Origin: an uncultured Candidatus Saccharibacteria bacterium
Lineage (GTDB): Bacteria > Patescibacteriota > Minisyncoccia > GWC2-36-17
DNA: 32,144 bases
Reading direction: 5' to 3'
Assembly: GCA_964354925.1 (NCBI GenBank)
Contig: CAYHBU010000001.1
Coordinates: forward strand, 1-32,144
Shown here: in pieces, positions 1-32,144 of the stretch
Position numbering within the stretch: the stretch's first letter is position 1
How the letters are laid out: the number at the start of each line of letters is the position of its first letter
The notes under the pieces: model-generated
Database searches by the model: none
What the model was told of the DNA's origin: nothing
The model's input: only the letters and a program-made list of their open reading frames with translations
Made by a program: the position numbers and the translations under genes

Positions 1-162
1 ACGGATTGACTCCTATTGAGAAGTTTAACCAATTTAAAGAAAAAAGTGTCACCCCGTAAGGTTAACTAAACATAATAACGTAATAAAAACCTACAATAAT
101 CCAATCAAAAGTAAAAATAAACACTCGATAGATGATATATTTATACCAATGGATTATACTAC

Positions 163-1239
163 CTAACCCTCAAAAACTATCACTGGCGGGAGTTTTAGTG
201 TTTTTACCGGCGGTTTAGGATCATAGCCAATCCTAAAAATCATCAATACCGTTTTTTGATCTTCATTAAATACATCGTTTATTTCTTTATCTGCTTGCTT
301 GATAAGCTCTACCTGATTTGGCGAAAACCCGCTAGAATCACCGGCCAATATTCTCCTGGCAAGATAAGGTATGCCCGTCATAGGCTGCAAACTTAGCCCA
401 AGTTTTGTGATTGTCAGCCAAATTCTTTGCAATAACCTGCCTCCTCTCAAATAGGCTTCGTCTGTTTCTCCATCCACAAGTATCGCGCAAAGCGCAGATG
501 AAGAGATACAGGACTCGGCGCTTTGTTTTTGAATTTTCTTGGCTAATCCGATTTTATTTACCACGTTTACAAATAGCCAATTCCCAAATATTTTCATTAT
601 GGGCAACATAAATGACGGCATGTCGGGGAATTTTGTTTTGATATATAATCCCTTTCTTTTTTCGGCATTTTCTTTTTCTGACCACAAAATACTAGAAAAT
701 ACGATGCCGTGAATCATCTTATTTTCAAAAATTAATCTCTCATGAAGACCAAGTGCCCAGGCCACCTTTTCTATTTCTTTAGAATCTTCAATTAATTTAA
801 TTTTACCGCCCCCAGCTACCGCTTGCTGAGTTTTTAAAATTTCTTCTTTGTGTTCTGATTTGAGCGGTGTTTTTTGATATATTCTACGATTAGTAGCGCG
901 ATTAAGTATATAGTTTAACAATGAATCTTCTTTTGGCTCTGCTTTGTCCAAAATCACGATAGCAACGATATCAGACTGACTCTTATCCGGGAAAATTTCT
1001 ATATTTGCATGATAGCCATATTTAAGAGCAATGATCGAGATGTTTTCCAGCAACGCTCCATGAGCGATATAAGAGCCTTTTTGATCGAAATTATAAGGCG
1101 TGATGTCTCCATCAGAAACATTACGGATGTAGATTTTATTTCCCCTAACTACAAATTTCCATGGCTGAGAATTATTCCCGGAAGGAGCATTTACCGCATG
1201 CTCAAGAATATTTTTTATTGTATCTTTCATATTTTCCAT
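163..1239 (-). CDS. tandem-domain nitroreductase-family (FMN) oxidoreductase
   Basis: 358-aa ORF. N-terminal HAVNAPSGNNSQPWKF matches the nitroreductase FMN-site motif, and a second nitroreductase-like half follows. The start overlaps the stop of the upstream E1-like ORF by 13 nt. Confidence 0.8.
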   Translation of the reverse strand: MENMKDTIKNILEHAVNAPSGNNSQPWKFVVRGNKIYIRNVSDGDITPYNFDQKGSYIAHGALLENISIIALKYGYHANIEIFPDKSQSDIVAIVILDKAEPKEDSLLNYILNRATNRRIYQKTPLKSEHKEEILKTQQAVAGGGKIKLIEDSKEIEKVAWALGLHERLIFENKMIHGIVFSSILWSEKENAEKRKGLYIKTKFPDMPSFMLPIMKIFGNWLFVNVVNKIGLAKKIQKQSAESCISSSALCAILVDGETDEAYLRGGRLLQRIWLTITKLGLSLQPMTGIPYLARRILAGDSSGFSPNQVELIKQADKEINDVFNEDQKTVLMIFRIGYDPKPPVKTLKLPPVIVFEG

Positions 1240-2243
1240 ATATTTAAATCAATCATATATCTTCCTGATTTTATTTTCTGACCGGATGCAATTTTAGAAA
1301 TTGCGAGAGCAACGGCGGAACTCGAAGCCAAAGAAGTGATGCCAAGCTGCGGCACGCCGGCCAAAGTATTGCCAACTTCTTTCAAGGACAACATCAACTT
1401 TTCACTGAAAAGATCTTTGTCTAATATTTTTCTTGTAGCTTCGATCCATTTTGGAGAATGTGATACAAGATTTTTGAAATCATTGGGGTCGAATTCGCCC
1501 AATAACCCATGAAAGATCTCTCTTTTGGGCTCAATATCAAATCGTTCTATGTCTATTATCGTTTTTTCTCCTAGATTTGTGGCCATTAAAACCGGTATTT
1601 TATGCTTTCTGGCCAAGATACGCAGCTGAATCTTGATCTCCAAATCATCCAGCTCATCTATCAAAATATCTAATTTCGGCGCACCTTTGATAAATTTATC
1701 CAAATTCTTTAAGTCAACGCCATTTGTCCATGGATCAATTTTTATAAATGGGTTTAATTCGTAAGCTTTTTTCAACGCCGCGATTGTTTTATTCTCCCCT
1801 ATTTCGCTAATTGAATAAAAAAGGCGATTTAAATTCGTAAGCTCTATCGTATCCGGATCCGCTATTCTCAAAAATTTACCTCCTCCGGAAATCAATAGCG
1901 GCCACAATATATTTGATCCAATTGATAAACCAATAATACCTATTTTTGCGTTGTAAAAATTCTTTTGCTCCTCTTTTGTTATTAAATTTTTATTGCGCGC
2001 TGATCTGACTTCCAGAAAAAGATTCTCCGGCAGAGTATATACAACATTATTATTCCATGGAAAATAAACATATACTCCTTTTATTTTTTGATATTTTTTT
2101 AAAAATTCTTCCAGCTTTTCTTTGTTATTTTTAAATTTTGGATATCGAATCTTGAATAATTCTTTTAATTCAGGATTGAAGGCATCGATAAAATTTGCGC
2201 CTTTGGGGATTTTATTTTTATCTTTGAAGATAATTGGTTTCAT
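1227..2243 (-). CDS. E1/ThiF/MoeB-like adenylyltransferase
   Basis: 338-aa ORF. Gly-rich loop KIGIIGLSIGSNIL plus RIADPDTIELTNLNRL are typical of the E1-like adenylation domain. It starts 6 nt after the PaaK-like ORF. Confidence 0.8.
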   Translation of the reverse strand: MKPIIFKDKNKIPKGANFIDAFNPELKELFKIRYPKFKNNKEKLEEFLKKYQKIKGVYVYFPWNNNVVYTLPENLFLEVRSARNKNLITKEEQKNFYNAKIGIIGLSIGSNILWPLLISGGGKFLRIADPDTIELTNLNRLFYSISEIGENKTIAALKKAYELNPFIKIDPWTNGVDLKNLDKFIKGAPKLDILIDELDDLEIKIQLRILARKHKIPVLMATNLGEKTIIDIERFDIEPKREIFHGLLGEFDPNDFKNLVSHSPKWIEATRKILDKDLFSEKLMLSLKEVGNTLAGVPQLGITSLASSSAVALAISKIASGQKIKSGRYMIDLNIWKI

Positions 2244-2249
2244 AATTTT

Positions 2250-3764
2250 TTAGTTATTTTTTACCCATTTTTGTTTTATACCGGGCTTGAAATGCTCCGG
2301 ATGTTCAAATGGCCAAAAAACCAGTTTGGGCGCAGCCCTTTCTTTTAAATGATTATGCAATTCATTAAACTCAGAACTTTTAATGCAAAGCGTTGAAACA
2401 ATTAGATCCGTCAAAGCTTTTTTAAATTGATCATTTATAATTTTATCATTTCTTAACTCAATATTTATTTCCAAATATTGATCTTGATTTGCATCAAATT
2501 TTGTCGAAAGAGAAAATTTGCCCGTCAAATAATCAGCAGCAACTCCACTTATCAATGCATCTCTTATTATCTCCGGGAAAATTTGCAAACCATAAAGCGT
2601 AGTCGACATATCACTCCTTTCGTAAATATACACGAAAGGTAATTCATTAACGTATCCATTTATTCCTGCTTTATTTATCTCATCTTTAATATCGCATCCA
2701 TACTGCTTGAGATTAGAGACGGCATCCTTAAAACTAAAAACTCCGCCACGATCTCCGATGGCATATCTAATAAGTGGTATCGCATTATCACCAGTCAAAA
2801 ACACTTCTCCATCGGGAGCCTCAAAACTGACAAATGACGGATTAAATTGTGCTAGAGTCGGTGTTTTATTGATATTAGAAAATAATTTGTTAAATAAATT
2901 TTTATTGCCCATTGATAATCTTTTTATCAGCGTGGCTCCGCCTGTTTCCCATGCCATCGCGCCAATATCAGCGCTTCCATAAATATGTATTATGTCTAGA
3001 TATGGGCTTCTGATCCTAGCCTTTTGAACAATATAATCCCTAAAATTTTCCGTAAAAACTTCAGCCGCAAAAACCAATCTTAAATTTATTTTACTTAAAT
3101 TAATGTCTCTCCCTGAAGCCTCATCAATTAAATCTTTTATAAATGGAGGATATCCGACTAAAATAGTCTGAGCAAATTTTGGACTTAGTTTCTTTAAAGC
3201 CTTAAATATCTCTTCTTTATTTATGCCGGGGGTCAATATTGAAACAGAATAATCACTTCTTCGACTAGCCATCTCAAAAGCTTCGTACGATATCAATCCT
3301 CCAATCCACACGCCCATCCCAAAGCATACAATAACCAAAATTGGCTCGTTATTAACAATAGAGCTTTGCTCCAAAAATAATTCCTGCAATATAGAGTATT
3401 GCCAATCTATTTTTTCCAATCTGGGAAAATAAAAAGGCTCGCCAGTCGAACCAGAAGTAGATGTGAACACTAAAGGTTTTTTTAGCGAACCATCCCAACA
3501 AAGCTGCTCCAATGGATATTGCCGTAAATAATTTTTCTTATCCATTGGAGGCACATTTTGAAAATCCTGCCAGGTTTTTATTTTTTCCGCCTGAATTTTA
3601 TTTTTCTGCAAAAAATCTTTATAAGCTGGTACATTTTTTGCCGCTTTTTTAAATAAAGCTAGTGACGATTTTTCTCGTTCTTTCATCCAAAAATCGCTAT
3701 TTTTTTCTTTTATAGCTTTTAATATTTTTTCTGTCCTTGATTTTTCGTTATTAAAAAATTCCAT
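2250..3764 (-). CDS. adenylate-forming ligase, phenylacetate-CoA ligase / coenzyme F390 synthetase (PaaK/CapK) family
   Basis: 504-aa ORF with the AMP-binding loop FTSTSGSTGEPFYFP. First gene of a three-gene minus-strand operon. Confidence 0.75.
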   Translation of the reverse strand: MEFFNNEKSRTEKILKAIKEKNSDFWMKEREKSSLALFKKAAKNVPAYKDFLQKNKIQAEKIKTWQDFQNVPPMDKKNYLRQYPLEQLCWDGSLKKPLVFTSTSGSTGEPFYFPRLEKIDWQYSILQELFLEQSSIVNNEPILVIVCFGMGVWIGGLISYEAFEMASRRSDYSVSILTPGINKEEIFKALKKLSPKFAQTILVGYPPFIKDLIDEASGRDINLSKINLRLVFAAEVFTENFRDYIVQKARIRSPYLDIIHIYGSADIGAMAWETGGATLIKRLSMGNKNLFNKLFSNINKTPTLAQFNPSFVSFEAPDGEVFLTGDNAIPLIRYAIGDRGGVFSFKDAVSNLKQYGCDIKDEINKAGINGYVNELPFVYIYERSDMSTTLYGLQIFPEIIRDALISGVAADYLTGKFSLSTKFDANQDQYLEINIELRNDKIINDQFKKALTDLIVSTLCIKSSEFNELHNHLKERAAPKLVFWPFEHPEHFKPGIKQKWVKNN

Positions 3765-3862
3765 TTTTTATCAAATTTCATACATACTATATCAGAAAAT
3801 CATTGAAATAGAAAGATAATTCTGTAATGGTCGAACAATGCCTATTTTGATATAATTTAACC

Positions 3863-4612
3863 GTGAAAAACACCAGATTCCCTAAAAAATTTTTAAAATA
3901 TACCCACAAGCCACACCGCTCCACTAAAAATAAGGGTCGGAAGAATCCGGCTGTTTTAATATTGCACGAAATCACTGGCATCACTGAACATACAAAAAGA
4001 GTGGCCCAAAAATTTGCTGACGCGGGTTATATAGCTATTACTCCCAATCTTTTCGAAGATAAAAGAATACAGAAAATATTCAAAGAAATGCCTCGTCTGT
4101 TCGAAAAAGCACAAAAAGAAGGTAAGGATCTTACTGAATTAAATAAGAAGATTAACGAAAAACTATATAAAATACTAAATAGTAAGAAATTTATCGACAC
4201 TACAATCAATAAATTAAATCAATGGATAGACTCGCTTAAATCACTAGACACAGTAGATGCCGATAATATATCAGTCATTGGATTTTCTTTTGGTGGCTGG
4301 TATGCATTTAAACTAATACAACTCAGAAACGACATACGCAAAGCGGTTATTTTTTATGGATTTTATGATGTCACCGAAGAAATGATAAAAGAAGTCAAAC
4401 GCCCAATGCTTGGATTTTATGGAGAACTTGAAAGCAGTATAAATGAAATTCAACGGATTAAGGAATTGGCTAAAAAGTATCAAAAACCAATAAAGATTTA
4501 TATGTGCAAACAGGCAAAACATTCTTTTTTTGATGATACAAACCCAAGAAGATACAATAAAGGAGCTTCGGATTTTGCGTGGAAAAAAACATTGGGATTT
4601 CTAAATAATTAA
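3863..4612 (+). CDS. dienelactone hydrolase family alpha/beta hydrolase
   Basis: AVLILHEITGITEHTKRVAQKFADAGYIAITPNLF and the nucleophile elbow GFSFGG fit the DLH fold. The GTG start lies only 6 nt after a TATAAT box (3851-3856), so the start is uncertain or the mRNA is leaderless. Confidence 0.65.
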   Translation: MKNTRFPKKFLKYTHKPHRSTKNKGRKNPAVLILHEITGITEHTKRVAQKFADAGYIAITPNLFEDKRIQKIFKEMPRLFEKAQKEGKDLTELNKKINEKLYKILNSKKFIDTTINKLNQWIDSLKSLDTVDADNISVIGFSFGGWYAFKLIQLRNDIRKAVIFYGFYDVTEEMIKEVKRPMLGFYGELESSINEIQRIKELAKKYQKPIKIYMCKQAKHSFFDDTNPRRYNKGASDFAWKKTLGFLNN

Positions 4613-4661
4613 TTATTATTAATGGGTTATTTTTTTATTAGTAACCGCTCTTATCACAATC

Positions 4662-5069
4662 ATGACCAACAAACCAATTAAAAAGGCTGGGGCTATAATT
4701 TTAAGTAGCAATGATAAACATAAAATTGCTCTACTTTATCGCGGGAAACATAATGACTGGTCATTTCCAAAAGGTCATATCGAAGACGGAGAGGATTCAA
4801 TAAATGCAATGATAAGAGAAGTAAAAGAAGAAACAGGATTATCAATAAAAATTTTATGTGAGCTACCGGAACAAAATTATCTTCACCCAAGTGGGAATAC
4901 CGTTTCAACAAAAATGTTTCTAGTACAATCCGAAAATGATGATCTTTTAAAATTGGAACATGAAACAGATGATATTAAATGGGTGCCAATAAACGAAGTG
5001 ATCTCGGTCTTGAGTTATAATAATTTAAAGGATTATTTTAAAAAAGTTTACCATATTATTAATAAATAA
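4662..5069 (+). CDS. Nudix hydrolase
   Basis: Nudix box GHIEDGEDSINAMIREVKEETGL (G-x5-E-x7-REUxEExGU). Confidence 0.85.
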   Translation: MTNKPIKKAGAIILSSNDKHKIALLYRGKHNDWSFPKGHIEDGEDSINAMIREVKEETGLSIKILCELPEQNYLHPSGNTVSTKMFLVQSENDDLLKLEHETDDIKWVPINEVISVLSYNNLKDYFKKVYHIINK

Positions 5070-5098
5070 TGCTATTATTTATCTAAAAACAATCAACA

Positions 5099-5127
5099 AA
5101 AAAGACGGCTCATTGAGCCGTCTTTTT
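5099..5127. terminator. bidirectional rho-independent terminator hairpin
   Basis: AAAAAGACGGCTC-att-GAGCCGTCTTTTT, a 13-bp stem flanked by an A-run and a T-run. It lies between convergent genes ending at 5069 (+) and 5132 (-). A 28-nt identical core recurs at 17049-17076. Confidence 0.8.
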
Positions 5128-5131
5128 AAAA

Positions 5132-6700
5132 TCACTTAATGATTCTCAGCATCTTTTTAGCTGATTTTATTATTGAGTTAATATAATCTTGATAATTTGA
5201 TATGCTCTCTACATTGCCATCTTTAACAACAAAAAAATATTCCGGATTTATTTTTTCCAGAAAATATCTATCGTGGGAAACTAAAATTACTATACCCGTG
5301 TAGGTCTCCAAAAGATTTTCAAGTGCATTCACAGCTTCTAAGTCTAGGTGATTCGTCGGTTCATCCAGCAACAAAACATTGACTGATTTGGCGCAAAACA
5401 AAGCCAATAAAAGTCTAGCTCTGCCACCAGGACTCAATTCTTTTATTTTTTTACTCACTTCATCAGCACCAAATCCAAATTTTGTTAATAAATAATATGC
5501 TTCCTGTTTATCTATGGCCGATCTCTCTTGCAAAAATTCAACAAGCAACTCATTGGGGAGATTATTATGCTCTTGCATCAAATCACCAACAACAAGTGAC
5601 GAGCCAATCTCAACTACACCAGACGACGGAATTAAATCATTGATAATCACTTTTAAAATCGAGGATTTACCAGAACCGTTTTGTCCCAAAATTGCCACTC
5701 TGGCTCCATAGGGAATCTCTAGTGAAATCGGCCCCAAATTAAAATTAGAGGAATATTTTACATAAACATCTTTTAATGAAATAAAATGCTTGGCTTTGCT
5801 ATCCATTGCCTTGAGTGGGATCACGAGCGGAATTTTTTGTTTTGGCGCATCAATTTTATCAATTTTTTCAAGGCGTTTCTCGATAGCTTTTGCGCGGTTG
5901 GCGGACTTCACAGAACGCTCACGATTATATCCTCGCGAGCGTTTATCATTATCGGTTGATTCTTGTTTAGCTCCTTTGCTGGCCCAATTTTTATTTTTAT
6001 CGATTGCCATCTCTAATCGCTCTATTTCTTCTTGTTGTAATAAATATTTTTCCACCAGCCTTTGAAATTCTTTTTCTTTAAATTCCAAATAATCGCTATA
6101 TGAACCAGTATACAAAGAAATTTCTCGACTATTTTTGTCGATTTCTAAAACACGAGATACAATATTATCAAGAAAACGCCGATCGTGAGAAACAATCAAA
6201 CAAGATGCATTTACATCCTTTAAATATTGTTCAAGCCAAATCAATGCCGGCAAATCAAGATTATTGGTTGGCTCGTCAAGAAGCAAAACATCAAATCCTT
6301 CAAGTAAGATTTTAACAAGCGCAATTTTGCTTTTTTGACCACCGCTTAGAGAGTATATCTTGCGGGTAAAATCAATGTTATTAATCCCAAAACTATCCAA
6401 AATCGCTTTAATGCGATATTCAGCAATATCTTCGCCAAGCCCATCAAAATATTCATTGATTGTTTTATCTTGATCAAATATAGCCTCCTGGGGTAGATAT
6501 CCCACCTTACAATTTTGGGGAAGTTTAATGATTCCAGAATCAGGACTTTCAATACCGGCAATAATCTTTAGTAATGTTGATTTACCGGCGCCATTTGAGC
6601 CGACTAAAGCGACCTTTTGACCATTATTCACCGAAAAGAAAATATTTGATAGGATTATCTTATCGCCATAATTTTTATTTACTTTTTTTGCTTCTATCAT
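5132..6700 (-). CDS. ABC-F family ATPase (tandem NBDs, no TMD)
   Basis: 522 aa with two Walker A sites (GSNGAGKST, GQNGSGKSS) and two signature motifs (LSGGQ, LSPGG). A charged inter-domain linker and no membrane segments. Confidence 0.9.
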   Translation of the reverse strand: MIEAKKVNKNYGDKIILSNIFFSVNNGQKVALVGSNGAGKSTLLKIIAGIESPDSGIIKLPQNCKVGYLPQEAIFDQDKTINEYFDGLGEDIAEYRIKAILDSFGINNIDFTRKIYSLSGGQKSKIALVKILLEGFDVLLLDEPTNNLDLPALIWLEQYLKDVNASCLIVSHDRRFLDNIVSRVLEIDKNSREISLYTGSYSDYLEFKEKEFQRLVEKYLLQQEEIERLEMAIDKNKNWASKGAKQESTDNDKRSRGYNRERSVKSANRAKAIEKRLEKIDKIDAPKQKIPLVIPLKAMDSKAKHFISLKDVYVKYSSNFNLGPISLEIPYGARVAILGQNGSGKSSILKVIINDLIPSSGVVEIGSSLVVGDLMQEHNNLPNELLVEFLQERSAIDKQEAYYLLTKFGFGADEVSKKIKELSPGGRARLLLALFCAKSVNVLLLDEPTNHLDLEAVNALENLLETYTGIVILVSHDRYFLEKINPEYFFVVKDGNVESISNYQDYINSIIKSAKKMLRIIK

Positions 6701-6728
6701 TAGTATTTATGTATAATAAATCATTTAT

Positions 6729-7688
6729 ATGGAAATAATCATAGAATATCCAAAATTAGTCAACCTCTACTCGTTCATATCCAATCTTAGCCAATGGAAT
6801 GATTTGGTCTGCATACCTGAGCGAAAGAAGGAATGGATCAAAAGAACTGGAAAATTAAACAAAAAAGATGTTGATGCCCTGAATCGCTTCAGTAGATTAT
6901 TTCAAGAATCCGAATTAAATATCGAAAATATTTTTCTATATGATAACCCGCAATATATCTGGCGGATATTATCAAAAAAAATTGGGTGCGAAAAAACAAA
7001 GGAATTGCGTGACATATTTGCTCTCTTTAAAGAAAGATTCAATGTTATATGGAGCAAGGACATAAACAAGATAAAAAGAATAGAACAAGAATTTTCCAAG
7101 CAAAAAAATCTCTTAAACAAAAATCTAAATATCATTAAAAATCTTTGCGGCATTCCCCAGAATAGGCTAAGCACCGAGATAAGAGTGAGACTGATACTAA
7201 GCAGCAACATCAAAGAAGAAAGCCAAGGATTTGCATATAAAAATATCATTATTCTTGAGTGTTCTGGTTGGCCGATGAAGAAAATAAATTATCTTATCAA
7301 CAACATTTTACTACACGAAAGTTTTCATATCTTATTTAAGCAGAATAAAAAATTATTCAAAAGATTTCAAGGTTTAGTTAATAAAAATAGACAAATATTA
7401 GACAAACATTTTTTAAAAACTTGGGGAGCAGAAATCGTATTCGAAGAAGCATTGGTAAGCAGCTTTATACCAGAAGGATATCTGACAGAAAAAATATCCG
7501 GTCAAAATACAATAAACGAAGCAAAGAGCAAACTGAGGAGTAAAAAGATAACAGGACTAGAAAGATTAAGATATCAATCGGCCATCGACAATTATGATAT
7601 TGCAAAAGAATATGTAGAGGGATGGAAGGTATTGGATACACGATTATTGAATCACGTTATAAGTAAACTATATTCAAATATAAAATAA
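6729..7688 (+). CDS. hypothetical protein with HExxH-like motif
   Basis: 319-aa ORF in which I recognise no family. It contains LLHESFHILF (HExxH). Convergent with the rSAM gene, sharing its terminator. Confidence 0.45.
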   Translation: MEIIIEYPKLVNLYSFISNLSQWNDLVCIPERKKEWIKRTGKLNKKDVDALNRFSRLFQESELNIENIFLYDNPQYIWRILSKKIGCEKTKELRDIFALFKERFNVIWSKDINKIKRIEQEFSKQKNLLNKNLNIIKNLCGIPQNRLSTEIRVRLILSSNIKEESQGFAYKNIIILECSGWPMKKINYLINNILLHESFHILFKQNKKLFKRFQGLVNKNRQILDKHFLKTWGAEIVFEEALVSSFIPEGYLTEKISGQNTINEAKSKLRSKKITGLERLRYQSAIDNYDIAKEYVEGWKVLDTRLLNHVISKLYSNIK

Positions 7689-7712
7689 AAAGAGGCGTTA
7701 TTTCGCCTCTTT
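7689..7712. terminator. bidirectional terminator hairpin
   Basis: AAAGAGGCG-ttattt-CGCCTCTTT begins immediately after the stop at 7686-7688. It overlaps the last codons of the minus-strand rSAM gene. Confidence 0.6.
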
Positions 7713-8789
7713 GGTATAATCCTGAATCACAGAATTAAATCTGCTAAATATCTTTTTCAATGATATGCAAAACATGTTTCGCGAACCATTATCCAATACA
7801 TTCGGCCAATAATCTTGTGGGCATCCTCCACGGCAAACATTAAACCATTCGCAGGAAATACATTTCAAATTCAAAACCTTCATTCTATCTTTAAACCGAA
7901 TAAAATTATCGACTAATGGAACCGCGTCCAAACCATTCTTAATATTGCCAAAACTTAAAGATTCTATCTGTGGCAACGAATCACAAGCATAAATCGATCC
8001 ATCGGGATAAACAGTAAGGTATTTATAACATTCGCCGGAAAACATGCATTCCCTATTATCTCCACCCATCATTGTATTGACTATGCTTTCAATTTCCCTA
8101 ATTTCTATACTTGGATCATCTAGTTTTAGTAATTCATTAAAAATACCTACCAAAAAATCTGCGTAACTTTCAGGGTCGACAGAAAATGGGAGTAAATTAC
8201 CGTCATCGTTACGTCCTTGAACTTGAAGAAATTTTACTTTCTTTATTCCTTTAGAAACAAAGAATTTAAATATTTCTTTCGGGTAATCACAGTTTATAGA
8301 GCTAACACAACAAATAATACTAGGCTCGATATTGAATTTACGAAGCGTATTTATCGCACGCATAACATTATTAAAGCTACCTCTTTCTTCGCTTATTATT
8401 CTCGTCTTATCATGAAAAAACTTTGGGCCATCTAAACTTGTACCGACACTGAAATTATTTTCAGAAAAAAATCTCGCCCACTCGTCATCAATCAATAAAC
8501 CATTAGTTTGTATCGAATTAAATACATCACATCCTTTATTGACCCAAATCGACTGATATTCAATCGCCTTACGATAAAAATCCATACCAGCCAACATTGG
8601 CTCTCCGCCATGCCACACAAACTCTACTCGATCACTCATTTTACAAAATTCATTTATCAATGCTTCTAATGTGACATCAGACATCAACATACTGTCATGG
8701 GAATCAGCTTTCTTTTTCTTGAAATAACAATAACCGCAATCGATATTACATCTACCTCCGATTGGTTTTATTATAGGAGTAAAATTCAT
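7698..8789 (-). CDS. radical SAM/SPASM-domain enzyme, anaerobic sulfatase-maturase (anSME)-like peptide maturase
   Basis: CNIDCGYC (CxxxCxxC) cluster, WHGGEPML, IQTNG, and the C-terminal SPASM motif CISCEWFNVCRGGC (CxxCx5CxxxC). I prefer the ATG at 8789, preceded by GAGGTG, over the GTG at 8801 in the track. Confidence 0.85.
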   Translation of the reverse strand: MNFTPIIKPIGGRCNIDCGYCYFKKKKADSHDSMLMSDVTLEALINEFCKMSDRVEFVWHGGEPMLAGMDFYRKAIEYQSIWVNKGCDVFNSIQTNGLLIDDEWARFFSENNFSVGTSLDGPKFFHDKTRIISEERGSFNNVMRAINTLRKFNIEPSIICCVSSINCDYPKEIFKFFVSKGIKKVKFLQVQGRNDDGNLLPFSVDPESYADFLVGIFNELLKLDDPSIEIREIESIVNTMMGGDNRECMFSGECYKYLTVYPDGSIYACDSLPQIESLSFGNIKNGLDAVPLVDNFIRFKDRMKVLNLKCISCEWFNVCRGGCPQDYWPNVLDNGSRNMFCISLKKIFSRFNSVIQDYTKEAK

Positions 8790-8834
8790 TGCACACCTCA
8801 CTTTATTTTGTTGTTGTGTTTTGAAAAGAGGGGG

Positions 8835-8862
8835 AGATACACACCCCTCTTTCCTCTATCCG
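8835..8862 (-). terminator. intercistronic hairpin / leaky attenuator between peptide gene and rSAM gene
   Basis: 9-bp stem AAAGAGGGG / CCCCTCTTT with a 10-nt loop. On the minus strand it is followed by only a short U tract (CCCCUCUUUUC). It sits in the 78-nt gap between 8868 and 8789. Confidence 0.5.
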
Positions 8863-8867
8863 CCACT

Positions 8868-9017
8868 CTACTTCTTGCGCCAAGGATAGCCTCCGCCAAT
8901 GCCCTTTCCCCAGGCACTGGCATCGCTCTTTTTAACGGCCTCCTGTATCCTTTCTAAAACCTTGGAGCGGCTTAAAGATGTTTGATCTGATTGTCTAACG
9001 ACGATCTTCTTGTTCAT
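8868..9017 (-). CDS. 49-aa candidate RiPP precursor peptide
   Basis: ATG at 9017 is preceded by GGAGAAAAACA (SD GGAG). Peptide: MNKKIVVRQSDQTSLSRSKVLERIQEAVKKSDASAWGKGIGGGYPWRKK. No Cys; Gly/Trp/Lys-rich C-terminus. It lies directly upstream of the rSAM/SPASM gene on the same strand. The track ORF 8868-9065 is a longer in-frame version. Confidence 0.55.
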   Translation of the reverse strand: MNKKIVVRQSDQTSLSRSKVLERIQEAVKKSDASAWGKGIGGGYPWRKK

Positions 9018-9197
9018 TGTTTTTCTCCAATATAAAATTATTATTGAGAAAATTGCCCCTTCCATTTATGTGAACAGAGAGATTTCTCCCTGTAATTGTT
9101 TTAAATGTCCTAGTCCTAGTATTATCAAACATTTTTCATATCGTCAAGGCATGCTTGATTATATAAAATATGTTATTATTCTTAAACTATAAATTTT

Positions 9198-9653
9198 ATG
9201 AAAAAATTACGTCTTTTAGCAAGGGTCGTAACCTACGATAAGAATATTAATAAAATCCTTCTTGTAAAAAATAAAGGGATGAGTTTTTGGTACGCTCCTG
9301 GTGGCGGTTGGGAATATGAAAATGAAAATATTTTAGAATGCGCAAAACGAGAAGTTCACGAAGAAACCGGCTTGCATGTGGACATCAAAAAAATGCTTTA
9401 CGTACAAGAATTTCATGATTCAGCTGAATCAATTTTATTTGAAACATTTTGGCTTGCTGAACTTAGCCACGAACAATCTTTAAATGAAAATCATATCGAT
9501 CTCGATCCGAATGGAAATGTTGAAACTGCTCAGTGGTTCAACAAAGAAGAATTGCAAGATCTCAAAGTTTTTCCAAAACGATTAAAAAATACCTTTTGGG
9601 ATAATATCGAATTAGTTATTAATGGAGAAGACCAATTTATTGGCGTAGACTAG
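9198..9653 (+). CDS. Nudix hydrolase (paralog A)
   Basis: Nudix box GGGWEYENENILECAKREVHEETGL. 141/151 aa are identical to ORF 21338-21793 by manual alignment. Confidence 0.85.
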   Translation: MKKLRLLARVVTYDKNINKILLVKNKGMSFWYAPGGGWEYENENILECAKREVHEETGLHVDIKKMLYVQEFHDSAESILFETFWLAELSHEQSLNENHIDLDPNGNVETAQWFNKEELQDLKVFPKRLKNTFWDNIELVINGEDQFIGVD

Positions 9654-9666
9654 CGACATAAAAATT

Positions 9667-10091
9667 ATGGACAAAAAACTTATAATACATACATTAATTT
9701 TCAATGATCAAAAACAAGTTCTCATCACTAAAAGATCGGAGGTTAATGACGTATTGCCTGGATATTGGGATATTCCTGGCGGATCCCTTGAAGATGGAGA
9801 AGATCCAATAACGGGAGCTATCCGAGAAACCAAAGAAGAATCTGGTCTTGATGTTAAAATTTAAGCTTGTTTTTTTATCACTCTAATGTCGATGCCACCA
9901 AAAACAAGCAATTCGTTACATTGGTTTTCTTGGCTGAGCACGCCTCGGGAGAAATAAAATTAAATCCGGAAGAACATAATGATTTTGCATGGATAAATAT
10001 ATCGGATGCCGCTAAATACCAAAAAGTGCATTATCTCCAAGATTGCCTTGATTTACTAAGCTCAAAAACTCACAATATTTTAAAATTTTAA
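9667..10091 (+). pseudogene. Nudix hydrolase interrupted by a 1-nt frameshift
   Basis: N-terminal half (9667-9864) carries the Nudix box GGSLEDGEDPITGAIRETKEESGL. The C-terminal half continues in another frame from 9858. The frames can only be joined within the A4T3 run at 9856-9862. Confidence 0.7.
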
Positions 10092-10192
10092 GGTATTTTA
10101 TTTAATAACTTCTCTCGACACACACGTAATCCGTTTTTGCCATCTTCAAATAATACTCAGAGTTTACGTTAAAAACAAAAATGGTAAAAAGT

Positions 10193-10222
10193 AAAAACCG
10201 ATTACTTATGTAATCGGTTTTT
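10193..10222. terminator. terminator hairpin downstream of the PRTase operon
   Basis: AAAAACCGATTAC-ttat-GTAATCGGTTTTT, a 13-bp stem. It overlaps the stop codon at 10206. Confidence 0.7.
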
Positions 10223-11096
10223 GTATCTTTATTAATACCCTCTTAAGGCAATCAACGTATCGCTCCCTACTATTAACCGGCAAAGACACCACCTTCCTAT
10301 CAATATCATTGCATCTTACAGATTTCTTAGACCTCCTTTCAATTGCTTCAAACAATCTTATTGTTTGATTGATGCAGAATTCTGATAGTGGCCCCTGCCA
10401 TTCCTTGGGTATTGATGCCCATTCTCCAGGATTACCAAAAGGCAATATGTATGGCGCGCCAATATTTTTTTTACCAACGACAGATCTGCCAGACAGAGGC
10501 ACGCCAGGATAAAAATCGCGCTCGCAAACCTCATCCACCACCGACTCATAGACACGAACGCAATTCACTTTATATCCCGCAGAATTCAATCTGCTAACCC
10601 CCTTCTCTATCCCGATACCCGCACATACGGCCACAACCCTTATTCCCAATTGAGACATCTTCTTGATTACTGTCTCAATGGCGTCGCCAGAAAAAATCAC
10701 ATCATCAACCAAGACAACTTCTTTCCCTGTCAATTCTTTTCGTAGTCTCCGTAGTTGAACATGGACACGAGGAGTCCCATGACGTTCCCTTGTTCCAGCA
10801 TCACTATTATTCATATCAACAAATCGAGTAATTTCAAAACTGTATTTTGACAAATAATACGCCCTATCTAGCGAAACTGGAATTAGCCCACTCTCTCCCA
10901 CGAAAACCTCAATACCTGCAACCATTTCTTGTTCTGGAATCATTTCAAAATTCGAAAATATTCTCTTAAAAAAAGTTGAGAAATCGCTTCTCAGAGATTG
11001 AAAAAAAACTTCTTCCGGCAACACAAAGCTTTTCTTTTCCGCCCAATGTCGCAACAACAAATGGATGTCTTCCGAAACAATGTATGGTCTTTTCAT
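10206..11096 (-). CDS. phosphoribosyltransferase-domain protein
   Basis: 296 aa with the PRPP-binding loop KEVVLVDDVIFSGDAIETV. I do not recognise the N- and C-terminal extensions. Strong SD (GAGGAG) 8 nt upstream of the ATG. Confidence 0.7.
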   Translation of the reverse strand: MKRPYIVSEDIHLLLRHWAEKKSFVLPEEVFFQSLRSDFSTFFKRIFSNFEMIPEQEMVAGIEVFVGESGLIPVSLDRAYYLSKYSFEITRFVDMNNSDAGTRERHGTPRVHVQLRRLRKELTGKEVVLVDDVIFSGDAIETVIKKMSQLGIRVVAVCAGIGIEKGVSRLNSAGYKVNCVRVYESVVDEVCERDFYPGVPLSGRSVVGKKNIGAPYILPFGNPGEWASIPKEWQGPLSEFCINQTIRLFEAIERRSKKSVRCNDIDRKVVSLPVNSRERYVDCLKRVLIKIQKPIT

Positions 11097-11145
11097 TTAA
11101 CACTCTCCTCGTATTTTATTGTTTTAAAAGATCAATGTCTTAACC

Positions 11146-11688
11146 CTATTTTCTTGCAAGACTAATAGCTTTTTTAACTGCCTTCCTGGAATCGTCAGTA
11201 GCAACAATCTTCAATCTCTTTCTTTGATCTATGTATGTTCCAGCAAGTTTATCGGACCAACCGCCAGTTTTAACAATCGCAACTATCGGAATATTTGATT
11301 GATATGCGATGGCAGCCTCCGTCAAAGTACCCGAGCCACCGGAAATAATAATTACAGCGTCGCAGGAATTTACCAAAACGAACTCTCTTCCACCGCCCCG
11401 CTCGAGACCCGTGCAAATTATTACATCCGTGTCACCATTTTTATCCCAAATGTCCTTGCTTTTTCCATAGGTAACGCCAATAGTGAGACCACCGGCACTC
11501 TTGGCTCCTCGCGAGGCGGCAGTGGACAAAGAATCATAATCTTTTTCAGCTCCATACACTGTAATATTGCCACTCTCCGCTATGAATCTCCCAACATCAA
11601 ATGCGATCTGTTCTATTTTTTTCGAATAATTAAGATCAGCTGCCGAACCCATTACTCCAATTTGAATTTTTCGAGATATTTTTATCAT
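11146..11688 (-). CDS. TIGR00725 / LOG-like (SLOG superfamily) protein
   Basis: IGVMGSA N-terminus and the LOG-type motif ISGGSGTLTEAAIA (PGGxGTxxE-like). I prefer the ATG at 11688, given the promoter at 11703-11731. Confidence 0.7.
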   Translation of the reverse strand: MIKISRKIQIGVMGSAADLNYSKKIEQIAFDVGRFIAESGNITVYGAEKDYDSLSTAASRGAKSAGGLTIGVTYGKSKDIWDKNGDTDVIICTGLERGGGREFVLVNSCDAVIIISGGSGTLTEAAIAYQSNIPIVAIVKTGGWSDKLAGTYIDQRKRLKIVATDDSRKAVKKAISLARK

Positions 11689-11702
11689 AATTATTATCAA
11701 AA

Positions 11703-11731
11703 AGTGTAATAAAAAAATATATGGCTGTCAA
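11703..11731 (-). promoter_or_regulatory. sigma70-like promoter of LOG-like/PRTase operon
   Basis: Minus strand TTGACA (11731-11726), 17-nt spacer, TACACT (11708-11703). The leader to the ATG at 11688 is very short. Confidence 0.5.
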
Positions 11732-11837
11732 TCATACATAACTTCATGCACACCTAAGCCCGTGTATAATATTTCGTAGATTAAACACTACATATGACAA
11801 CCTAATTGCAACACGATAAACGCGACAACCATAAAAT

Positions 11838-11872
11838 AAAAACCGAAAATCCAATTGGATTTTCGGTTTTTT
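11838..11872. terminator. terminator downstream of hisS
   Basis: Perfect palindrome AAAAACCGAAAATCCAA/TTGGATTTTCGGTTTTT, 6 nt beyond the hisS stop. Confidence 0.75.
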
Positions 11873-11877
11873 AGCTA

Positions 11878-13214
11878 CTATCCTTTTCTAATCAATTCCA
11901 TAACCTGCGACAAAGACAAACCATCAGAATCCTTGTTATTGCCTACATCTTTCAAGCTCACCTCTTTACCATCTGATGATGGAAAGACGATAAACTTTAT
12001 ATCTTTGCTGATTGCATATTTTATCTGCTCGCTTACCGATTTTTGACCAAGATAGACTTCTACGTCAACACCCTGATCTCTTAAGAAACCGGCTATACTA
12101 AACGAATAATCCGAGCAACCATCCTTAACGGCAACCAAGACTTCTGCGGTAGACTTCTTCCCATCCAAGAGGTTTAGCGCTTGAAGTGCCACTATCAATC
12201 GATCTAATCCGATTGAAGCGCCCACTCCTGGCAATTCTTTGTCGGTATAGAGGCTGGACAGATTATCAAACCGTCCCCCAGAACAAATACTTCCTATCCC
12301 TGGCAGATCATTCAGAATCGTTTCATAGACCGTACCAGTATAATAATCCAGTCCTCTGGCAATAGAAAGATCTATTTTGATATTTTCCTCTGGGATACCA
12401 AGCGACCTGGACTTTCCCAATATTTCTCTCAAGTTTGCTATGCCAATTTCTGCAAGTGGAACACCCGAGAACTCCTTAGCCAACCAATCAAGAACTTCAT
12501 CATTGCTACCATTCAAACCGACAAAGTATATAATCTTATTGATTGCAACCTCATCTTGGCCAATGACAGTCTCCAATTCTCTTTTCACTTCATCGACACC
12601 AACTTTATCTTTCTTATCAATTACTCTAAATATATGCACTGTCTTATCTTCACATTGAGCTGCTTCATCAACCCATTAAGAATCATTCTATTATTGATTC
12701 TTATTGTGAAAGAATCCAAGCCCAATGCCGTCAGTGCAGAAAATATAACCTGGACAACTTCCGCATCAGCAAGATTAGATCTAGTCCCTATCACATCAAA
12801 ATCACATTGATAGAATTCTCTATATCTGCCTCGCTGAGTATTTTCACCTCTCCAAACCGGAGCAATATGGTATCTTTTAAAGGGAAATGAAAGCTCATTG
12901 AAGTGTTGGGCCACAAATCGCGCCAAGGGCACAGTCAAGTCAAACCTAAGCGCAACATCCCTACCTCCATTATCTGTAAATCTGAATAACTGCTTATCAG
13001 TTTCTGTGCCGCCCTTGCCCAATAAAATCTCAGAATATTCAAGCGCTGGCGTATCAATAGGGACATAACCGAAAGATCTATAAACTCTTTCAATAACTTC
13101 CATCATACGCTTCCTGGGAATCATTACTTCTGGCAAAAAATCCCTGAAACCCTTTAATGTTCTTGGCTCGATAATTACCTTCTTTTTTACTTCATTTTGA
13201 TTGTCGTTTCCCAT
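11878..13214 (-). pseudogene. hisS: histidine--tRNA ligase, reading frame broken by a 1-nt deletion
   Basis: N-terminal ORF (12621-13232) has class II motifs (RGFRDFLP-like, FRFDLTVPLAR, YHIAPVWRGENTQRGRYREFYQCDFD). C-terminal ORF (11878-12639) has GLDYYTG, CSGGRFD, GASIGLDRL and an anticodon-binding domain. The frames join if one G is added at about 12651 (AATGTG-GAAGAT gives ..QLNVEDKTVHIF..). The likely start is the ATG at 13214, after GGAGG. Confidence 0.8.
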
Positions 13215-13221
13215 TTTTTTC

Positions 13222-13273
13222 TTGACCTCCACTATTTTATAGTTTATTATACGACGATACTACAAGTTATCAA
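13222..13273. promoter_or_regulatory. overlapping divergent promoters for hisG (+) and hisS (-)
   Basis: Plus strand: TTGACC (13222-13227), 17 nt, TATTAT (13245-13250). Minus strand: TTGATA (13273-13268), 16 nt, TATAAT (13251-13246). The two -10 boxes overlap. Confidence 0.5.
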
Positions 13274-13317
13274 AGAGCTTTACGTATCTTATATAAAAAT
13301 CGTCACCAAAAGTCAAC

Positions 13318-14187
13318 ATGAATATCAACAAAAATGACCTAAAAATAGTCATCCCCAATAAAGGGCGTCTATCAATAAAAACCATAGAATTATTGCAAAC
13401 AATAGGTCTTGAATTTGAAACTCAAGAACGCAGTCTTATGTCGCAGGTTAAAAATCTACCAATAACTATACTCTATGTACGCGCCAGCAACATACCTGAA
13501 TACGTGCAAGATGGGATTGCAGATTTGGGGGTTACGGGACTAGATCTTGCGAAAGAACAGGCGGCAAATATAGTAATATTGAAAAAACTTGGATATGGTA
13601 ATGCCGATCTAGTTGTTGCCGTTCCGGAAAAATCTAATATAAAAAAGGTGTCCGATTTAAAAAATAAAAATATTGTCACCTCTTATCCGCATTTAACTAA
13701 AAAATACCTACAATCTAAAAAAATAAAATCAAATGTGATTGAAGTCGATGGTGCCGTTGAGATAACACCATTTCTGGGACTAGCCGATGCCATAACAGAT
13801 CTCACATCAACTGGCACAACACTAAAAACCAACAAATTGATTCCCTTGGATACTATCTTAAAATCTGAGGCTATCTTAATAACAAATAATAAATCTCAAC
13901 AAGAAAAAGGGTCAGAAATTGATTCAATACTCACAAGACTAGATGCCGCCATAACAGCACAGAAGAAAGTATATATAATGATGAATGCTCCAGAAGAAAA
14001 ACTTGAGGAGATTAAAAAAATTACCCCTGGACTAAGCTCGCCAACAATAATGAAACTGGCGAAAGAAGGAATGGTGGCCATACATTCGGTGATTGATAAA
14101 AATGGGTCATGGGAAGTTGTAGAGAAATTAAAAAAAATCGGAGCTTCTGGCATTTTAATAATGCCAATCAATAAAATGCTAATGTAA
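13318..14187 (+). CDS. hisG: ATP phosphoribosyltransferase, long form with C-terminal regulatory domain
   Basis: 289 aa with LKIVIPNKGRL, ASNIPEYVQDGIADLGVTG and DLTSTGTTLK motifs, plus a HisG_C-like tail of about 75 aa. Confidence 0.85.
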   Translation: MNINKNDLKIVIPNKGRLSIKTIELLQTIGLEFETQERSLMSQVKNLPITILYVRASNIPEYVQDGIADLGVTGLDLAKEQAANIVILKKLGYGNADLVVAVPEKSNIKKVSDLKNKNIVTSYPHLTKKYLQSKKIKSNVIEVDGAVEITPFLGLADAITDLTSTGTTLKTNKLIPLDTILKSEAILITNNKSQQEKGSEIDSILTRLDAAITAQKKVYIMMNAPEEKLEEIKKITPGLSSPTIMKLAKEGMVAIHSVIDKNGSWEVVEKLKKIGASGILIMPINKMLM

Positions 14188-14194
14188 ATATAAA

Positions 14195-14225
14195 AAAATC
14201 GTACAGATAGTATCTGTACGATTTT
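14195..14225. terminator. bidirectional terminator after hisG
   Basis: AAAATCGTACAGAT-agt-ATCTGTACGATTTT, a 14-bp stem. Confidence 0.8.
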
Positions 14226-14233
14226 AGTTATTA

Positions 14234-14428
14234 CTACTGAACGCACTCATCAATCTCCAGGTCTCCTTTCAGTGTTTTACCAGACAGGATAGAGAGTGCT
14301 TCTTTTTTTCTTCCAGATTTCAGAAGATTCTCAAACCTCCTGAAATCCTTATCGCTTATACGATAATAGGCCACCTCTGGAAATGCATCGTGGATTTCGT
14401 GGGTCATAGACACCTTAACAATCCTCAT
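14234..14428 (-). CDS. small hypothetical protein (64 aa)
   Basis: ATG at 14428 is preceded by GGGGGTGATAATC (SD-like). Visibly more G+C than the surroundings. No recognisable motifs. Confidence 0.4.
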   Translation of the reverse strand: MRIVKVSMTHEIHDAFPEVAYYRISDKDFRRFENLLKSGRKKEALSILSGKTLKGDLEIDECVQ

Positions 14429-14484
14429 GATTATCACCCCCTATCTCATTTTAGATTCAGAACATCTTCTGCATCTTCCGACTT

Positions 14485-14986
14485 TTATCTGAACGGGCAT
14501 TTACCCTCATTATTTGTCAAGGTACCATTATGATATATATAGCCACACCTTAACAAATCAAATGTGGTTGTCAATGGTGTATATGTACGGTTAACATCAA
14601 AATACAACAAACATATTTCGCGGAACCATTTCCTAATCCCCAAAACTATCCTTAGCGGAAATTTTAATGTTTTTACTGGTGGTTTTGGATAACGGTCAAT
14701 CCTAAAAATCATGAGTACTATTTTTTTCCGTCTTTCTTATTCATAACACACCTTTAAAGTATGGGAAATTTAAATCTATTAAATATCTTCCTGATTGTAT
14801 GTTTTGACCAGATGCGATCTTTGAAATGGCAAGAGCGGTGATCGAGCTTGAAACCAATGATGTCATGCCAAGCTGGGGCACGCCAGCCAGAGTATCTCCC
14901 ACCTCCTTCAATGATAGCATCATTTTTTCACTAAAAAGATTTTTATCTAATATTTTTCTGGTGGCCTCGATCCATTTCGGGCTCAT
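14485..14986 (-). pseudogene. decayed partial copy of the E1-like / nitroreductase gene pair
   Basis: 14741-14986 encodes SPKWIEATRKILDK...ISKIASGQ, which is about 85% identical to the last ~73 aa of ORF 1227-2243. 14638-14712 encodes MIFRIDRYPKPPVKTLKFP, which corresponds to the last ~25 aa of ORF 163-1239. About 1 kb of the nitroreductase interior is missing. Confidence 0.8.
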
Positions 14987-15170
14987 ATGTTGATTAGAAA
15001 AGACGTCCTTGCAAAATTGAAAATATATTTTTAAAAAACATGCTTTTAATCCTTAAAAACTATTTCTGGGATTTTTTTGACGATCTGGCGGTTGGCTGGT
15101 CTTTAAATTTTCAAGATGCATTTGGTTTATTTTTTTTCTTAAATATATTTTAACTGATGCATAAATTTGA

Positions 15171-16415
15171 CTATTGCTTTTTATCAAAAGGATTCTTTTC
15201 GCCAATAGCTGATATGCAGAGATTATTCCTATTTAAATACTTATTTTTAACCTCTATAAAATCAACATATTTTAAACCCTTAATCTCCTCTATTAATTCT
15301 ACTGGCTTGATCAATTTATTATAAATTTTCCAACATTGACCCATGAAATTGAGATCTCCCCTAATATCGTTAATTCCCATTAATAAAGTATTTATTTGTT
15401 GTTCTTTTAATTCCTCAAAGATTGATTCAGCAAAATAATCCTCAAGTTTTTGAATTTTTCCAGATACTAAATCGATAACCTCTTTTGGGTGAGTTGTGGC
15501 TGTTCTAATATAAAATAAATTTGCATCACCATAATCATTATTACTCGCATGCACACCATAAACCAAGCCCTTTTCATGGCGTAAAATTTGATATAAAAAG
15601 GAACTTGTGCCATAAGCAAGATACGTAGCAATAACATCGAGGACAAGAGACTCTTTAAGTGTTGTTTTATGATTAACAAAGCTAAATGAAATAAAGGTCT
15701 GTTTTATCGGCGCTTTCCTAAAAAATAATCCGTTTTTTATTGCCGGAAATTCAATGTTCTGAGTTGTCTTACTTTTTATATTCCAGTTGTTAAAAAATTT
15801 ATTTATTAATTTTAATACTTTATCATGTTCAACGCCTCCAGAAACAATAATTGCAGATCTGTCGGTCGCAAAATATGTTCTATAATAATCCTTGATAGCA
15901 TCAACCGAAACAGAAGAAATTGATAATTCTGTACCCAAATTATTACGAGACAATGGATGTCCACTGAAAGCATTTTCTACAGAAAATCTCCAGATATGCT
16001 GAATATTATCATCATTCGATCTATATAATTCTTGTAAAATAACTTGTTTTTCATTTTCTAAAACAATAGGATCCATAATAGGATTTAAAATCATATCCGC
16101 CAATAATTCAAACATTTGTTCTAGATGATTTTTTGTTACTTGAATATAAAAACAAACTCTATCAATACTAGTTAATCCATCAGATTTAGCACCTATCCTA
16201 TCTTTTGTTTTTGAAAATTCTAAAATTGATGGATATTTTCGCGAACCCTTCAACATCATATGCTCAAGGAAATGAGCGTAACCTTGTTGATATTCGTTTC
16301 CGTAACGCCCCCCGGCCTTAATCCAAATAGAAATCAAAATAACATCCGAGTGAGGATTTTCACTCGTAATAATTTTAAGATTGTTTTTTAATATTGATTC
16401 TTTATAAATATTCAT
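15171..16415 (-). CDS. M16 (pitrilysin) family zinc peptidase
   Basis: Inverted zinc motif HFLEHMMLKG (HxxEH). I prefer the ATG at 16415, 4 nt after the toxin stop; the track start at 16442 would overlap the toxin gene. Confidence 0.85.
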   Translation of the reverse strand: MNIYKESILKNNLKIITSENPHSDVILISIWIKAGGRYGNEYQQGYAHFLEHMMLKGSRKYPSILEFSKTKDRIGAKSDGLTSIDRVCFYIQVTKNHLEQMFELLADMILNPIMDPIVLENEKQVILQELYRSNDDNIQHIWRFSVENAFSGHPLSRNNLGTELSISSVSVDAIKDYYRTYFATDRSAIIVSGGVEHDKVLKLINKFFNNWNIKSKTTQNIEFPAIKNGLFFRKAPIKQTFISFSFVNHKTTLKESLVLDVIATYLAYGTSSFLYQILRHEKGLVYGVHASNNDYGDANLFYIRTATTHPKEVIDLVSGKIQKLEDYFAESIFEELKEQQINTLLMGINDIRGDLNFMGQCWKIYNKLIKPVELIEEIKGLKYVDFIEVKNKYLNRNNLCISAIGEKNPFDKKQ

Positions 16416-16419
16416 AATT

Positions 16420-16680
16420 CTACTTATAAACGTCATGATCACCTATTGCAAGCAATACAACCTCCTTGCTGGAGAGATAGTCAAAAATAATTCTCGTTCT
16501 ATAATTTACAGAAAAACTTAATCTATTCTTCAGCCTTCCTTTTAATTTATGAACTTTAAGCTGCTTATGATTCTTTTCGCCCTTGAATAATTCTATCTTT
16601 TCTATAGATTCTTCTTGTAATTCTGGTTCTAAAGAATTAAGTTGTTTTATAAAAGTTGGTGTATATGAAACTTCTATCAT
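16420..16680 (-). CDS. type II toxin, RelE/ParE superfamily
   Basis: 86 aa ending KVHKLKGRLKNRLSFSVNYRTRIIFDY...VVLLAIGDHDVYK, typical of RelE/YafQ-like toxins. It starts 2 nt after the antitoxin ORF. Confidence 0.7.
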   Translation of the reverse strand: MIEVSYTPTFIKQLNSLEPELQEESIEKIELFKGEKNHKQLKVHKLKGRLKNRLSFSVNYRTRIIFDYLSSKEVVLLAIGDHDVYK

Positions 16681-16682
16681 AA

Positions 16683-16904
16683 TTAAGAAAGTTTTTTCAT
16701 TAACTTTCTAATATCACCCCTTAAAACCTTCCCATCTCTTACTTCCTGCTCTGATTTTAAAATGGCTGATACGGCATTTTCCTCAGCAAGAAAACGCAAA
16801 GCCATACGTACGGCCTCCGCCTTATTTGCAACAATTTTTTGTTTCACCAATCCTTCTACAAAAGCCTCCTGGTCTCGCGATAATGGTATTGATAATGTAG
16901 ACAT
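16683..16904 (-). CDS. type II antitoxin, ribbon-helix-helix (ParD/CopG-like)
   Basis: 73 aa. N-terminal MSTLSIPLSRDQEAFVEGLV fits an RHH strand-helix. Positioned immediately upstream of the toxin. Confidence 0.65.
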   Translation of the reverse strand: MSTLSIPLSRDQEAFVEGLVKQKIVANKAEAVRMALRFLAEENAVSAILKSEQEVRDGKVLRGDIRKLMKKLS

Positions 16905-16925
16905 ATATATTTATATTAAATTATA

Positions 16926-16963
16926 ATATGATATTATCATATCACTTTTAATTAGTTTGTCAA
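16926..16963 (-). promoter_or_regulatory. toxin-antitoxin promoter with palindromic operator
   Basis: Minus strand TTGACA (16963-16958), 16 nt, TATGAT (16941-16936). A 17-nt perfect palindrome ATATGATA-T-TATCATAT (16926-16942) overlaps the -10 box. Confidence 0.55.
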
Positions 16964-17049
16964 TTTAAGGACTTGTAATACAAGATGTGCCCTGAACGAA
17001 GGTCATTCCCGATGCAAAGCTCACAAGAATTAATTTGTCGCCCAAACAC

Positions 17050-17076
17050 AAAAAGACGGCTCATTGAGCCGTCTTT
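17050..17076. terminator. terminator after the Hsp70-family gene (second copy of the 5099-5127 hairpin)
   Basis: AAAAAGACGGCTC-att-GAGCCGTCTTT, 5 nt beyond the stop at 17082. Read on the minus strand it is followed by UUUUUG. Confidence 0.75.
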
Positions 17077-17081
17077 AGATA

Positions 17082-18356
17082 TTAAATAAACTGCGAGCCG
17101 TGGACCGCGAGACCATATGCTACGCTTGAAAATTCGTCAGCATGCACGAGTTTATCATCGCCGAACTTATCCGTAAATATTTTTTTAATGCTCGGGATCT
17201 TTGACGAGCCTCCCGTAAGCAATACAAGATCTATATCTTTTACATCAAGTCCTGAATTCTTGATAGTTTCGTCTATGCATTGCCTGATTTTCTGCTCTTC
17301 CTCTCCAATGATTTGTTCAAATTCTAATCTGGAAACATCTTCTTTTATCACTAAATCTCTTTCTTTGAAATTGATTGTTGCCAATTGAGAATCAGACAAA
17401 TCGCATTTTGCTTTTTCGATGGCTTGAAAAAGCATAAATCCATAATTGTCATCAATCAGATTTTCGAGATTTATGACAGCTTGCGGATTATCAGCAACTC
17501 TTTTTAACTGCTTCAAAAATTCCCTGGTTTTCTTTTCGTTGAGCTGAGATATGAGATGCCATTGGCAAAATCTGTATACAATCCATGCTGGAAATCCTAA
17601 CGAACCACCAGACATGGCGCTGTACTGAATATCCTTGCCAAAATATTTGGCAACCTTTTCCCACATAATCCTGGAATCAAAGGTATCACCGCCTATATAT
17701 ACGCCACCGACGGAGAGGATATCATTTTTTCGATCGTGTTTTCCTTTTGCATAATCGCCGCCGCGCAATTTTACGACAGTGAAATCAGAAGTACCGCCTC
17801 CGAAATCTCCGACCAACATTATTTTCTCCTCGCCATCTTTCAATGATGCTTCATATCCTAAAGCAGCTGCTATCGGCTCATACTGGACGTACACATTTTT
17901 AAAGCCGGCCTTCATAAAAGATAAAACTAATCTCTCTTCTGCCATTTTATCTCTTCTTGGGTCATCTGAAAATACTGAAGGCCTTCCTATTACAACATCT
18001 TCCACATTTTCTTCGACAAGTCTCTCGCCTTGATCTTTAATCTTTTTTATAATCATTGCTATCAAATCTTCAATCTCATAACTTTCTTCATTTACAAAAA
18101 TCCTTGCAAAAGCTTCGCTGGGCAAAAAGGATTTTATAGACTGCATAAACTTGCCAATTGCTCCATCCTTAACATACTCATTAATGCCTTCTTGCCCCAT
18201 AAAAAATCTGTGATCCTCGTTGGCATAAATAACCGACCTTAGCGTCTTCTTGTTAGATGCATAACCATCGATATCCGCAACGCCACAATTTCCATTTTTA
18301 TTTATAGCCAACACCGAATTTGTTGTGCCGAAGTCTATGCCAAATATGGTTTTCAT
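17082..18356 (-). CDS. Hsp70-family ATPase lacking a canonical substrate-binding domain
   Basis: FGIDFGTTNS, DFGGGTSDF and LTGGSSKIP are actin/Hsp70 nucleotide-binding motifs. Only 424 aa. SD GGGAGG lies upstream. Confidence 0.85.
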   Translation of the reverse strand: MKTIFGIDFGTTNSVLAINKNGNCGVADIDGYASNKKTLRSVIYANEDHRFFMGQEGINEYVKDGAIGKFMQSIKSFLPSEAFARIFVNEESYEIEDLIAMIIKKIKDQGERLVEENVEDVVIGRPSVFSDDPRRDKMAEERLVLSFMKAGFKNVYVQYEPIAAALGYEASLKDGEEKIMLVGDFGGGTSDFTVVKLRGGDYAKGKHDRKNDILSVGGVYIGGDTFDSRIMWEKVAKYFGKDIQYSAMSGGSLGFPAWIVYRFCQWHLISQLNEKKTREFLKQLKRVADNPQAVINLENLIDDNYGFMLFQAIEKAKCDLSDSQLATINFKERDLVIKEDVSRLEFEQIIGEEEQKIRQCIDETIKNSGLDVKDIDLVLLTGGSSKIPSIKKIFTDKFGDDKLVHADEFSSVAYGLAVHGSQFI

Positions 18357-18513
18357 TTTTTCCTCCCGTAAAATTTATTATTCATTTAGTTTTCAAGATT
18401 CTGGGTTACAAATGATTCATATCATAAAATAATTATTTAGTCAATGATAGCTAGGTACATCCACCGAAAAACATCTTTTAAAATATTTATTGAAACTTTC
18501 ATTATAATCCTCA

Positions 18514-19953
18514 TCAATCAATTTTTATATTAATAACCGGATCACTATTATTTCTTCTTTTAATAGCCGATTGATGTATTGCAGAAAGAAGATATACGCT
18601 TTTCTGATGACTAATAAAGTCAGAGCGCGAATCATTTCCATTGTTAACAGAATCAATAAAATCATTAATGCAATTAATGCGGGCATCTTCCTGATGACCC
18701 CGTGAATATCCGCCCATAATATTTGTCCAAAGATCTTGAATATTGTATTTTTCGTGTGGGCACCAATCACTAAACATACGAGAATTACGAAATACATGAA
18801 TATCAAAATGATACTCCCCTCCAAAATCATACAAATTACCATCATTTTGCGGATTTATCTCTTCAGACTGGAACGATGCCAACAAAATAGATTGAAATGG
18901 ACCCTGCTCTATAAAATAACTCTCTTGGCGAACTCTTCCATTTCCTTTGTACAAGTCCCTATTTGCTACAGTGGCCCAATTTCTTTGACTAAAACCATTA
19001 TGAATAAGATTTATGCTCCCCAAACATATGATTCGATCACCCCTTTTAAAAACCACATTACTAAAAGCATCAATTTCTCCAAAATCTTTGCAAATATTAT
19101 TAAAGTCATCCTCGCTATATTTATTAAAAACGTCAAAGTCATTAAATAATTTTCTATAATCTCTAAAATTTAACTGAGCTAAAAAATCGCAGGGCCTTAA
19201 AAAGTTAGTAAATACATCTGCATTATCTATTTTTTTATCACCTCTGGATGTTGAATCGATAAACCAATTAACCATATCAAAACTATGATATCCCGAGTGA
19301 CAACATTTGCCATACCCTTGATTGTATGGATGATAGTTTTGATCAATAATTTCGGATGGGAAACGCCACTGTCCATCGCTATGAGATACCTGAATTGATG
19401 TTATCGGACAATTTGTTCGGTTAAACACTTCTTCTATTTTATTTTTTGCAAAGATATACGCAGGATGAAATCTTCTTTGAGACACCACGGAAAATGCTTT
19501 AATTAAACCAGAGTCTTTTTTATTTATGTATATCTTTTTCAACTCTTCGTAATCACGCTGAATCTTTAGAGCCTTTTCAAGATCAGTAGAAATATCTGCT
19601 TCTGCTGTTATCGGCTTATCTATTAAAATATTTAAATTATGTTCAAGACACCATTTCGTATACTTATAATGCATTAATGGCTCAGTAGAAATTATAACGC
19701 TATCGATTTTATGTTCATTTACCATACGAAGAAGCAAATCGTCCAATTCTTTGTTTATAATATCTTGCTGCAAATCGTTAGTAAAAAAAATATCAAGCAT
19801 GTAATCATTTTTTGCCAAATACGATTCTATAATATTTTTTTGCTCAAAAATATCTAAACCACACACTAAACTACAACCCCTAACTCCACGCATAAAATAG
19901 GGAATATAAATCCTTCTAGCATGATATCCCATTCCTATTATCATTATTCTCAT
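18514..19953 (-). CDS. putative NAD(P)-dependent oxidoreductase (Gfo/Idh/MocA-like N-terminus) with a large uncharacterised C-terminal region
   Basis: 479 aa. The N-terminal MRIMIIGMGYHARRIY dinucleotide-fold start and the EPLM segment resemble Gfo/Idh/MocA. I do not recognise the remainder. Its start overlaps the Nudix stop by 4 nt (ATGA). Confidence 0.45.
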   Translation of the reverse strand: MRIMIIGMGYHARRIYIPYFMRGVRGCSLVCGLDIFEQKNIIESYLAKNDYMLDIFFTNDLQQDIINKELDDLLLRMVNEHKIDSVIISTEPLMHYKYTKWCLEHNLNILIDKPITAEADISTDLEKALKIQRDYEELKKIYINKKDSGLIKAFSVVSQRRFHPAYIFAKNKIEEVFNRTNCPITSIQVSHSDGQWRFPSEIIDQNYHPYNQGYGKCCHSGYHSFDMVNWFIDSTSRGDKKIDNADVFTNFLRPCDFLAQLNFRDYRKLFNDFDVFNKYSEDDFNNICKDFGEIDAFSNVVFKRGDRIICLGSINLIHNGFSQRNWATVANRDLYKGNGRVRQESYFIEQGPFQSILLASFQSEEINPQNDGNLYDFGGEYHFDIHVFRNSRMFSDWCPHEKYNIQDLWTNIMGGYSRGHQEDARINCINDFIDSVNNGNDSRSDFISHQKSVYLLSAIHQSAIKRRNNSDPVINIKID

Positions 19954-20393
19954 GGCTCGATAGGAGAAATAAATCGACTCTTAAATTCCATAAAAGCCTT
20001 TTTATTATTATCTTTTTCTAGCGTCTTCTGGGCTTCATCGTAAGAACACCATCTGTAATCGTCGTGCTCATTGCCCAATTCAATATCAATAGTATCGGGC
20101 AATTCAACCCCGAAAACATATTCGCTTATCTGAGTATCTTTATTTTTCACCCATGTAAACTGATAAAACATATCAGTTATGGAGATAATCTGATTCTTAT
20201 TTATATTTATCTCTTCCTCAAACTCCCTATAAATACATTCTGTGAGTGATTCATTTGACTCTAGCGTTCCCGTGATCGGCTGCCAAAATCCTCCGTCTTC
20301 CGGAATCCTTTTTACTAGTAAAAATTTTATTTCGCCGTCTTTCCTACAAAATGGTATCCCTTCAAATTTAATTGGTAATTTAAAAATATTCAT
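19950..20393 (-). CDS. Nudix hydrolase, NudB (dihydroneopterin triphosphate pyrophosphatase)-like
   Basis: FWQPITGTLESNESLTECIYREFEEEINI: a Nudix box with the FWQxxTG signature seen in NudB-type enzymes. Confidence 0.75.
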   Translation of the reverse strand: MNIFKLPIKFEGIPFCRKDGEIKFLLVKRIPEDGGFWQPITGTLESNESLTECIYREFEEEININKNQIISITDMFYQFTWVKNKDTQISEYVFGVELPDTIDIELGNEHDDYRWCSYDEAQKTLEKDNNKKAFMEFKSRFISPIEP

Positions 20394-20417
20394 TTAATTT
20401 TTATTAAATTATTTTAA

Positions 20418-21146
20418 TTATTCATCCTCTAATACATCTTTCAGATCGGGTATTTTTTCTGACAATATTTTCATAATTTCCTCTTGAATTTCTTCAAGTG
20501 TTTTTGTAGCATTTATCTCAATAACCCTATCTTTTAAATTATTGGGTATAAAATCTTTTGCGTCTTTATACCAATCAGATTTTTCTTCTATAAGTTTTCT
20601 CCTAAATTCATATTTGGGATCACTCTTATCTAGTCGTAATAATAATGTTTCCTTATCTGCTATAAAATTAAATAAAATATCGGGACACACCATTTCAGCG
20701 GTAATAACCTTTCCCTTCTCCCCAGCGTTATCTGGATATAAATTAATTCTTCCTGTTTCATTTTCAGATTCTCTCGTTATCATCGTTTCAGATAAAATAC
20801 TGCGATCAACTAATAAAAAAGCAATCTTAGAGCTACTCTCTTTTAACATGTTTGGTAAAACTCTATCTCTAAAAACTATTAATTCCCTAGCCAATCTGTA
20901 CGAGCTTTCGTTCCAATCTTTTATACTCGATCCCTCTCTTCTTAATAGTGGGAGTTTTTTCGTCCACCAATCTGATATCGGATCTCCAATATGCTCGCCT
21001 TCATTTGGCCTGGTTCCGGATCCCCTAACAATAATAAAGGGAATTTTAAGTTTTTCTAATTTATTTTTAAGCAATTCTATATTTGTTCCTTTTCCCGATC
21101 TATGCGATCCCTCAAAGCCTATAGAAAATACTTTTGGATTTTTCAT
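20418..21146 (-). CDS. P-loop nucleotide kinase, thymidylate-kinase-like
   Basis: The N-terminal IGFEGSHRSGKGT P-loop resembles the dTMP kinase motif EGxDGxGKxT. 242 aa. Confidence 0.55.
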   Translation of the reverse strand: MKNPKVFSIGFEGSHRSGKGTNIELLKNKLEKLKIPFIIVRGSGTRPNEGEHIGDPISDWWTKKLPLLRREGSSIKDWNESSYRLARELIVFRDRVLPNMLKESSSKIAFLLVDRSILSETMITRESENETGRINLYPDNAGEKGKVITAEMVCPDILFNFIADKETLLLRLDKSDPKYEFRRKLIEEKSDWYKDAKDFIPNNLKDRVIEINATKTLEEIQEEIMKILSEKIPDLKDVLEDE

Positions 21147-21337
21147 TTTTTAATTAATTTTCTAGATGTAGCATAATAAATAAACTCTTAATATTTAATA
21201 TTTTTATAACTTTACCATATTGTATTTCAAATAATTATACAATGCAACTATTACTCTTATATAATGCAACCTCAAATTCTTGTAGAAATATGAATTTTCC
21301 CATATCATTTATTAAATAATTATTAACCGCCTATACT

Positions 21338-21793
21338 ATGAAAAAATTACGTCTTTTGGCAAGGGTTATAACATACGACAAAAATAACGGTAAAATCCTT
21401 CTCGTAAAAAATAACGGGATGAGTTTTTGGTACGCTCCTGGTGGCGGTTGGGAATATGAAAATGAAAATATTTTAGAATGCGCAAAACGAGAGGTTCACG
21501 AAGAAACTGGTTTACATGTAGATATTAAAAAGATGCTCTACGTACAAGAATTTCATGATTCGGCTGAATCAATTTTATTTGAAACATTTTGGCTTGCCGA
21601 GCCTAGCCATGAACAATCTTTAAATTCAAATCATATTGATCTCGATCCAAATGGAAATGTTGAAACTGCGCAGTGGTTCAACAAAGAAGAATTACAAGAT
21701 CTTAAAGTTTTTCCAAAACGATTAAAAAACACTTTCTGGGATAATATCGAATTAATGATTATCGGAGAGGATACATTTATAGGCGTAAGCTAG
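21338..21793 (+). CDS. Nudix hydrolase (paralog B)
   Basis: Same Nudix box as 9198-9653, with 10 aa differences in 151. Confidence 0.85.
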   Translation: MKKLRLLARVITYDKNNGKILLVKNNGMSFWYAPGGGWEYENENILECAKREVHEETGLHVDIKKMLYVQEFHDSAESILFETFWLAEPSHEQSLNSNHIDLDPNGNVETAQWFNKEELQDLKVFPKRLKNTFWDNIELMIIGEDTFIGVS

Positions 21794-21923
21794 ATTTCTC
21801 CTCGATTCAGTCGCTCCCGGCAAATTTGCAATCCTTTTTTATCATCATCAAATTTCATCATTTCTATCGCCTCTTTTTCTATAAACAATATTTTTGATAA
21901 TTGTAGTATTTTCTGATATAAAT

Positions 21924-22460
21924 CTAAGCTTGATACTCATTATCGAGAATACTCATAATCACATCGTCTTGCCATTTTCCGCGCACGAAGACGGTTTCTC
22001 TCTCCACACCCTCTTTCTTGAACCCGGCTTTTTTATAGCTCTTAATTGCTCGCTTATTATATGCGAGCACTCTTAAATCTATCCTGTGAAAATTTAATTT
22101 ACGAAATGCATGACAAAGGACCAATTTAACAGTCTCTGTTCCAAGGCCCTTACTGACATAATTTTTATCAAAAATACCTATTGCCATTCTTGCTCTTCTG
22201 TCTTTATTATTTATCTGATGTAAAAAAATGTCACCTATGCACTTGCCGTGATGTTCAATAACCCAGCTAAAACCCTGTCTACTTGCATGGCCATCAAACC
22301 AATCAACGCCGTCTTTTATTGAAAATTGCTTTTTATTTTGCTCATCTCCATACATGAATAAAAACTCGTCCACCCTACCGCAGGAAACCCTATCGCGGAT
22401 ATCGGATTTACGAACCTTTCTTAAAATAATATCTTGACCAACTAATTTATTTATTTTCAT
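21924..22460 (-). CDS. GNAT family N-acetyltransferase (RimJ/RimL-like)
   Basis: 178 aa with the acetyl-CoA pocket GLGTETVKLVLCHAF. Its start overlaps the upstream stop by 1 nt (TAATG). Confidence 0.75.
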   Translation of the reverse strand: MKINKLVGQDIILRKVRKSDIRDRVSCGRVDEFLFMYGDEQNKKQFSIKDGVDWFDGHASRQGFSWVIEHHGKCIGDIFLHQINNKDRRARMAIGIFDKNYVSKGLGTETVKLVLCHAFRKLNFHRIDLRVLAYNKRAIKSYKKAGFKKEGVERETVFVRGKWQDDVIMSILDNEYQA

Positions 22461-22804
22461 TATCTCAATATTTTTGATTTAAAAAATTGTTCCTGAAAAT
22501 AAGTTGCTTTTCTGATTCCTTCATCAGAAATATTATCGATATTTTCCGAAATAATCACTAATTTATCATCGTCATCATTGAGACAATGAATTACGGCTAT
22601 GCATTTACCGGTGAAATCCTCTACCGGCTTATCAACTCCCAAAACATAAGCATCGATTTCCTCGCCGTCGCCGCTTATAGTATCTGGCACATAACCATAA
22701 TTTACCTCATATTTAAAGCCGTGTTTAGGGTGCAAGCTACCGAGCGGACGATCGATTTTTACGCTAACTATTTTATTCAAATAATCAAATAATTTATTTT
22801 CCAT
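22460..22804 (-). CDS. short inorganic-pyrophosphatase-like protein
   Basis: 114 aa. SGDGEEIDAYVLG...LNDDDDKLV resembles the family I PPase acidic motifs (DGDPxDxxVL, DxxDxK), but the protein is much shorter than a canonical PPase. Confidence 0.5.
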   Translation of the reverse strand: MENKLFDYLNKIVSVKIDRPLGSLHPKHGFKYEVNYGYVPDTISGDGEEIDAYVLGVDKPVEDFTGKCIAVIHCLNDDDDKLVIISENIDNISDEGIRKATYFQEQFFKSKILR

Positions 22805-22815
22805 CTTTTTTTAAG

Positions 22816-23265
22816 TTATTGATGATTATTTTTTAAGTGCGATTCTATTAAATAAACTTTAATTTTATCTTTTTCTCGTCCAGATTTTAGATAAAACTCC
22901 AATTCTGATTCCAGGGACATGCAAGGGATTTGAATGTCTTCCTTTTTTATCGAAATAATGTATTTTTTAAAATCCATTGACCTCAAGGGATTACCTTGGG
23001 TGCTCGTAGCCTGAACTTCGACGCTTCCGATTACAAATCTAACCTCATTCCATTGCCCATGATCTGCCTGAACAACAGGACTACTAAATATTCCCCCTAT
23101 TTTATATATTCCGGATTCATCTGTCAAAATATCCAGATCATTTGGCGACACATCAATGCCCTGAACAGAAAGATTAAAGGTGCCAATCAAAGCAAAATCC
23201 ACGCCTTTTAACCTTTCAATTAAAATCTTTAAAGCGCTAAAAAAATTATTATGAGAATTTATCAT
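22816..23265 (-). CDS. putative nucleotidyltransferase (Pol-beta superfamily) domain protein
   Basis: 149 aa. FALIGTFNLSVQGIDVSPNDLDIL fits a G-[ST]...DxD minimal NTase motif. Confidence 0.45.
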   Translation of the reverse strand: MINSHNNFFSALKILIERLKGVDFALIGTFNLSVQGIDVSPNDLDILTDESGIYKIGGIFSSPVVQADHGQWNEVRFVIGSVEVQATSTQGNPLRSMDFKKYIISIKKEDIQIPCMSLESELEFYLKSGREKDKIKVYLIESHLKNNHQ

Positions 23266-23323
23266 TTTTTATTTTCCATTGAATTCTATCTATCAAACCA
23301 ACAATAAATACGCACAGCGACCC

Positions 23324-23352
23324 TTGCCTAATACAATTTCTACTGATATTAT
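23324..23352 (+). promoter_or_regulatory. sigma70-like promoter of the ABC exporter gene
   Basis: TTGCCT (23324-23329), 17 nt, TATTAT (23347-23352), about 30 nt upstream of the ATG at 23382. Confidence 0.45.
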
Positions 23353-23381
23353 TTCATATACTAAAAATAATCAACACTCGC

Positions 23382-25166
23382 ATGAGTAAACAAGCCATAT
23401 CCCGCGAAGCGGTATATCAAGTATTAAAAGATTATATTGAGCAATATAAAAATAATCCACTCCATGCGATTACCGCTTTTTTGATGCCGGCTATCGGATC
23501 AATTTTAATATTTTTCATCCCTCCTCTCATCATTGCAAAGATCGTCAATATATTTGTCGCTCAAAATTACATTTCTCTCGATTTAACTTATAACTACATC
23601 GCTCTTCTTGGCGGATCATGGCTGCTTGGAGAGATACTCTGGCGCATTGGACTGCATTCCATGATTAAAATCGAAACAGACGGCATGAACGATCTGGCCA
23701 AGAAATCTTTTCGCAAGCTCAGCGAACGTGATTTTGATTTCTATACCGATAATTTTGTCGGTTCATTGACCAAAAAAGCGCTGGCTTTCTCGGGAAGATT
23801 TGAAATGTTTACCGATACATTGAATTTTGGCATCATGAATGGAATCATCCCGATGTTGTTTGCGTCAGTTATTCTGTGGTACTACTCTTTTTGGTTCCCT
23901 GTGATTTTAATTACTTGTTTGATAATCGCTGCCGCAATCGCGGTACCCATTATCCGCAACCGCTCAAAATTGGTCGCGCTCAGGCACGAAGCGCATAGCA
24001 AAATGTCGGGTAGATTGTCTGATGCGATAATGAATATGTTTGCCGTCAAATCATTCGCAAAAGAAAAACAAGAGCTCGATATTTATGGGAGACATATTGA
24101 TAACTATACCGCCAAATTTAAAGATGCCGCAAATTACCACAATCTGAAACTTGACGCCGCAATATCTCCGATTTACGTATTGACTAATATAGTCGGATTA
24201 ATTTCCGCTATATTTTTCGCGCAAAGATTTAATTTGCAAGCTGGCACAATAATTGTGGTATTTTCTTATTATGCTCAAGTTACGAGATTTTTTTGGGAGT
24301 TTAATAAAATTTACAGAAATATGGAATCATCCGTCGGAGAAGGAGCAGAATTCGCTCAATTATTTATTGATCCACCATCAGTGCAAGATGCCTCGGATGC
24401 AAAAGAATTAAAAATTATTAATGCCGATATTGAATTCAATAAAATTAATTTCAATTATGGCGAAAATCAATCCAAAGAAGAATATTTTTTTAATGATTTT
24501 AATTTGCACATCAAAAGCAAAGAAAAAATTGGCTTAGTCGGTCCAAGTGGCGGCGGAAAGACAACCGTCACTAAATTAATTTTAAGATTTATAAATCTAC
24601 AATACGGCAATATTACAATTGACGGCCAAGACATCAGCAAGGTTACGCAGAGTTCTCTAAGAAAAAGCATTGCTTATGTACCGCAAGAACCATTGCTTTT
24701 TCATCGTTCCCTATTTGAAAATATCGCTTACGGGAACGAGAAAGCCACGAAAGAAGAAGTTATAAATGCAGCCAAGCTAGCGCATGCTCACGAATTCATA
24801 GATAAATTGCCTCATGGCTACCAAACATTAGTGGGCGAACGAGGGATTAAATTAAGCGGTGGACAAAGACAACGCGTAGCGATAGCTCGCGCCATACTCA
24901 AAAACGCGCCCATTTTAGTTCTGGATGAAGCGACCAGCTCTCTGGACTCGGAATCAGAGAAATATATCCAAGAAGGATTGTGGGAACTGATGAAAGACAA
25001 AACGGCGATAGTCATCGCGCACAGATTGTCAACTATAAAGCACCTGGACAGAATAATCGTATTGGAAAATGGCAATATTAGCCAAGATGGAACACACAAC
25101 GATTTAATCAAACAAAAAGGAATTTACGCAAAATTGTGGAGCCATCAATCGGGAGAATTTCTATAA
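23382..25166 (+). CDS. ABCB-type exporter half-transporter (TMD-NBD)
   Basis: 594 aa with an N-terminal six-helix-type TMD. Walker A GPSGGGKTT, signature LSGGQRQR, Walker B ILVLDEATS. Confidence 0.9.
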   Translation: MSKQAISREAVYQVLKDYIEQYKNNPLHAITAFLMPAIGSILIFFIPPLIIAKIVNIFVAQNYISLDLTYNYIALLGGSWLLGEILWRIGLHSMIKIETDGMNDLAKKSFRKLSERDFDFYTDNFVGSLTKKALAFSGRFEMFTDTLNFGIMNGIIPMLFASVILWYYSFWFPVILITCLIIAAAIAVPIIRNRSKLVALRHEAHSKMSGRLSDAIMNMFAVKSFAKEKQELDIYGRHIDNYTAKFKDAANYHNLKLDAAISPIYVLTNIVGLISAIFFAQRFNLQAGTIIVVFSYYAQVTRFFWEFNKIYRNMESSVGEGAEFAQLFIDPPSVQDASDAKELKIINADIEFNKINFNYGENQSKEEYFFNDFNLHIKSKEKIGLVGPSGGGKTTVTKLILRFINLQYGNITIDGQDISKVTQSSLRKSIAYVPQEPLLFHRSLFENIAYGNEKATKEEVINAAKLAHAHEFIDKLPHGYQTLVGERGIKLSGGQRQRVAIARAILKNAPILVLDEATSSLDSESEKYIQEGLWELMKDKTAIVIAHRLSTIKHLDRIIVLENGNISQDGTHNDLIKQKGIYAKLWSHQSGEFL

Positions 25167-25187
25167 TTTCATCTACTTTATTCTTTT

Positions 25188-25604
25188 TTACACAAATCTT
25201 TTTATGCCATCAGGATAAAAATGGCTTCCTCGCAAGACATCGACACCCTCCCATATCGCATAAGAGCTATCATTATCTAAAATTCGTATCTCTTTTTCAT
25301 TATATAGCGATTCTTTTATTAAATCAGCGCTATAAATCATCACTAATTCGTGTCCGGTATTTCCTTCGTATGTAAATATATTTTCTACAACTCCCAGAGA
25401 TTTTACATTATCTATTTCTGACTCGAATTCCTCCATAAATTCTCTATGTAAAGCCACGACCCCGGTTTCTCCAAACTCAATACCACCACCAGGCAATCGA
25501 TAAAATTTTTCATTCTTTTTACTGTCGAATCCTACTTGAACCAATACTTTATTATCTTTTTTAACAATAGCTAACGCCAACGGCCTAATACGATTATTTT
25601 CCAT
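25188..25604 (-). CDS. Nudix hydrolase
   Basis: Nudix box GGGIEFGETGVVALHREFMEEF. Confidence 0.85.
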   Translation of the reverse strand: MENNRIRPLALAIVKKDNKVLVQVGFDSKKNEKFYRLPGGGIEFGETGVVALHREFMEEFESEIDNVKSLGVVENIFTYEGNTGHELVMIYSADLIKESLYNEKEIRILDNDSSYAIWEGVDVLRGSHFYPDGIKRFV

Positions 25605-25616
25605 AAATTTTATTTA

Positions 25617-26209
25617 TTAAGAATTATTTTTCAAATACTTTGCAAGCCTTTTCCAACTATTGTAATTTATCGGATTAGACCAAAAATTAAAATATTCATC
25701 ATCAGGCCATTCAGACAATGATTTTGAATAACCAGTTGGAATAAAAAGAGAATCTATCCATCCGTAATCTTTTCTGAAAATTGTCTTACTGGACCTCTTT
25801 GCAATACTACCATCAAAATAACATACAAAAGTCTTTGGCTTCTTACCTGACTCACAATAAGCGAGACAGTCACGCCAAACAGCTCGCCCATTCTTTTCAT
25901 TTCTCATTAAACTGAGTAATCCATTCGCTGATAACCATTTATTTATATATTTAATAAATGGCCCCGGGAAACCCTTAAGAGCCTCAATGTAGCAACCGCC
26001 ATCTGATACAACCACAGGTTTTTTCAGTGCATCCGCGGCCCATCTTGCAGAAAACGCGGCGATTTCTTTAACTGATTCACTTTGGATTTCCGGCGTTTCT
26101 ATATTTTTCTGTATCAAATTAAAATCACTATCAACAAAAAATCTTTTAGCGATTTCAAACTTATATTTATTCCCTGTGACAAATGTTATTTCTTTTAATG
26201 TTTTTTCAT
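25617..26209 (-). pseudogene. HAM1/RdgB (ITPase)-like NTP pyrophosphatase with a frame break just after the start codon
   Basis: GFPGPFIKY and an upstream in-frame EITFVTGNKYKFEIA match the ITPase fold. That frame has no ATG/GTG/TTG before the TTG at 26117. The only ATG with a plausible position (26209-26207) is out of frame by one base and is followed by an A6 run (26206-26201); A7 would restore MKKTLKEITFVTGNK. Confidence 0.6.
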
Positions 26210-26229
26210 TGTTTTTACCTTATTCATCT

Positions 26230-27987
26230 CTACTCACCTATAAATCCATGGCTTTGTTGCTGCCATAATTTATAATAATAACCTTCCTTTTTCAATAAAT
26301 CAGAGTGCGTACCTTCCTCCGCCATTTTACCCTTATCAAAAACTATAATGCGATCCATTTTTTGTATCGTGCTCAAACGATGAGCTATCACAATAGTCGT
26401 GCGTCCTCGCATTAAATCATCAAAAGAATCCTGAATGTATTTTTCAGTTATTGAATCGAGAGAGCTGGTTGCCTCATCAAGTATGAGAATTGGCGTATTT
26501 TTGATCATGGCTCTGGCGATGGCGATCCTTTGTCTTTCCCCACCGGAAAGCTTAATCCCTCTCTCGCCGACATAAGTATTATAACCATGAGGAAATCCCT
26601 GAATGAATTCATGCGAATGAGAGCGTTTAGCCACATTAATCATATCCTCCTCATTCGCATTCGGATTAGAGTACAACATATTCTCTTTTAATGTTCGATG
26701 AAAAAGTATTGGATCCTGCGGCACGTAGGCAATTTGCGAACGCAAGTCATCCTGTCTTAAATTAGCGATATTTTGGCCATCAATCAAAATTTCTCCGCTG
26801 TTTATATCGACAAATCGCAATAAAAGTTTGGTCAGAGTTGTTTTTCCGGAACCAGAATGTCCAACCAATCCTATTTTCTCTCCAGGCGCGATATAAAGCG
26901 ACAAATCGCTAAACACTGGATTACTTTTTTTATAAGCGAAAGAAATGTTATTGATTTTTATTTCCCCTTTTTGTATTCTGCAATCTTCCGGATTTTCAAT
27001 ATCTTTAATCTCAATCGGCTTTTCAAAAATATCCACCATTTCTTGCGCTTCTGCGACAGCGCGCATAACTCTTGTCATATTGCGGCCAATATTCCATACC
27101 ACATCAAATGATGTAAACACATAGATTTGCATTAAAATAATGACTCCCGCCGAAATCGTGCCGTTGATCCAGAGATAAACAGCGACAAACATACTGACAA
27201 ATTCAAAAAAAGCGATGAAATATCCCTGAAACAGAAATTGTAAATTCTGAAAATACCAAGCCTGTCTTCGCCTTTTTTCTTCTATATCAGTCGCCTCGGA
27301 AAAATAAGAAATTTCCCTATCTTGCGAAGAAAACATCTTGACATTTAATATATTCGTGAGAATATCCGCTAAAATGCCCGTAACTTTTGAATTTGCCTCT
27401 GCAGTCAATAAATCTTTTTTAAATTTTTTCTTTACAAAGATAACAATAACTAAAGCATAAATAGCAACCCAAACAAACAAAATCGCGCCCAAAATCCACG
27501 AATAGTAAACTAATACCGCAAAAGCAAAAACAAGGCGCAGGCCGCTCATCCACAAAGCAAATACAATATTATCATGCATCGTTTCAAAAGCGCTTACATA
27601 GCGCCTCATTTTAGCGACCAATGATCCTGAAAAAACACCTGAAAAAAATTCGTATGAATGGCGCTGAAGTCTCGCGAGCGCATCATCAGTAATGTCTTTC
27701 AACGCATGACTTTGAGAATACGCCATGGCATAATCGGCTATTCTATAAAATACATTAGCGACAACTAAAACACCGCCGAGCATTAATACTGTTTTTATGA
27801 GCATCGCTGATACCAATTCCGGCGCCGAAGCATTTGTTATAGTATCAATGATTTTCTTATAAATAAGAGGCACTCCTATACTGCCCGCCGCCACCGCTAA
27901 AGCATAAGAAACAAACACGAGAATCGCGCTTTTTTTATACCTTTTTATATGTGGCCAATAATATTTGAATATTAATTTAATGTTCAT
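26230..27987 (-). CDS. ABCB-type exporter half-transporter (TMD-NBD)
   Basis: 585 aa. Walker A GHSGSGKTT, signature LSGGERQR, Walker B ILILDEATS. Confidence 0.9.
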   Translation of the reverse strand: MNIKLIFKYYWPHIKRYKKSAILVFVSYALAVAAGSIGVPLIYKKIIDTITNASAPELVSAMLIKTVLMLGGVLVVANVFYRIADYAMAYSQSHALKDITDDALARLQRHSYEFFSGVFSGSLVAKMRRYVSAFETMHDNIVFALWMSGLRLVFAFAVLVYYSWILGAILFVWVAIYALVIVIFVKKKFKKDLLTAEANSKVTGILADILTNILNVKMFSSQDREISYFSEATDIEEKRRRQAWYFQNLQFLFQGYFIAFFEFVSMFVAVYLWINGTISAGVIILMQIYVFTSFDVVWNIGRNMTRVMRAVAEAQEMVDIFEKPIEIKDIENPEDCRIQKGEIKINNISFAYKKSNPVFSDLSLYIAPGEKIGLVGHSGSGKTTLTKLLLRFVDINSGEILIDGQNIANLRQDDLRSQIAYVPQDPILFHRTLKENMLYSNPNANEEDMINVAKRSHSHEFIQGFPHGYNTYVGERGIKLSGGERQRIAIARAMIKNTPILILDEATSSLDSITEKYIQDSFDDLMRGRTTIVIAHRLSTIQKMDRIIVFDKGKMAEEGTHSDLLKKEGYYYKLWQQQSHGFIGE

Positions 27988-28134
27988 TTTTTAAACAATT
28001 TTTTATGATTTCGGGATGAAATATTTGCCTGTTATTATAGTAATTAATTATACATATTATAAAACGCTTTACCAGCATGCATTTTATAAACTGCTAAACA
28101 TTCATCTATCTTCAGTGCCCAAATAAAAACGGCA

Positions 28135-28167
28135 ATATTTTTTATCTTGCCGTTTTTTAAATTTTAT
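28135..28167. terminator. terminator hairpin after the mini-ORF
   Basis: AAAAACGGCAA / TTGCCGTTTTT stem with an 11-nt loop, 10 nt beyond the mini-ORF stop (28177). Confidence 0.55.
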
Positions 28168-28176
28168 ATCTTGTCT

Positions 28177-28317
28177 TTAATCATTATCTTCATCAAAACA
28201 AGCACTCCAACCCCTGGATGGCTTTGGCCTTATTTCTTTATTGCATTTTCGGCAAAAATATTTGCCATCATCATACTCAACATTTTCTCCGCAAGCACAA
28301 GTAATATATCCTTTCAT
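28177..28317 (-). CDS. 46-aa zinc-ribbon-like mini-protein (below the ORF-track length cutoff)
   Basis: ATG at 28317 is preceded by TAAGGAGGTCGAGTC (strong SD, 7-nt spacing). Peptide: MKGYITCACGENVEYDDGKYFCRKCNKEIRPKPSRGWSACFDEDND. It has a CxC...CxxC arrangement and an acidic tail. Confidence 0.6.
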   Translation of the reverse strand: MKGYITCACGENVEYDDGKYFCRKCNKEIRPKPSRGWSACFDEDND

Positions 28318-28351
28318 GACTCGACCTCCTTATATTTTTAAAAGAGCAACT

Positions 28352-28650
28352 AAAAAAACCTCTCGTCCTTTTACCCGAATTAAAAAATTCAGACAAAAGG
28401 ACGAGAGGCTTCAAGACACTATCCCGTGGTGCCACCCTTTTTCAGGAAACAAAAAAGCGCTTACGGAAGCGCCAATTAAATTTCCGCTCATCGACTCCAT
28501 CTTTACAGACGACATCGATTACCCCATGATTACGGAGGAAACCGGGCCTTCACTAACGCAAAGACCATCTTTTCGCTATTAAGCGAGTAAATCAGACCCA
28601 ACCCCGGATACATCCGGGATCTGATTTGTAGATTTTGTAATTTTCAAGAA
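28352..28650 (-). promoter_or_regulatory. T-box riboswitch leader (tRNA-sensing transcription attenuator)
   Basis: The minus-strand RNA has AAAAAGGGUGGCACCACGGG (28442-28423), matching the T-box consensus AANNNGGGUGGNACCRCG. An antiterminator can be drawn: A1 AAAAGG/CCUUUU, bulge UGGCACC, A2 ACGGGA/UCUCGU. It competes with a 14-bp terminator (28359-28372 / 28395-28408) followed by U7. A Stem III-like GCGCUU-ccgu-AAGCGC hairpin lies at 28457-28472. AGCGA (28573-28577) and AGUGAAGG (28547-28554) resemble AG-bulge and distal-loop motifs. GAUGAGC (28486-28492) resembles a K-turn. Confidence 0.8.
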
Positions 28651-28659
28651 CATTATAAT

Positions 28660-28687
28660 CTTATATCTTATATCGTTATTTTGTCAA
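28660..28687 (-). promoter_or_regulatory. candidate promoter of the T-box leader
   Basis: Minus strand TTGACA (28687-28682), 16 nt, TATAAG (28665-28660). A TATAAT (28657-28652) lies just downstream as an alternative -10 box. Confidence 0.45.
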
Positions 28688-28702
28688 GCGTTATCATCTT
28701 TT

Positions 28703-30400
28703 TTACGCTCTCCCCAAAACCCTGACAATAGAACAGTATCTTTTTACTTCTTTAAGAGCCTCTGTCAAATCAGCGCTTTCGGGCAAGCTCTCGACTTCAA
28801 GAAAAAAATAATACCCCCACCCATCGGCATCGGATCTTCTTGAGTAAAGTTTAGATAAGCTCAATCTTTTATTTGCAAAACAATCCAAAATATCACGCAA
28901 CACTCCACAACGGTCATAAACCGCCAAGATAACAATGGTCTTATCAGCCTTCAACACCTTGCTTATGTCAGGCACTTCTTTTTTTGCTAAAACATAAAAT
29001 TGCGTTGTATTTATTTTTTTATCTTCTATATTTTCAACCAATAATTTTAAACCGTATTTTTTGGCAGCTGCACTGCTTGCTATAAATGCCACCTCTTCGT
29101 CCTCTGTAGATAAAATGGCTTTTACGGAGCTCGATTCCGCCTCCAATTTTGCATTGGGGAAATTTTTGCTTAGCCAATTACGAGATTGCGCGATTGGCTG
29201 AGCATGAGATTTTATAACTTTTATCTTTGACAAATCGTTAGTCCTGCCCAATAAACACAAATGAATCGGGAGGTTGTACGATCCCACTATTCTCAATGGA
29301 TATTTGATTAAATTGTCGAGTGTTTCTTGCACCAATCCCTCTGTTGAATTCTCTATCGGCACAACACCAAAATCAGCATCTCGATTGTCTATTATTTCAA
29401 AAACCTTAGCGATTGTCGGAGCTACTATCCAGGAGGAATCCCTTGAAAAAATATTTATTGCTGCTTGATTAGAAAAAGTCCCCTCCGGCCCCAAGTAAGC
29501 AACCTTGCTGCCACTCTTTAAAAAATTTATTTTTCCGGAAAACTTTTTTATCTCAATCGGCTGTTTATCCATTAGAGAAATAATCTCAACGGATTTTGCT
29601 TGGGCAACGGGAATAAAATTCTCCATAAAAGAAGATGCCTCCTTAAAATCTTGAATAAATTTTTTCTTATTCTTCTTTTCAATATAAGAAATAAATTTTT
29701 GGGTTTCTTTTAAGTATTGTCTGGCTATTTTCATAAAAGCAGGATTTTCCATCTCTAGGTCTGCATAAAGCTCCGGGCTTCCTCCTAAAACGCGTCCAAC
29801 CAACATACTTTGAAGCCTAAATACTGGCGTTGAGTAAACATTGGATATATCGAACTTTTGATCCTGTATTGTTTTTGCAAATATTATATTAATAAAATGG
29901 GTCAAAGCCTGCACAACAGCCATTTGACTATCGTGATTTTTGGGATCAGTAAATACTACCCTGGCCCCATTTTCTTCAAAAATCTTTTGTAAAAATCTTA
30001 CCCAACGATTTTCTCTGCCCTGACAGAATACAACAATTTGCGACTTCAAGCTGGGAACCAACGGACCGAATAACGGATGAATACCTAAAACTCCACATCT
30101 ACTTTTAGATTTCATCATTTCTTTCATCGACATTTCCTTTACTGATGTAAAATCACAAAGCAACGCGTCTGGACGCACAAAATCTCGAATTTCTTTTATG
30201 ATTTTTTTGGTCTCAGAAATGGGGACGGAAACGATTATTATATCCGATTTTTCCGTTAATTCTTTTGCTGTTAGCTCAGTTTTTCTGCCCGATATCAAAA
30301 CATTGAACCCCTTATCTTCAAAAAAACCCTTAAACCAATTGCCAAATCTTCCAGTTCCGCCGATTATTCCTATGACCGGTTTTTGATTTTTCATTATCAT
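28703..30400 (-). CDS. bifunctional prephenate dehydrogenase / prephenate dehydratase with C-terminal ACT domain
   Basis: N-terminus: IGIIGGTGRFG Rossmann fold and GIHPLFGP (TyrA). C-terminus: VAYLGPEGTFSNQAA and TTQFYVL (PheA PDT domain), then an ACT-like region (GVLRDIL...YSRRS). Confidence 0.85.
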   Translation of the reverse strand: MIMKNQKPVIGIIGGTGRFGNWFKGFFEDKGFNVLISGRKTELTAKELTEKSDIIIVSVPISETKKIIKEIRDFVRPDALLCDFTSVKEMSMKEMMKSKSRCGVLGIHPLFGPLVPSLKSQIVVFCQGRENRWVRFLQKIFEENGARVVFTDPKNHDSQMAVVQALTHFINIIFAKTIQDQKFDISNVYSTPVFRLQSMLVGRVLGGSPELYADLEMENPAFMKIARQYLKETQKFISYIEKKNKKKFIQDFKEASSFMENFIPVAQAKSVEIISLMDKQPIEIKKFSGKINFLKSGSKVAYLGPEGTFSNQAAINIFSRDSSWIVAPTIAKVFEIIDNRDADFGVVPIENSTEGLVQETLDNLIKYPLRIVGSYNLPIHLCLLGRTNDLSKIKVIKSHAQPIAQSRNWLSKNFPNAKLEAESSSVKAILSTEDEEVAFIASSAAAKKYGLKLLVENIEDKKINTTQFYVLAKKEVPDISKVLKADKTIVILAVYDRCGVLRDILDCFANKRLSLSKLYSRRSDADGWGYYFFLEVESLPESADLTEALKEVKRYCSIVRVLGRA

Positions 30401-30404
30401 TATC

Positions 30405-30710
30405 TCAATTATGAGATTTAACTTTAACCTTTTTAATGATTTTATGTTTTTGCCTTACTGATTTGATAATTAAATTAAAAATTTTATCCACCACATTTTT
30501 ATCAATTCCTAATTCTTTTGCCCATAATCTTCTTTCTGTGAACATTTCCTGCTCCCTGACGGGGTCTTTTACCGGCAAATCATATTTTGCCTTATATTCT
30601 CCCACTTTTTCGGTTAATCTGAAGCGCTCAGCCAGAACAAAAATCAATTTTCTGTCTATTTTATCTATATTTTTTCTGAATTTTTTTATGCTTTCAACTT
30701 TTGTTTTCAT
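30405..30710 (-). CDS. chorismate mutase, AroQ class
   Basis: 101 aa. RKNIDKIDRKLIFVLAERFRLTEKVGEYK and DPVREQEM are typical AroQ helices. Confidence 0.8.
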   Translation of the reverse strand: MKTKVESIKKFRKNIDKIDRKLIFVLAERFRLTEKVGEYKAKYDLPVKDPVREQEMFTERRLWAKELGIDKNVVDKIFNLIIKSVRQKHKIIKKVKVKSHN

Positions 30711-30716
30711 ATTTTA

Positions 30717-30935
30717 TCATATCCTACTTAACCATTTATCATATTTTTTAATTTTTCCGCGAACAATCTCAAAATATATTTTTTTAAATTGCGCAGTAAC
30801 CTCGCCTTCTCCCCCATTGCCGATTTTTATTTTATCTATTTGCCCTATGGAGTTTATTTCAACGGCTGTACCAACAAAAAACGCCTCATTAAATTTACCG
30901 TTGAACCAAATATATTTTCCACTGTCCATGGGCAT
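30717..30935 (-). pseudogene. C-terminal remnant of a class IV (branched-chain/D-amino-acid) aminotransferase
   Basis: EAFFVGTAVEINSIGQIDKIKIGNGGEGEVTAQFKKIYFEIVRGKIKKYDKWLSRI aligns with the last ~55 aa of IlvE-type enzymes (E-x-F-x-TGTA-x-E-I-x-P, then IG-x-G, then the C-terminal W-L). No upstream ORF supplies the missing ~230 aa. Confidence 0.55.
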
Positions 30936-31108
30936 CTTATTAAAATGATGTATGAAATTTACCTTATTTAAAATATTTTTACAATAAAATCAATTGGAAA
31001 TTAATAGCCACTCGGTCTGGACATCGCCCACTATTTGCCTTAAAATTTATACAGTGCTGTTCCTTTATATAAACCAACACAACACCAAATACAGCCACGG
31101 AGGTCCCG

Positions 31109-31717
31109 ATGAAGATACTGAATGTATTCTTTGCGATCTTTTTGTTATTTCTAGTTTCCGGTTGCGCATTCTTGATGCCGTCAACAACAACGAAAACAAA
31201 TTCTCCATGGGAAGACTACGCTAGTATCAAACAAGTATTTGATACGATAAAGCCATACCAGACTACCATGGAAAATCTCAAAGAAATGTCCATTAATCCT
31301 TACGTGACGCCCAATACGCGCATCATCAACGCTCTGACAATCAAAGACATGTTCACAGACAATAAATTGGTGCCGACGGACAGTCTGCCGGACGGAATAA
31401 AAGATTGCTTCAAAAAAGAAAATTTTGACAGATGCATTGGATTCGAGTATTCATACAAAAACACCAAAGAAAAAGGTGTCGGCAATCTGCCTCTTAGGAT
31501 GTTTGCCTTCAGAAAAGAAAATCGCTTTACCGGCCACGATGTTAAATTCTATATTTTCCTGAAATACAGCGAGGAGATAAAAAATTACATCGTAGTCTAC
31601 AAACTAATACCAGAAGGAGATACTGCCGGAAAAGACGAAACGAGAATAGAAAAAAGGCCCCTGGGATTCCTCCAGGAGCCGGCCGACTTTGTGAGGGATC
31701 GCATTGTCCCTAAATAA
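31109..31717 (+). CDS. lipoprotein, function unknown
   Basis: Signal peptide with lipobox MKILNVFFAIFLLFLVSGC. SD GGAGG lies 5 nt upstream. Confidence 0.7.
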   Translation: MKILNVFFAIFLLFLVSGCAFLMPSTTTKTNSPWEDYASIKQVFDTIKPYQTTMENLKEMSINPYVTPNTRIINALTIKDMFTDNKLVPTDSLPDGIKDCFKKENFDRCIGFEYSYKNTKEKGVGNLPLRMFAFRKENRFTGHDVKFYIFLKYSEEIKNYIVVYKLIPEGDTAGKDETRIEKRPLGFLQEPADFVRDRIVPK

Positions 31718-31722
31718 ACCCA

Positions 31723-31760
31723 CACCCATCATCTGACAAACAGATGATGGGTGTTTTTTT
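31723..31760. terminator. bidirectional terminator
   Basis: CACCCATCATCTG-acaaa-CAGATGATGGGTG followed by T7, between convergent genes. Confidence 0.8.
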
Positions 31761-32136
31761 ATTCGCTGGGAATGCGTTTTGATATTTTTATTATTTCATC
31801 AAAATTATCATCCGGCGCAGCCTTGTTCTTCTTCTTGTGCCCGCATTTAATGCATTGATGGATGATGCTGTATTCCATGCCTTTTATCTCTATCTCTATC
31901 GGCTTCATCATACCGCCACATTTTGCCTCCCTATCTCCCGGGTTAATGTCAACGTGTTTAGACCAAAGGCAAAAAGGACAGTGGTTGGTATACCCACTGC
32001 CTTTTGTTTCCTTGCCGCAATTCTCACAAACAAAATCTTCTACTTTTTTTACGAATTTACCGCTCATATTTTGATTAATAGCTACAGAATACCGCCGTTG
32101 AGATGACTGTTGTCCAGAGACCCTCTTTATTGCCAT
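31759..32136 (-). CDS. RNHCP-domain zinc-ribbon protein
   Basis: CENCG...GYTNHCPFCLWSKHVD...CGG...CIKCGH: the RNHCP-type motif with multiple CxxC pairs. Confidence 0.7.
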   Translation of the reverse strand: MAIKRVSGQQSSQRRYSVAINQNMSGKFVKKVEDFVCENCGKETKGSGYTNHCPFCLWSKHVDINPGDREAKCGGMMKPIEIEIKGMEYSIIHQCIKCGHKKKNKAAPDDNFDEIIKISKRIPSE

Positions 32137-32144
32137 GAGCAGTT

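Follow-up and report, generated by a model that had tools for sequence, protein, structure and literature searches.

Three coupled genes of an uncultured, ultra-small Candidatus Saccharibacteria bacterium (Patescibacteria) on balance probably specify a biosynthetic route to small molecules of the oxazolone (azlactone) or N-acyl-dehydroamino-acid type, with a novel design that includes a new ligase. The genes lie within the stretch of DNA analyzed here at its full length of 32,144 nt (GCA_964354925.1 CAYHBU010000001.1:1-32144; hereafter the window). Two of them encode counterparts of characterized oxazolone-forming enzymes, and the novel element of the trio is a PaaK-fold ligase in the usual place of the N-acyl amino acid synthase.

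Organization of the cluster

As summarized in Table 1, the trio consists of genes for a ligase, a ThiF-like enzyme, and a flavin-dependent oxidase (FDO). The ORFs and the sequence agreed with an earlier note on this DNA in that the three minus-strand genes are tightly coupled, the first two lying 6 nt apart and the last two overlapping by 13 nt. Namely, the ligase stop codon TAA (2252-2250) is followed after the gap by the ThiF ATG at 2243, and the ThiF stop codon TGA (1229-1227) lies within the overlap that begins at the FDO ATG at 1239. An in-frame ATG at 1230 was also found as an alternative FDO start, which would give a classic ATGA 4-nt overlap.

Table 1. Coordinates of the trio and of the adjoining intergenic region in the window.
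Feature	Position	Strand	Description
PaaK-fold adenylate-forming ligase	2250..3764	-	ORF, 504 aa; first gene of the trio
ThiF-like ATP-dependent adenylating enzyme	1227..2243	-	ORF, 338 aa
FDO (flavin-dependent oxidase), single-chain nitroreductase	163..1239	-	ORF, 358 aa
AT-rich intergenic region	3765..3862		98 nt; separates the ligase gene from a dienelactone-hydrolase gene that diverges from it

The intergenic region was presumed, from its position alone, to be the promoter region of the trio; a consensus promoter scan gave no match within it, and matches over the whole region were not commoner than in shuffles. On the downstream side, the window ends after 162 non-coding bases past the last gene, and thus the downstream context of this copy is out of view. 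An alpha/beta hydrolase gene adjoins the trio. Within the 32 kb of the window, neither an amino-acid dehydrogenase, a histidine kinase, nor a response regulator was present, and Pfam identified no FeeM/NAS-type acyltransferase, the sole GNAT being a RimJ/L-type gene 18 kb from the trio.

The ThiF and FDO proteins and known oxazolone synthetases

The ThiF protein matched Pfam PF00899 (E 3e-22) and was best described by NF005901, the profile of the Rv1355c family (E 3e-85, 287 bits, model positions 36-336 of 722), with other ThiF-type models scoring 68 bits or less. The FDO protein matched the C-terminal half of the same profile (E 2e-52, 179 bits, positions 373-712 of 722), in addition to the ThiF-FDO fusion family NF011424 (E 5e-68, positions 327-669 of 679) and the Acg family NF047509 (E 6e-39). 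The NF005901 cut-off of 476 bits applies to the whole protein and is out of reach for a half-length one; the sum of 287 and 179 bits set against it indicated that ThiF and FDO each represent one half of an Rv1355c-type protein. The AF2 model of FDO (pLDDT 93) displayed an Acg-type nitroreductase fold with two lobes in a single chain, and its top PDB match was the Acg homologue 2YMV (Foldseek E 1.9e-13, TM 0.69/0.75), also the closest structure reported for TrzS (PMC12856293). Ordinary dimeric nitroreductases gave E values of at least 5e-5 and covered half of the protein. The ThiF and nitroreductase assignments of the earlier note, together with its tie to Rv1355c-type E1-nitroreductase fusions, were thus borne out.

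At the residue level, ThiF residues 17-334, a span that takes in the N- and C-terminal regions specific to the family, were 36% identical to an Rv1355c-family fusion from Mycolicibacterium, and nearly every ThiF or FDO residue invariant in Patescibacteria was also found in the actinobacterial fusion. The shared residues comprise D20, W58, W63, R80, R83, N84, D231-E-R-x-D236, and P298-Q299 of ThiF, and the invariant A18-P-S-x-x-N23-x-Q-P-W27, R114, and R118 of FDO. The ThiF adenylation residues D129, D131, N137, N139, R140, K152, and D199 showed at least 93% conservation across 65 ThiF homologues from Patescibacteria, and the actinobacterial fusion has the same residues (D202 in the case of D199); judged from the motif, D199 would correspond to D217 of TrzS(Msmeg). 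Since this adenylation Asp is present and the protein contains no cysteine at all, ThiF would adenylate without E1 thioester or Zn-CxxC chemistry. ThiF, the counterpart of the N-terminal half of Rv1355c/TrzS, is predicted to be the cyclase, and FDO is predicted to be the desaturase of the pathway.

The family is no longer one of unknown function, as the earlier note had it, for Rv1355c has been characterized as TrzS, which synthesizes N-acyl-tryptazolones (oxazolones; PMC12856293, Dec 2025). A split ThiF and FDO pair, TyzB/TyzC, has likewise been characterized as oxazolone-forming (PMC10404671), and the fusion OxzB of Pseudoalteromonas rubra was the first oxazolone synthetase (bioRxiv 10.1101/2020.06.11.147165). 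All three systems were shown experimentally to convert N-acyl amino acids into oxazolones by cyclization and desaturation (PMC12856293, PMC10404671, bioRxiv 10.1101/2020.06.11.147165); in these enzymes, ThiF cyclizes the N-acyl amino acid with ATP and FDO desaturates it (PMC12856293, PMC10404671). Because these are characterized oxazolone-forming enzymes, two of the three genes of the trio map onto a characterized pathway, so that the verdict of the earlier note, that the cluster is not assignable to a described system, holds for the ligase and not for ThiF and FDO.

Compared with TrzAS of M. tuberculosis and M. smegmatis, the window ThiF and FDO match the two TrzS halves (36% and 23% identical, respectively, to a family member from actinobacteria), ThiF retains the adenylation Asp, and 2YMV is the closest structure for both FDOs. 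In TrzS(Msmeg), R540 and Q651 lie close to the FMN site. However, TrzS is a fusion, whereas ThiF and FDO are separate proteins; a TrzA-type acyl-CoA N-acyltransferase stands where the trio has its PaaK-fold ligase; the hosts are a mycolic-acid actinobacterium and a Patescibacterium, respectively; and the neighbors are c-di-GMP genes in place of the 7TM histidine kinase and amino-acid dehydrogenase usual for the trio. Closer in organization is TyzACB of M. tuberculosis (Rv2336/Rv2337c/Rv2338c, producing C12:0-tyrazolone; PMC10404671), in which TyzB and TyzC are encoded by separate adjacent genes and the same three-enzyme logic is found, with a third gene making the N-acyl amino acid, as the ligase would in the trio. 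TyzA, however, is an acyltransferase of AHL-synthase/FeeM-like fold that takes lauroyl-CoA as its substrate, whereas the ligase is an unrelated ATP-dependent enzyme of the ANL/PaaK fold. In OxzAB and the NAS/ThiF/nitroreductase clusters of Planctomycetota, Pseudomonadota, and Deltaproteobacteria (PMC12479983; L090, L091 in our set), a ThiF and nitroreductase-fold module likewise lies beside an amide-forming enzyme and acts on small molecules rather than peptides, as proposed for the trio, but these clusters employ FeeM/NasY/OxzA synthases and often lipid exporters, neither of which occurs in the window cluster. Among FDO relatives with a name outside Patescibacteria, the nearest sit in clusters of this kind, in Deltaproteobacteria, with genes adjoining ThiF; in one such locus, genes for an MMPL transporter and for two N-acyl amino acid synthases of the FeeM type lie near the FDO gene, as in the canonical cluster.

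It is conceivable, though unlikely, that the enzymes are coupled and yet yield another heterocycle, an amide, or an ester, with ThiF activating the ligase product for some other intra- or intermolecular nucleophile and FDO performing another redox step. In line with this, planctomycete and proteobacterial NAS/ThiF/NTR clusters made N-acyl dehydrotyrosines and no oxazolone was detected (PMC12479983); FDO is just 23-36% identical to its relatives outside Patescibacteria; and an alpha/beta hydrolase occurs both beside the window trio and in one related cluster (L092). The missing detection is nevertheless weak evidence, since oxazolones are readily destroyed by hydrolysis during extraction (PMC12856293), and ThiF retains the conserved residues of the Rv1355c/TrzS cyclase domain along its full length. 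Two further points count against an oxazolone product. The identity of FDO to the actinobacterial FDO domain is only 23%, and known FDOs use O2, whereas many Patescibacteria have their home in anoxic groundwater.

E1-like and nitroreductase-fold proteins also co-occur in azole RiPP clusters, and the ThiF core weakly matched E1 proteins and defence-system E1-E2 models (30 bits or less). We nonetheless give hardly any credence to a peptide or protein modification, whether of an azole-type RiPP by an E1-like protein and a McbC-type dehydrogenase or by activation of a ubiquitin-like or sulfur-carrier protein. The Rv1355c small-molecule family is by far the best ThiF profile (287 bits versus 30-68 for the others), and ThiF has no cysteine. 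As the earlier note had stated, YcaO is absent, both from the Pfam-scanned window ORFs (all of at least 200 aa and several shorter ones) and from the gene lists of the related loci. There is no room for a precursor gene between the genes, the median gaps across related loci being -4 to 12 nt. The azole-RiPP lead of the earlier note was not supported. Among recurrent neighbors, neither a conserved small ORF (cut-off at least 70 aa) nor a conserved small GG-terminated protein was found. A specific assignment of ThiF as an E1/ThiF-MoeB activator of ubiquitin-like or sulfur-carrier proteins was rejected: the catalytic Cys and Zn CxxC are lacking, the ThiF/MoeB equivalog scores were 37-68 bits against cut-offs of 152-450, and no conserved small partner gene of the ThiS/MoaD/Ubl type appeared among the recurrent neighbors.

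A divergent PaaK-fold ligase

The product of the first gene had no Pfam match, AMP-binding included, and only weak profile matches to PaaK/FlxY/F390-synthetase (PaaK, E 1e-10). Its AF2 model (pLDDT 87), however, supported the PaaK-like assignment of the earlier note, with PaaK1, PaaK2, and BT_0428 (2y27/2y4o/4rvo) as the best Foldseek matches (E about 1e-20, TM 0.77-0.80), followed by the CoA-independent ligases NatL2 and ClxA. The protein thus possesses the PaaK-type two-domain ANL fold together with the core adenylation motifs, and the residues invariant in 32 homologues (T103-S-G-S-T-G-x-P110, Y262-G, G337-D338, E382-R-x-D385, and K497) would represent ANL motifs A3-A10. PaaK, NatL2, and ClxA share this fold (Foldseek E 1e-20 to 1e-14) and the ANL core motif set, but the ligase is only 14-18% identical to them, is about 75 residues longer, and has no paa or benzoxazole genes around it.

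More than 2000 homologues were found at 55-80% identity, every named one belonging to Patescibacteria, and the family comprised 510 clusters at 50% identity (E<=1e-30). The ligase is thus a divergent PaaK-fold family of its own. Its identification as the phenylacetate-CoA ligase PaaK was rejected: the score against TIGR02155 was 40.3 bits, with residues 38-266 only being aligned, and the equivalog cut-off is 646.3, while no paa genes were present in the window or the related loci. Although the closest solved structures are those of true CoA ligases (PaaK1/2), and thioester formation is compatible with the sequence, PaaK-fold enzymes that make esters or amides without CoA are known, namely NatL2 and ClxA of benzoxazole pathways (PMC7204872, PMC12519233).

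Related loci and the proposed pathway

The co-occurrence across genomes suggested by the earlier note was confirmed by inspection of the 38 related loci in which at least 8 kb of sequence follow the ligase gene: ThiF was present in all 38 and FDO in 35-36, always on the same strand, and two loci (L034 and L048) contained ThiF without FDO within 10 kb. ThiF and FDO genes were adjacent in most related loci, with a median gap of 9 nt, or 4 nt in the FDO-ThiF order. The linkage of the trio held down to 30-36% ligase identity, and was kept in a locus of 62% GC with a MacB-type exporter in place of the kinase. Across Patescibacteria the trio is strongly conserved, and its recurrence in dozens of independent genomes puts the linkage far beyond chance. 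A 7TM histidine kinase (HisKA_7TM) lay downstream in 30 of 32 loci, and upstream about half of the loci had an amino-acid dehydrogenase of the Leu/Phe/Trp type and about half a receiver-only response regulator. Gene fusions were also encountered: dehydrogenase-ligase (four MAG accessions), dehydrogenase-ligase-ThiF (two accessions), ligase-ThiF, and ThiF-ligase. An alpha/beta hydrolase gene lay inside one related cluster (L092).

The similarity of the ligase to phenylacetate-CoA ligase and the dehydrogenase gene that immediately precedes it in roughly half of the loci would also fit a route by which aromatic or branched-chain amino acids are broken down or salvaged, leading through the 2-oxo acid and the acid to a CoA thioester, with ThiF and FDO linked only loosely. 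Such a route is very improbable, because the cluster has no other paa or beta-oxidation genes, ThiF accompanies the ligase in 38/38 loci and is at times fused to it, and the ligase scores 40 where the PaaK equivalog model demands 646.

A reading that is unlikely and yet deserves some weight holds that the ligase is an ordinary acyl- or aryl-CoA ligase that does no more than provide an acyl-CoA, and that an unlinked N-acyl amino acid synthase makes the amide from which ThiF and FDO form the oxazolone. It accords with the top structural matches, the genuine CoA ligases PaaK1/2, BT_0428, and 2-hydroxyisobutyryl-CoA ligase, and with the use of acyl-CoA and an acyltransferase in all characterized oxazolone pathways. 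The conserved neighbors in 85 related loci, however, included no FeeM/NAS-type acyltransferase while every other component was tightly packed, the fusions of the ligase to ThiF and the dehydrogenase suggest that intermediates are handed over directly, and CoA-free PaaK-fold ligases exist (NatL2 and ClxA). The queries of the direct acyltransferase comparison were two unverified plasmid neighbor genes, neither a confirmed OxzA, TyzA, or TrzA, and an acyltransferase gene could lie elsewhere in these genomes.

Under the preferred reading of an oxazolone-type pathway, we infer the product of the trio and the ligase chemistry, including the acid, the acceptor, and the CoA independence, as follows. 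The ligase would adenylate a carboxylic acid that is probably amino-acid-derived, candidates being an aryl- or branched-chain 2-oxo acid or an arylacetate, and would join it to the amino group of an amino acid, giving an N-acyl amino acid with no acyltransferase and thereby doing the job of the acyl-CoA-dependent synthases (OxzA/TyzA/TrzA/FeeM type) of other phyla. The amino-acid dehydrogenase of the related operons would supply the precursor. By homology to TrzS, TyzB, and OxzB, ThiF would then adenylate the free alpha-carboxylate of the N-acyl amino acid, and the amide oxygen would close the 5(4H)-oxazolone ring. Finally, by homology to TyzC and the FDO domain of TrzS, the FMN-dependent oxidase would take two hydrogens across C-alpha/C-beta to leave the conjugated oxazolone. 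The earlier note had guessed, rightly, that two carboxylate-activating enzymes and a flavin dehydrogenase point to a small-molecule pathway.

The 7TM histidine kinase, often together with a receiver-only response regulator, in the related operons suggested that the product is likely tied to signalling, being either sensed by the kinase or made under its control. In Vibrio, CqsA/CqsS and LuxM/LuxN are pairs of an autoinducer synthase and a membrane-embedded sensor kinase, and this association of synthase genes for small hydrophobic molecules with a polytopic histidine kinase resembles that of the trio with HisKA_7TM; to our knowledge, the synthases of the trio share no homology with CqsA or LuxM. 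The oxazolone-type metabolite is possibly a signal. A split Rv1355c-family pair is of an already known kind, and what is new in the trio is the ligase replacing the acyltransferase.

The ThiF-like protein and the flavin-dependent oxidase

The three minus-strand genes were confirmed to be as tightly coupled as the earlier note had described, with a gap of 6 nt between the ligase and ThiF genes and an overlap of 13 nt between ThiF and the flavin-dependent oxidase (FDO), a nitroreductase-fold protein; the latter overlap becomes 4 nt (ATGA) if FDO starts at its second in-frame ATG. The window copy comprises the three core genes only, its downstream side being cut off by the window end, and the 162 bases left on the 3' side of the trio are AT-rich and closed in all three frames. 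The G+C content of the window was 35%, and promoter and terminator scans gave counts no different from those of shuffled sequences.

Features of the window and of related loci (L-numbers), with their coordinates
Feature	Locus	Position	Strand	Remark
PaaK-fold ligase gene	window	2250..3764	minus	504 aa ORF
ThiF gene	window	1227..2243	minus	338 aa ORF
FDO gene	window	163..1239	minus	358 aa ORF
DLH-family gene	window	3863-4612	plus	adjoins ligase divergently
NUDIX hydrolase genes	window	4662-5069, 9198-9653, 19950-20393		three in 32 kb
319-aa protein gene	window	6729-7688		no family match
Radical SAM/SPASM gene	window	7698-8801	minus	flanked by 319-aa protein gene
Histidyl-tRNA synthetase, C-terminal part and anticodon domain	window	11878-12639	minus	
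Histidyl-tRNA synthetase, N-terminal catalytic part	window	12621-13232	minus	
Decayed second ThiF-FDO copy	window	14632-14726 and 14768-14980	minus	nucleotide identity to trio
Prephenate dehydrogenase, prephenate dehydratase and ACT domain fusion	window	28703-30400	minus	565 aa
Kinase/response-regulator examples	L001	11241-12914		
	L004	4960-5768		
GmrSD-type restriction gene	L003	10608-12419		between ThiF and FDO
DLH gene	L086	912-1604		
Alpha/beta hydrolase gene	L092	9535-10422		within cluster

The window ThiF matched PF00899, and its top curated profile by a wide margin was that of the "Rv1355c family protein", NF005901 (287 bits and E 3e-85 over model positions 36-336 of 722), as compared with at most 68 bits for the ordinary ThiF/MoeB models. 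A plasmid-encoded "Rv1355c family protein" of Mycolicibacterium aligned with residues 17-334 at 36% identity (E 2e-59), and this alignment took in N- and C-terminal regions absent from generic ThiF proteins. As many as 35 of the 39 positions conserved to at least 93% in 65 Patescibacteria homologues were identical in the actinobacterial fusion, including D129/D131, N137/N139/R140, K152 and D199, the last of which would, by motif equivalence, be the adenylation Asp that was mutated in TrzS as D217A. Homology shows the protein to be a predicted ATP-dependent carboxylate-activating enzyme. It contains no cysteine, and so can have neither E1-type thioester chemistry nor the Zn CxxC motifs known from ThiF/MoeB. 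The nearest relatives of the window were found in Candidatus Wolfebacteria and other Patescibacteria, with one Wolfebacteria MAG encoding ThiF and FDO of 83% and 82% identity, respectively.

FDO matched the C-terminal halves of the fusion families NF011424 (E 5e-68) and NF005901 (E 2e-52) as well as the Acg family of FMN oxidoreductases (E 6e-39). In a Foldseek search with its AF2 model (pLDDT 93), the Acg homologue 2YMV was far ahead among the solved structures (E 1.9e-13, TM 0.75), and in structure comparison the classical dimeric nitroreductases matched only half of the protein. These profile and structural matches bore out the label "tandem nitroreductase" given from the sequence alone, for which FDO is the current term. 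Relative to the actinobacterial fusion, FDO was more divergent than ThiF (23% identity); the two have in common an APSxxNxQPW motif and two invariant arginines, and homology shows FDO to be a putative FMN enzyme of the desaturase subgroup. No exact match to the window FDO was found in the contig index. The closest FDO relatives named as non-Patescibacteria were deltaproteobacterial and adjoin ThiF; one such locus (L091), where an MMPL transporter and two N-acyl amino acid synthases of the FeeM type are encoded near FDO/ThiF, is of the canonical cluster type.

As natural products, oxazolones (azlactones) and the ThiF/nitroreductase synthetases behind them are a discovery of 2021-2025, and oxazolones are subject to hydrolysis (PMC12856293). 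4-Alkylidene/arylidene oxazol-5-ones are what the experimentally studied ThiF/FDO relatives form from N-acyl amino acids (PMC10404671, PMC12856293, bioRxiv 10.1101/2020.06.11.147165). In Pseudoalteromonas rubra, the ThiF-nitroreductase fusion OxzB serves as oxazolone synthetase, its substrate being the N-acyl tyrosine supplied by the acyltransferase OxzA (bioRxiv 10.1101/2020.06.11.147165), and Rv1355c itself is TrzS (PMC12856293); Rv1355c-type fusions, which the earlier note had held to be of unknown function, thus have known roles. In M. tuberculosis, TyzB (ThiF) and TyzC (FDO) form C12:0-tyrazolone together with the acyltransferase TyzA (PMC10404671), and the window resembles this system in having ThiF and FDO as separate proteins, whereas a PaaK-fold ligase is found instead of the acyltransferase. 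A 2025 review regarded OxzB as the sole ThiF-family enzyme then known to act on a small molecule. An N-acyl amino acid synthase, ThiF and nitroreductase trio in Planctomycetota and Pseudomonadota has been proposed to make N-acyl dehydrotyrosines (PMC12479983). For the window, coupled enzymes with a product other than an oxazolone appeared quite unlikely.

Other known roles of ThiF-type proteins were also considered. An azole RiPP (TOMM) pathway was rejected in view of the lack of YcaO among the window ORFs scanned with Pfam and the genes listed for related loci, the lack of precursor space and the small-molecule Rv1355c type of ThiF, and so was activation of a ubiquitin-like protein or sulfur carrier, in view of the missing cysteines, the lack of a partner gene and the low scores. 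Peptide or protein modification was accordingly considered extremely unlikely. An anti-phage E1 system was rejected as well, PADLOC giving only generic E1-core matches for ThiF (30 bits or less) and no match for the ligase or FDO.

The PaaK-fold ligase and its conserved neighbours

The ligase had no Pfam match and only weak matches to PaaK-like profiles. Its AF2 model (pLDDT 87) displayed the PaaK two-domain architecture, with PaaK1, PaaK2 and BT_0428 as the leading Foldseek matches (E about 1e-20), and the next structural matches included NatL2 and ClxA, PaaK-fold ligases that form esters or amides without CoA (PMC7204872, PMC12519233). The expected adenylation motifs were invariant in an alignment of 32 homologues. 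More than 2000 homologues were found at 55-80% identity, from Patescibacteria in every named case, and an exhaustive search of 50%-identity representatives gave 510 ligase clusters at E<=1e-30.

The trio was found to co-occur widely, in line with the check proposed in the earlier note. In a species-representative genome scan with the ligase (234 genomes; 80 loci returned for neighbour counts, spanning Parcubacteria/Paceibacterota, Microgenomates, Magasanikbacteria and others), profiles built from the loci themselves detected ThiF beside the ligase in all 38 loci with at least 8 kb available downstream and FDO in 35 of them (36 with tblastn). The ThiF/FDO two-enzyme module is conserved across Patescibacteria, a whole superphylum. 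A HisKA_7TM histidine kinase was present in 30 of the 32 loci with at least 9 kb available; within 8 kb upstream, 25 of 52 loci carried a Leu/Phe/Trp-type amino-acid dehydrogenase and 26 of 52 a receiver-only response regulator. Where 8 kb or more was available on each side (28 loci), the kinase, the dehydrogenase, ThiF and FDO always lay on the ligase strand, as did the response regulator in 15 of 16. Dehydrogenase-ligase-ThiF-FDO-kinase was the most frequent order, and the median distances between genes ran from -4 to 12 nt; the variant order ligase-FDO-ThiF carries a much more divergent FDO. By far the best conserved of the three is the ligase: identities to the window proteins in related loci were 50-63% for the ligase, 31-46% for ThiF and 24-49% for FDO. 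Within the 32-kb window, no dehydrogenase, kinase or response regulator was detectable.

Among the ligase matches listed (50%-identity representatives), four types of natural fusion were identified: dehydrogenase-ligase (847 aa, four MAG accessions), ligase-ThiF (863 aa), ThiF-ligase (880 aa) and dehydrogenase-ligase-ThiF (1242 aa, two accessions). Ligase relatives of only 30-36% identity also lie within this cluster (L092, L093). As side observations, inserts of roughly 1-5 kb interrupt the trio in several loci other than the one with the restriction gene (e.g. L011, L042, L029, L059), and some related genomes hold two full clusters, L009 and L070 coming from one MAG.

The fixed operon position of the ligase, its fusions to the dehydrogenase and ThiF, and the NatL2/ClxA precedent, together with the lack of an acyltransferase among the conserved neighbours (the window and the recurrent neighbours of related loci), argue for the ligase as the source of an N-acyl amino acid. 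The PaaK-fold enzyme could also be a plain CoA ligase supplying an unlinked acyltransferase, a reading considered unlikely, in which case the finding would be a new phylogenetic occurrence of a known pathway. A tblastn search for an acyltransferase used as queries two plasmid neighbour genes of unverified identity, one for a hypothetical protein encoded next to an Rv1355c-family gene and the other for a GNAT of Streptomyces; it found nothing and was a weak test, since the first query is unlike true TrzA.

On balance, we favour an oxazolone-type pathway with the ligase as amide synthetase. The ligase would adenylate an acid and hand it directly to an amino acid, giving an N-acyl amino acid, and would thereby stand in for an acyl-CoA-dependent synthase; with this non-homologous enzyme, an acyl-CoA pool is probably not required. 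The linked dehydrogenase, whose top curated match was the tryptophan dehydrogenase ScyB (328 bits, below cut-off), suggests that a Leu/Phe/Trp-type amino acid may furnish the acid, as the 2-oxo acid, or the amine partner; catabolism was judged a very unlikely role for this gene set.

Other features of the window

A decayed second ThiF-FDO copy retains pieces that match the 3' ends of both genes at 79% identity, 213 nt for ThiF (1242-1454) and 96 nt for FDO (162-257), the FDO body being deleted; the short ORFs 14741..14986 and 14485..14712 encode near-copies of the ThiF and FDO C-termini. The dienelactone hydrolase (DLH) gene came into question as a cluster member because an actinobacterial Rv1355c-family gene has another DLH gene at a distance of about 3 kb (L086) and an alpha/beta hydrolase gene sits in the L092 cluster; it was rejected and treated as not conserved, since none of the other 85 loci carries it at E<=1e-8. 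DLH or alpha/beta hydrolases could open an oxazolone, a lactone-like ring.

The radical SAM/SPASM enzyme is close to anaerobic sulfatase maturase (306 bits against a cut-off of 349) and also to DynA-type peptide maturases; as a peptide maturase of the system it was rejected, with no recurrence in related loci. Histidyl-tRNA synthetase is split into two ORFs that overlap in different frames; the cause may be a frameshift or a sequencing error, or the gene may be a pseudogene. The prephenate fusion, unusual in a reduced genome, would yield 4-hydroxyphenylpyruvate and phenylpyruvate and might provide the ligase pathway with aromatic 2-oxo acids. In L001, a NUDIX gene lies two genes upstream of the ligase.

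Linkage to a two-component system and its meaning

In the 85 Patescibacteria loci, the HisKA_7TM kinase is nearly always the final cluster gene, and the upstream side often has one receiver-only response regulator or two. The nearest relative (L088) has a response regulator ahead of the trio and, after four small genes, a kinase split in two ORFs. One locus of 62% G+C (L094) has the order ThiF, ligase, FDO and then a MacB/FtsX-type exporter replacing the kinase, which fits a released molecule. The presence of the kinase and response regulator suggests a product that is either sensed or made under the control of a signal. In the literature searched, HisKA_7TM occurs in only two papers, whose titles and abstracts name no ligand.

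Patescibacteria have genomes of about 1 Mb and are generally thought poor in specialised metabolism. Within the limits of the literature searched, no paper on this cluster in Patescibacteria was found. The ligase family is previously undescribed, and its coupling to a split TrzS/TyzBC-type module and a two-component system is what is new. With more than 500 clusters at 50% identity, the family is a candidate source of ATP-dependent amide-bond biocatalysts.

As a doubtful but wider possibility, the trio may be the synthase half of a Patescibacteria-wide signalling system, in which amino-acid-derived acids would be turned into an oxazolone-type or N-acyl dehydroamino-acid product by an acyltransferase-free, CoA-independent ligase/ThiF/FDO route, with the co-transcribed 7TM histidine kinase as sensor and the receiver-only response regulator as relay. 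The near-constant linkage to the 7TM kinase, often with the response regulator, makes oxazolones as signals a concrete, testable hypothesis. If true, it would mean that ultra-small episymbiotic bacteria have a signal of a quorum-sensing-like or host-symbiont kind, and would supply the physiological role that oxazolones still lack in mycobacteria.

Follow-up and report, generated by a model that had tools for sequence, protein, structure and literature searches.

A minimal three-gene RiPP-type cassette of Patescibacteria predicted to encode a precursor peptide, an anSME-like radical SAM/SPASM enzyme and an HExxH protein

Triceptides are matured by radical SAM (rSAM)/SPASM enzymes such as XyeB, GrrM/OscB, YhhB, FxsB, HtkB and ChlB, which are RRE-less, about 360 aa long and encoded beside a short precursor. 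The precursors carry a C-terminal core with one to several aromatic-x-X units, in which the third residue (X3) is K, N, R, Q or D and the number of repeats varies; the aromatic-x-X pattern is the defining pattern of triceptide precursors (PMC11499958). The darobactin triplet W-S-K contains a Trp(C6)-to-Lys(C-beta) link (PMC10125368). Other linkages on W-x-K/R triplets join Trp C5/C6 to Lys C-alpha/C-delta (WgkB) and Trp C5 to Arg C-gamma (WprB) (PMC11851443, PMC9389541). The triplet W-G-K is the modification site of tryglysin (WgkA/WgkB) in streptococci (PMC9389541). WgkB belongs to a StrB-like network and works with the RRE protein WgkC. HExxH proteins encoded beside cyclophane rSAMs can be alpha-ketoglutarate (alpha-KG)/Fe hydroxylases or oxidative cleavers (PMC12636437). 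The anSME family is represented by anSMEcpe (TIGR03942), which lacks an N-terminal extension and contains three [4Fe-4S] sites together with a conserved Cys-Asp pair. Genomes of the Patescibacteria (CPR) are very small, and few biosynthetic clusters have been recognised in them.

A cassette of three genes was identified in a 32,144-nucleotide stretch of DNA, referred to here as the window, from an uncultured Candidatus Saccharibacteria bacterium (Table 1). The genes encode a 49-aa peptide (MNKKIVVRQSDQTSLSRSKVLERIQEAVKKSDASAWGKGIGGGYPWRKK), an rSAM/SPASM enzyme and an HExxH protein. The original prediction described a Cys-free open reading frame of 49 aa with a Shine-Dalgarno sequence, located 78 nt upstream of a co-directional rSAM/SPASM gene. 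The coordinates of both genes, the gap between them (8790..8867) and the peptide elements W36-G-K38, Y44-P-W46 and W46-R-K48 were all confirmed, and public gene calls on identical contigs list the 49-aa product. The rSAM start is the ATG at 8789, 6 nt after GAGG; a GTG at 8801 falls within that Shine-Dalgarno sequence. The convergent HExxH gene was missing from the earlier description of the locus.

Table 1. Features of the cassette and its flanking signals in the window
Feature	Position	Strand	Remarks
HExxH protein gene, third conserved gene	6729..7688	+	319 aa; convergent; present at 21/21 family loci
Metal-binding motif H196-E-S-F-H200	7314..7328	+	Third candidate ligand E240 at 7446..7448
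Terminator-like hairpin where the convergent rSAM and HExxH genes meet	7689..7712	.	9-bp stem with 5 GC pairs, T-rich tail
rSAM/SPASM gene, putative peptide maturase	7698..8789	-	363 aa; Pfam Radical_SAM and SPASM; no N-terminal RRE-type extension
SPASM region	7767..8048	-	8 invariant Cys: C248, C254, C269, C310, C313, C319, C323, C341
Radical SAM cluster motif C14-x3-C18-x2-C21 (CNIDCGYC)	8727..8750	-	Invariant across 32 members of the family
Hairpin between precursor and rSAM genes	8823..8854	-	GGAAAGAGGGG...CCCCCUCUUUUC, then UUUUC; dG -21.4 kcal/mol
Putative precursor gene	8868..9017	-	49 aa and stop; GGAG 7 nt before ATG; homologs at 21/21 loci
Predicted core W36-K49 (W-G-K-G-I-G-G-G-Y-P-W-R-K-K)	8871..8912	-	Two W-x-K triplets and one Y-P-W
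Leader segment S18-K30 (SKVLERIQEAVKK)	8928..8966	-	Matches the family leader motif [VI]-P-[KR]-V-L-L-x-A-K-K (peptide alignment)
Promoter-like site TTAAGA-16-TATAAT	9158..9185	-	About 140 nt before the start codon of the precursor; 10/12 matches, consensus match only

The original prediction was to fall if the small open reading frame were not conserved beside homologous rSAM genes. A homologous peptide adjoins the rSAM homolog in all 21 related loci with room for a peptide, and the peptide, rSAM and HExxH genes occur together in 21/21 family loci whose neighbourhoods are otherwise unrelated. The cassette occurs in two gene orders, with the peptide upstream of the rSAM gene in the clade of the window and downstream of it in the sister clade. 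A rule that the peptide always precedes the rSAM gene was rejected, as the clade with 41-47% identity has it downstream. One further locus (L084) was set aside as a pseudogene or assembly error, because a stop codon interrupts its rSAM gene in frame at the cluster motif and the peptide is missing. A profile search found at least 148 precursor clusters in Patescibacteria, and at 50% identity the partner family comprises 477 representatives. A fourth conserved gene (exporter, immunity, regulator or RRE) was sought across the family loci and none was found. Searches of a plasmid collection and Rfam, a tRNA scan and a composition profile gave nothing relevant, and the cassette has no GC anomaly. 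The searchable literature, with supplements and subscription journals outside its reach, contained no match for the core sequences, for CPR rSAM RiPPs or for Patescibacteria cyclophanes. A region elsewhere in the window (163..3764) was considered as a second RiPP cluster, an idea that was rejected; the region looks like a split Rv1355c-type ThiF/nitroreductase accompanied by a PaaK-like ligase. The generic pattern of a RiPP cassette, a short precursor with leader/core organisation conserved beside a modifying enzyme, is present. Comparison of sequences and gene neighbourhoods supports a minimal three-gene RiPP-type cassette that is characteristic of Patescibacteria (CPR).

The 49-aa peptide is the putative precursor, with an N-terminal leader containing (P)KVL..AKK, for which we infer a role in recognition, and a C-terminal core. 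The core consensus of the window's clade (9 loci) is W-[GN]-K-[GD]-x-G-[GD]-x-Y-P-W-[RSN]-K-K-stop. The core in about 115 other peptide clusters is G-P-W-D-[KQDEN]-G-H-W-A-N-R-K and almost invariant, as in the sister-clade example GPWDKGHWANRK. The triplet W-G-K is found only in the window's clade (most loci; W-N-K in L083), and its place is taken by W-D-[KQDENR] in the sister clade. The motif W-x-K, which the original prediction had singled out, is conserved among 126 peptides in the broader form aromatic-x-[K/N/Q/D/E/R], and every core (126/126) has at least two W/Y-x-X units. The X3 residues counted over these cores are K (228), N (128), Q (12), D (10), E (6) and R (4). Upstream repeats of the type [WY]-[DEN]-K-[AG] are present in 0 to 4 copies, in which Tyr may replace Trp, and conservation in the cores is highest at the aromatic residues. 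The core codons are under strong purifying selection, with pN/pS of 0.08-0.21 (0.21 for the window precursor, NG86), resulting from pS of 0.81-0.88 and pN of 0.07-0.17. No family match was found for the peptides in Pfam or NCBIfam.

This organisation resembles that of triceptide loci in its RRE-less enzyme of similar length beside a short precursor and in its C-terminal core of variable aromatic-x-X units. Unlike in triceptides, the enzyme lies closer to anSME; no Pfam or NCBIfam model matches the precursor family, the leader PKVLLxAKK or the HExxH partner; the taxon is Patescibacteria; and the crosslink is a predicted one. The triplets W-G-K and W-R-K are of the same type as the darobactin W-S-K, but the core is unrelated to those of dynobactin and darobactin, does not have the fused bicyclic W-x-W-x-K and has no linked ABC exporter.

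The rSAM enzyme was assigned by HMM search, as the original prediction had proposed. The search placed it nearest to anSMEs and cyclophane maturases, and no NCBIfam cut-off was reached. The top NCBIfam match is anSME (TIGR03942) with 306.5 bits (273-316 bits in relatives), under the curated cut-off of 349.45. The best matches after the anSME models are cyclophane-forming maturases, led by DynA (NF041298; 244.4 bits, cut-off 450), which is the best non-anSME match, and followed by GrrM/OscB (177 bits, cut-off 310) and YhhB (168, cut-off 445). The models for DarE (NF038005; 130.1, cut-off 650), FxsB (136, cut-off 370), AmcB (126, cut-off 425) and XyeB (97, cut-off 450) were not passed either. 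The closest solved structure is anSMEcpe (4k36-4k39, 266 bits), and the solved triceptide synthase ChlB and SuiB scored 129 and 25 bits, respectively. The enzyme shares with anSMEcpe the lack of an N-terminal extension, the three [4Fe-4S] sites and the conserved Cys-Asp pair. This pair (C269-D270) aligns with the C-D pair of the CDF triplet of anSMEcpe, which we take to be C276-D277.

These matches would also suit an ordinary anSME that serves a sulfatase encoded elsewhere, with the small open reading frame as an unrelated or spurious neighbour; both its best NCBIfam and PDB (4k36) matches and the retained C-D pair point that way. Such an arrangement is very improbable: the score lies below the curated cut-off, and the peptide, which is under purifying selection, accompanies the enzyme at every one of the 21 loci and in both gene orders. 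No sulfatase domain was found in the 20 larger ORFs of the window that were scanned (all ORFs of at least 400 aa included), in agreement with the earlier statement that the window holds no sulfatase gene. In a neighbour-joining (NJ) tree of 166 anSME-like sequences, the HExxH-linked rSAMs fall in one clade of 41, apart from the other 125, which have no HExxH partner; the window enzyme falls within a clade of 23 sequences, all with the partner gene. One sequence (L007) was left out of this tree for its weak, probably spurious partner match, because of which the most recent common ancestor of the partner-linked rSAMs had spanned the whole first tree. More distant members of the rSAM clade adjoin other small ORFs rich in W, D and N (e.g., GWDDQWDHWDQ, WNNWPDWDNG). 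By sequence, the enzyme is part of a separate group among the anSME-like enzymes, a clade that lies between anSME and the cyclophane synthases.

The substrate also differs from that of an anSME, as neither Cys nor Ser occupies a (C/S)-x-P-x-R site in the conserved peptide encoded next to the enzyme. Formylglycine chemistry on the conserved core is excluded by its composition, because only 2 of the 126 peptides have Cys in the last 14 residues and only 14 have Ser. The original prediction had also read the segment G-Y-P-W-R as a mimic of the sulfatase motif. This suggestion was rejected: Arg is replaced by Ser or Asn in the close relatives L169, L083 and P0252, the sister clade has no Pro there, and the resemblance of this unconserved segment is probably coincidental.

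The pairing of a precursor with an anSME-like maturase, and W-x-K as the likely site of a cyclophane, were proposed earlier and are favoured by the comparative evidence, with the chemistry drawn from sequence. It is probable, though well short of certain, that the rSAM enzyme makes Trp-to-side-chain (i+2) crosslinks and that the HExxH protein trims the leader. The rSAM/SPASM enzyme would abstract a hydrogen atom from the side chain of the second residue after Trp, with C-beta of Lys38 and Lys48 as the most likely sites, and the carbon radical so formed would add to the Trp indole ring. Re-aromatisation may then proceed with transfer of an electron to the auxiliary clusters, for which the invariant Asp270 is a candidate base. 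Every aromatic-x-X unit would become a three-residue cyclophane, each link lowering the mass by 2 Da. In the last step, the leader would be cut off by the convergently encoded HExxH...E protein, which is probably a zinc peptidase. We infer the linked atoms, the order of the steps, the peptidase activity and the function of the product from these comparisons. The higher score of the enzyme against anSME than against any cyclophane synthase counts against a cyclophane product.

The same cassette could instead perform other radical chemistry on the same motifs, which we regard as rather unlikely. The options are a tryglysin-like double Trp-Lys link (a tetrahydrobenzindole on W-G-K), a WprB-type C-gamma link, a C-O or C-N link as in darobactin and dynobactin, and epimerisation or dehydrogenation without a crosslink. 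The exact W-G-K of the window's clade is the motif to which WgkB gives two C-C bonds (PMC9389541; PMC11851443), and the scoring families include DynA and DarE, enzymes that form ether or C-N links as well. In the sister clade, however, the third residue of W-D-x is K, Q, D, E, N or R, which fits abstraction from C-beta, since C-beta is common to all these residues, and not chemistry at the Lys delta-carbon. Unlike WgkB with its RRE protein, the window enzyme has its cluster motif from residue 14 without an N-terminal domain or extension and is accompanied by no conserved RRE-like gene; it is not of the WgkB/StrB lineage, because its match to SuiB, the StrB-type enzyme with a solved structure, amounts to only 25 bits. 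Epimerisation is disfavoured by the conservation of the aromatic residues above all others in the cores, which points to a crosslink. The Trp-to-side-chain cyclophane remains the preferred product.

The HExxH partner would act on the leader of this product. Its residues H196, E197, H200 and E240 are invariant across 65 diverse members, with the Glu 40 residues downstream of the HExxH motif. The combination of H-E-x-x-H with one downstream Glu is the zinc-ligand pattern of gluzincins. The partner has no family match in Pfam or NCBIfam (E <= 1 to 10), and its sub-threshold matches go only to zinc proteases, namely SprT-like (7 of the 65 members, best E 0.0012), DUF5700 (E 0.0014), Wss1p (E 0.022) and proabylysin. 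A profile search against PDB sequences also returned only sub-threshold protease matches. The AF2 model of the partner (pLDDT 91.6) had no significant neighbour in the PDB (best Foldseek E-value 0.6). An edge strand followed by the HExxH helix aligns weakly with Wss1p and proabylysin (minigluzincin/SprT-like), and no counterpart was found for the helical N-terminal half of about 145 residues. As modelled, the partner represents a new HExxH protein family, whose fold is predicted with confidence and for which no relative has been solved; its motifs suggest that it is probably a zincin-type metallopeptidase for leader removal.

Its genetic tie to a cyclophane-type rSAM is shared with the alpha-KG-HExxH hydroxylases ChlH, BpmH and PflC, and the partner could accordingly be viewed as an Fe(II)/alpha-ketoglutarate oxygenase that hydroxylates the core or cleaves the backbone oxidatively, like ChlH, PflC and PosC. 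Both PflC and PosC carry out hydroxylation plus cleavage (PMC12636437), and typical targets of hydroxylation, namely Asp, Asn, His and Lys, occur in the core. This role seems unlikely, as every weak match is to a hydrolytic zinc protease, in keeping with the invariant HExxH and its downstream Glu. Neither the alpha-KG hydroxylases nor the minigluzincin/SprT-like proteases matched the partner significantly in sequence or fold. The alpha-KG HExxH beta-hydroxylase (IPR026337-type) gave no NCBIfam match at E <= 1 with two members and no Pfam match, on the assumption that the alpha-KG-HExxH models are present in these collections. Many Patescibacteria are anaerobic fermenters, so an O2-dependent partner enzyme is not favoured. 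A zinc-dependent removal of the leader is the preferred role.

The peptide, the rSAM enzyme and the HExxH protein each fall below or outside every curated family model searched, and the cassette adds three entities that no such model passes: an rSAM/SPASM clade, a precursor family and an HExxH protein family. The recurrence of the precursors and partners suggests that Patescibacteria invest in a specific modified peptide, and a core that hardly varies may point to a target or role that is conserved. By analogy with PQQ and mycofactocin, the product might be a conserved, possibly intracellular Trp-Lys/Asn cross-linked cofactor or an episymbiotic signal and not a diversifying antibiotic. This view is quite speculative and doubtful; it is compatible with the near-invariance of the core in the roughly 115 clusters, the minimal content of the cassette without exporter, immunity or regulator genes, and its retention in strongly reduced genomes. 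All three genes are small enough for direct co-expression in E. coli.

The hairpin between the precursor and rSAM genes, which was part of the original prediction, is present in the window but statistically weak there: its z is -1.5 to -1.9, and 6-10% of shuffled sequences fold equally well. It was not called in a terminator scan, because the U run is just 4 long and lies partly inside the stem. A hairpin of unrelated sequence occupies the same place in 9/9 loci of the window's clade, with z of -1.9 to -6.3 (mean -3.8). The hairpin is a possible partial terminator or 3'-end stabiliser and, located 3' of the precursor gene, would probably raise the short peptide transcript over the read-through transcript that includes the enzyme.

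A three-gene cassette, encoding a precursor peptide, a radical SAM (rSAM)/SPASM enzyme and an HExxH protein (the partner), is present in the window (table below). The peptide ORF is located upstream of the rSAM gene in the same direction, and 78 nt separate the two. An rSAM/SPASM enzyme acting with a precursor that carries aromatic-x-X motifs is a known kind of system; here, neither the precursor family, nor this clade of enzymes, nor the HExxH partner passes a curated Pfam or NCBIfam model. No paper on the core sequences, or on rSAM RiPPs or cyclophanes in Patescibacteria, was found in the searchable literature, which excludes supplements and subscription journals.

Features of the cassette and of its surroundings in the window
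Feature	Position	Strand	Remarks
Three co-directional genes	163..3764	-	PaaK-like adenylate-forming (504 aa), ThiF-like (338 aa), Acg/nitroreductase-like (358 aa)
NUDIX-type hydrolase ORFs	4662..5069, 9198..9653, 9667..10091	+	Pfam match confirmed for 4662..5069 and 9198..9653 only
HExxH partner gene	6729..7688	+	319 aa; convergent with rSAM gene
Terminator-like hairpin	7689..7712		Clean; junction of rSAM gene and convergent gene
rSAM gene	8789 (ATG) to 7698 (stop)	-	363 aa; GAGG 6 nt 5' of ATG
Intergenic hairpin	8823..8854		Peptide-rSAM gap; dG -21.4 kcal/mol
Precursor peptide ORF	8868..9017	-	49 aa, MNKKIVVRQSDQTSLSRSKVLERIQEAVKKSDASAWGKGIGGGYPWRKK; GGAG 7 nt 5' of ATG
Promoter-like site	9158..9185		
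Histidyl-tRNA synthetase	11878..13232	-	Two overlapping ORFs, 12621..13232 and 11878..12639

Relatives of the rSAM enzyme were sought among 5.8 billion proteins. A tight group of about 35 (41-76% identity) was recovered, beneath which scores fall to generic anSME-like proteins; source names, where given, are Patescibacteria/Parcubacteria, Paceibacterota and 'Nanoarchaeota' MAGs. The window's clade was defined by an rSAM at least 50% identical and the sister clade by 41-47% identity. At every locus of the window's clade (L163, L164, L165, L167, L083, L169, L170 and L171, on DNA of the rSAM relatives) the peptide is encoded directly upstream of the rSAM gene and ends in W-[GN]-K-[GD]-x-G-[GD]-x-Y-P-W-[RSN]-K-K-stop. 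The sister clade encodes a homologous peptide immediately downstream, and none upstream, with the end ...G-P-W-D-K-G-H-W-A-N-R-K-stop. The two clades have one leader motif in common, [VI]-P-[KR]-V-L-L-x-A-K-K.

The original prediction hinged on the small ORF being kept beside rSAM homologs, and this is the pattern in the clade loci and with a peptide HMM, which detected the gene in all family loci with room for it, L084 being the sole exception; about 125 loci carrying other anSME-like genes gave no hit. In L084, where no precursor was detectable, an in-frame stop falls at the cluster motif of the rSAM homolog (1700-2871), whose CxxxCxxC lacks the initial Cys, and the HExxH gene is intact; the probable explanations are decay of the cassette or a fault in the assembly. 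Synonymous sites of the core codons are almost saturated with differences, against few non-synonymous changes (pS/pN 0.81/0.17 for the window's clade, 0.88/0.07 for the sister clade). Conservation beside the rSAM gene and these ratios indicate, at the level of sequence, that the 49-aa ORF is translated and under constraint. In L171, the public gene call is a 69-aa ORF (4583-4792) that overlaps and masks the real 47-aa precursor (4761-4904), so annotation can miss precursors of this family. About 1.2 kb upstream of its cassette, the sister-clade locus L089 carries a second, different rSAM gene (1733-2797, minus strand), whose 354-aa product has an N-terminal extension.

A profile search with the peptide yielded 148 clusters, labelled 'hypothetical protein' at most, and nearly all named ones are Patescibacteria. 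The end G-P-W-D-[K84 Q11 D10 E6 N3 R1]-G-H-W-A-N-R-K, in which W, D, G, H, W and R are invariant, is found in 115 of the 148 and is preceded by 0-4 [WY]-[DEN]-K-[AG] repeats. The cores vary in repeat number and interchange Tyr and Trp. Among 126 cores, Trp makes up 9.5% of residues and each core contains 2-6 W/Y-x-X units, with K (228), N (128), Q (12), D (10), E (6) or R (4) at the third position; Cys occurs within the last 14 residues of just two peptides. The window peptide was likewise correctly described as Cys-free, with W36-G-K38, Y44-P-W46 and W46-R-K48. The cores carry aromatic-X2-X3, the motif that defines triceptide precursors, in which the ring is joined to the C-beta of X3 (PMC11499958). 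Precursor variants include P0151 (70 aa), P0244/P0252 (73 aa) and P0236 (60 aa); among these, one has lost the stop after HWANR and reads on, one has five consecutive W-[DE]-K units, and some that belong to the window's clade carry a long extension at the N-terminus.

The window enzyme matches Pfam Radical_SAM and SPASM and falls below the cut-off of every NCBIfam family: anSME (TIGR03942; 306.5 bits, cut-off 349.45), DynA (244, 450), GrrM/OscB (177, 310), YhhB (168, 445), FxsB (136, 370), DarE (130, 650) and XyeB (97, 450). Its nearest solved structure is anSMEcpe (266 bits), compared with 129 for the triceptide synthase ChlB, 109 for CteB and 25 for SuiB. Since CxxxCxxC begins at residue 14, the enzyme lacks an N-terminal recognition domain. 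All 32 relatives compared keep eight SPASM cysteines and Asp270, and in an alignment with anSMEcpe the C269-Asp270 pair falls on the CDF triplet.

The third residue of the otherwise invariant W-D-x unit varies (K, Q, D, E, N), which favours abstraction of hydrogen from a carbon that all five share, namely C-beta. The same variation speaks against tryglysin-type crosslinking, which uses the alpha and delta carbons of Lys (PMC9389541). In the C-beta route, the leader would dock on the rSAM enzyme, and the 5'-deoxyadenosyl radical would take a side-chain hydrogen, probably from C-beta, of the residue at i+2 from Trp (K38, K48). From this step onwards the proposal is modelled on the behaviour of DarE, DynA and triceptide synthases (PMC10125368, PMC11499958, PMC11851443): the carbon radical would attack the indole ring, and aromaticity would return once a proton is lost, with Asp270 as candidate base, and the auxiliary clusters take up an electron. 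One small cyclophane per aromatic unit (-2 Da each) would result, and the HExxH protein would then trim the leader.

The partner, absent from the original prediction, has homologs in the same position at 21/21 family loci. Searches of Pfam and NCBIfam gave no match to it; H196-E-x-x-H200 and E240 are kept without exception in 65 members, each just 19-42% identical to the window protein. Clustered at 50% identity, the proteins recovered by an exhaustive profile search comprise 477 representatives, of which nearly all have a single domain and a length of 290-345 aa. AlphaFold predicts the fold with confidence (pLDDT 91.6), and searching the PDB with this model gave no significant neighbour (best E 0.6). 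HExxH proteins linked to other cyclophane-forming rSAM enzymes proved to be alpha-KG/Fe hydroxylases or oxidative cleavers (PMC12636437), and such a function is the alternative for the partner. Every sub-threshold similarity points towards zinc peptidases or aminopeptidases: Pfam SprT-like (7/65 members) and DUF5700 'putative zinc peptidase', PDB matches to Wss1p (E 0.022) and proabylysin, and low-probability Foldseek matches to M61/M1 aminopeptidases. The partner is read as a putative zincin-type metallopeptidase that removes the leader. No fourth conserved gene (exporter, immunity gene, RRE or regulator) was found across the family loci. Because the core is near-invariant and the cassette is minimal and exporter-less in reduced genomes, there is room for a more unusual product, a cofactor or symbiosis signal, although this is quite improbable.

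The hairpin in the peptide-rSAM gap was proposed to raise the precursor-to-enzyme transcript ratio. Taken alone it is unremarkable (z-score -1.5 to -1.9), and a terminator scan did not call it because just four U follow, partly paired. A stable stem-loop occurs at this position in 9/9 loci of the window's clade, with unrelated sequences and usually a T-rich stretch next (z-scores -1.9 to -6.3, mean -3.8). This recurrence supports the proposal of a putative structure favouring precursor over enzyme transcript, by termination or 3'-end stabilisation.

The partner HMM also finds genes beside more distant anSME-like rSAM enzymes (about 33% identity), which score below all NCBIfam cut-offs. Small ORFs beside these are W/D/N/G-rich (e.g., GWDDQWDHWDQLGSSDPGWGD, WNNWPDWDNGPDFPNWED, WDVDWDNG). 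Loci with the partner and acidic small ORFs include L117 (1295-1492), L106 (3749-3913), L157 (1989-2150), L147 (5089-5283), L134 (1243-1428), L102 (1287-1523) and L111 (3770-3940); the acidic ORFs are rich in W/Y-x-D/N (GWDDQWDHWDQ, WNNWPDWDNG, GYGDAGYGDYSDA). Together, these rSAM enzymes look like a broader uncharacterised superfamily of partner-linked peptide maturases. A neighbour-joining tree was built from 166 anSME-like sequences. It groups the partner-linked enzymes into a single clade of 41, in 33 of which the partner was found on examination of locus DNA; within it, the window's family makes up a sub-clade whose 23 members each have the partner. Outside the 41, a weak partner signal, probably spurious, was obtained in L007 only. 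L040, from candidate division SR1, has an rSAM enzyme of this clade and no partner detected with table-11 translation. SR1 reads UGA as Gly, which may have hidden the partner and the peptide alike from this translation.

The NUDIX ORFs around the cassette are not conserved beside it in other genomes. In the three-gene group at the start of the window, which has no obvious precursor peptide, the ThiF-like and Acg/nitroreductase-like pair resembles a split Rv1355c-family protein. The overlapping histidyl-tRNA synthetase ORFs suggest that the gene is split or frameshifted, or that sequencing introduced an error.

What the first reader, a model, noticed from the sequence alone, without database searches (positions are those of the whole stretch)
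28177..28687. T-box riboswitch apparently dedicated to a 46-aa zinc-ribbon mini-protein, next to aromatic amino-acid genes
Seen directly: a canonical T-box core (GGGUGGCACCACG) with mutually exclusive antiterminator and terminator folds. It is followed by a strong SD and an unannotated 46-aa ORF with a CxC...CxxC pattern, which has its own downstream hairpin (28135-28167). No aaRS, biosynthetic or transporter gene lies between the leader and that hairpin. T-boxes normally control exactly those gene classes. The one well-known exception is B. subtilis rtpA (anti-TRAP), a 53-aa zinc-binding regulator under a tRNA-Trp T-box. Here the bulge reads UGGC, which implies a tRNA with discriminator G73; tRNA-Trp has G73, but so do Asp, Asn, Glu, Gln and Ser. 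A UGG-A triplet (28497-28499) lies a few nt upstream of a GAUGAGC K-turn-like motif, and the locus abuts aroQ/tyrA-pheA. I could not fold Stem I confidently, so the Trp specifier is only a hypothesis. The mini-protein shows no obvious sequence similarity to anti-TRAP, so it could be an analogous, undescribed output of uncharged-tRNA sensing.
Basis: partly seen in the sequence, partly recalled or inferred. Interest (0 to 1): 0.8.

Follow-up and report, generated by a model that had tools for sequence, protein, structure and literature searches.

The report
Tryptophan T-box controlling a zinc-ribbon mini-protein
A divergent tRNA-sensing RNA switch in a candidate-phyla-radiation bacterium appears to turn on one gene when tryptophan-tRNA is uncharged; that gene encodes a conserved 46-residue zinc-binding protein of unknown function, which in a related lineage sits inside the tryptophan operon next to the Trp-tRNA synthetase gene.

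Summary
On the minus strand, 28637..28352 is a T-box leader with a canonical discriminator. The bulge UGGCACC (28434..28428) and antiterminator overlap a 23-bp terminator followed by U7. A Shine-Dalgarno site and a 46-aa Cx1C...CxxC ORF (28317..28177) follow, and the ORF has its own terminator-like hairpin.

Rfam alone would miss the leader: it scores 28.8 bits against a gathering score of 93. Twelve related Patescibacteria loci carry the same leader, and its helices covary strongly. The ORF is a real gene (dN/dS 0.03-0.22; four Cys and a C-terminal GW invariant).

That triplet lies inside a helix and is not conserved. The invariant UGG is at 28600..28598, in a 5-nt bulge of a short hairpin within a three-way junction. 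This replaces the canonical long Stem I.

Trp specificity is supported by four things:
- a 7:5 UGGC/UGGU mix in the T-box bulge;
- G73 tRNA-Trp genes in two related loci;
- a homologous leader in front of trpD-trpE-trpG-miniORF-trpS in locus L020;
- no UGGA bulges, which these lineages use for glyS.

The protein is unrelated to anti-TRAP, and its function is unknown. The adjacency to aromatic amino-acid genes is not conserved.

The parts
28658..28687 (-). Promoter-like site: TTGACA (28687..28682), 18-nt spacer, TAAGAT (28663..28658)
   Evidence: 10 of 12 consensus matches. The closest relative L021 has TTGACA-17-TATGAT at the equivalent position. This is a consensus match only; the transcription start was not mapped.
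28518..28637 (-). Decoding module of the T-box leader: helix P0 enclosing hairpins H1 and H2 (a three-way junction), followed by Stem II and the IIA/B pseudoknot
   Evidence: Alignments A3 and A5. RNAalifold and pair counts. Family model R1 gives one hit per locus, 83-132 bits; L020, which was not used in training, scores 42.9 bits; control loci give no hits.
28567..28633 (-). Helix P0: AUCU 28633..28630 pairs with AGAU 28570..28567, closing the junction that holds H1 and H2
   Evidence: All 4 pairs show changes on both sides (CG to UA in 2-5 of 12 sequences) and 95.8% of cells are paired (helix 1).
28589..28627 (-). H1, the short Stem I analogue. Lower helix 28627..28620 with 28596..28589; upper helix 28619..28613 with 28608..28602; loop UGUA; 3' bulge UUGGG at 28601..28597.
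   Evidence: 6 of 8 lower-helix pairs are compensatory. The upper hairpin varies in length and is mostly GNRA-capped. There are no unpaired bases on the 5' side, no K-turn and no distal T-loop motifs.
28598..28600 (-). Proposed specifier codon UGG (Trp), followed by the purine G at 28597
   Evidence: The bulge reads N-UGG-G in all 12 leaders where H1 is visible: UUGGG in 11 and CUGGG in L015. It is the only conserved single-stranded stretch of more than 2 nt in the junction domain. The assignment is an inference; see the rival explanations.
28573..28586 (-). H2, a small variable hairpin (UCGCU-UAAU-AGCGA)
   Evidence: Compensatory changes are seen (helices 6-7). H2 is absent in L010 and is often GNRA-capped.
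28545..28566 (-). Stem II (GGUCUUUGC-GUUA-GUGAAGGCC)
   Evidence: 9 pairs, 100% of cells paired, 5 with changes on both sides. The apical UGC/GUG pairs are invariant (helix 8). It aligns to Stem II of RF00230.
28522..28544 (-). Stem IIA (CGG 28544..28542 with CCG 28535..28533) and pseudoknot IIB (UCCU 28539..28536 with GGGG 28525..28522). The F-box-like CCUCCGUAA at 28538..28530 is invariant.
   Evidence: helices 9-10. IIA never varies. IIB is 97.9% paired and shows only one-sided changes (U-A to U-G). For the F-box role see PMC7583486.
28487..28519 (-). H5, an extra hairpin (AUCGAU 28519..28514 with GUCGAU 28495..28490, variable upper part), plus the conserved GAUGAG at 28492..28487
Evidence: Compensatory changes G-C to A-U in the lower helix (helix 11). 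The upper part ranges from 4 to about 60 nt between loci.
28445..28485 (-). Stem III
   Evidence: helices 12-14; 72-83% paired with compensatory changes; the alignment in the variable part is imperfect.
28397..28438 (-). Antiterminator with the T-box bulge UGGCACC (28434..28428). UGGC (28434..28431) would pair with the 3' GCCA of an uncharged tRNA.
   Evidence: A1 and A2 are 100% and 94.5% paired, with 4 compensatory pairs (helices 15-16). The variable base is C in 7 loci and U in 5, and never A or G.
28352..28408 (-). Intrinsic terminator: 23-bp stem, UUUU loop, U7 tract at 28358..28352. It excludes the antiterminator.
   Evidence: The basal 16 pairs are 88.6% paired across loci, 7 of them with changes on both sides.
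28325..28330 (-). Shine-Dalgarno AGGAGG, 7 nt before the ATG. It lies downstream of the terminator and is not sequestered.
   Evidence: Read directly from the sequence.
28177..28317 (-). Mini-ORF of 46 aa, MKGYITCACGENVEYDDGKYFCRKCNKEIRPKPSRGWSACFDEDND: a zinc-ribbon core followed by a basic tail ending in GW
   Evidence: Homologues of 39-49 aa. C7, C9, C22, C25 and W37 are invariant. dN/dS is 0.03-0.22. In the AF2 model the ribbon (residues 1-30) has pLDDT about 70-83 and the tail is disordered.
28125..28157 (-). Terminator-like hairpin after the mini-ORF (11-bp stem, 11-nt loop, U-rich tail)
   Evidence: -13 kcal/mol, z = -4.1. L021 and L016 also have hairpin-plus-U-tract structures after their mini-ORFs, with unrelated sequences.

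Best explanation
This is a tRNA-Trp-responsive T-box riboswitch. It acts by transcription attenuation and is dedicated to a single small gene.

Proposed sequence of events:
1. Transcription starts near 28650 from the unit's own promoter.
2. The nascent leader folds into a decoding module in which a short hairpin (H1) inside a three-way junction presents UGG (28600..28598) in a 5-nt bulge. Stem II and the IIA/B pseudoknot follow.
3. When tRNA-Trp (anticodon CCA, discriminator G73) is uncharged, its anticodon pairs with UGG and its free 3' GCCA end pairs with UGGC (28434..28431).
4. This stabilises the antiterminator (28438..28397) against the terminator (28408..28352), and RNA polymerase reads on into the mini-ORF.
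5. Charged tRNA-Trp cannot make the 3'-end contact, so the terminator forms.

The product is a 46-aa zinc-ribbon protein with a conserved basic KPKPxxGW tail, made specifically when Trp charging is low. Its own hairpin ends the transcript, so the unit is monocistronic here.

Shown: the RNA architecture, its conservation and covariation, the alternative folds, the coding status of the ORF, and the linkage to trp genes in a relative.

Inferred: Trp specificity (about 0.85), tRNA binding and antitermination as such, and the role of the protein. My best guess for the protein (about 0.45) is a non-enzymatic accessory or regulator of Trp supply or Trp-tRNA charging that works by binding a partner protein or RNA. 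That would resemble anti-TRAP in logic but not in ancestry.
For: RNA:
- RF00230 is the only Rfam hit in the window.
- The discriminator is canonical and overlaps the terminator.
- The full structure is 91.7% paired against 39-54% in slid controls, with 41 compensatory pairs and 0 of 500 shuffles reaching the observed values.
- The terminator also covaries.
- Family model R1 finds one copy per related locus and none in control loci.

Trp specificity:
- UGG is invariant in the H1 bulge in 12 of 12 leaders.
- The T-box variable base is C in 7 loci and U in 5, both of which pair with G73. TBDB reports that 46% of Trp T-boxes carry U opposite G73 (PMC7778990).
- tRNA-Trp(CCA) genes in L005 and L007 have G73. 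In L005 the gene lies about 350 nt upstream of the leader.
- In the same lineages the glyS T-boxes use UGGA, matching tRNA-Gly U73, so the discriminator rule holds there.
- L020 has a homologous leader (42.9 bits to R1, not in the training set) in front of trpD, trpE, trpG, the mini-ORF and then a TrpRS N-terminus.

Gene:
- About 16 distinct homologues, all 39-49 aa.
- Invariant Cys and Trp residues; dN/dS 0.03-0.22.
- The leader lies directly upstream in 11 distinct loci. In L012 a companion ORF comes first, and in L020 the leader is at the head of the operon.

Monocistronic unit:
- Independent hairpin-plus-U-tract structures follow the ORF in the window, L021 and L016.
- A separate promoter-like site precedes the ABC exporter.
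Against: - The Rfam score is far below the family's gathering threshold (28.8 against 93 bits).
- Stem I lacks the K-turn, the S-turn-bearing specifier loop and the distal tRNA-elbow platform. Reviews regard that platform as generally required in transcriptional T-boxes (PMC7583486).
- The register of the bulge is ambiguous. If the closing U-G pair forms on the 3' side, the canonical rule 'codon + purine + helix' would read UUG/CUG (Leu).
- H1 is cut off by the contig end in L020, so its specifier cannot be read.
- All evidence is comparative. No tRNA-binding, expression or translation data exist.
- The related sequences share ancestry, so the shuffle controls overstate significance.
- The protein carries an invariant Trp, which is odd for a Trp-starvation-induced product.
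- No partner or activity is known for the protein.
Confidence: 0.8

Rival explanations
1. It is a T-box, but it reads a different tRNA. The candidates are Leu (UUG/CUG, if the last bulge G is the conserved purine that follows the codon) or Gly (GGG).
For: The bulge UUGGG also contains UUG and GGG. The single variant, CUGGG in L015, keeps a Leu codon. The canonical rule places the codon so that one purine separates it from the helix, and one of the two possible U-G registers gives UUG. In the glyS leaders of L012 and L016, the specifier GGC/GGA sits in a similar UUGGN context.
Against: - Seven of 12 leaders have UGGC, which cannot pair with the A73 of tRNA-Leu. None has UGGA, which the glyS T-boxes of the same lineages use.
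- The C/U mix is the known Trp signature.
- In L010 and L013 the base before the bulge changes G to A. This keeps a pair with the U on the 5' strand, which supports the register that leaves U-UGG-G unpaired.
- A UUG-to-CUG switch would require a different tRNA-Leu isoacceptor.
- The homologous leader in L020 controls trp biosynthesis genes and trpS.
Confidence: 0.08
2. The gene that is really regulated is the ABC exporter at 27987..26230. It would be reached by read-through of the weak hairpin after the mini-ORF, and the mini-ORF would be incidental.
For: The post-ORF hairpin has a long 11-nt loop and an interrupted U-tract, so termination may be leaky. An ABC exporter of the same type also neighbours the unit in L016, although there it lies upstream.
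Against: - The mini-ORF is conserved under purifying selection, whereas the downstream genes differ in nearly every locus: glycosyltransferase, convergent helicase, unknown genes, and a different gene in the closest relative L021.
- A promoter-like site (TTTATA-18-TATAAT, 28063..28034) precedes the exporter.
- In L016 the exporter is upstream of the leader, so the leader cannot regulate it.
Confidence: 0.06
3. The ORF acts mainly as a regulatory leader peptide. Ribosome stalling at its single invariant Trp codon near the 3' end would modulate downstream events such as the terminator, coupling to companion ORFs or mRNA stability. The folded protein would not be the point.
For: The family has exactly one invariant Trp codon, 2-9 codons from the stop. 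In many loci a companion ORF or a hairpin follows within 10-30 nt.
Against: - Four invariant Cys, a conserved zinc-ribbon core, a conserved KPKP tail and dN/dS of 0.03-0.22 across the whole ORF all indicate selection on a folded protein.
- In the window the Trp codon (28209..28207) is about 50 nt from the hairpin, too far for a stalled ribosome to mask it.
Confidence: 0.04
4. The leader is a decaying, non-functional T-box relic, which would explain the low Rfam score.
For: Its score is 28.8 bits against a gathering score of 93. L011 shows that the discriminator and terminator can be lost while the ORF stays.
Against: Both alternative folds keep strong compensatory covariation across 12 loci that have diverged to 42-78% protein identity. 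The T-box, F-box and bulge sequences are invariant. All T-boxes in these lineages score low, including those in front of glyS at 30-44 bits, so the low score reflects lineage divergence.
Confidence: 0.02

Closest known systems
Bacillus subtilis rtpA (yczA)-ycbK T-box and anti-TRAP
   Same: A tRNA-Trp T-box acting by antitermination drives a protein of about 50 aa that is zinc-binding and non-enzymatic, instead of an aaRS, biosynthetic or transport gene (PMC11255114). The logic is the same: uncharged tRNA-Trp leads to production of a small protein.
   Different: - There is no sequence relationship (hhalign probability 6%; not among PDB profile hits).
- The DnaJ-like CxxCxGxG motif and the C-terminal helix are absent. 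Instead there is a zinc ribbon plus a disordered basic tail ending in GW.
- No TRAP-like gene was found in the window or related loci, and the target is unknown.
- The leader architecture is different.
- The host phylum is Patescibacteria, not Bacillota.
Actinobacterial ileS T-boxes with short or ultrashort Stem I (for example M. tuberculosis and N. farcinica ileS; class II in TBDB)
   Same: Stem I is truncated and lacks the tRNA-elbow platform. Stem II, the IIA/B pseudoknot and an F-box-like sequence are retained and presumably compensate (PMC7583486; PMC11297988).
   Different: - Those act on translation through an SD sequestrator. This one has a 23-bp terminator plus U7 and a free SD.
- Here the specifier hairpin lies in a three-way junction closed by a covarying helix P0, together with a second hairpin H2. 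An extra hairpin H5 lies before Stem III.
- The specifier sits in a one-sided 5-nt bulge.
- The amino acid (Trp rather than Ile) and the phylum differ.
Canonical class I transcriptional Trp T-boxes of Bacillota (RF00230), for example in front of trpS or trp operons
   Same: The T-box sequence, the antiterminator/terminator switch, Stem II, IIA/B and Stem III are shared, as is the mix of UGGC and UGGU opposite G73. The L020 relative controls trp genes and trpS, as those do.
   Different: The long Stem I with K-turn, S-turn specifier loop, AG bulge and distal loop is absent. The leader scores 28.8 bits against a gathering score of 93. The regulated gene is a small protein of unknown function.

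Membership tests
T-box riboswitch (RF00230) | Conserved T-box sequence forming a 7-nt bulge (UGGNACC) between antiterminator helices A1 and A2 | tested here: met
   AGGGUGGCACCACGGG at 28438..28423. A1 and A2 are 100% and 94.5% paired across 11 loci with compensatory changes.
T-box riboswitch (RF00230) | An expression platform that excludes the antiterminator (intrinsic terminator or SD sequestrator) | tested here: met
   The terminator 28408..28359 plus U7 contains the whole 3' half of the antiterminator. Its basal helix is 88.6% paired with 7 compensatory pairs.
T-box riboswitch (RF00230) | A specifier codon displayed in Stem I that matches the amino acid of the regulated pathway | tested here: met
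   UGG is invariant in the H1 bulge (12 of 12 leaders). The bulge variable base is compatible with G73. The homologous leader in L020 heads trpDEG-miniORF-trpS. The register is inferred, not shown.
T-box riboswitch (RF00230) | Canonical long Stem I: basal K-turn, specifier loop with S-turn, AG bulge and distal loop forming the tRNA-elbow platform | tested here: not met
   The Rfam alignment deletes 86 Stem I positions. H1 is a plain hairpin of variable length, mostly GNRA-capped, with a one-sided bulge inside a three-way junction.
T-box riboswitch (RF00230) | Stem II, Stem IIA/B pseudoknot with F-box, and Stem III | tested here: met
   Stem II is 100% paired with 5 compensatory pairs. IIA is invariant. 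IIB is 97.9% paired with one-sided changes only. CCUCCGUAA is invariant. Stem III is 72-83% paired.
T-box riboswitch (RF00230) | Score at or above the Rfam gathering threshold | tested here: not met
   28.8 bits against 93. All T-boxes in these lineages, including the glyS ones, score 28-44 bits.
T-box riboswitch (RF00230) | Binding of uncharged cognate tRNA and tRNA-dependent antitermination | not testable with these tools
   This needs in vitro transcription or binding assays.
Translational (class II) T-box | An SD sequestrator helix in place of a terminator | tested here: not met
   The SD (28330..28325) lies 21 nt downstream of the U-tract and is unpaired in the minimum-free-energy fold.
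Anti-TRAP (RtpA) | Sequence homology to RtpA, including the DnaJ-like CxxCxGxG zinc motif and the C-terminal helix | tested here: not met
   hhalign probability is 6.1%. RtpA chains are in the PDB set but are not among the 63 profile hits at E <= 10. The motif here is Cx(1-2)C...CxxC without GxG.
Anti-TRAP (RtpA) | Expression under a tRNA-Trp T-box | tested here: met
   See the T-box rows above.
Anti-TRAP (RtpA) | A TRAP (MtrB) target encoded in the same genome | tested here: inconclusive
   tblastn with B. subtilis TRAP (sequence recalled from memory, not verified against a database) found nothing in the window or loci. Only 32 kb of this genome is available.
Zinc-ribbon fold | Two Cys knuckles on beta-hairpins that coordinate one zinc | tested here: met
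   Four invariant Cys. The AF2 model has three strands with pLDDT about 70-83 over residues 1-30. Pfam Zn_ribbon_RRN7 scores 18.6 bits, below its cut-off. Foldseek returns only generic zinc ribbons at E >= 0.9. Metal binding itself was not tested.

The most novel reading that the evidence does not exclude
Two linked novelties may be present.

(1) The mini-protein may be a previously unknown effector of tryptophan starvation in Patescibacteria. It would be a second, independently evolved case of uncharged tRNA-Trp leading through a T-box to a small zinc protein, after anti-TRAP. Its target would be different, for example TrpRS, the Trp feedback site of anthranilate synthase, tRNA-Trp or the ribosome, and it would act through its conserved KPKPxxGW tail.

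(2) The leader may define a third structural class of T-box. This class would be transcriptional yet lack a tRNA-elbow platform, and it would decode through a bulge in a three-way junction backed by Stem II and IIA/B. That would contradict the view that terminator-type T-boxes need the long Stem I for fast tRNA capture.
Probability: 0.45. Interest if true: 0.85.

Novelty: new variant of a known kind. Interest (0 to 1): 0.7.

Why it matters
T-boxes almost always control aminoacyl-tRNA synthetases, biosynthetic enzymes or transporters. To my knowledge anti-TRAP is the only well-studied exception.

A second, unrelated small protein that is consistently wired to a Trp T-box suggests that Patescibacteria have an undescribed response to Trp-tRNA shortage. 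In one lineage that protein is embedded between trpG and trpS. These organisms have tiny genomes, are mostly uncultured, and their regulation is poorly known. The family gives a concrete, testable small-protein candidate.

The RNA matters too. It combines a terminator platform with a truncated, branched decoding domain. This tests the idea that transcriptional T-boxes need the Stem I elbow platform for kinetic reasons.

It also shows that standard Rfam thresholds miss T-boxes in this radiation, including the ones in front of glyS. T-box regulons in CPR genomes are therefore probably under-annotated.

Tried and rejected
- The Rfam gathering scan of the window found nothing. Only the permissive local scan found the T-box.
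It is paired in H5 and not conserved.
- A K-turn reading of GAUGAG was rejected. I could draw no complementary C-stem or tandem G-A partner, and the motif lies before Stem III, not at the base of Stem I.
- Word-indexed homology search with the single peptide found nothing. The exhaustive HMMER search was needed.
- Three large hits from that search (P0001, P0004, P0007) are eukaryote-type HYR/C2H2 repeat proteins and are spurious.
- L009 is a zinc-ribbon segment of a larger protein with no T-box, so it is not a family member.
- The genome-contig scan with TyrA-PheA returned only distant Campylobacterota PheA genes and was uninformative.
- An exact look-up of TyrA-PheA was not on record. Cluster look-ups gave no organism names.
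- L001 and L002 are identical copies of the window and carry no comparative information.
- The structure search of the AF2 model and the PDB profile search gave only generic zinc ribbons (uS14 at E = 0.009, Rpo12, eL43), with no functional lead.
- NCBIfam and Pfam have no family for the mini-protein or for either companion ORF.
- No companion ORF, TRAP-like gene or second mini-ORF was found in the window.
- Literature searches for T-boxes in Patescibacteria or CPR returned nothing.
- L020's H1 could not be read because the contig starts inside the leader.
- L022's leader is likewise cut off by the contig start.
Full report
**1. Is it there?**

Yes. Read on the minus strand, the region holds the following, in order:
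- a promoter-like site, TTGACA-18-TAAGAT, at 28687..28658;
- a highly structured leader of about 290 nt (minimum free energy -116 kcal/mol, z = -7.4 against shuffles);
- the T-box sequence AGGGUGGCACCACGGG at 28438..28423;
- an antiterminator whose 3' half (28405..28397) lies inside the 5' arm of a 23-bp terminator (28408..28359), followed by U7;
- AGGAGG (28330..28325), 7 nt before the ATG of a 46-aa ORF (28317..28177);
- a further hairpin with a U-rich tail at 28157..28125.

Rfam at gathering thresholds reports nothing. With permissive settings RF00230 is the top hit locally (28.8 bits, E = 1.7e-4). It is also the only family with E <= 0.1 in the whole window. The score is far below the gathering score of 93, and the alignment deletes 86 positions of Stem I. 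On its own this would be a weak call. The case rests on comparison with related loci.

**2. Relatives**

A word-indexed search with the peptide found nothing. An exhaustive phmmer search of 1.84 billion representatives found five proteins of 40-49 aa with 42-78% identity. A profile search added six more. One of them is annotated as coming from a Patescibacteria MAG.

The neighbouring TyrA-PheA fusion is 75% identical to a Candidatus Vogelbacteria protein. Its other named relatives are Parcubacteria and Patescibacteria. The window is therefore a CPR contig; it is a complete 32,144-bp NCBI record.

DNA was fetched for 13 distinct loci. In every locus with enough upstream sequence, the mini-ORF is preceded by the same kind of leader. 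There are three special cases:
- In L012 another small ORF comes first.
- In L020 the leader sits at the head of an operon.
- In L011 the discriminator and terminator are deleted, while the decoding module and the ORF remain.

**3. The ORF is a gene**

- C7, C9, C22, C25 and W37 are invariant, and a KPKPxxGW tail is conserved.
- Pairwise dN/dS is 0.03-0.22, with synonymous sites near saturation.
- AlphaFold2 with the family alignment gives a three-stranded zinc ribbon for residues 1-30 (pLDDT about 70-83) and a disordered tail.
- Pfam gives only sub-threshold zinc-ribbon matches, and NCBIfam gives none.
- Foldseek and a PDB profile search return only generic zinc ribbons.
- Anti-TRAP is not among those hits, and a direct profile comparison gives 6% probability.
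- The exhaustive search found no fusion of this module to any enzyme. The three large hits are spurious repeat proteins.

**4. RNA architecture**

Twelve leaders were aligned. RNAalifold recovered Stem II, Stem IIA, an extra hairpin (H5) and the terminator. It also found, unexpectedly, a 4-bp helix P0 (window 28633..28630 with 28570..28567) in which all four pairs switch between C-G and U-A.

P0 encloses two hairpins, H1 and H2. The 5' domain is therefore a three-way junction, not a long Stem I.

I wrote out a full structure by hand: P0, H1, H2, Stem II, IIA, pseudoknot IIB, H5, Stem III and antiterminator helices A1/A2. On the alignment it is 91.7% paired, against 39-54% when partners are slid by 1-3 columns. 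It has 41 pairs with changes on both sides, and 0 of 500 shuffles reach the observed values. The terminator's basal 16 pairs are 88.6% paired, 7 of them compensatory. The sequences are related by descent, so these numbers are supportive but are not probabilities.

A covariance model of the decoding module finds one copy per locus at 83-132 bits. It finds none in 146 kb of other sequence, including control loci. It matches the untrained L020 leader at 42.9 bits.

Features retained from canonical T-boxes:
- Stem II;
- the IIA/B pseudoknot with an invariant F-box-like CCUCCGUAA;
- Stem III;
- the discriminator and the terminator.

Features that are missing:
- the K-turn;
- a two-sided specifier loop with S-turn;
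- the AG bulge and distal loop that form the tRNA-elbow platform.

Reviews state that this platform is generally needed in transcriptional T-boxes and dispensable mainly in translational ones (PMC7583486; PMC11297988). The combination seen here is therefore unusual.

**5. Which tRNA?**

The only conserved unpaired stretch in the junction domain is a 5-nt bulge on the 3' side of H1. It reads UUGGG in 11 leaders and CUGGG in L015. UGG (28600..28598) is thus invariant and is followed by a purine.

Independent support for Trp:
- (a) The variable base of the T-box bulge is C in 7 loci and U in 5, and never A or G. Both C and U pair with G73. TBDB reports exactly this mix as peculiar to Trp T-boxes, with 46% U opposite G73 (PMC7778990). 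The window and its closest relative differ at precisely this base (C against U).
- (b) tRNA-Trp(CCA) genes in L005 and L007 have G73. In L005 the gene lies about 350 nt upstream of the leader.
- (c) In L012 and L016 a second T-box with UGGA precedes glyS (NF003211, 604 bits). This matches tRNA-Gly U73, so the discriminator rule applies in these lineages.
- (d) In L020 the homologous leader heads trpD (TIGR01245), trpE (TIGR00564) and trpG (TIGR00566). The mini-ORF follows 3 nt after trpG. Next comes a gene whose first 31 residues match TrpRS, including the HIGH region (E = 3.7e-10).

The main caveats are the ambiguous register of the bulge (UUG/CUG Leu is the alternative reading) and the loss of L020's H1 to the contig edge. 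I put Trp at about 0.85.

**6. What is regulated?**

In the window, L021 and L016, the mini-ORF is followed by its own hairpin plus U-tract, and the three hairpins have unrelated sequences. The ABC exporter downstream in the window has its own promoter-like site.

Downstream genes differ in almost every locus. In the closest relative, L021, both the aro genes upstream and the exporter downstream are replaced by other genes. The aro adjacency is therefore local to this genome, and the exporter is not the conserved target.

Some loci add a second small ORF of one of two unrelated types:
- an 86-aa protein (after the mini-ORF in L005, before it in L012);
- a coiled-coil protein of about 90 aa ending in LECxIxGIC (L007, L014, L015, L019, L022).

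Neither type has a known family, and neither is present in the window.

**7. Mechanism and function**

The switch itself most likely works as any transcriptional T-box does. This is inferred from the anatomy. Stem II and IIA/B presumably compensate for the missing elbow contact.

What the protein does is unknown. The evidence points to a non-enzymatic factor tied to Trp supply or charging:
- it is made when tRNA-Trp is uncharged;
- it is too small to be an enzyme;
- it has a zinc ribbon plus a basic disordered tail with an invariant Trp, a layout typical of protein- or RNA-binding modules;
- in one lineage it is inserted between anthranilate synthase and TrpRS.

No TRAP-like gene was found, so it is like anti-TRAP in logic only.

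**8. Verdict**

This is a genuine finding, and more interesting than an ordinary T-box. It is a new structural variant of the T-box family in an under-studied radiation, dedicated to a new family of small proteins of unknown role. No paper in the searchable library describes T-boxes in Patescibacteria.

Noticed in passing
L020:1-3893: This locus carries an operon of T-box leader, trpD, trpE, trpG, mini-ORF and trpS in a Patescibacteria-type contig. The mini-ORF starts 3 nt after trpG. The contig ends 31 codons into trpS and begins inside the leader.
   Followed up: yes
L012:6504-6688 and L016:5520-5700: A second T-box with bulge UGGA lies upstream of glycine-tRNA ligase. It has no Stem II and scores only 30-44 bits against a gathering score of 93. 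T-boxes in these lineages are generally invisible at Rfam thresholds.
   Followed up: partly
L005:1908-1979 and L007:1498-1571: tRNA-Trp(CCA) genes with G73 lie upstream of the Trp T-box unit. In L005 the gene is only about 350 nt before the leader, separated from it by a terminator and a promoter.
   Followed up: partly
L011:4760-5003: In this locus the decoding module, H5 and Stem III are intact, but the T-box, antiterminator and terminator are deleted. Stem III runs straight into the SD of the mini-ORF, so expression may be constitutive.
   Followed up: partly
L005:2747-3004, L012:4748-5005; L007:5138-5407, L014:1976-2272, L015:3621-3905, L019:2374-2634, L022:285-557: Two unrelated families of small companion ORFs share the operon with the mini-ORF. 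One is an 86-aa protein (64% identical between L005 and L012). The other is a coiled-coil protein of about 90 aa ending in LECxIxGIC. Neither has a Pfam or NCBIfam family, and neither occurs in the window.
   Followed up: partly
window 28703-30400 (-): A TyrA-PheA fusion (prephenate dehydrogenase + prephenate dehydratase + ACT, 565 aa) follows a separate CM_2 chorismate mutase. The fusion is widespread in Patescibacteria and also appears in Aenigmarchaeota MAGs among the hits.
   Followed up: partly
window 11878-13232 (-) and 13318-14187 (+): HisRS-like sequence is split into two overlapping ORFs of 203 and 253 aa. This could be a frameshift, or a HisZ-like pseudogene or paralogue. It lies divergently next to long-form hisG (HisG + HisG_C).
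   Followed up: no
window 4662-5069, 9198-9653, 19950-20393, 21338-21793, 25188-25604: There are five separate NUDIX hydrolase genes within 32 kb. A Ham1-like NTP pyrophosphatase lies at 25617-26117.
   Followed up: no
window 30717-30935 (-): A 72-aa ORF sits directly upstream of chorismate mutase and has no Pfam hit. Its C-terminus resembles the end of class IV aminotransferases, but this is only an impression and was not tested. It may be a gene fragment.
   Followed up: no
window 23382-25166 (+) and 26230-27987 (-); L016:373-2160: ABC exporter half-transporters (ABC_membrane + ABC_tran) are convergent in the window. A homologue (31-34% identity) lies immediately upstream of the T-box unit in L016. 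The position is not consistent between loci, so regulation by the T-box is unlikely.
   Followed up: partly
L012:4395-4450 and L020:~55-75: An insertion of about 20-40 nt occurs in the apical part of Stem II in two leaders. The upper part of H5 is also highly variable, ranging from 4 to about 60 nt between loci.
   Followed up: no
L011:1997-2402: A bacterial class A RNase P RNA (123.5 bits) lies downstream of a class I aaRS gene (Pfam tRNA-synt_1) in a locus that also carries the mini-ORF.
   Followed up: no
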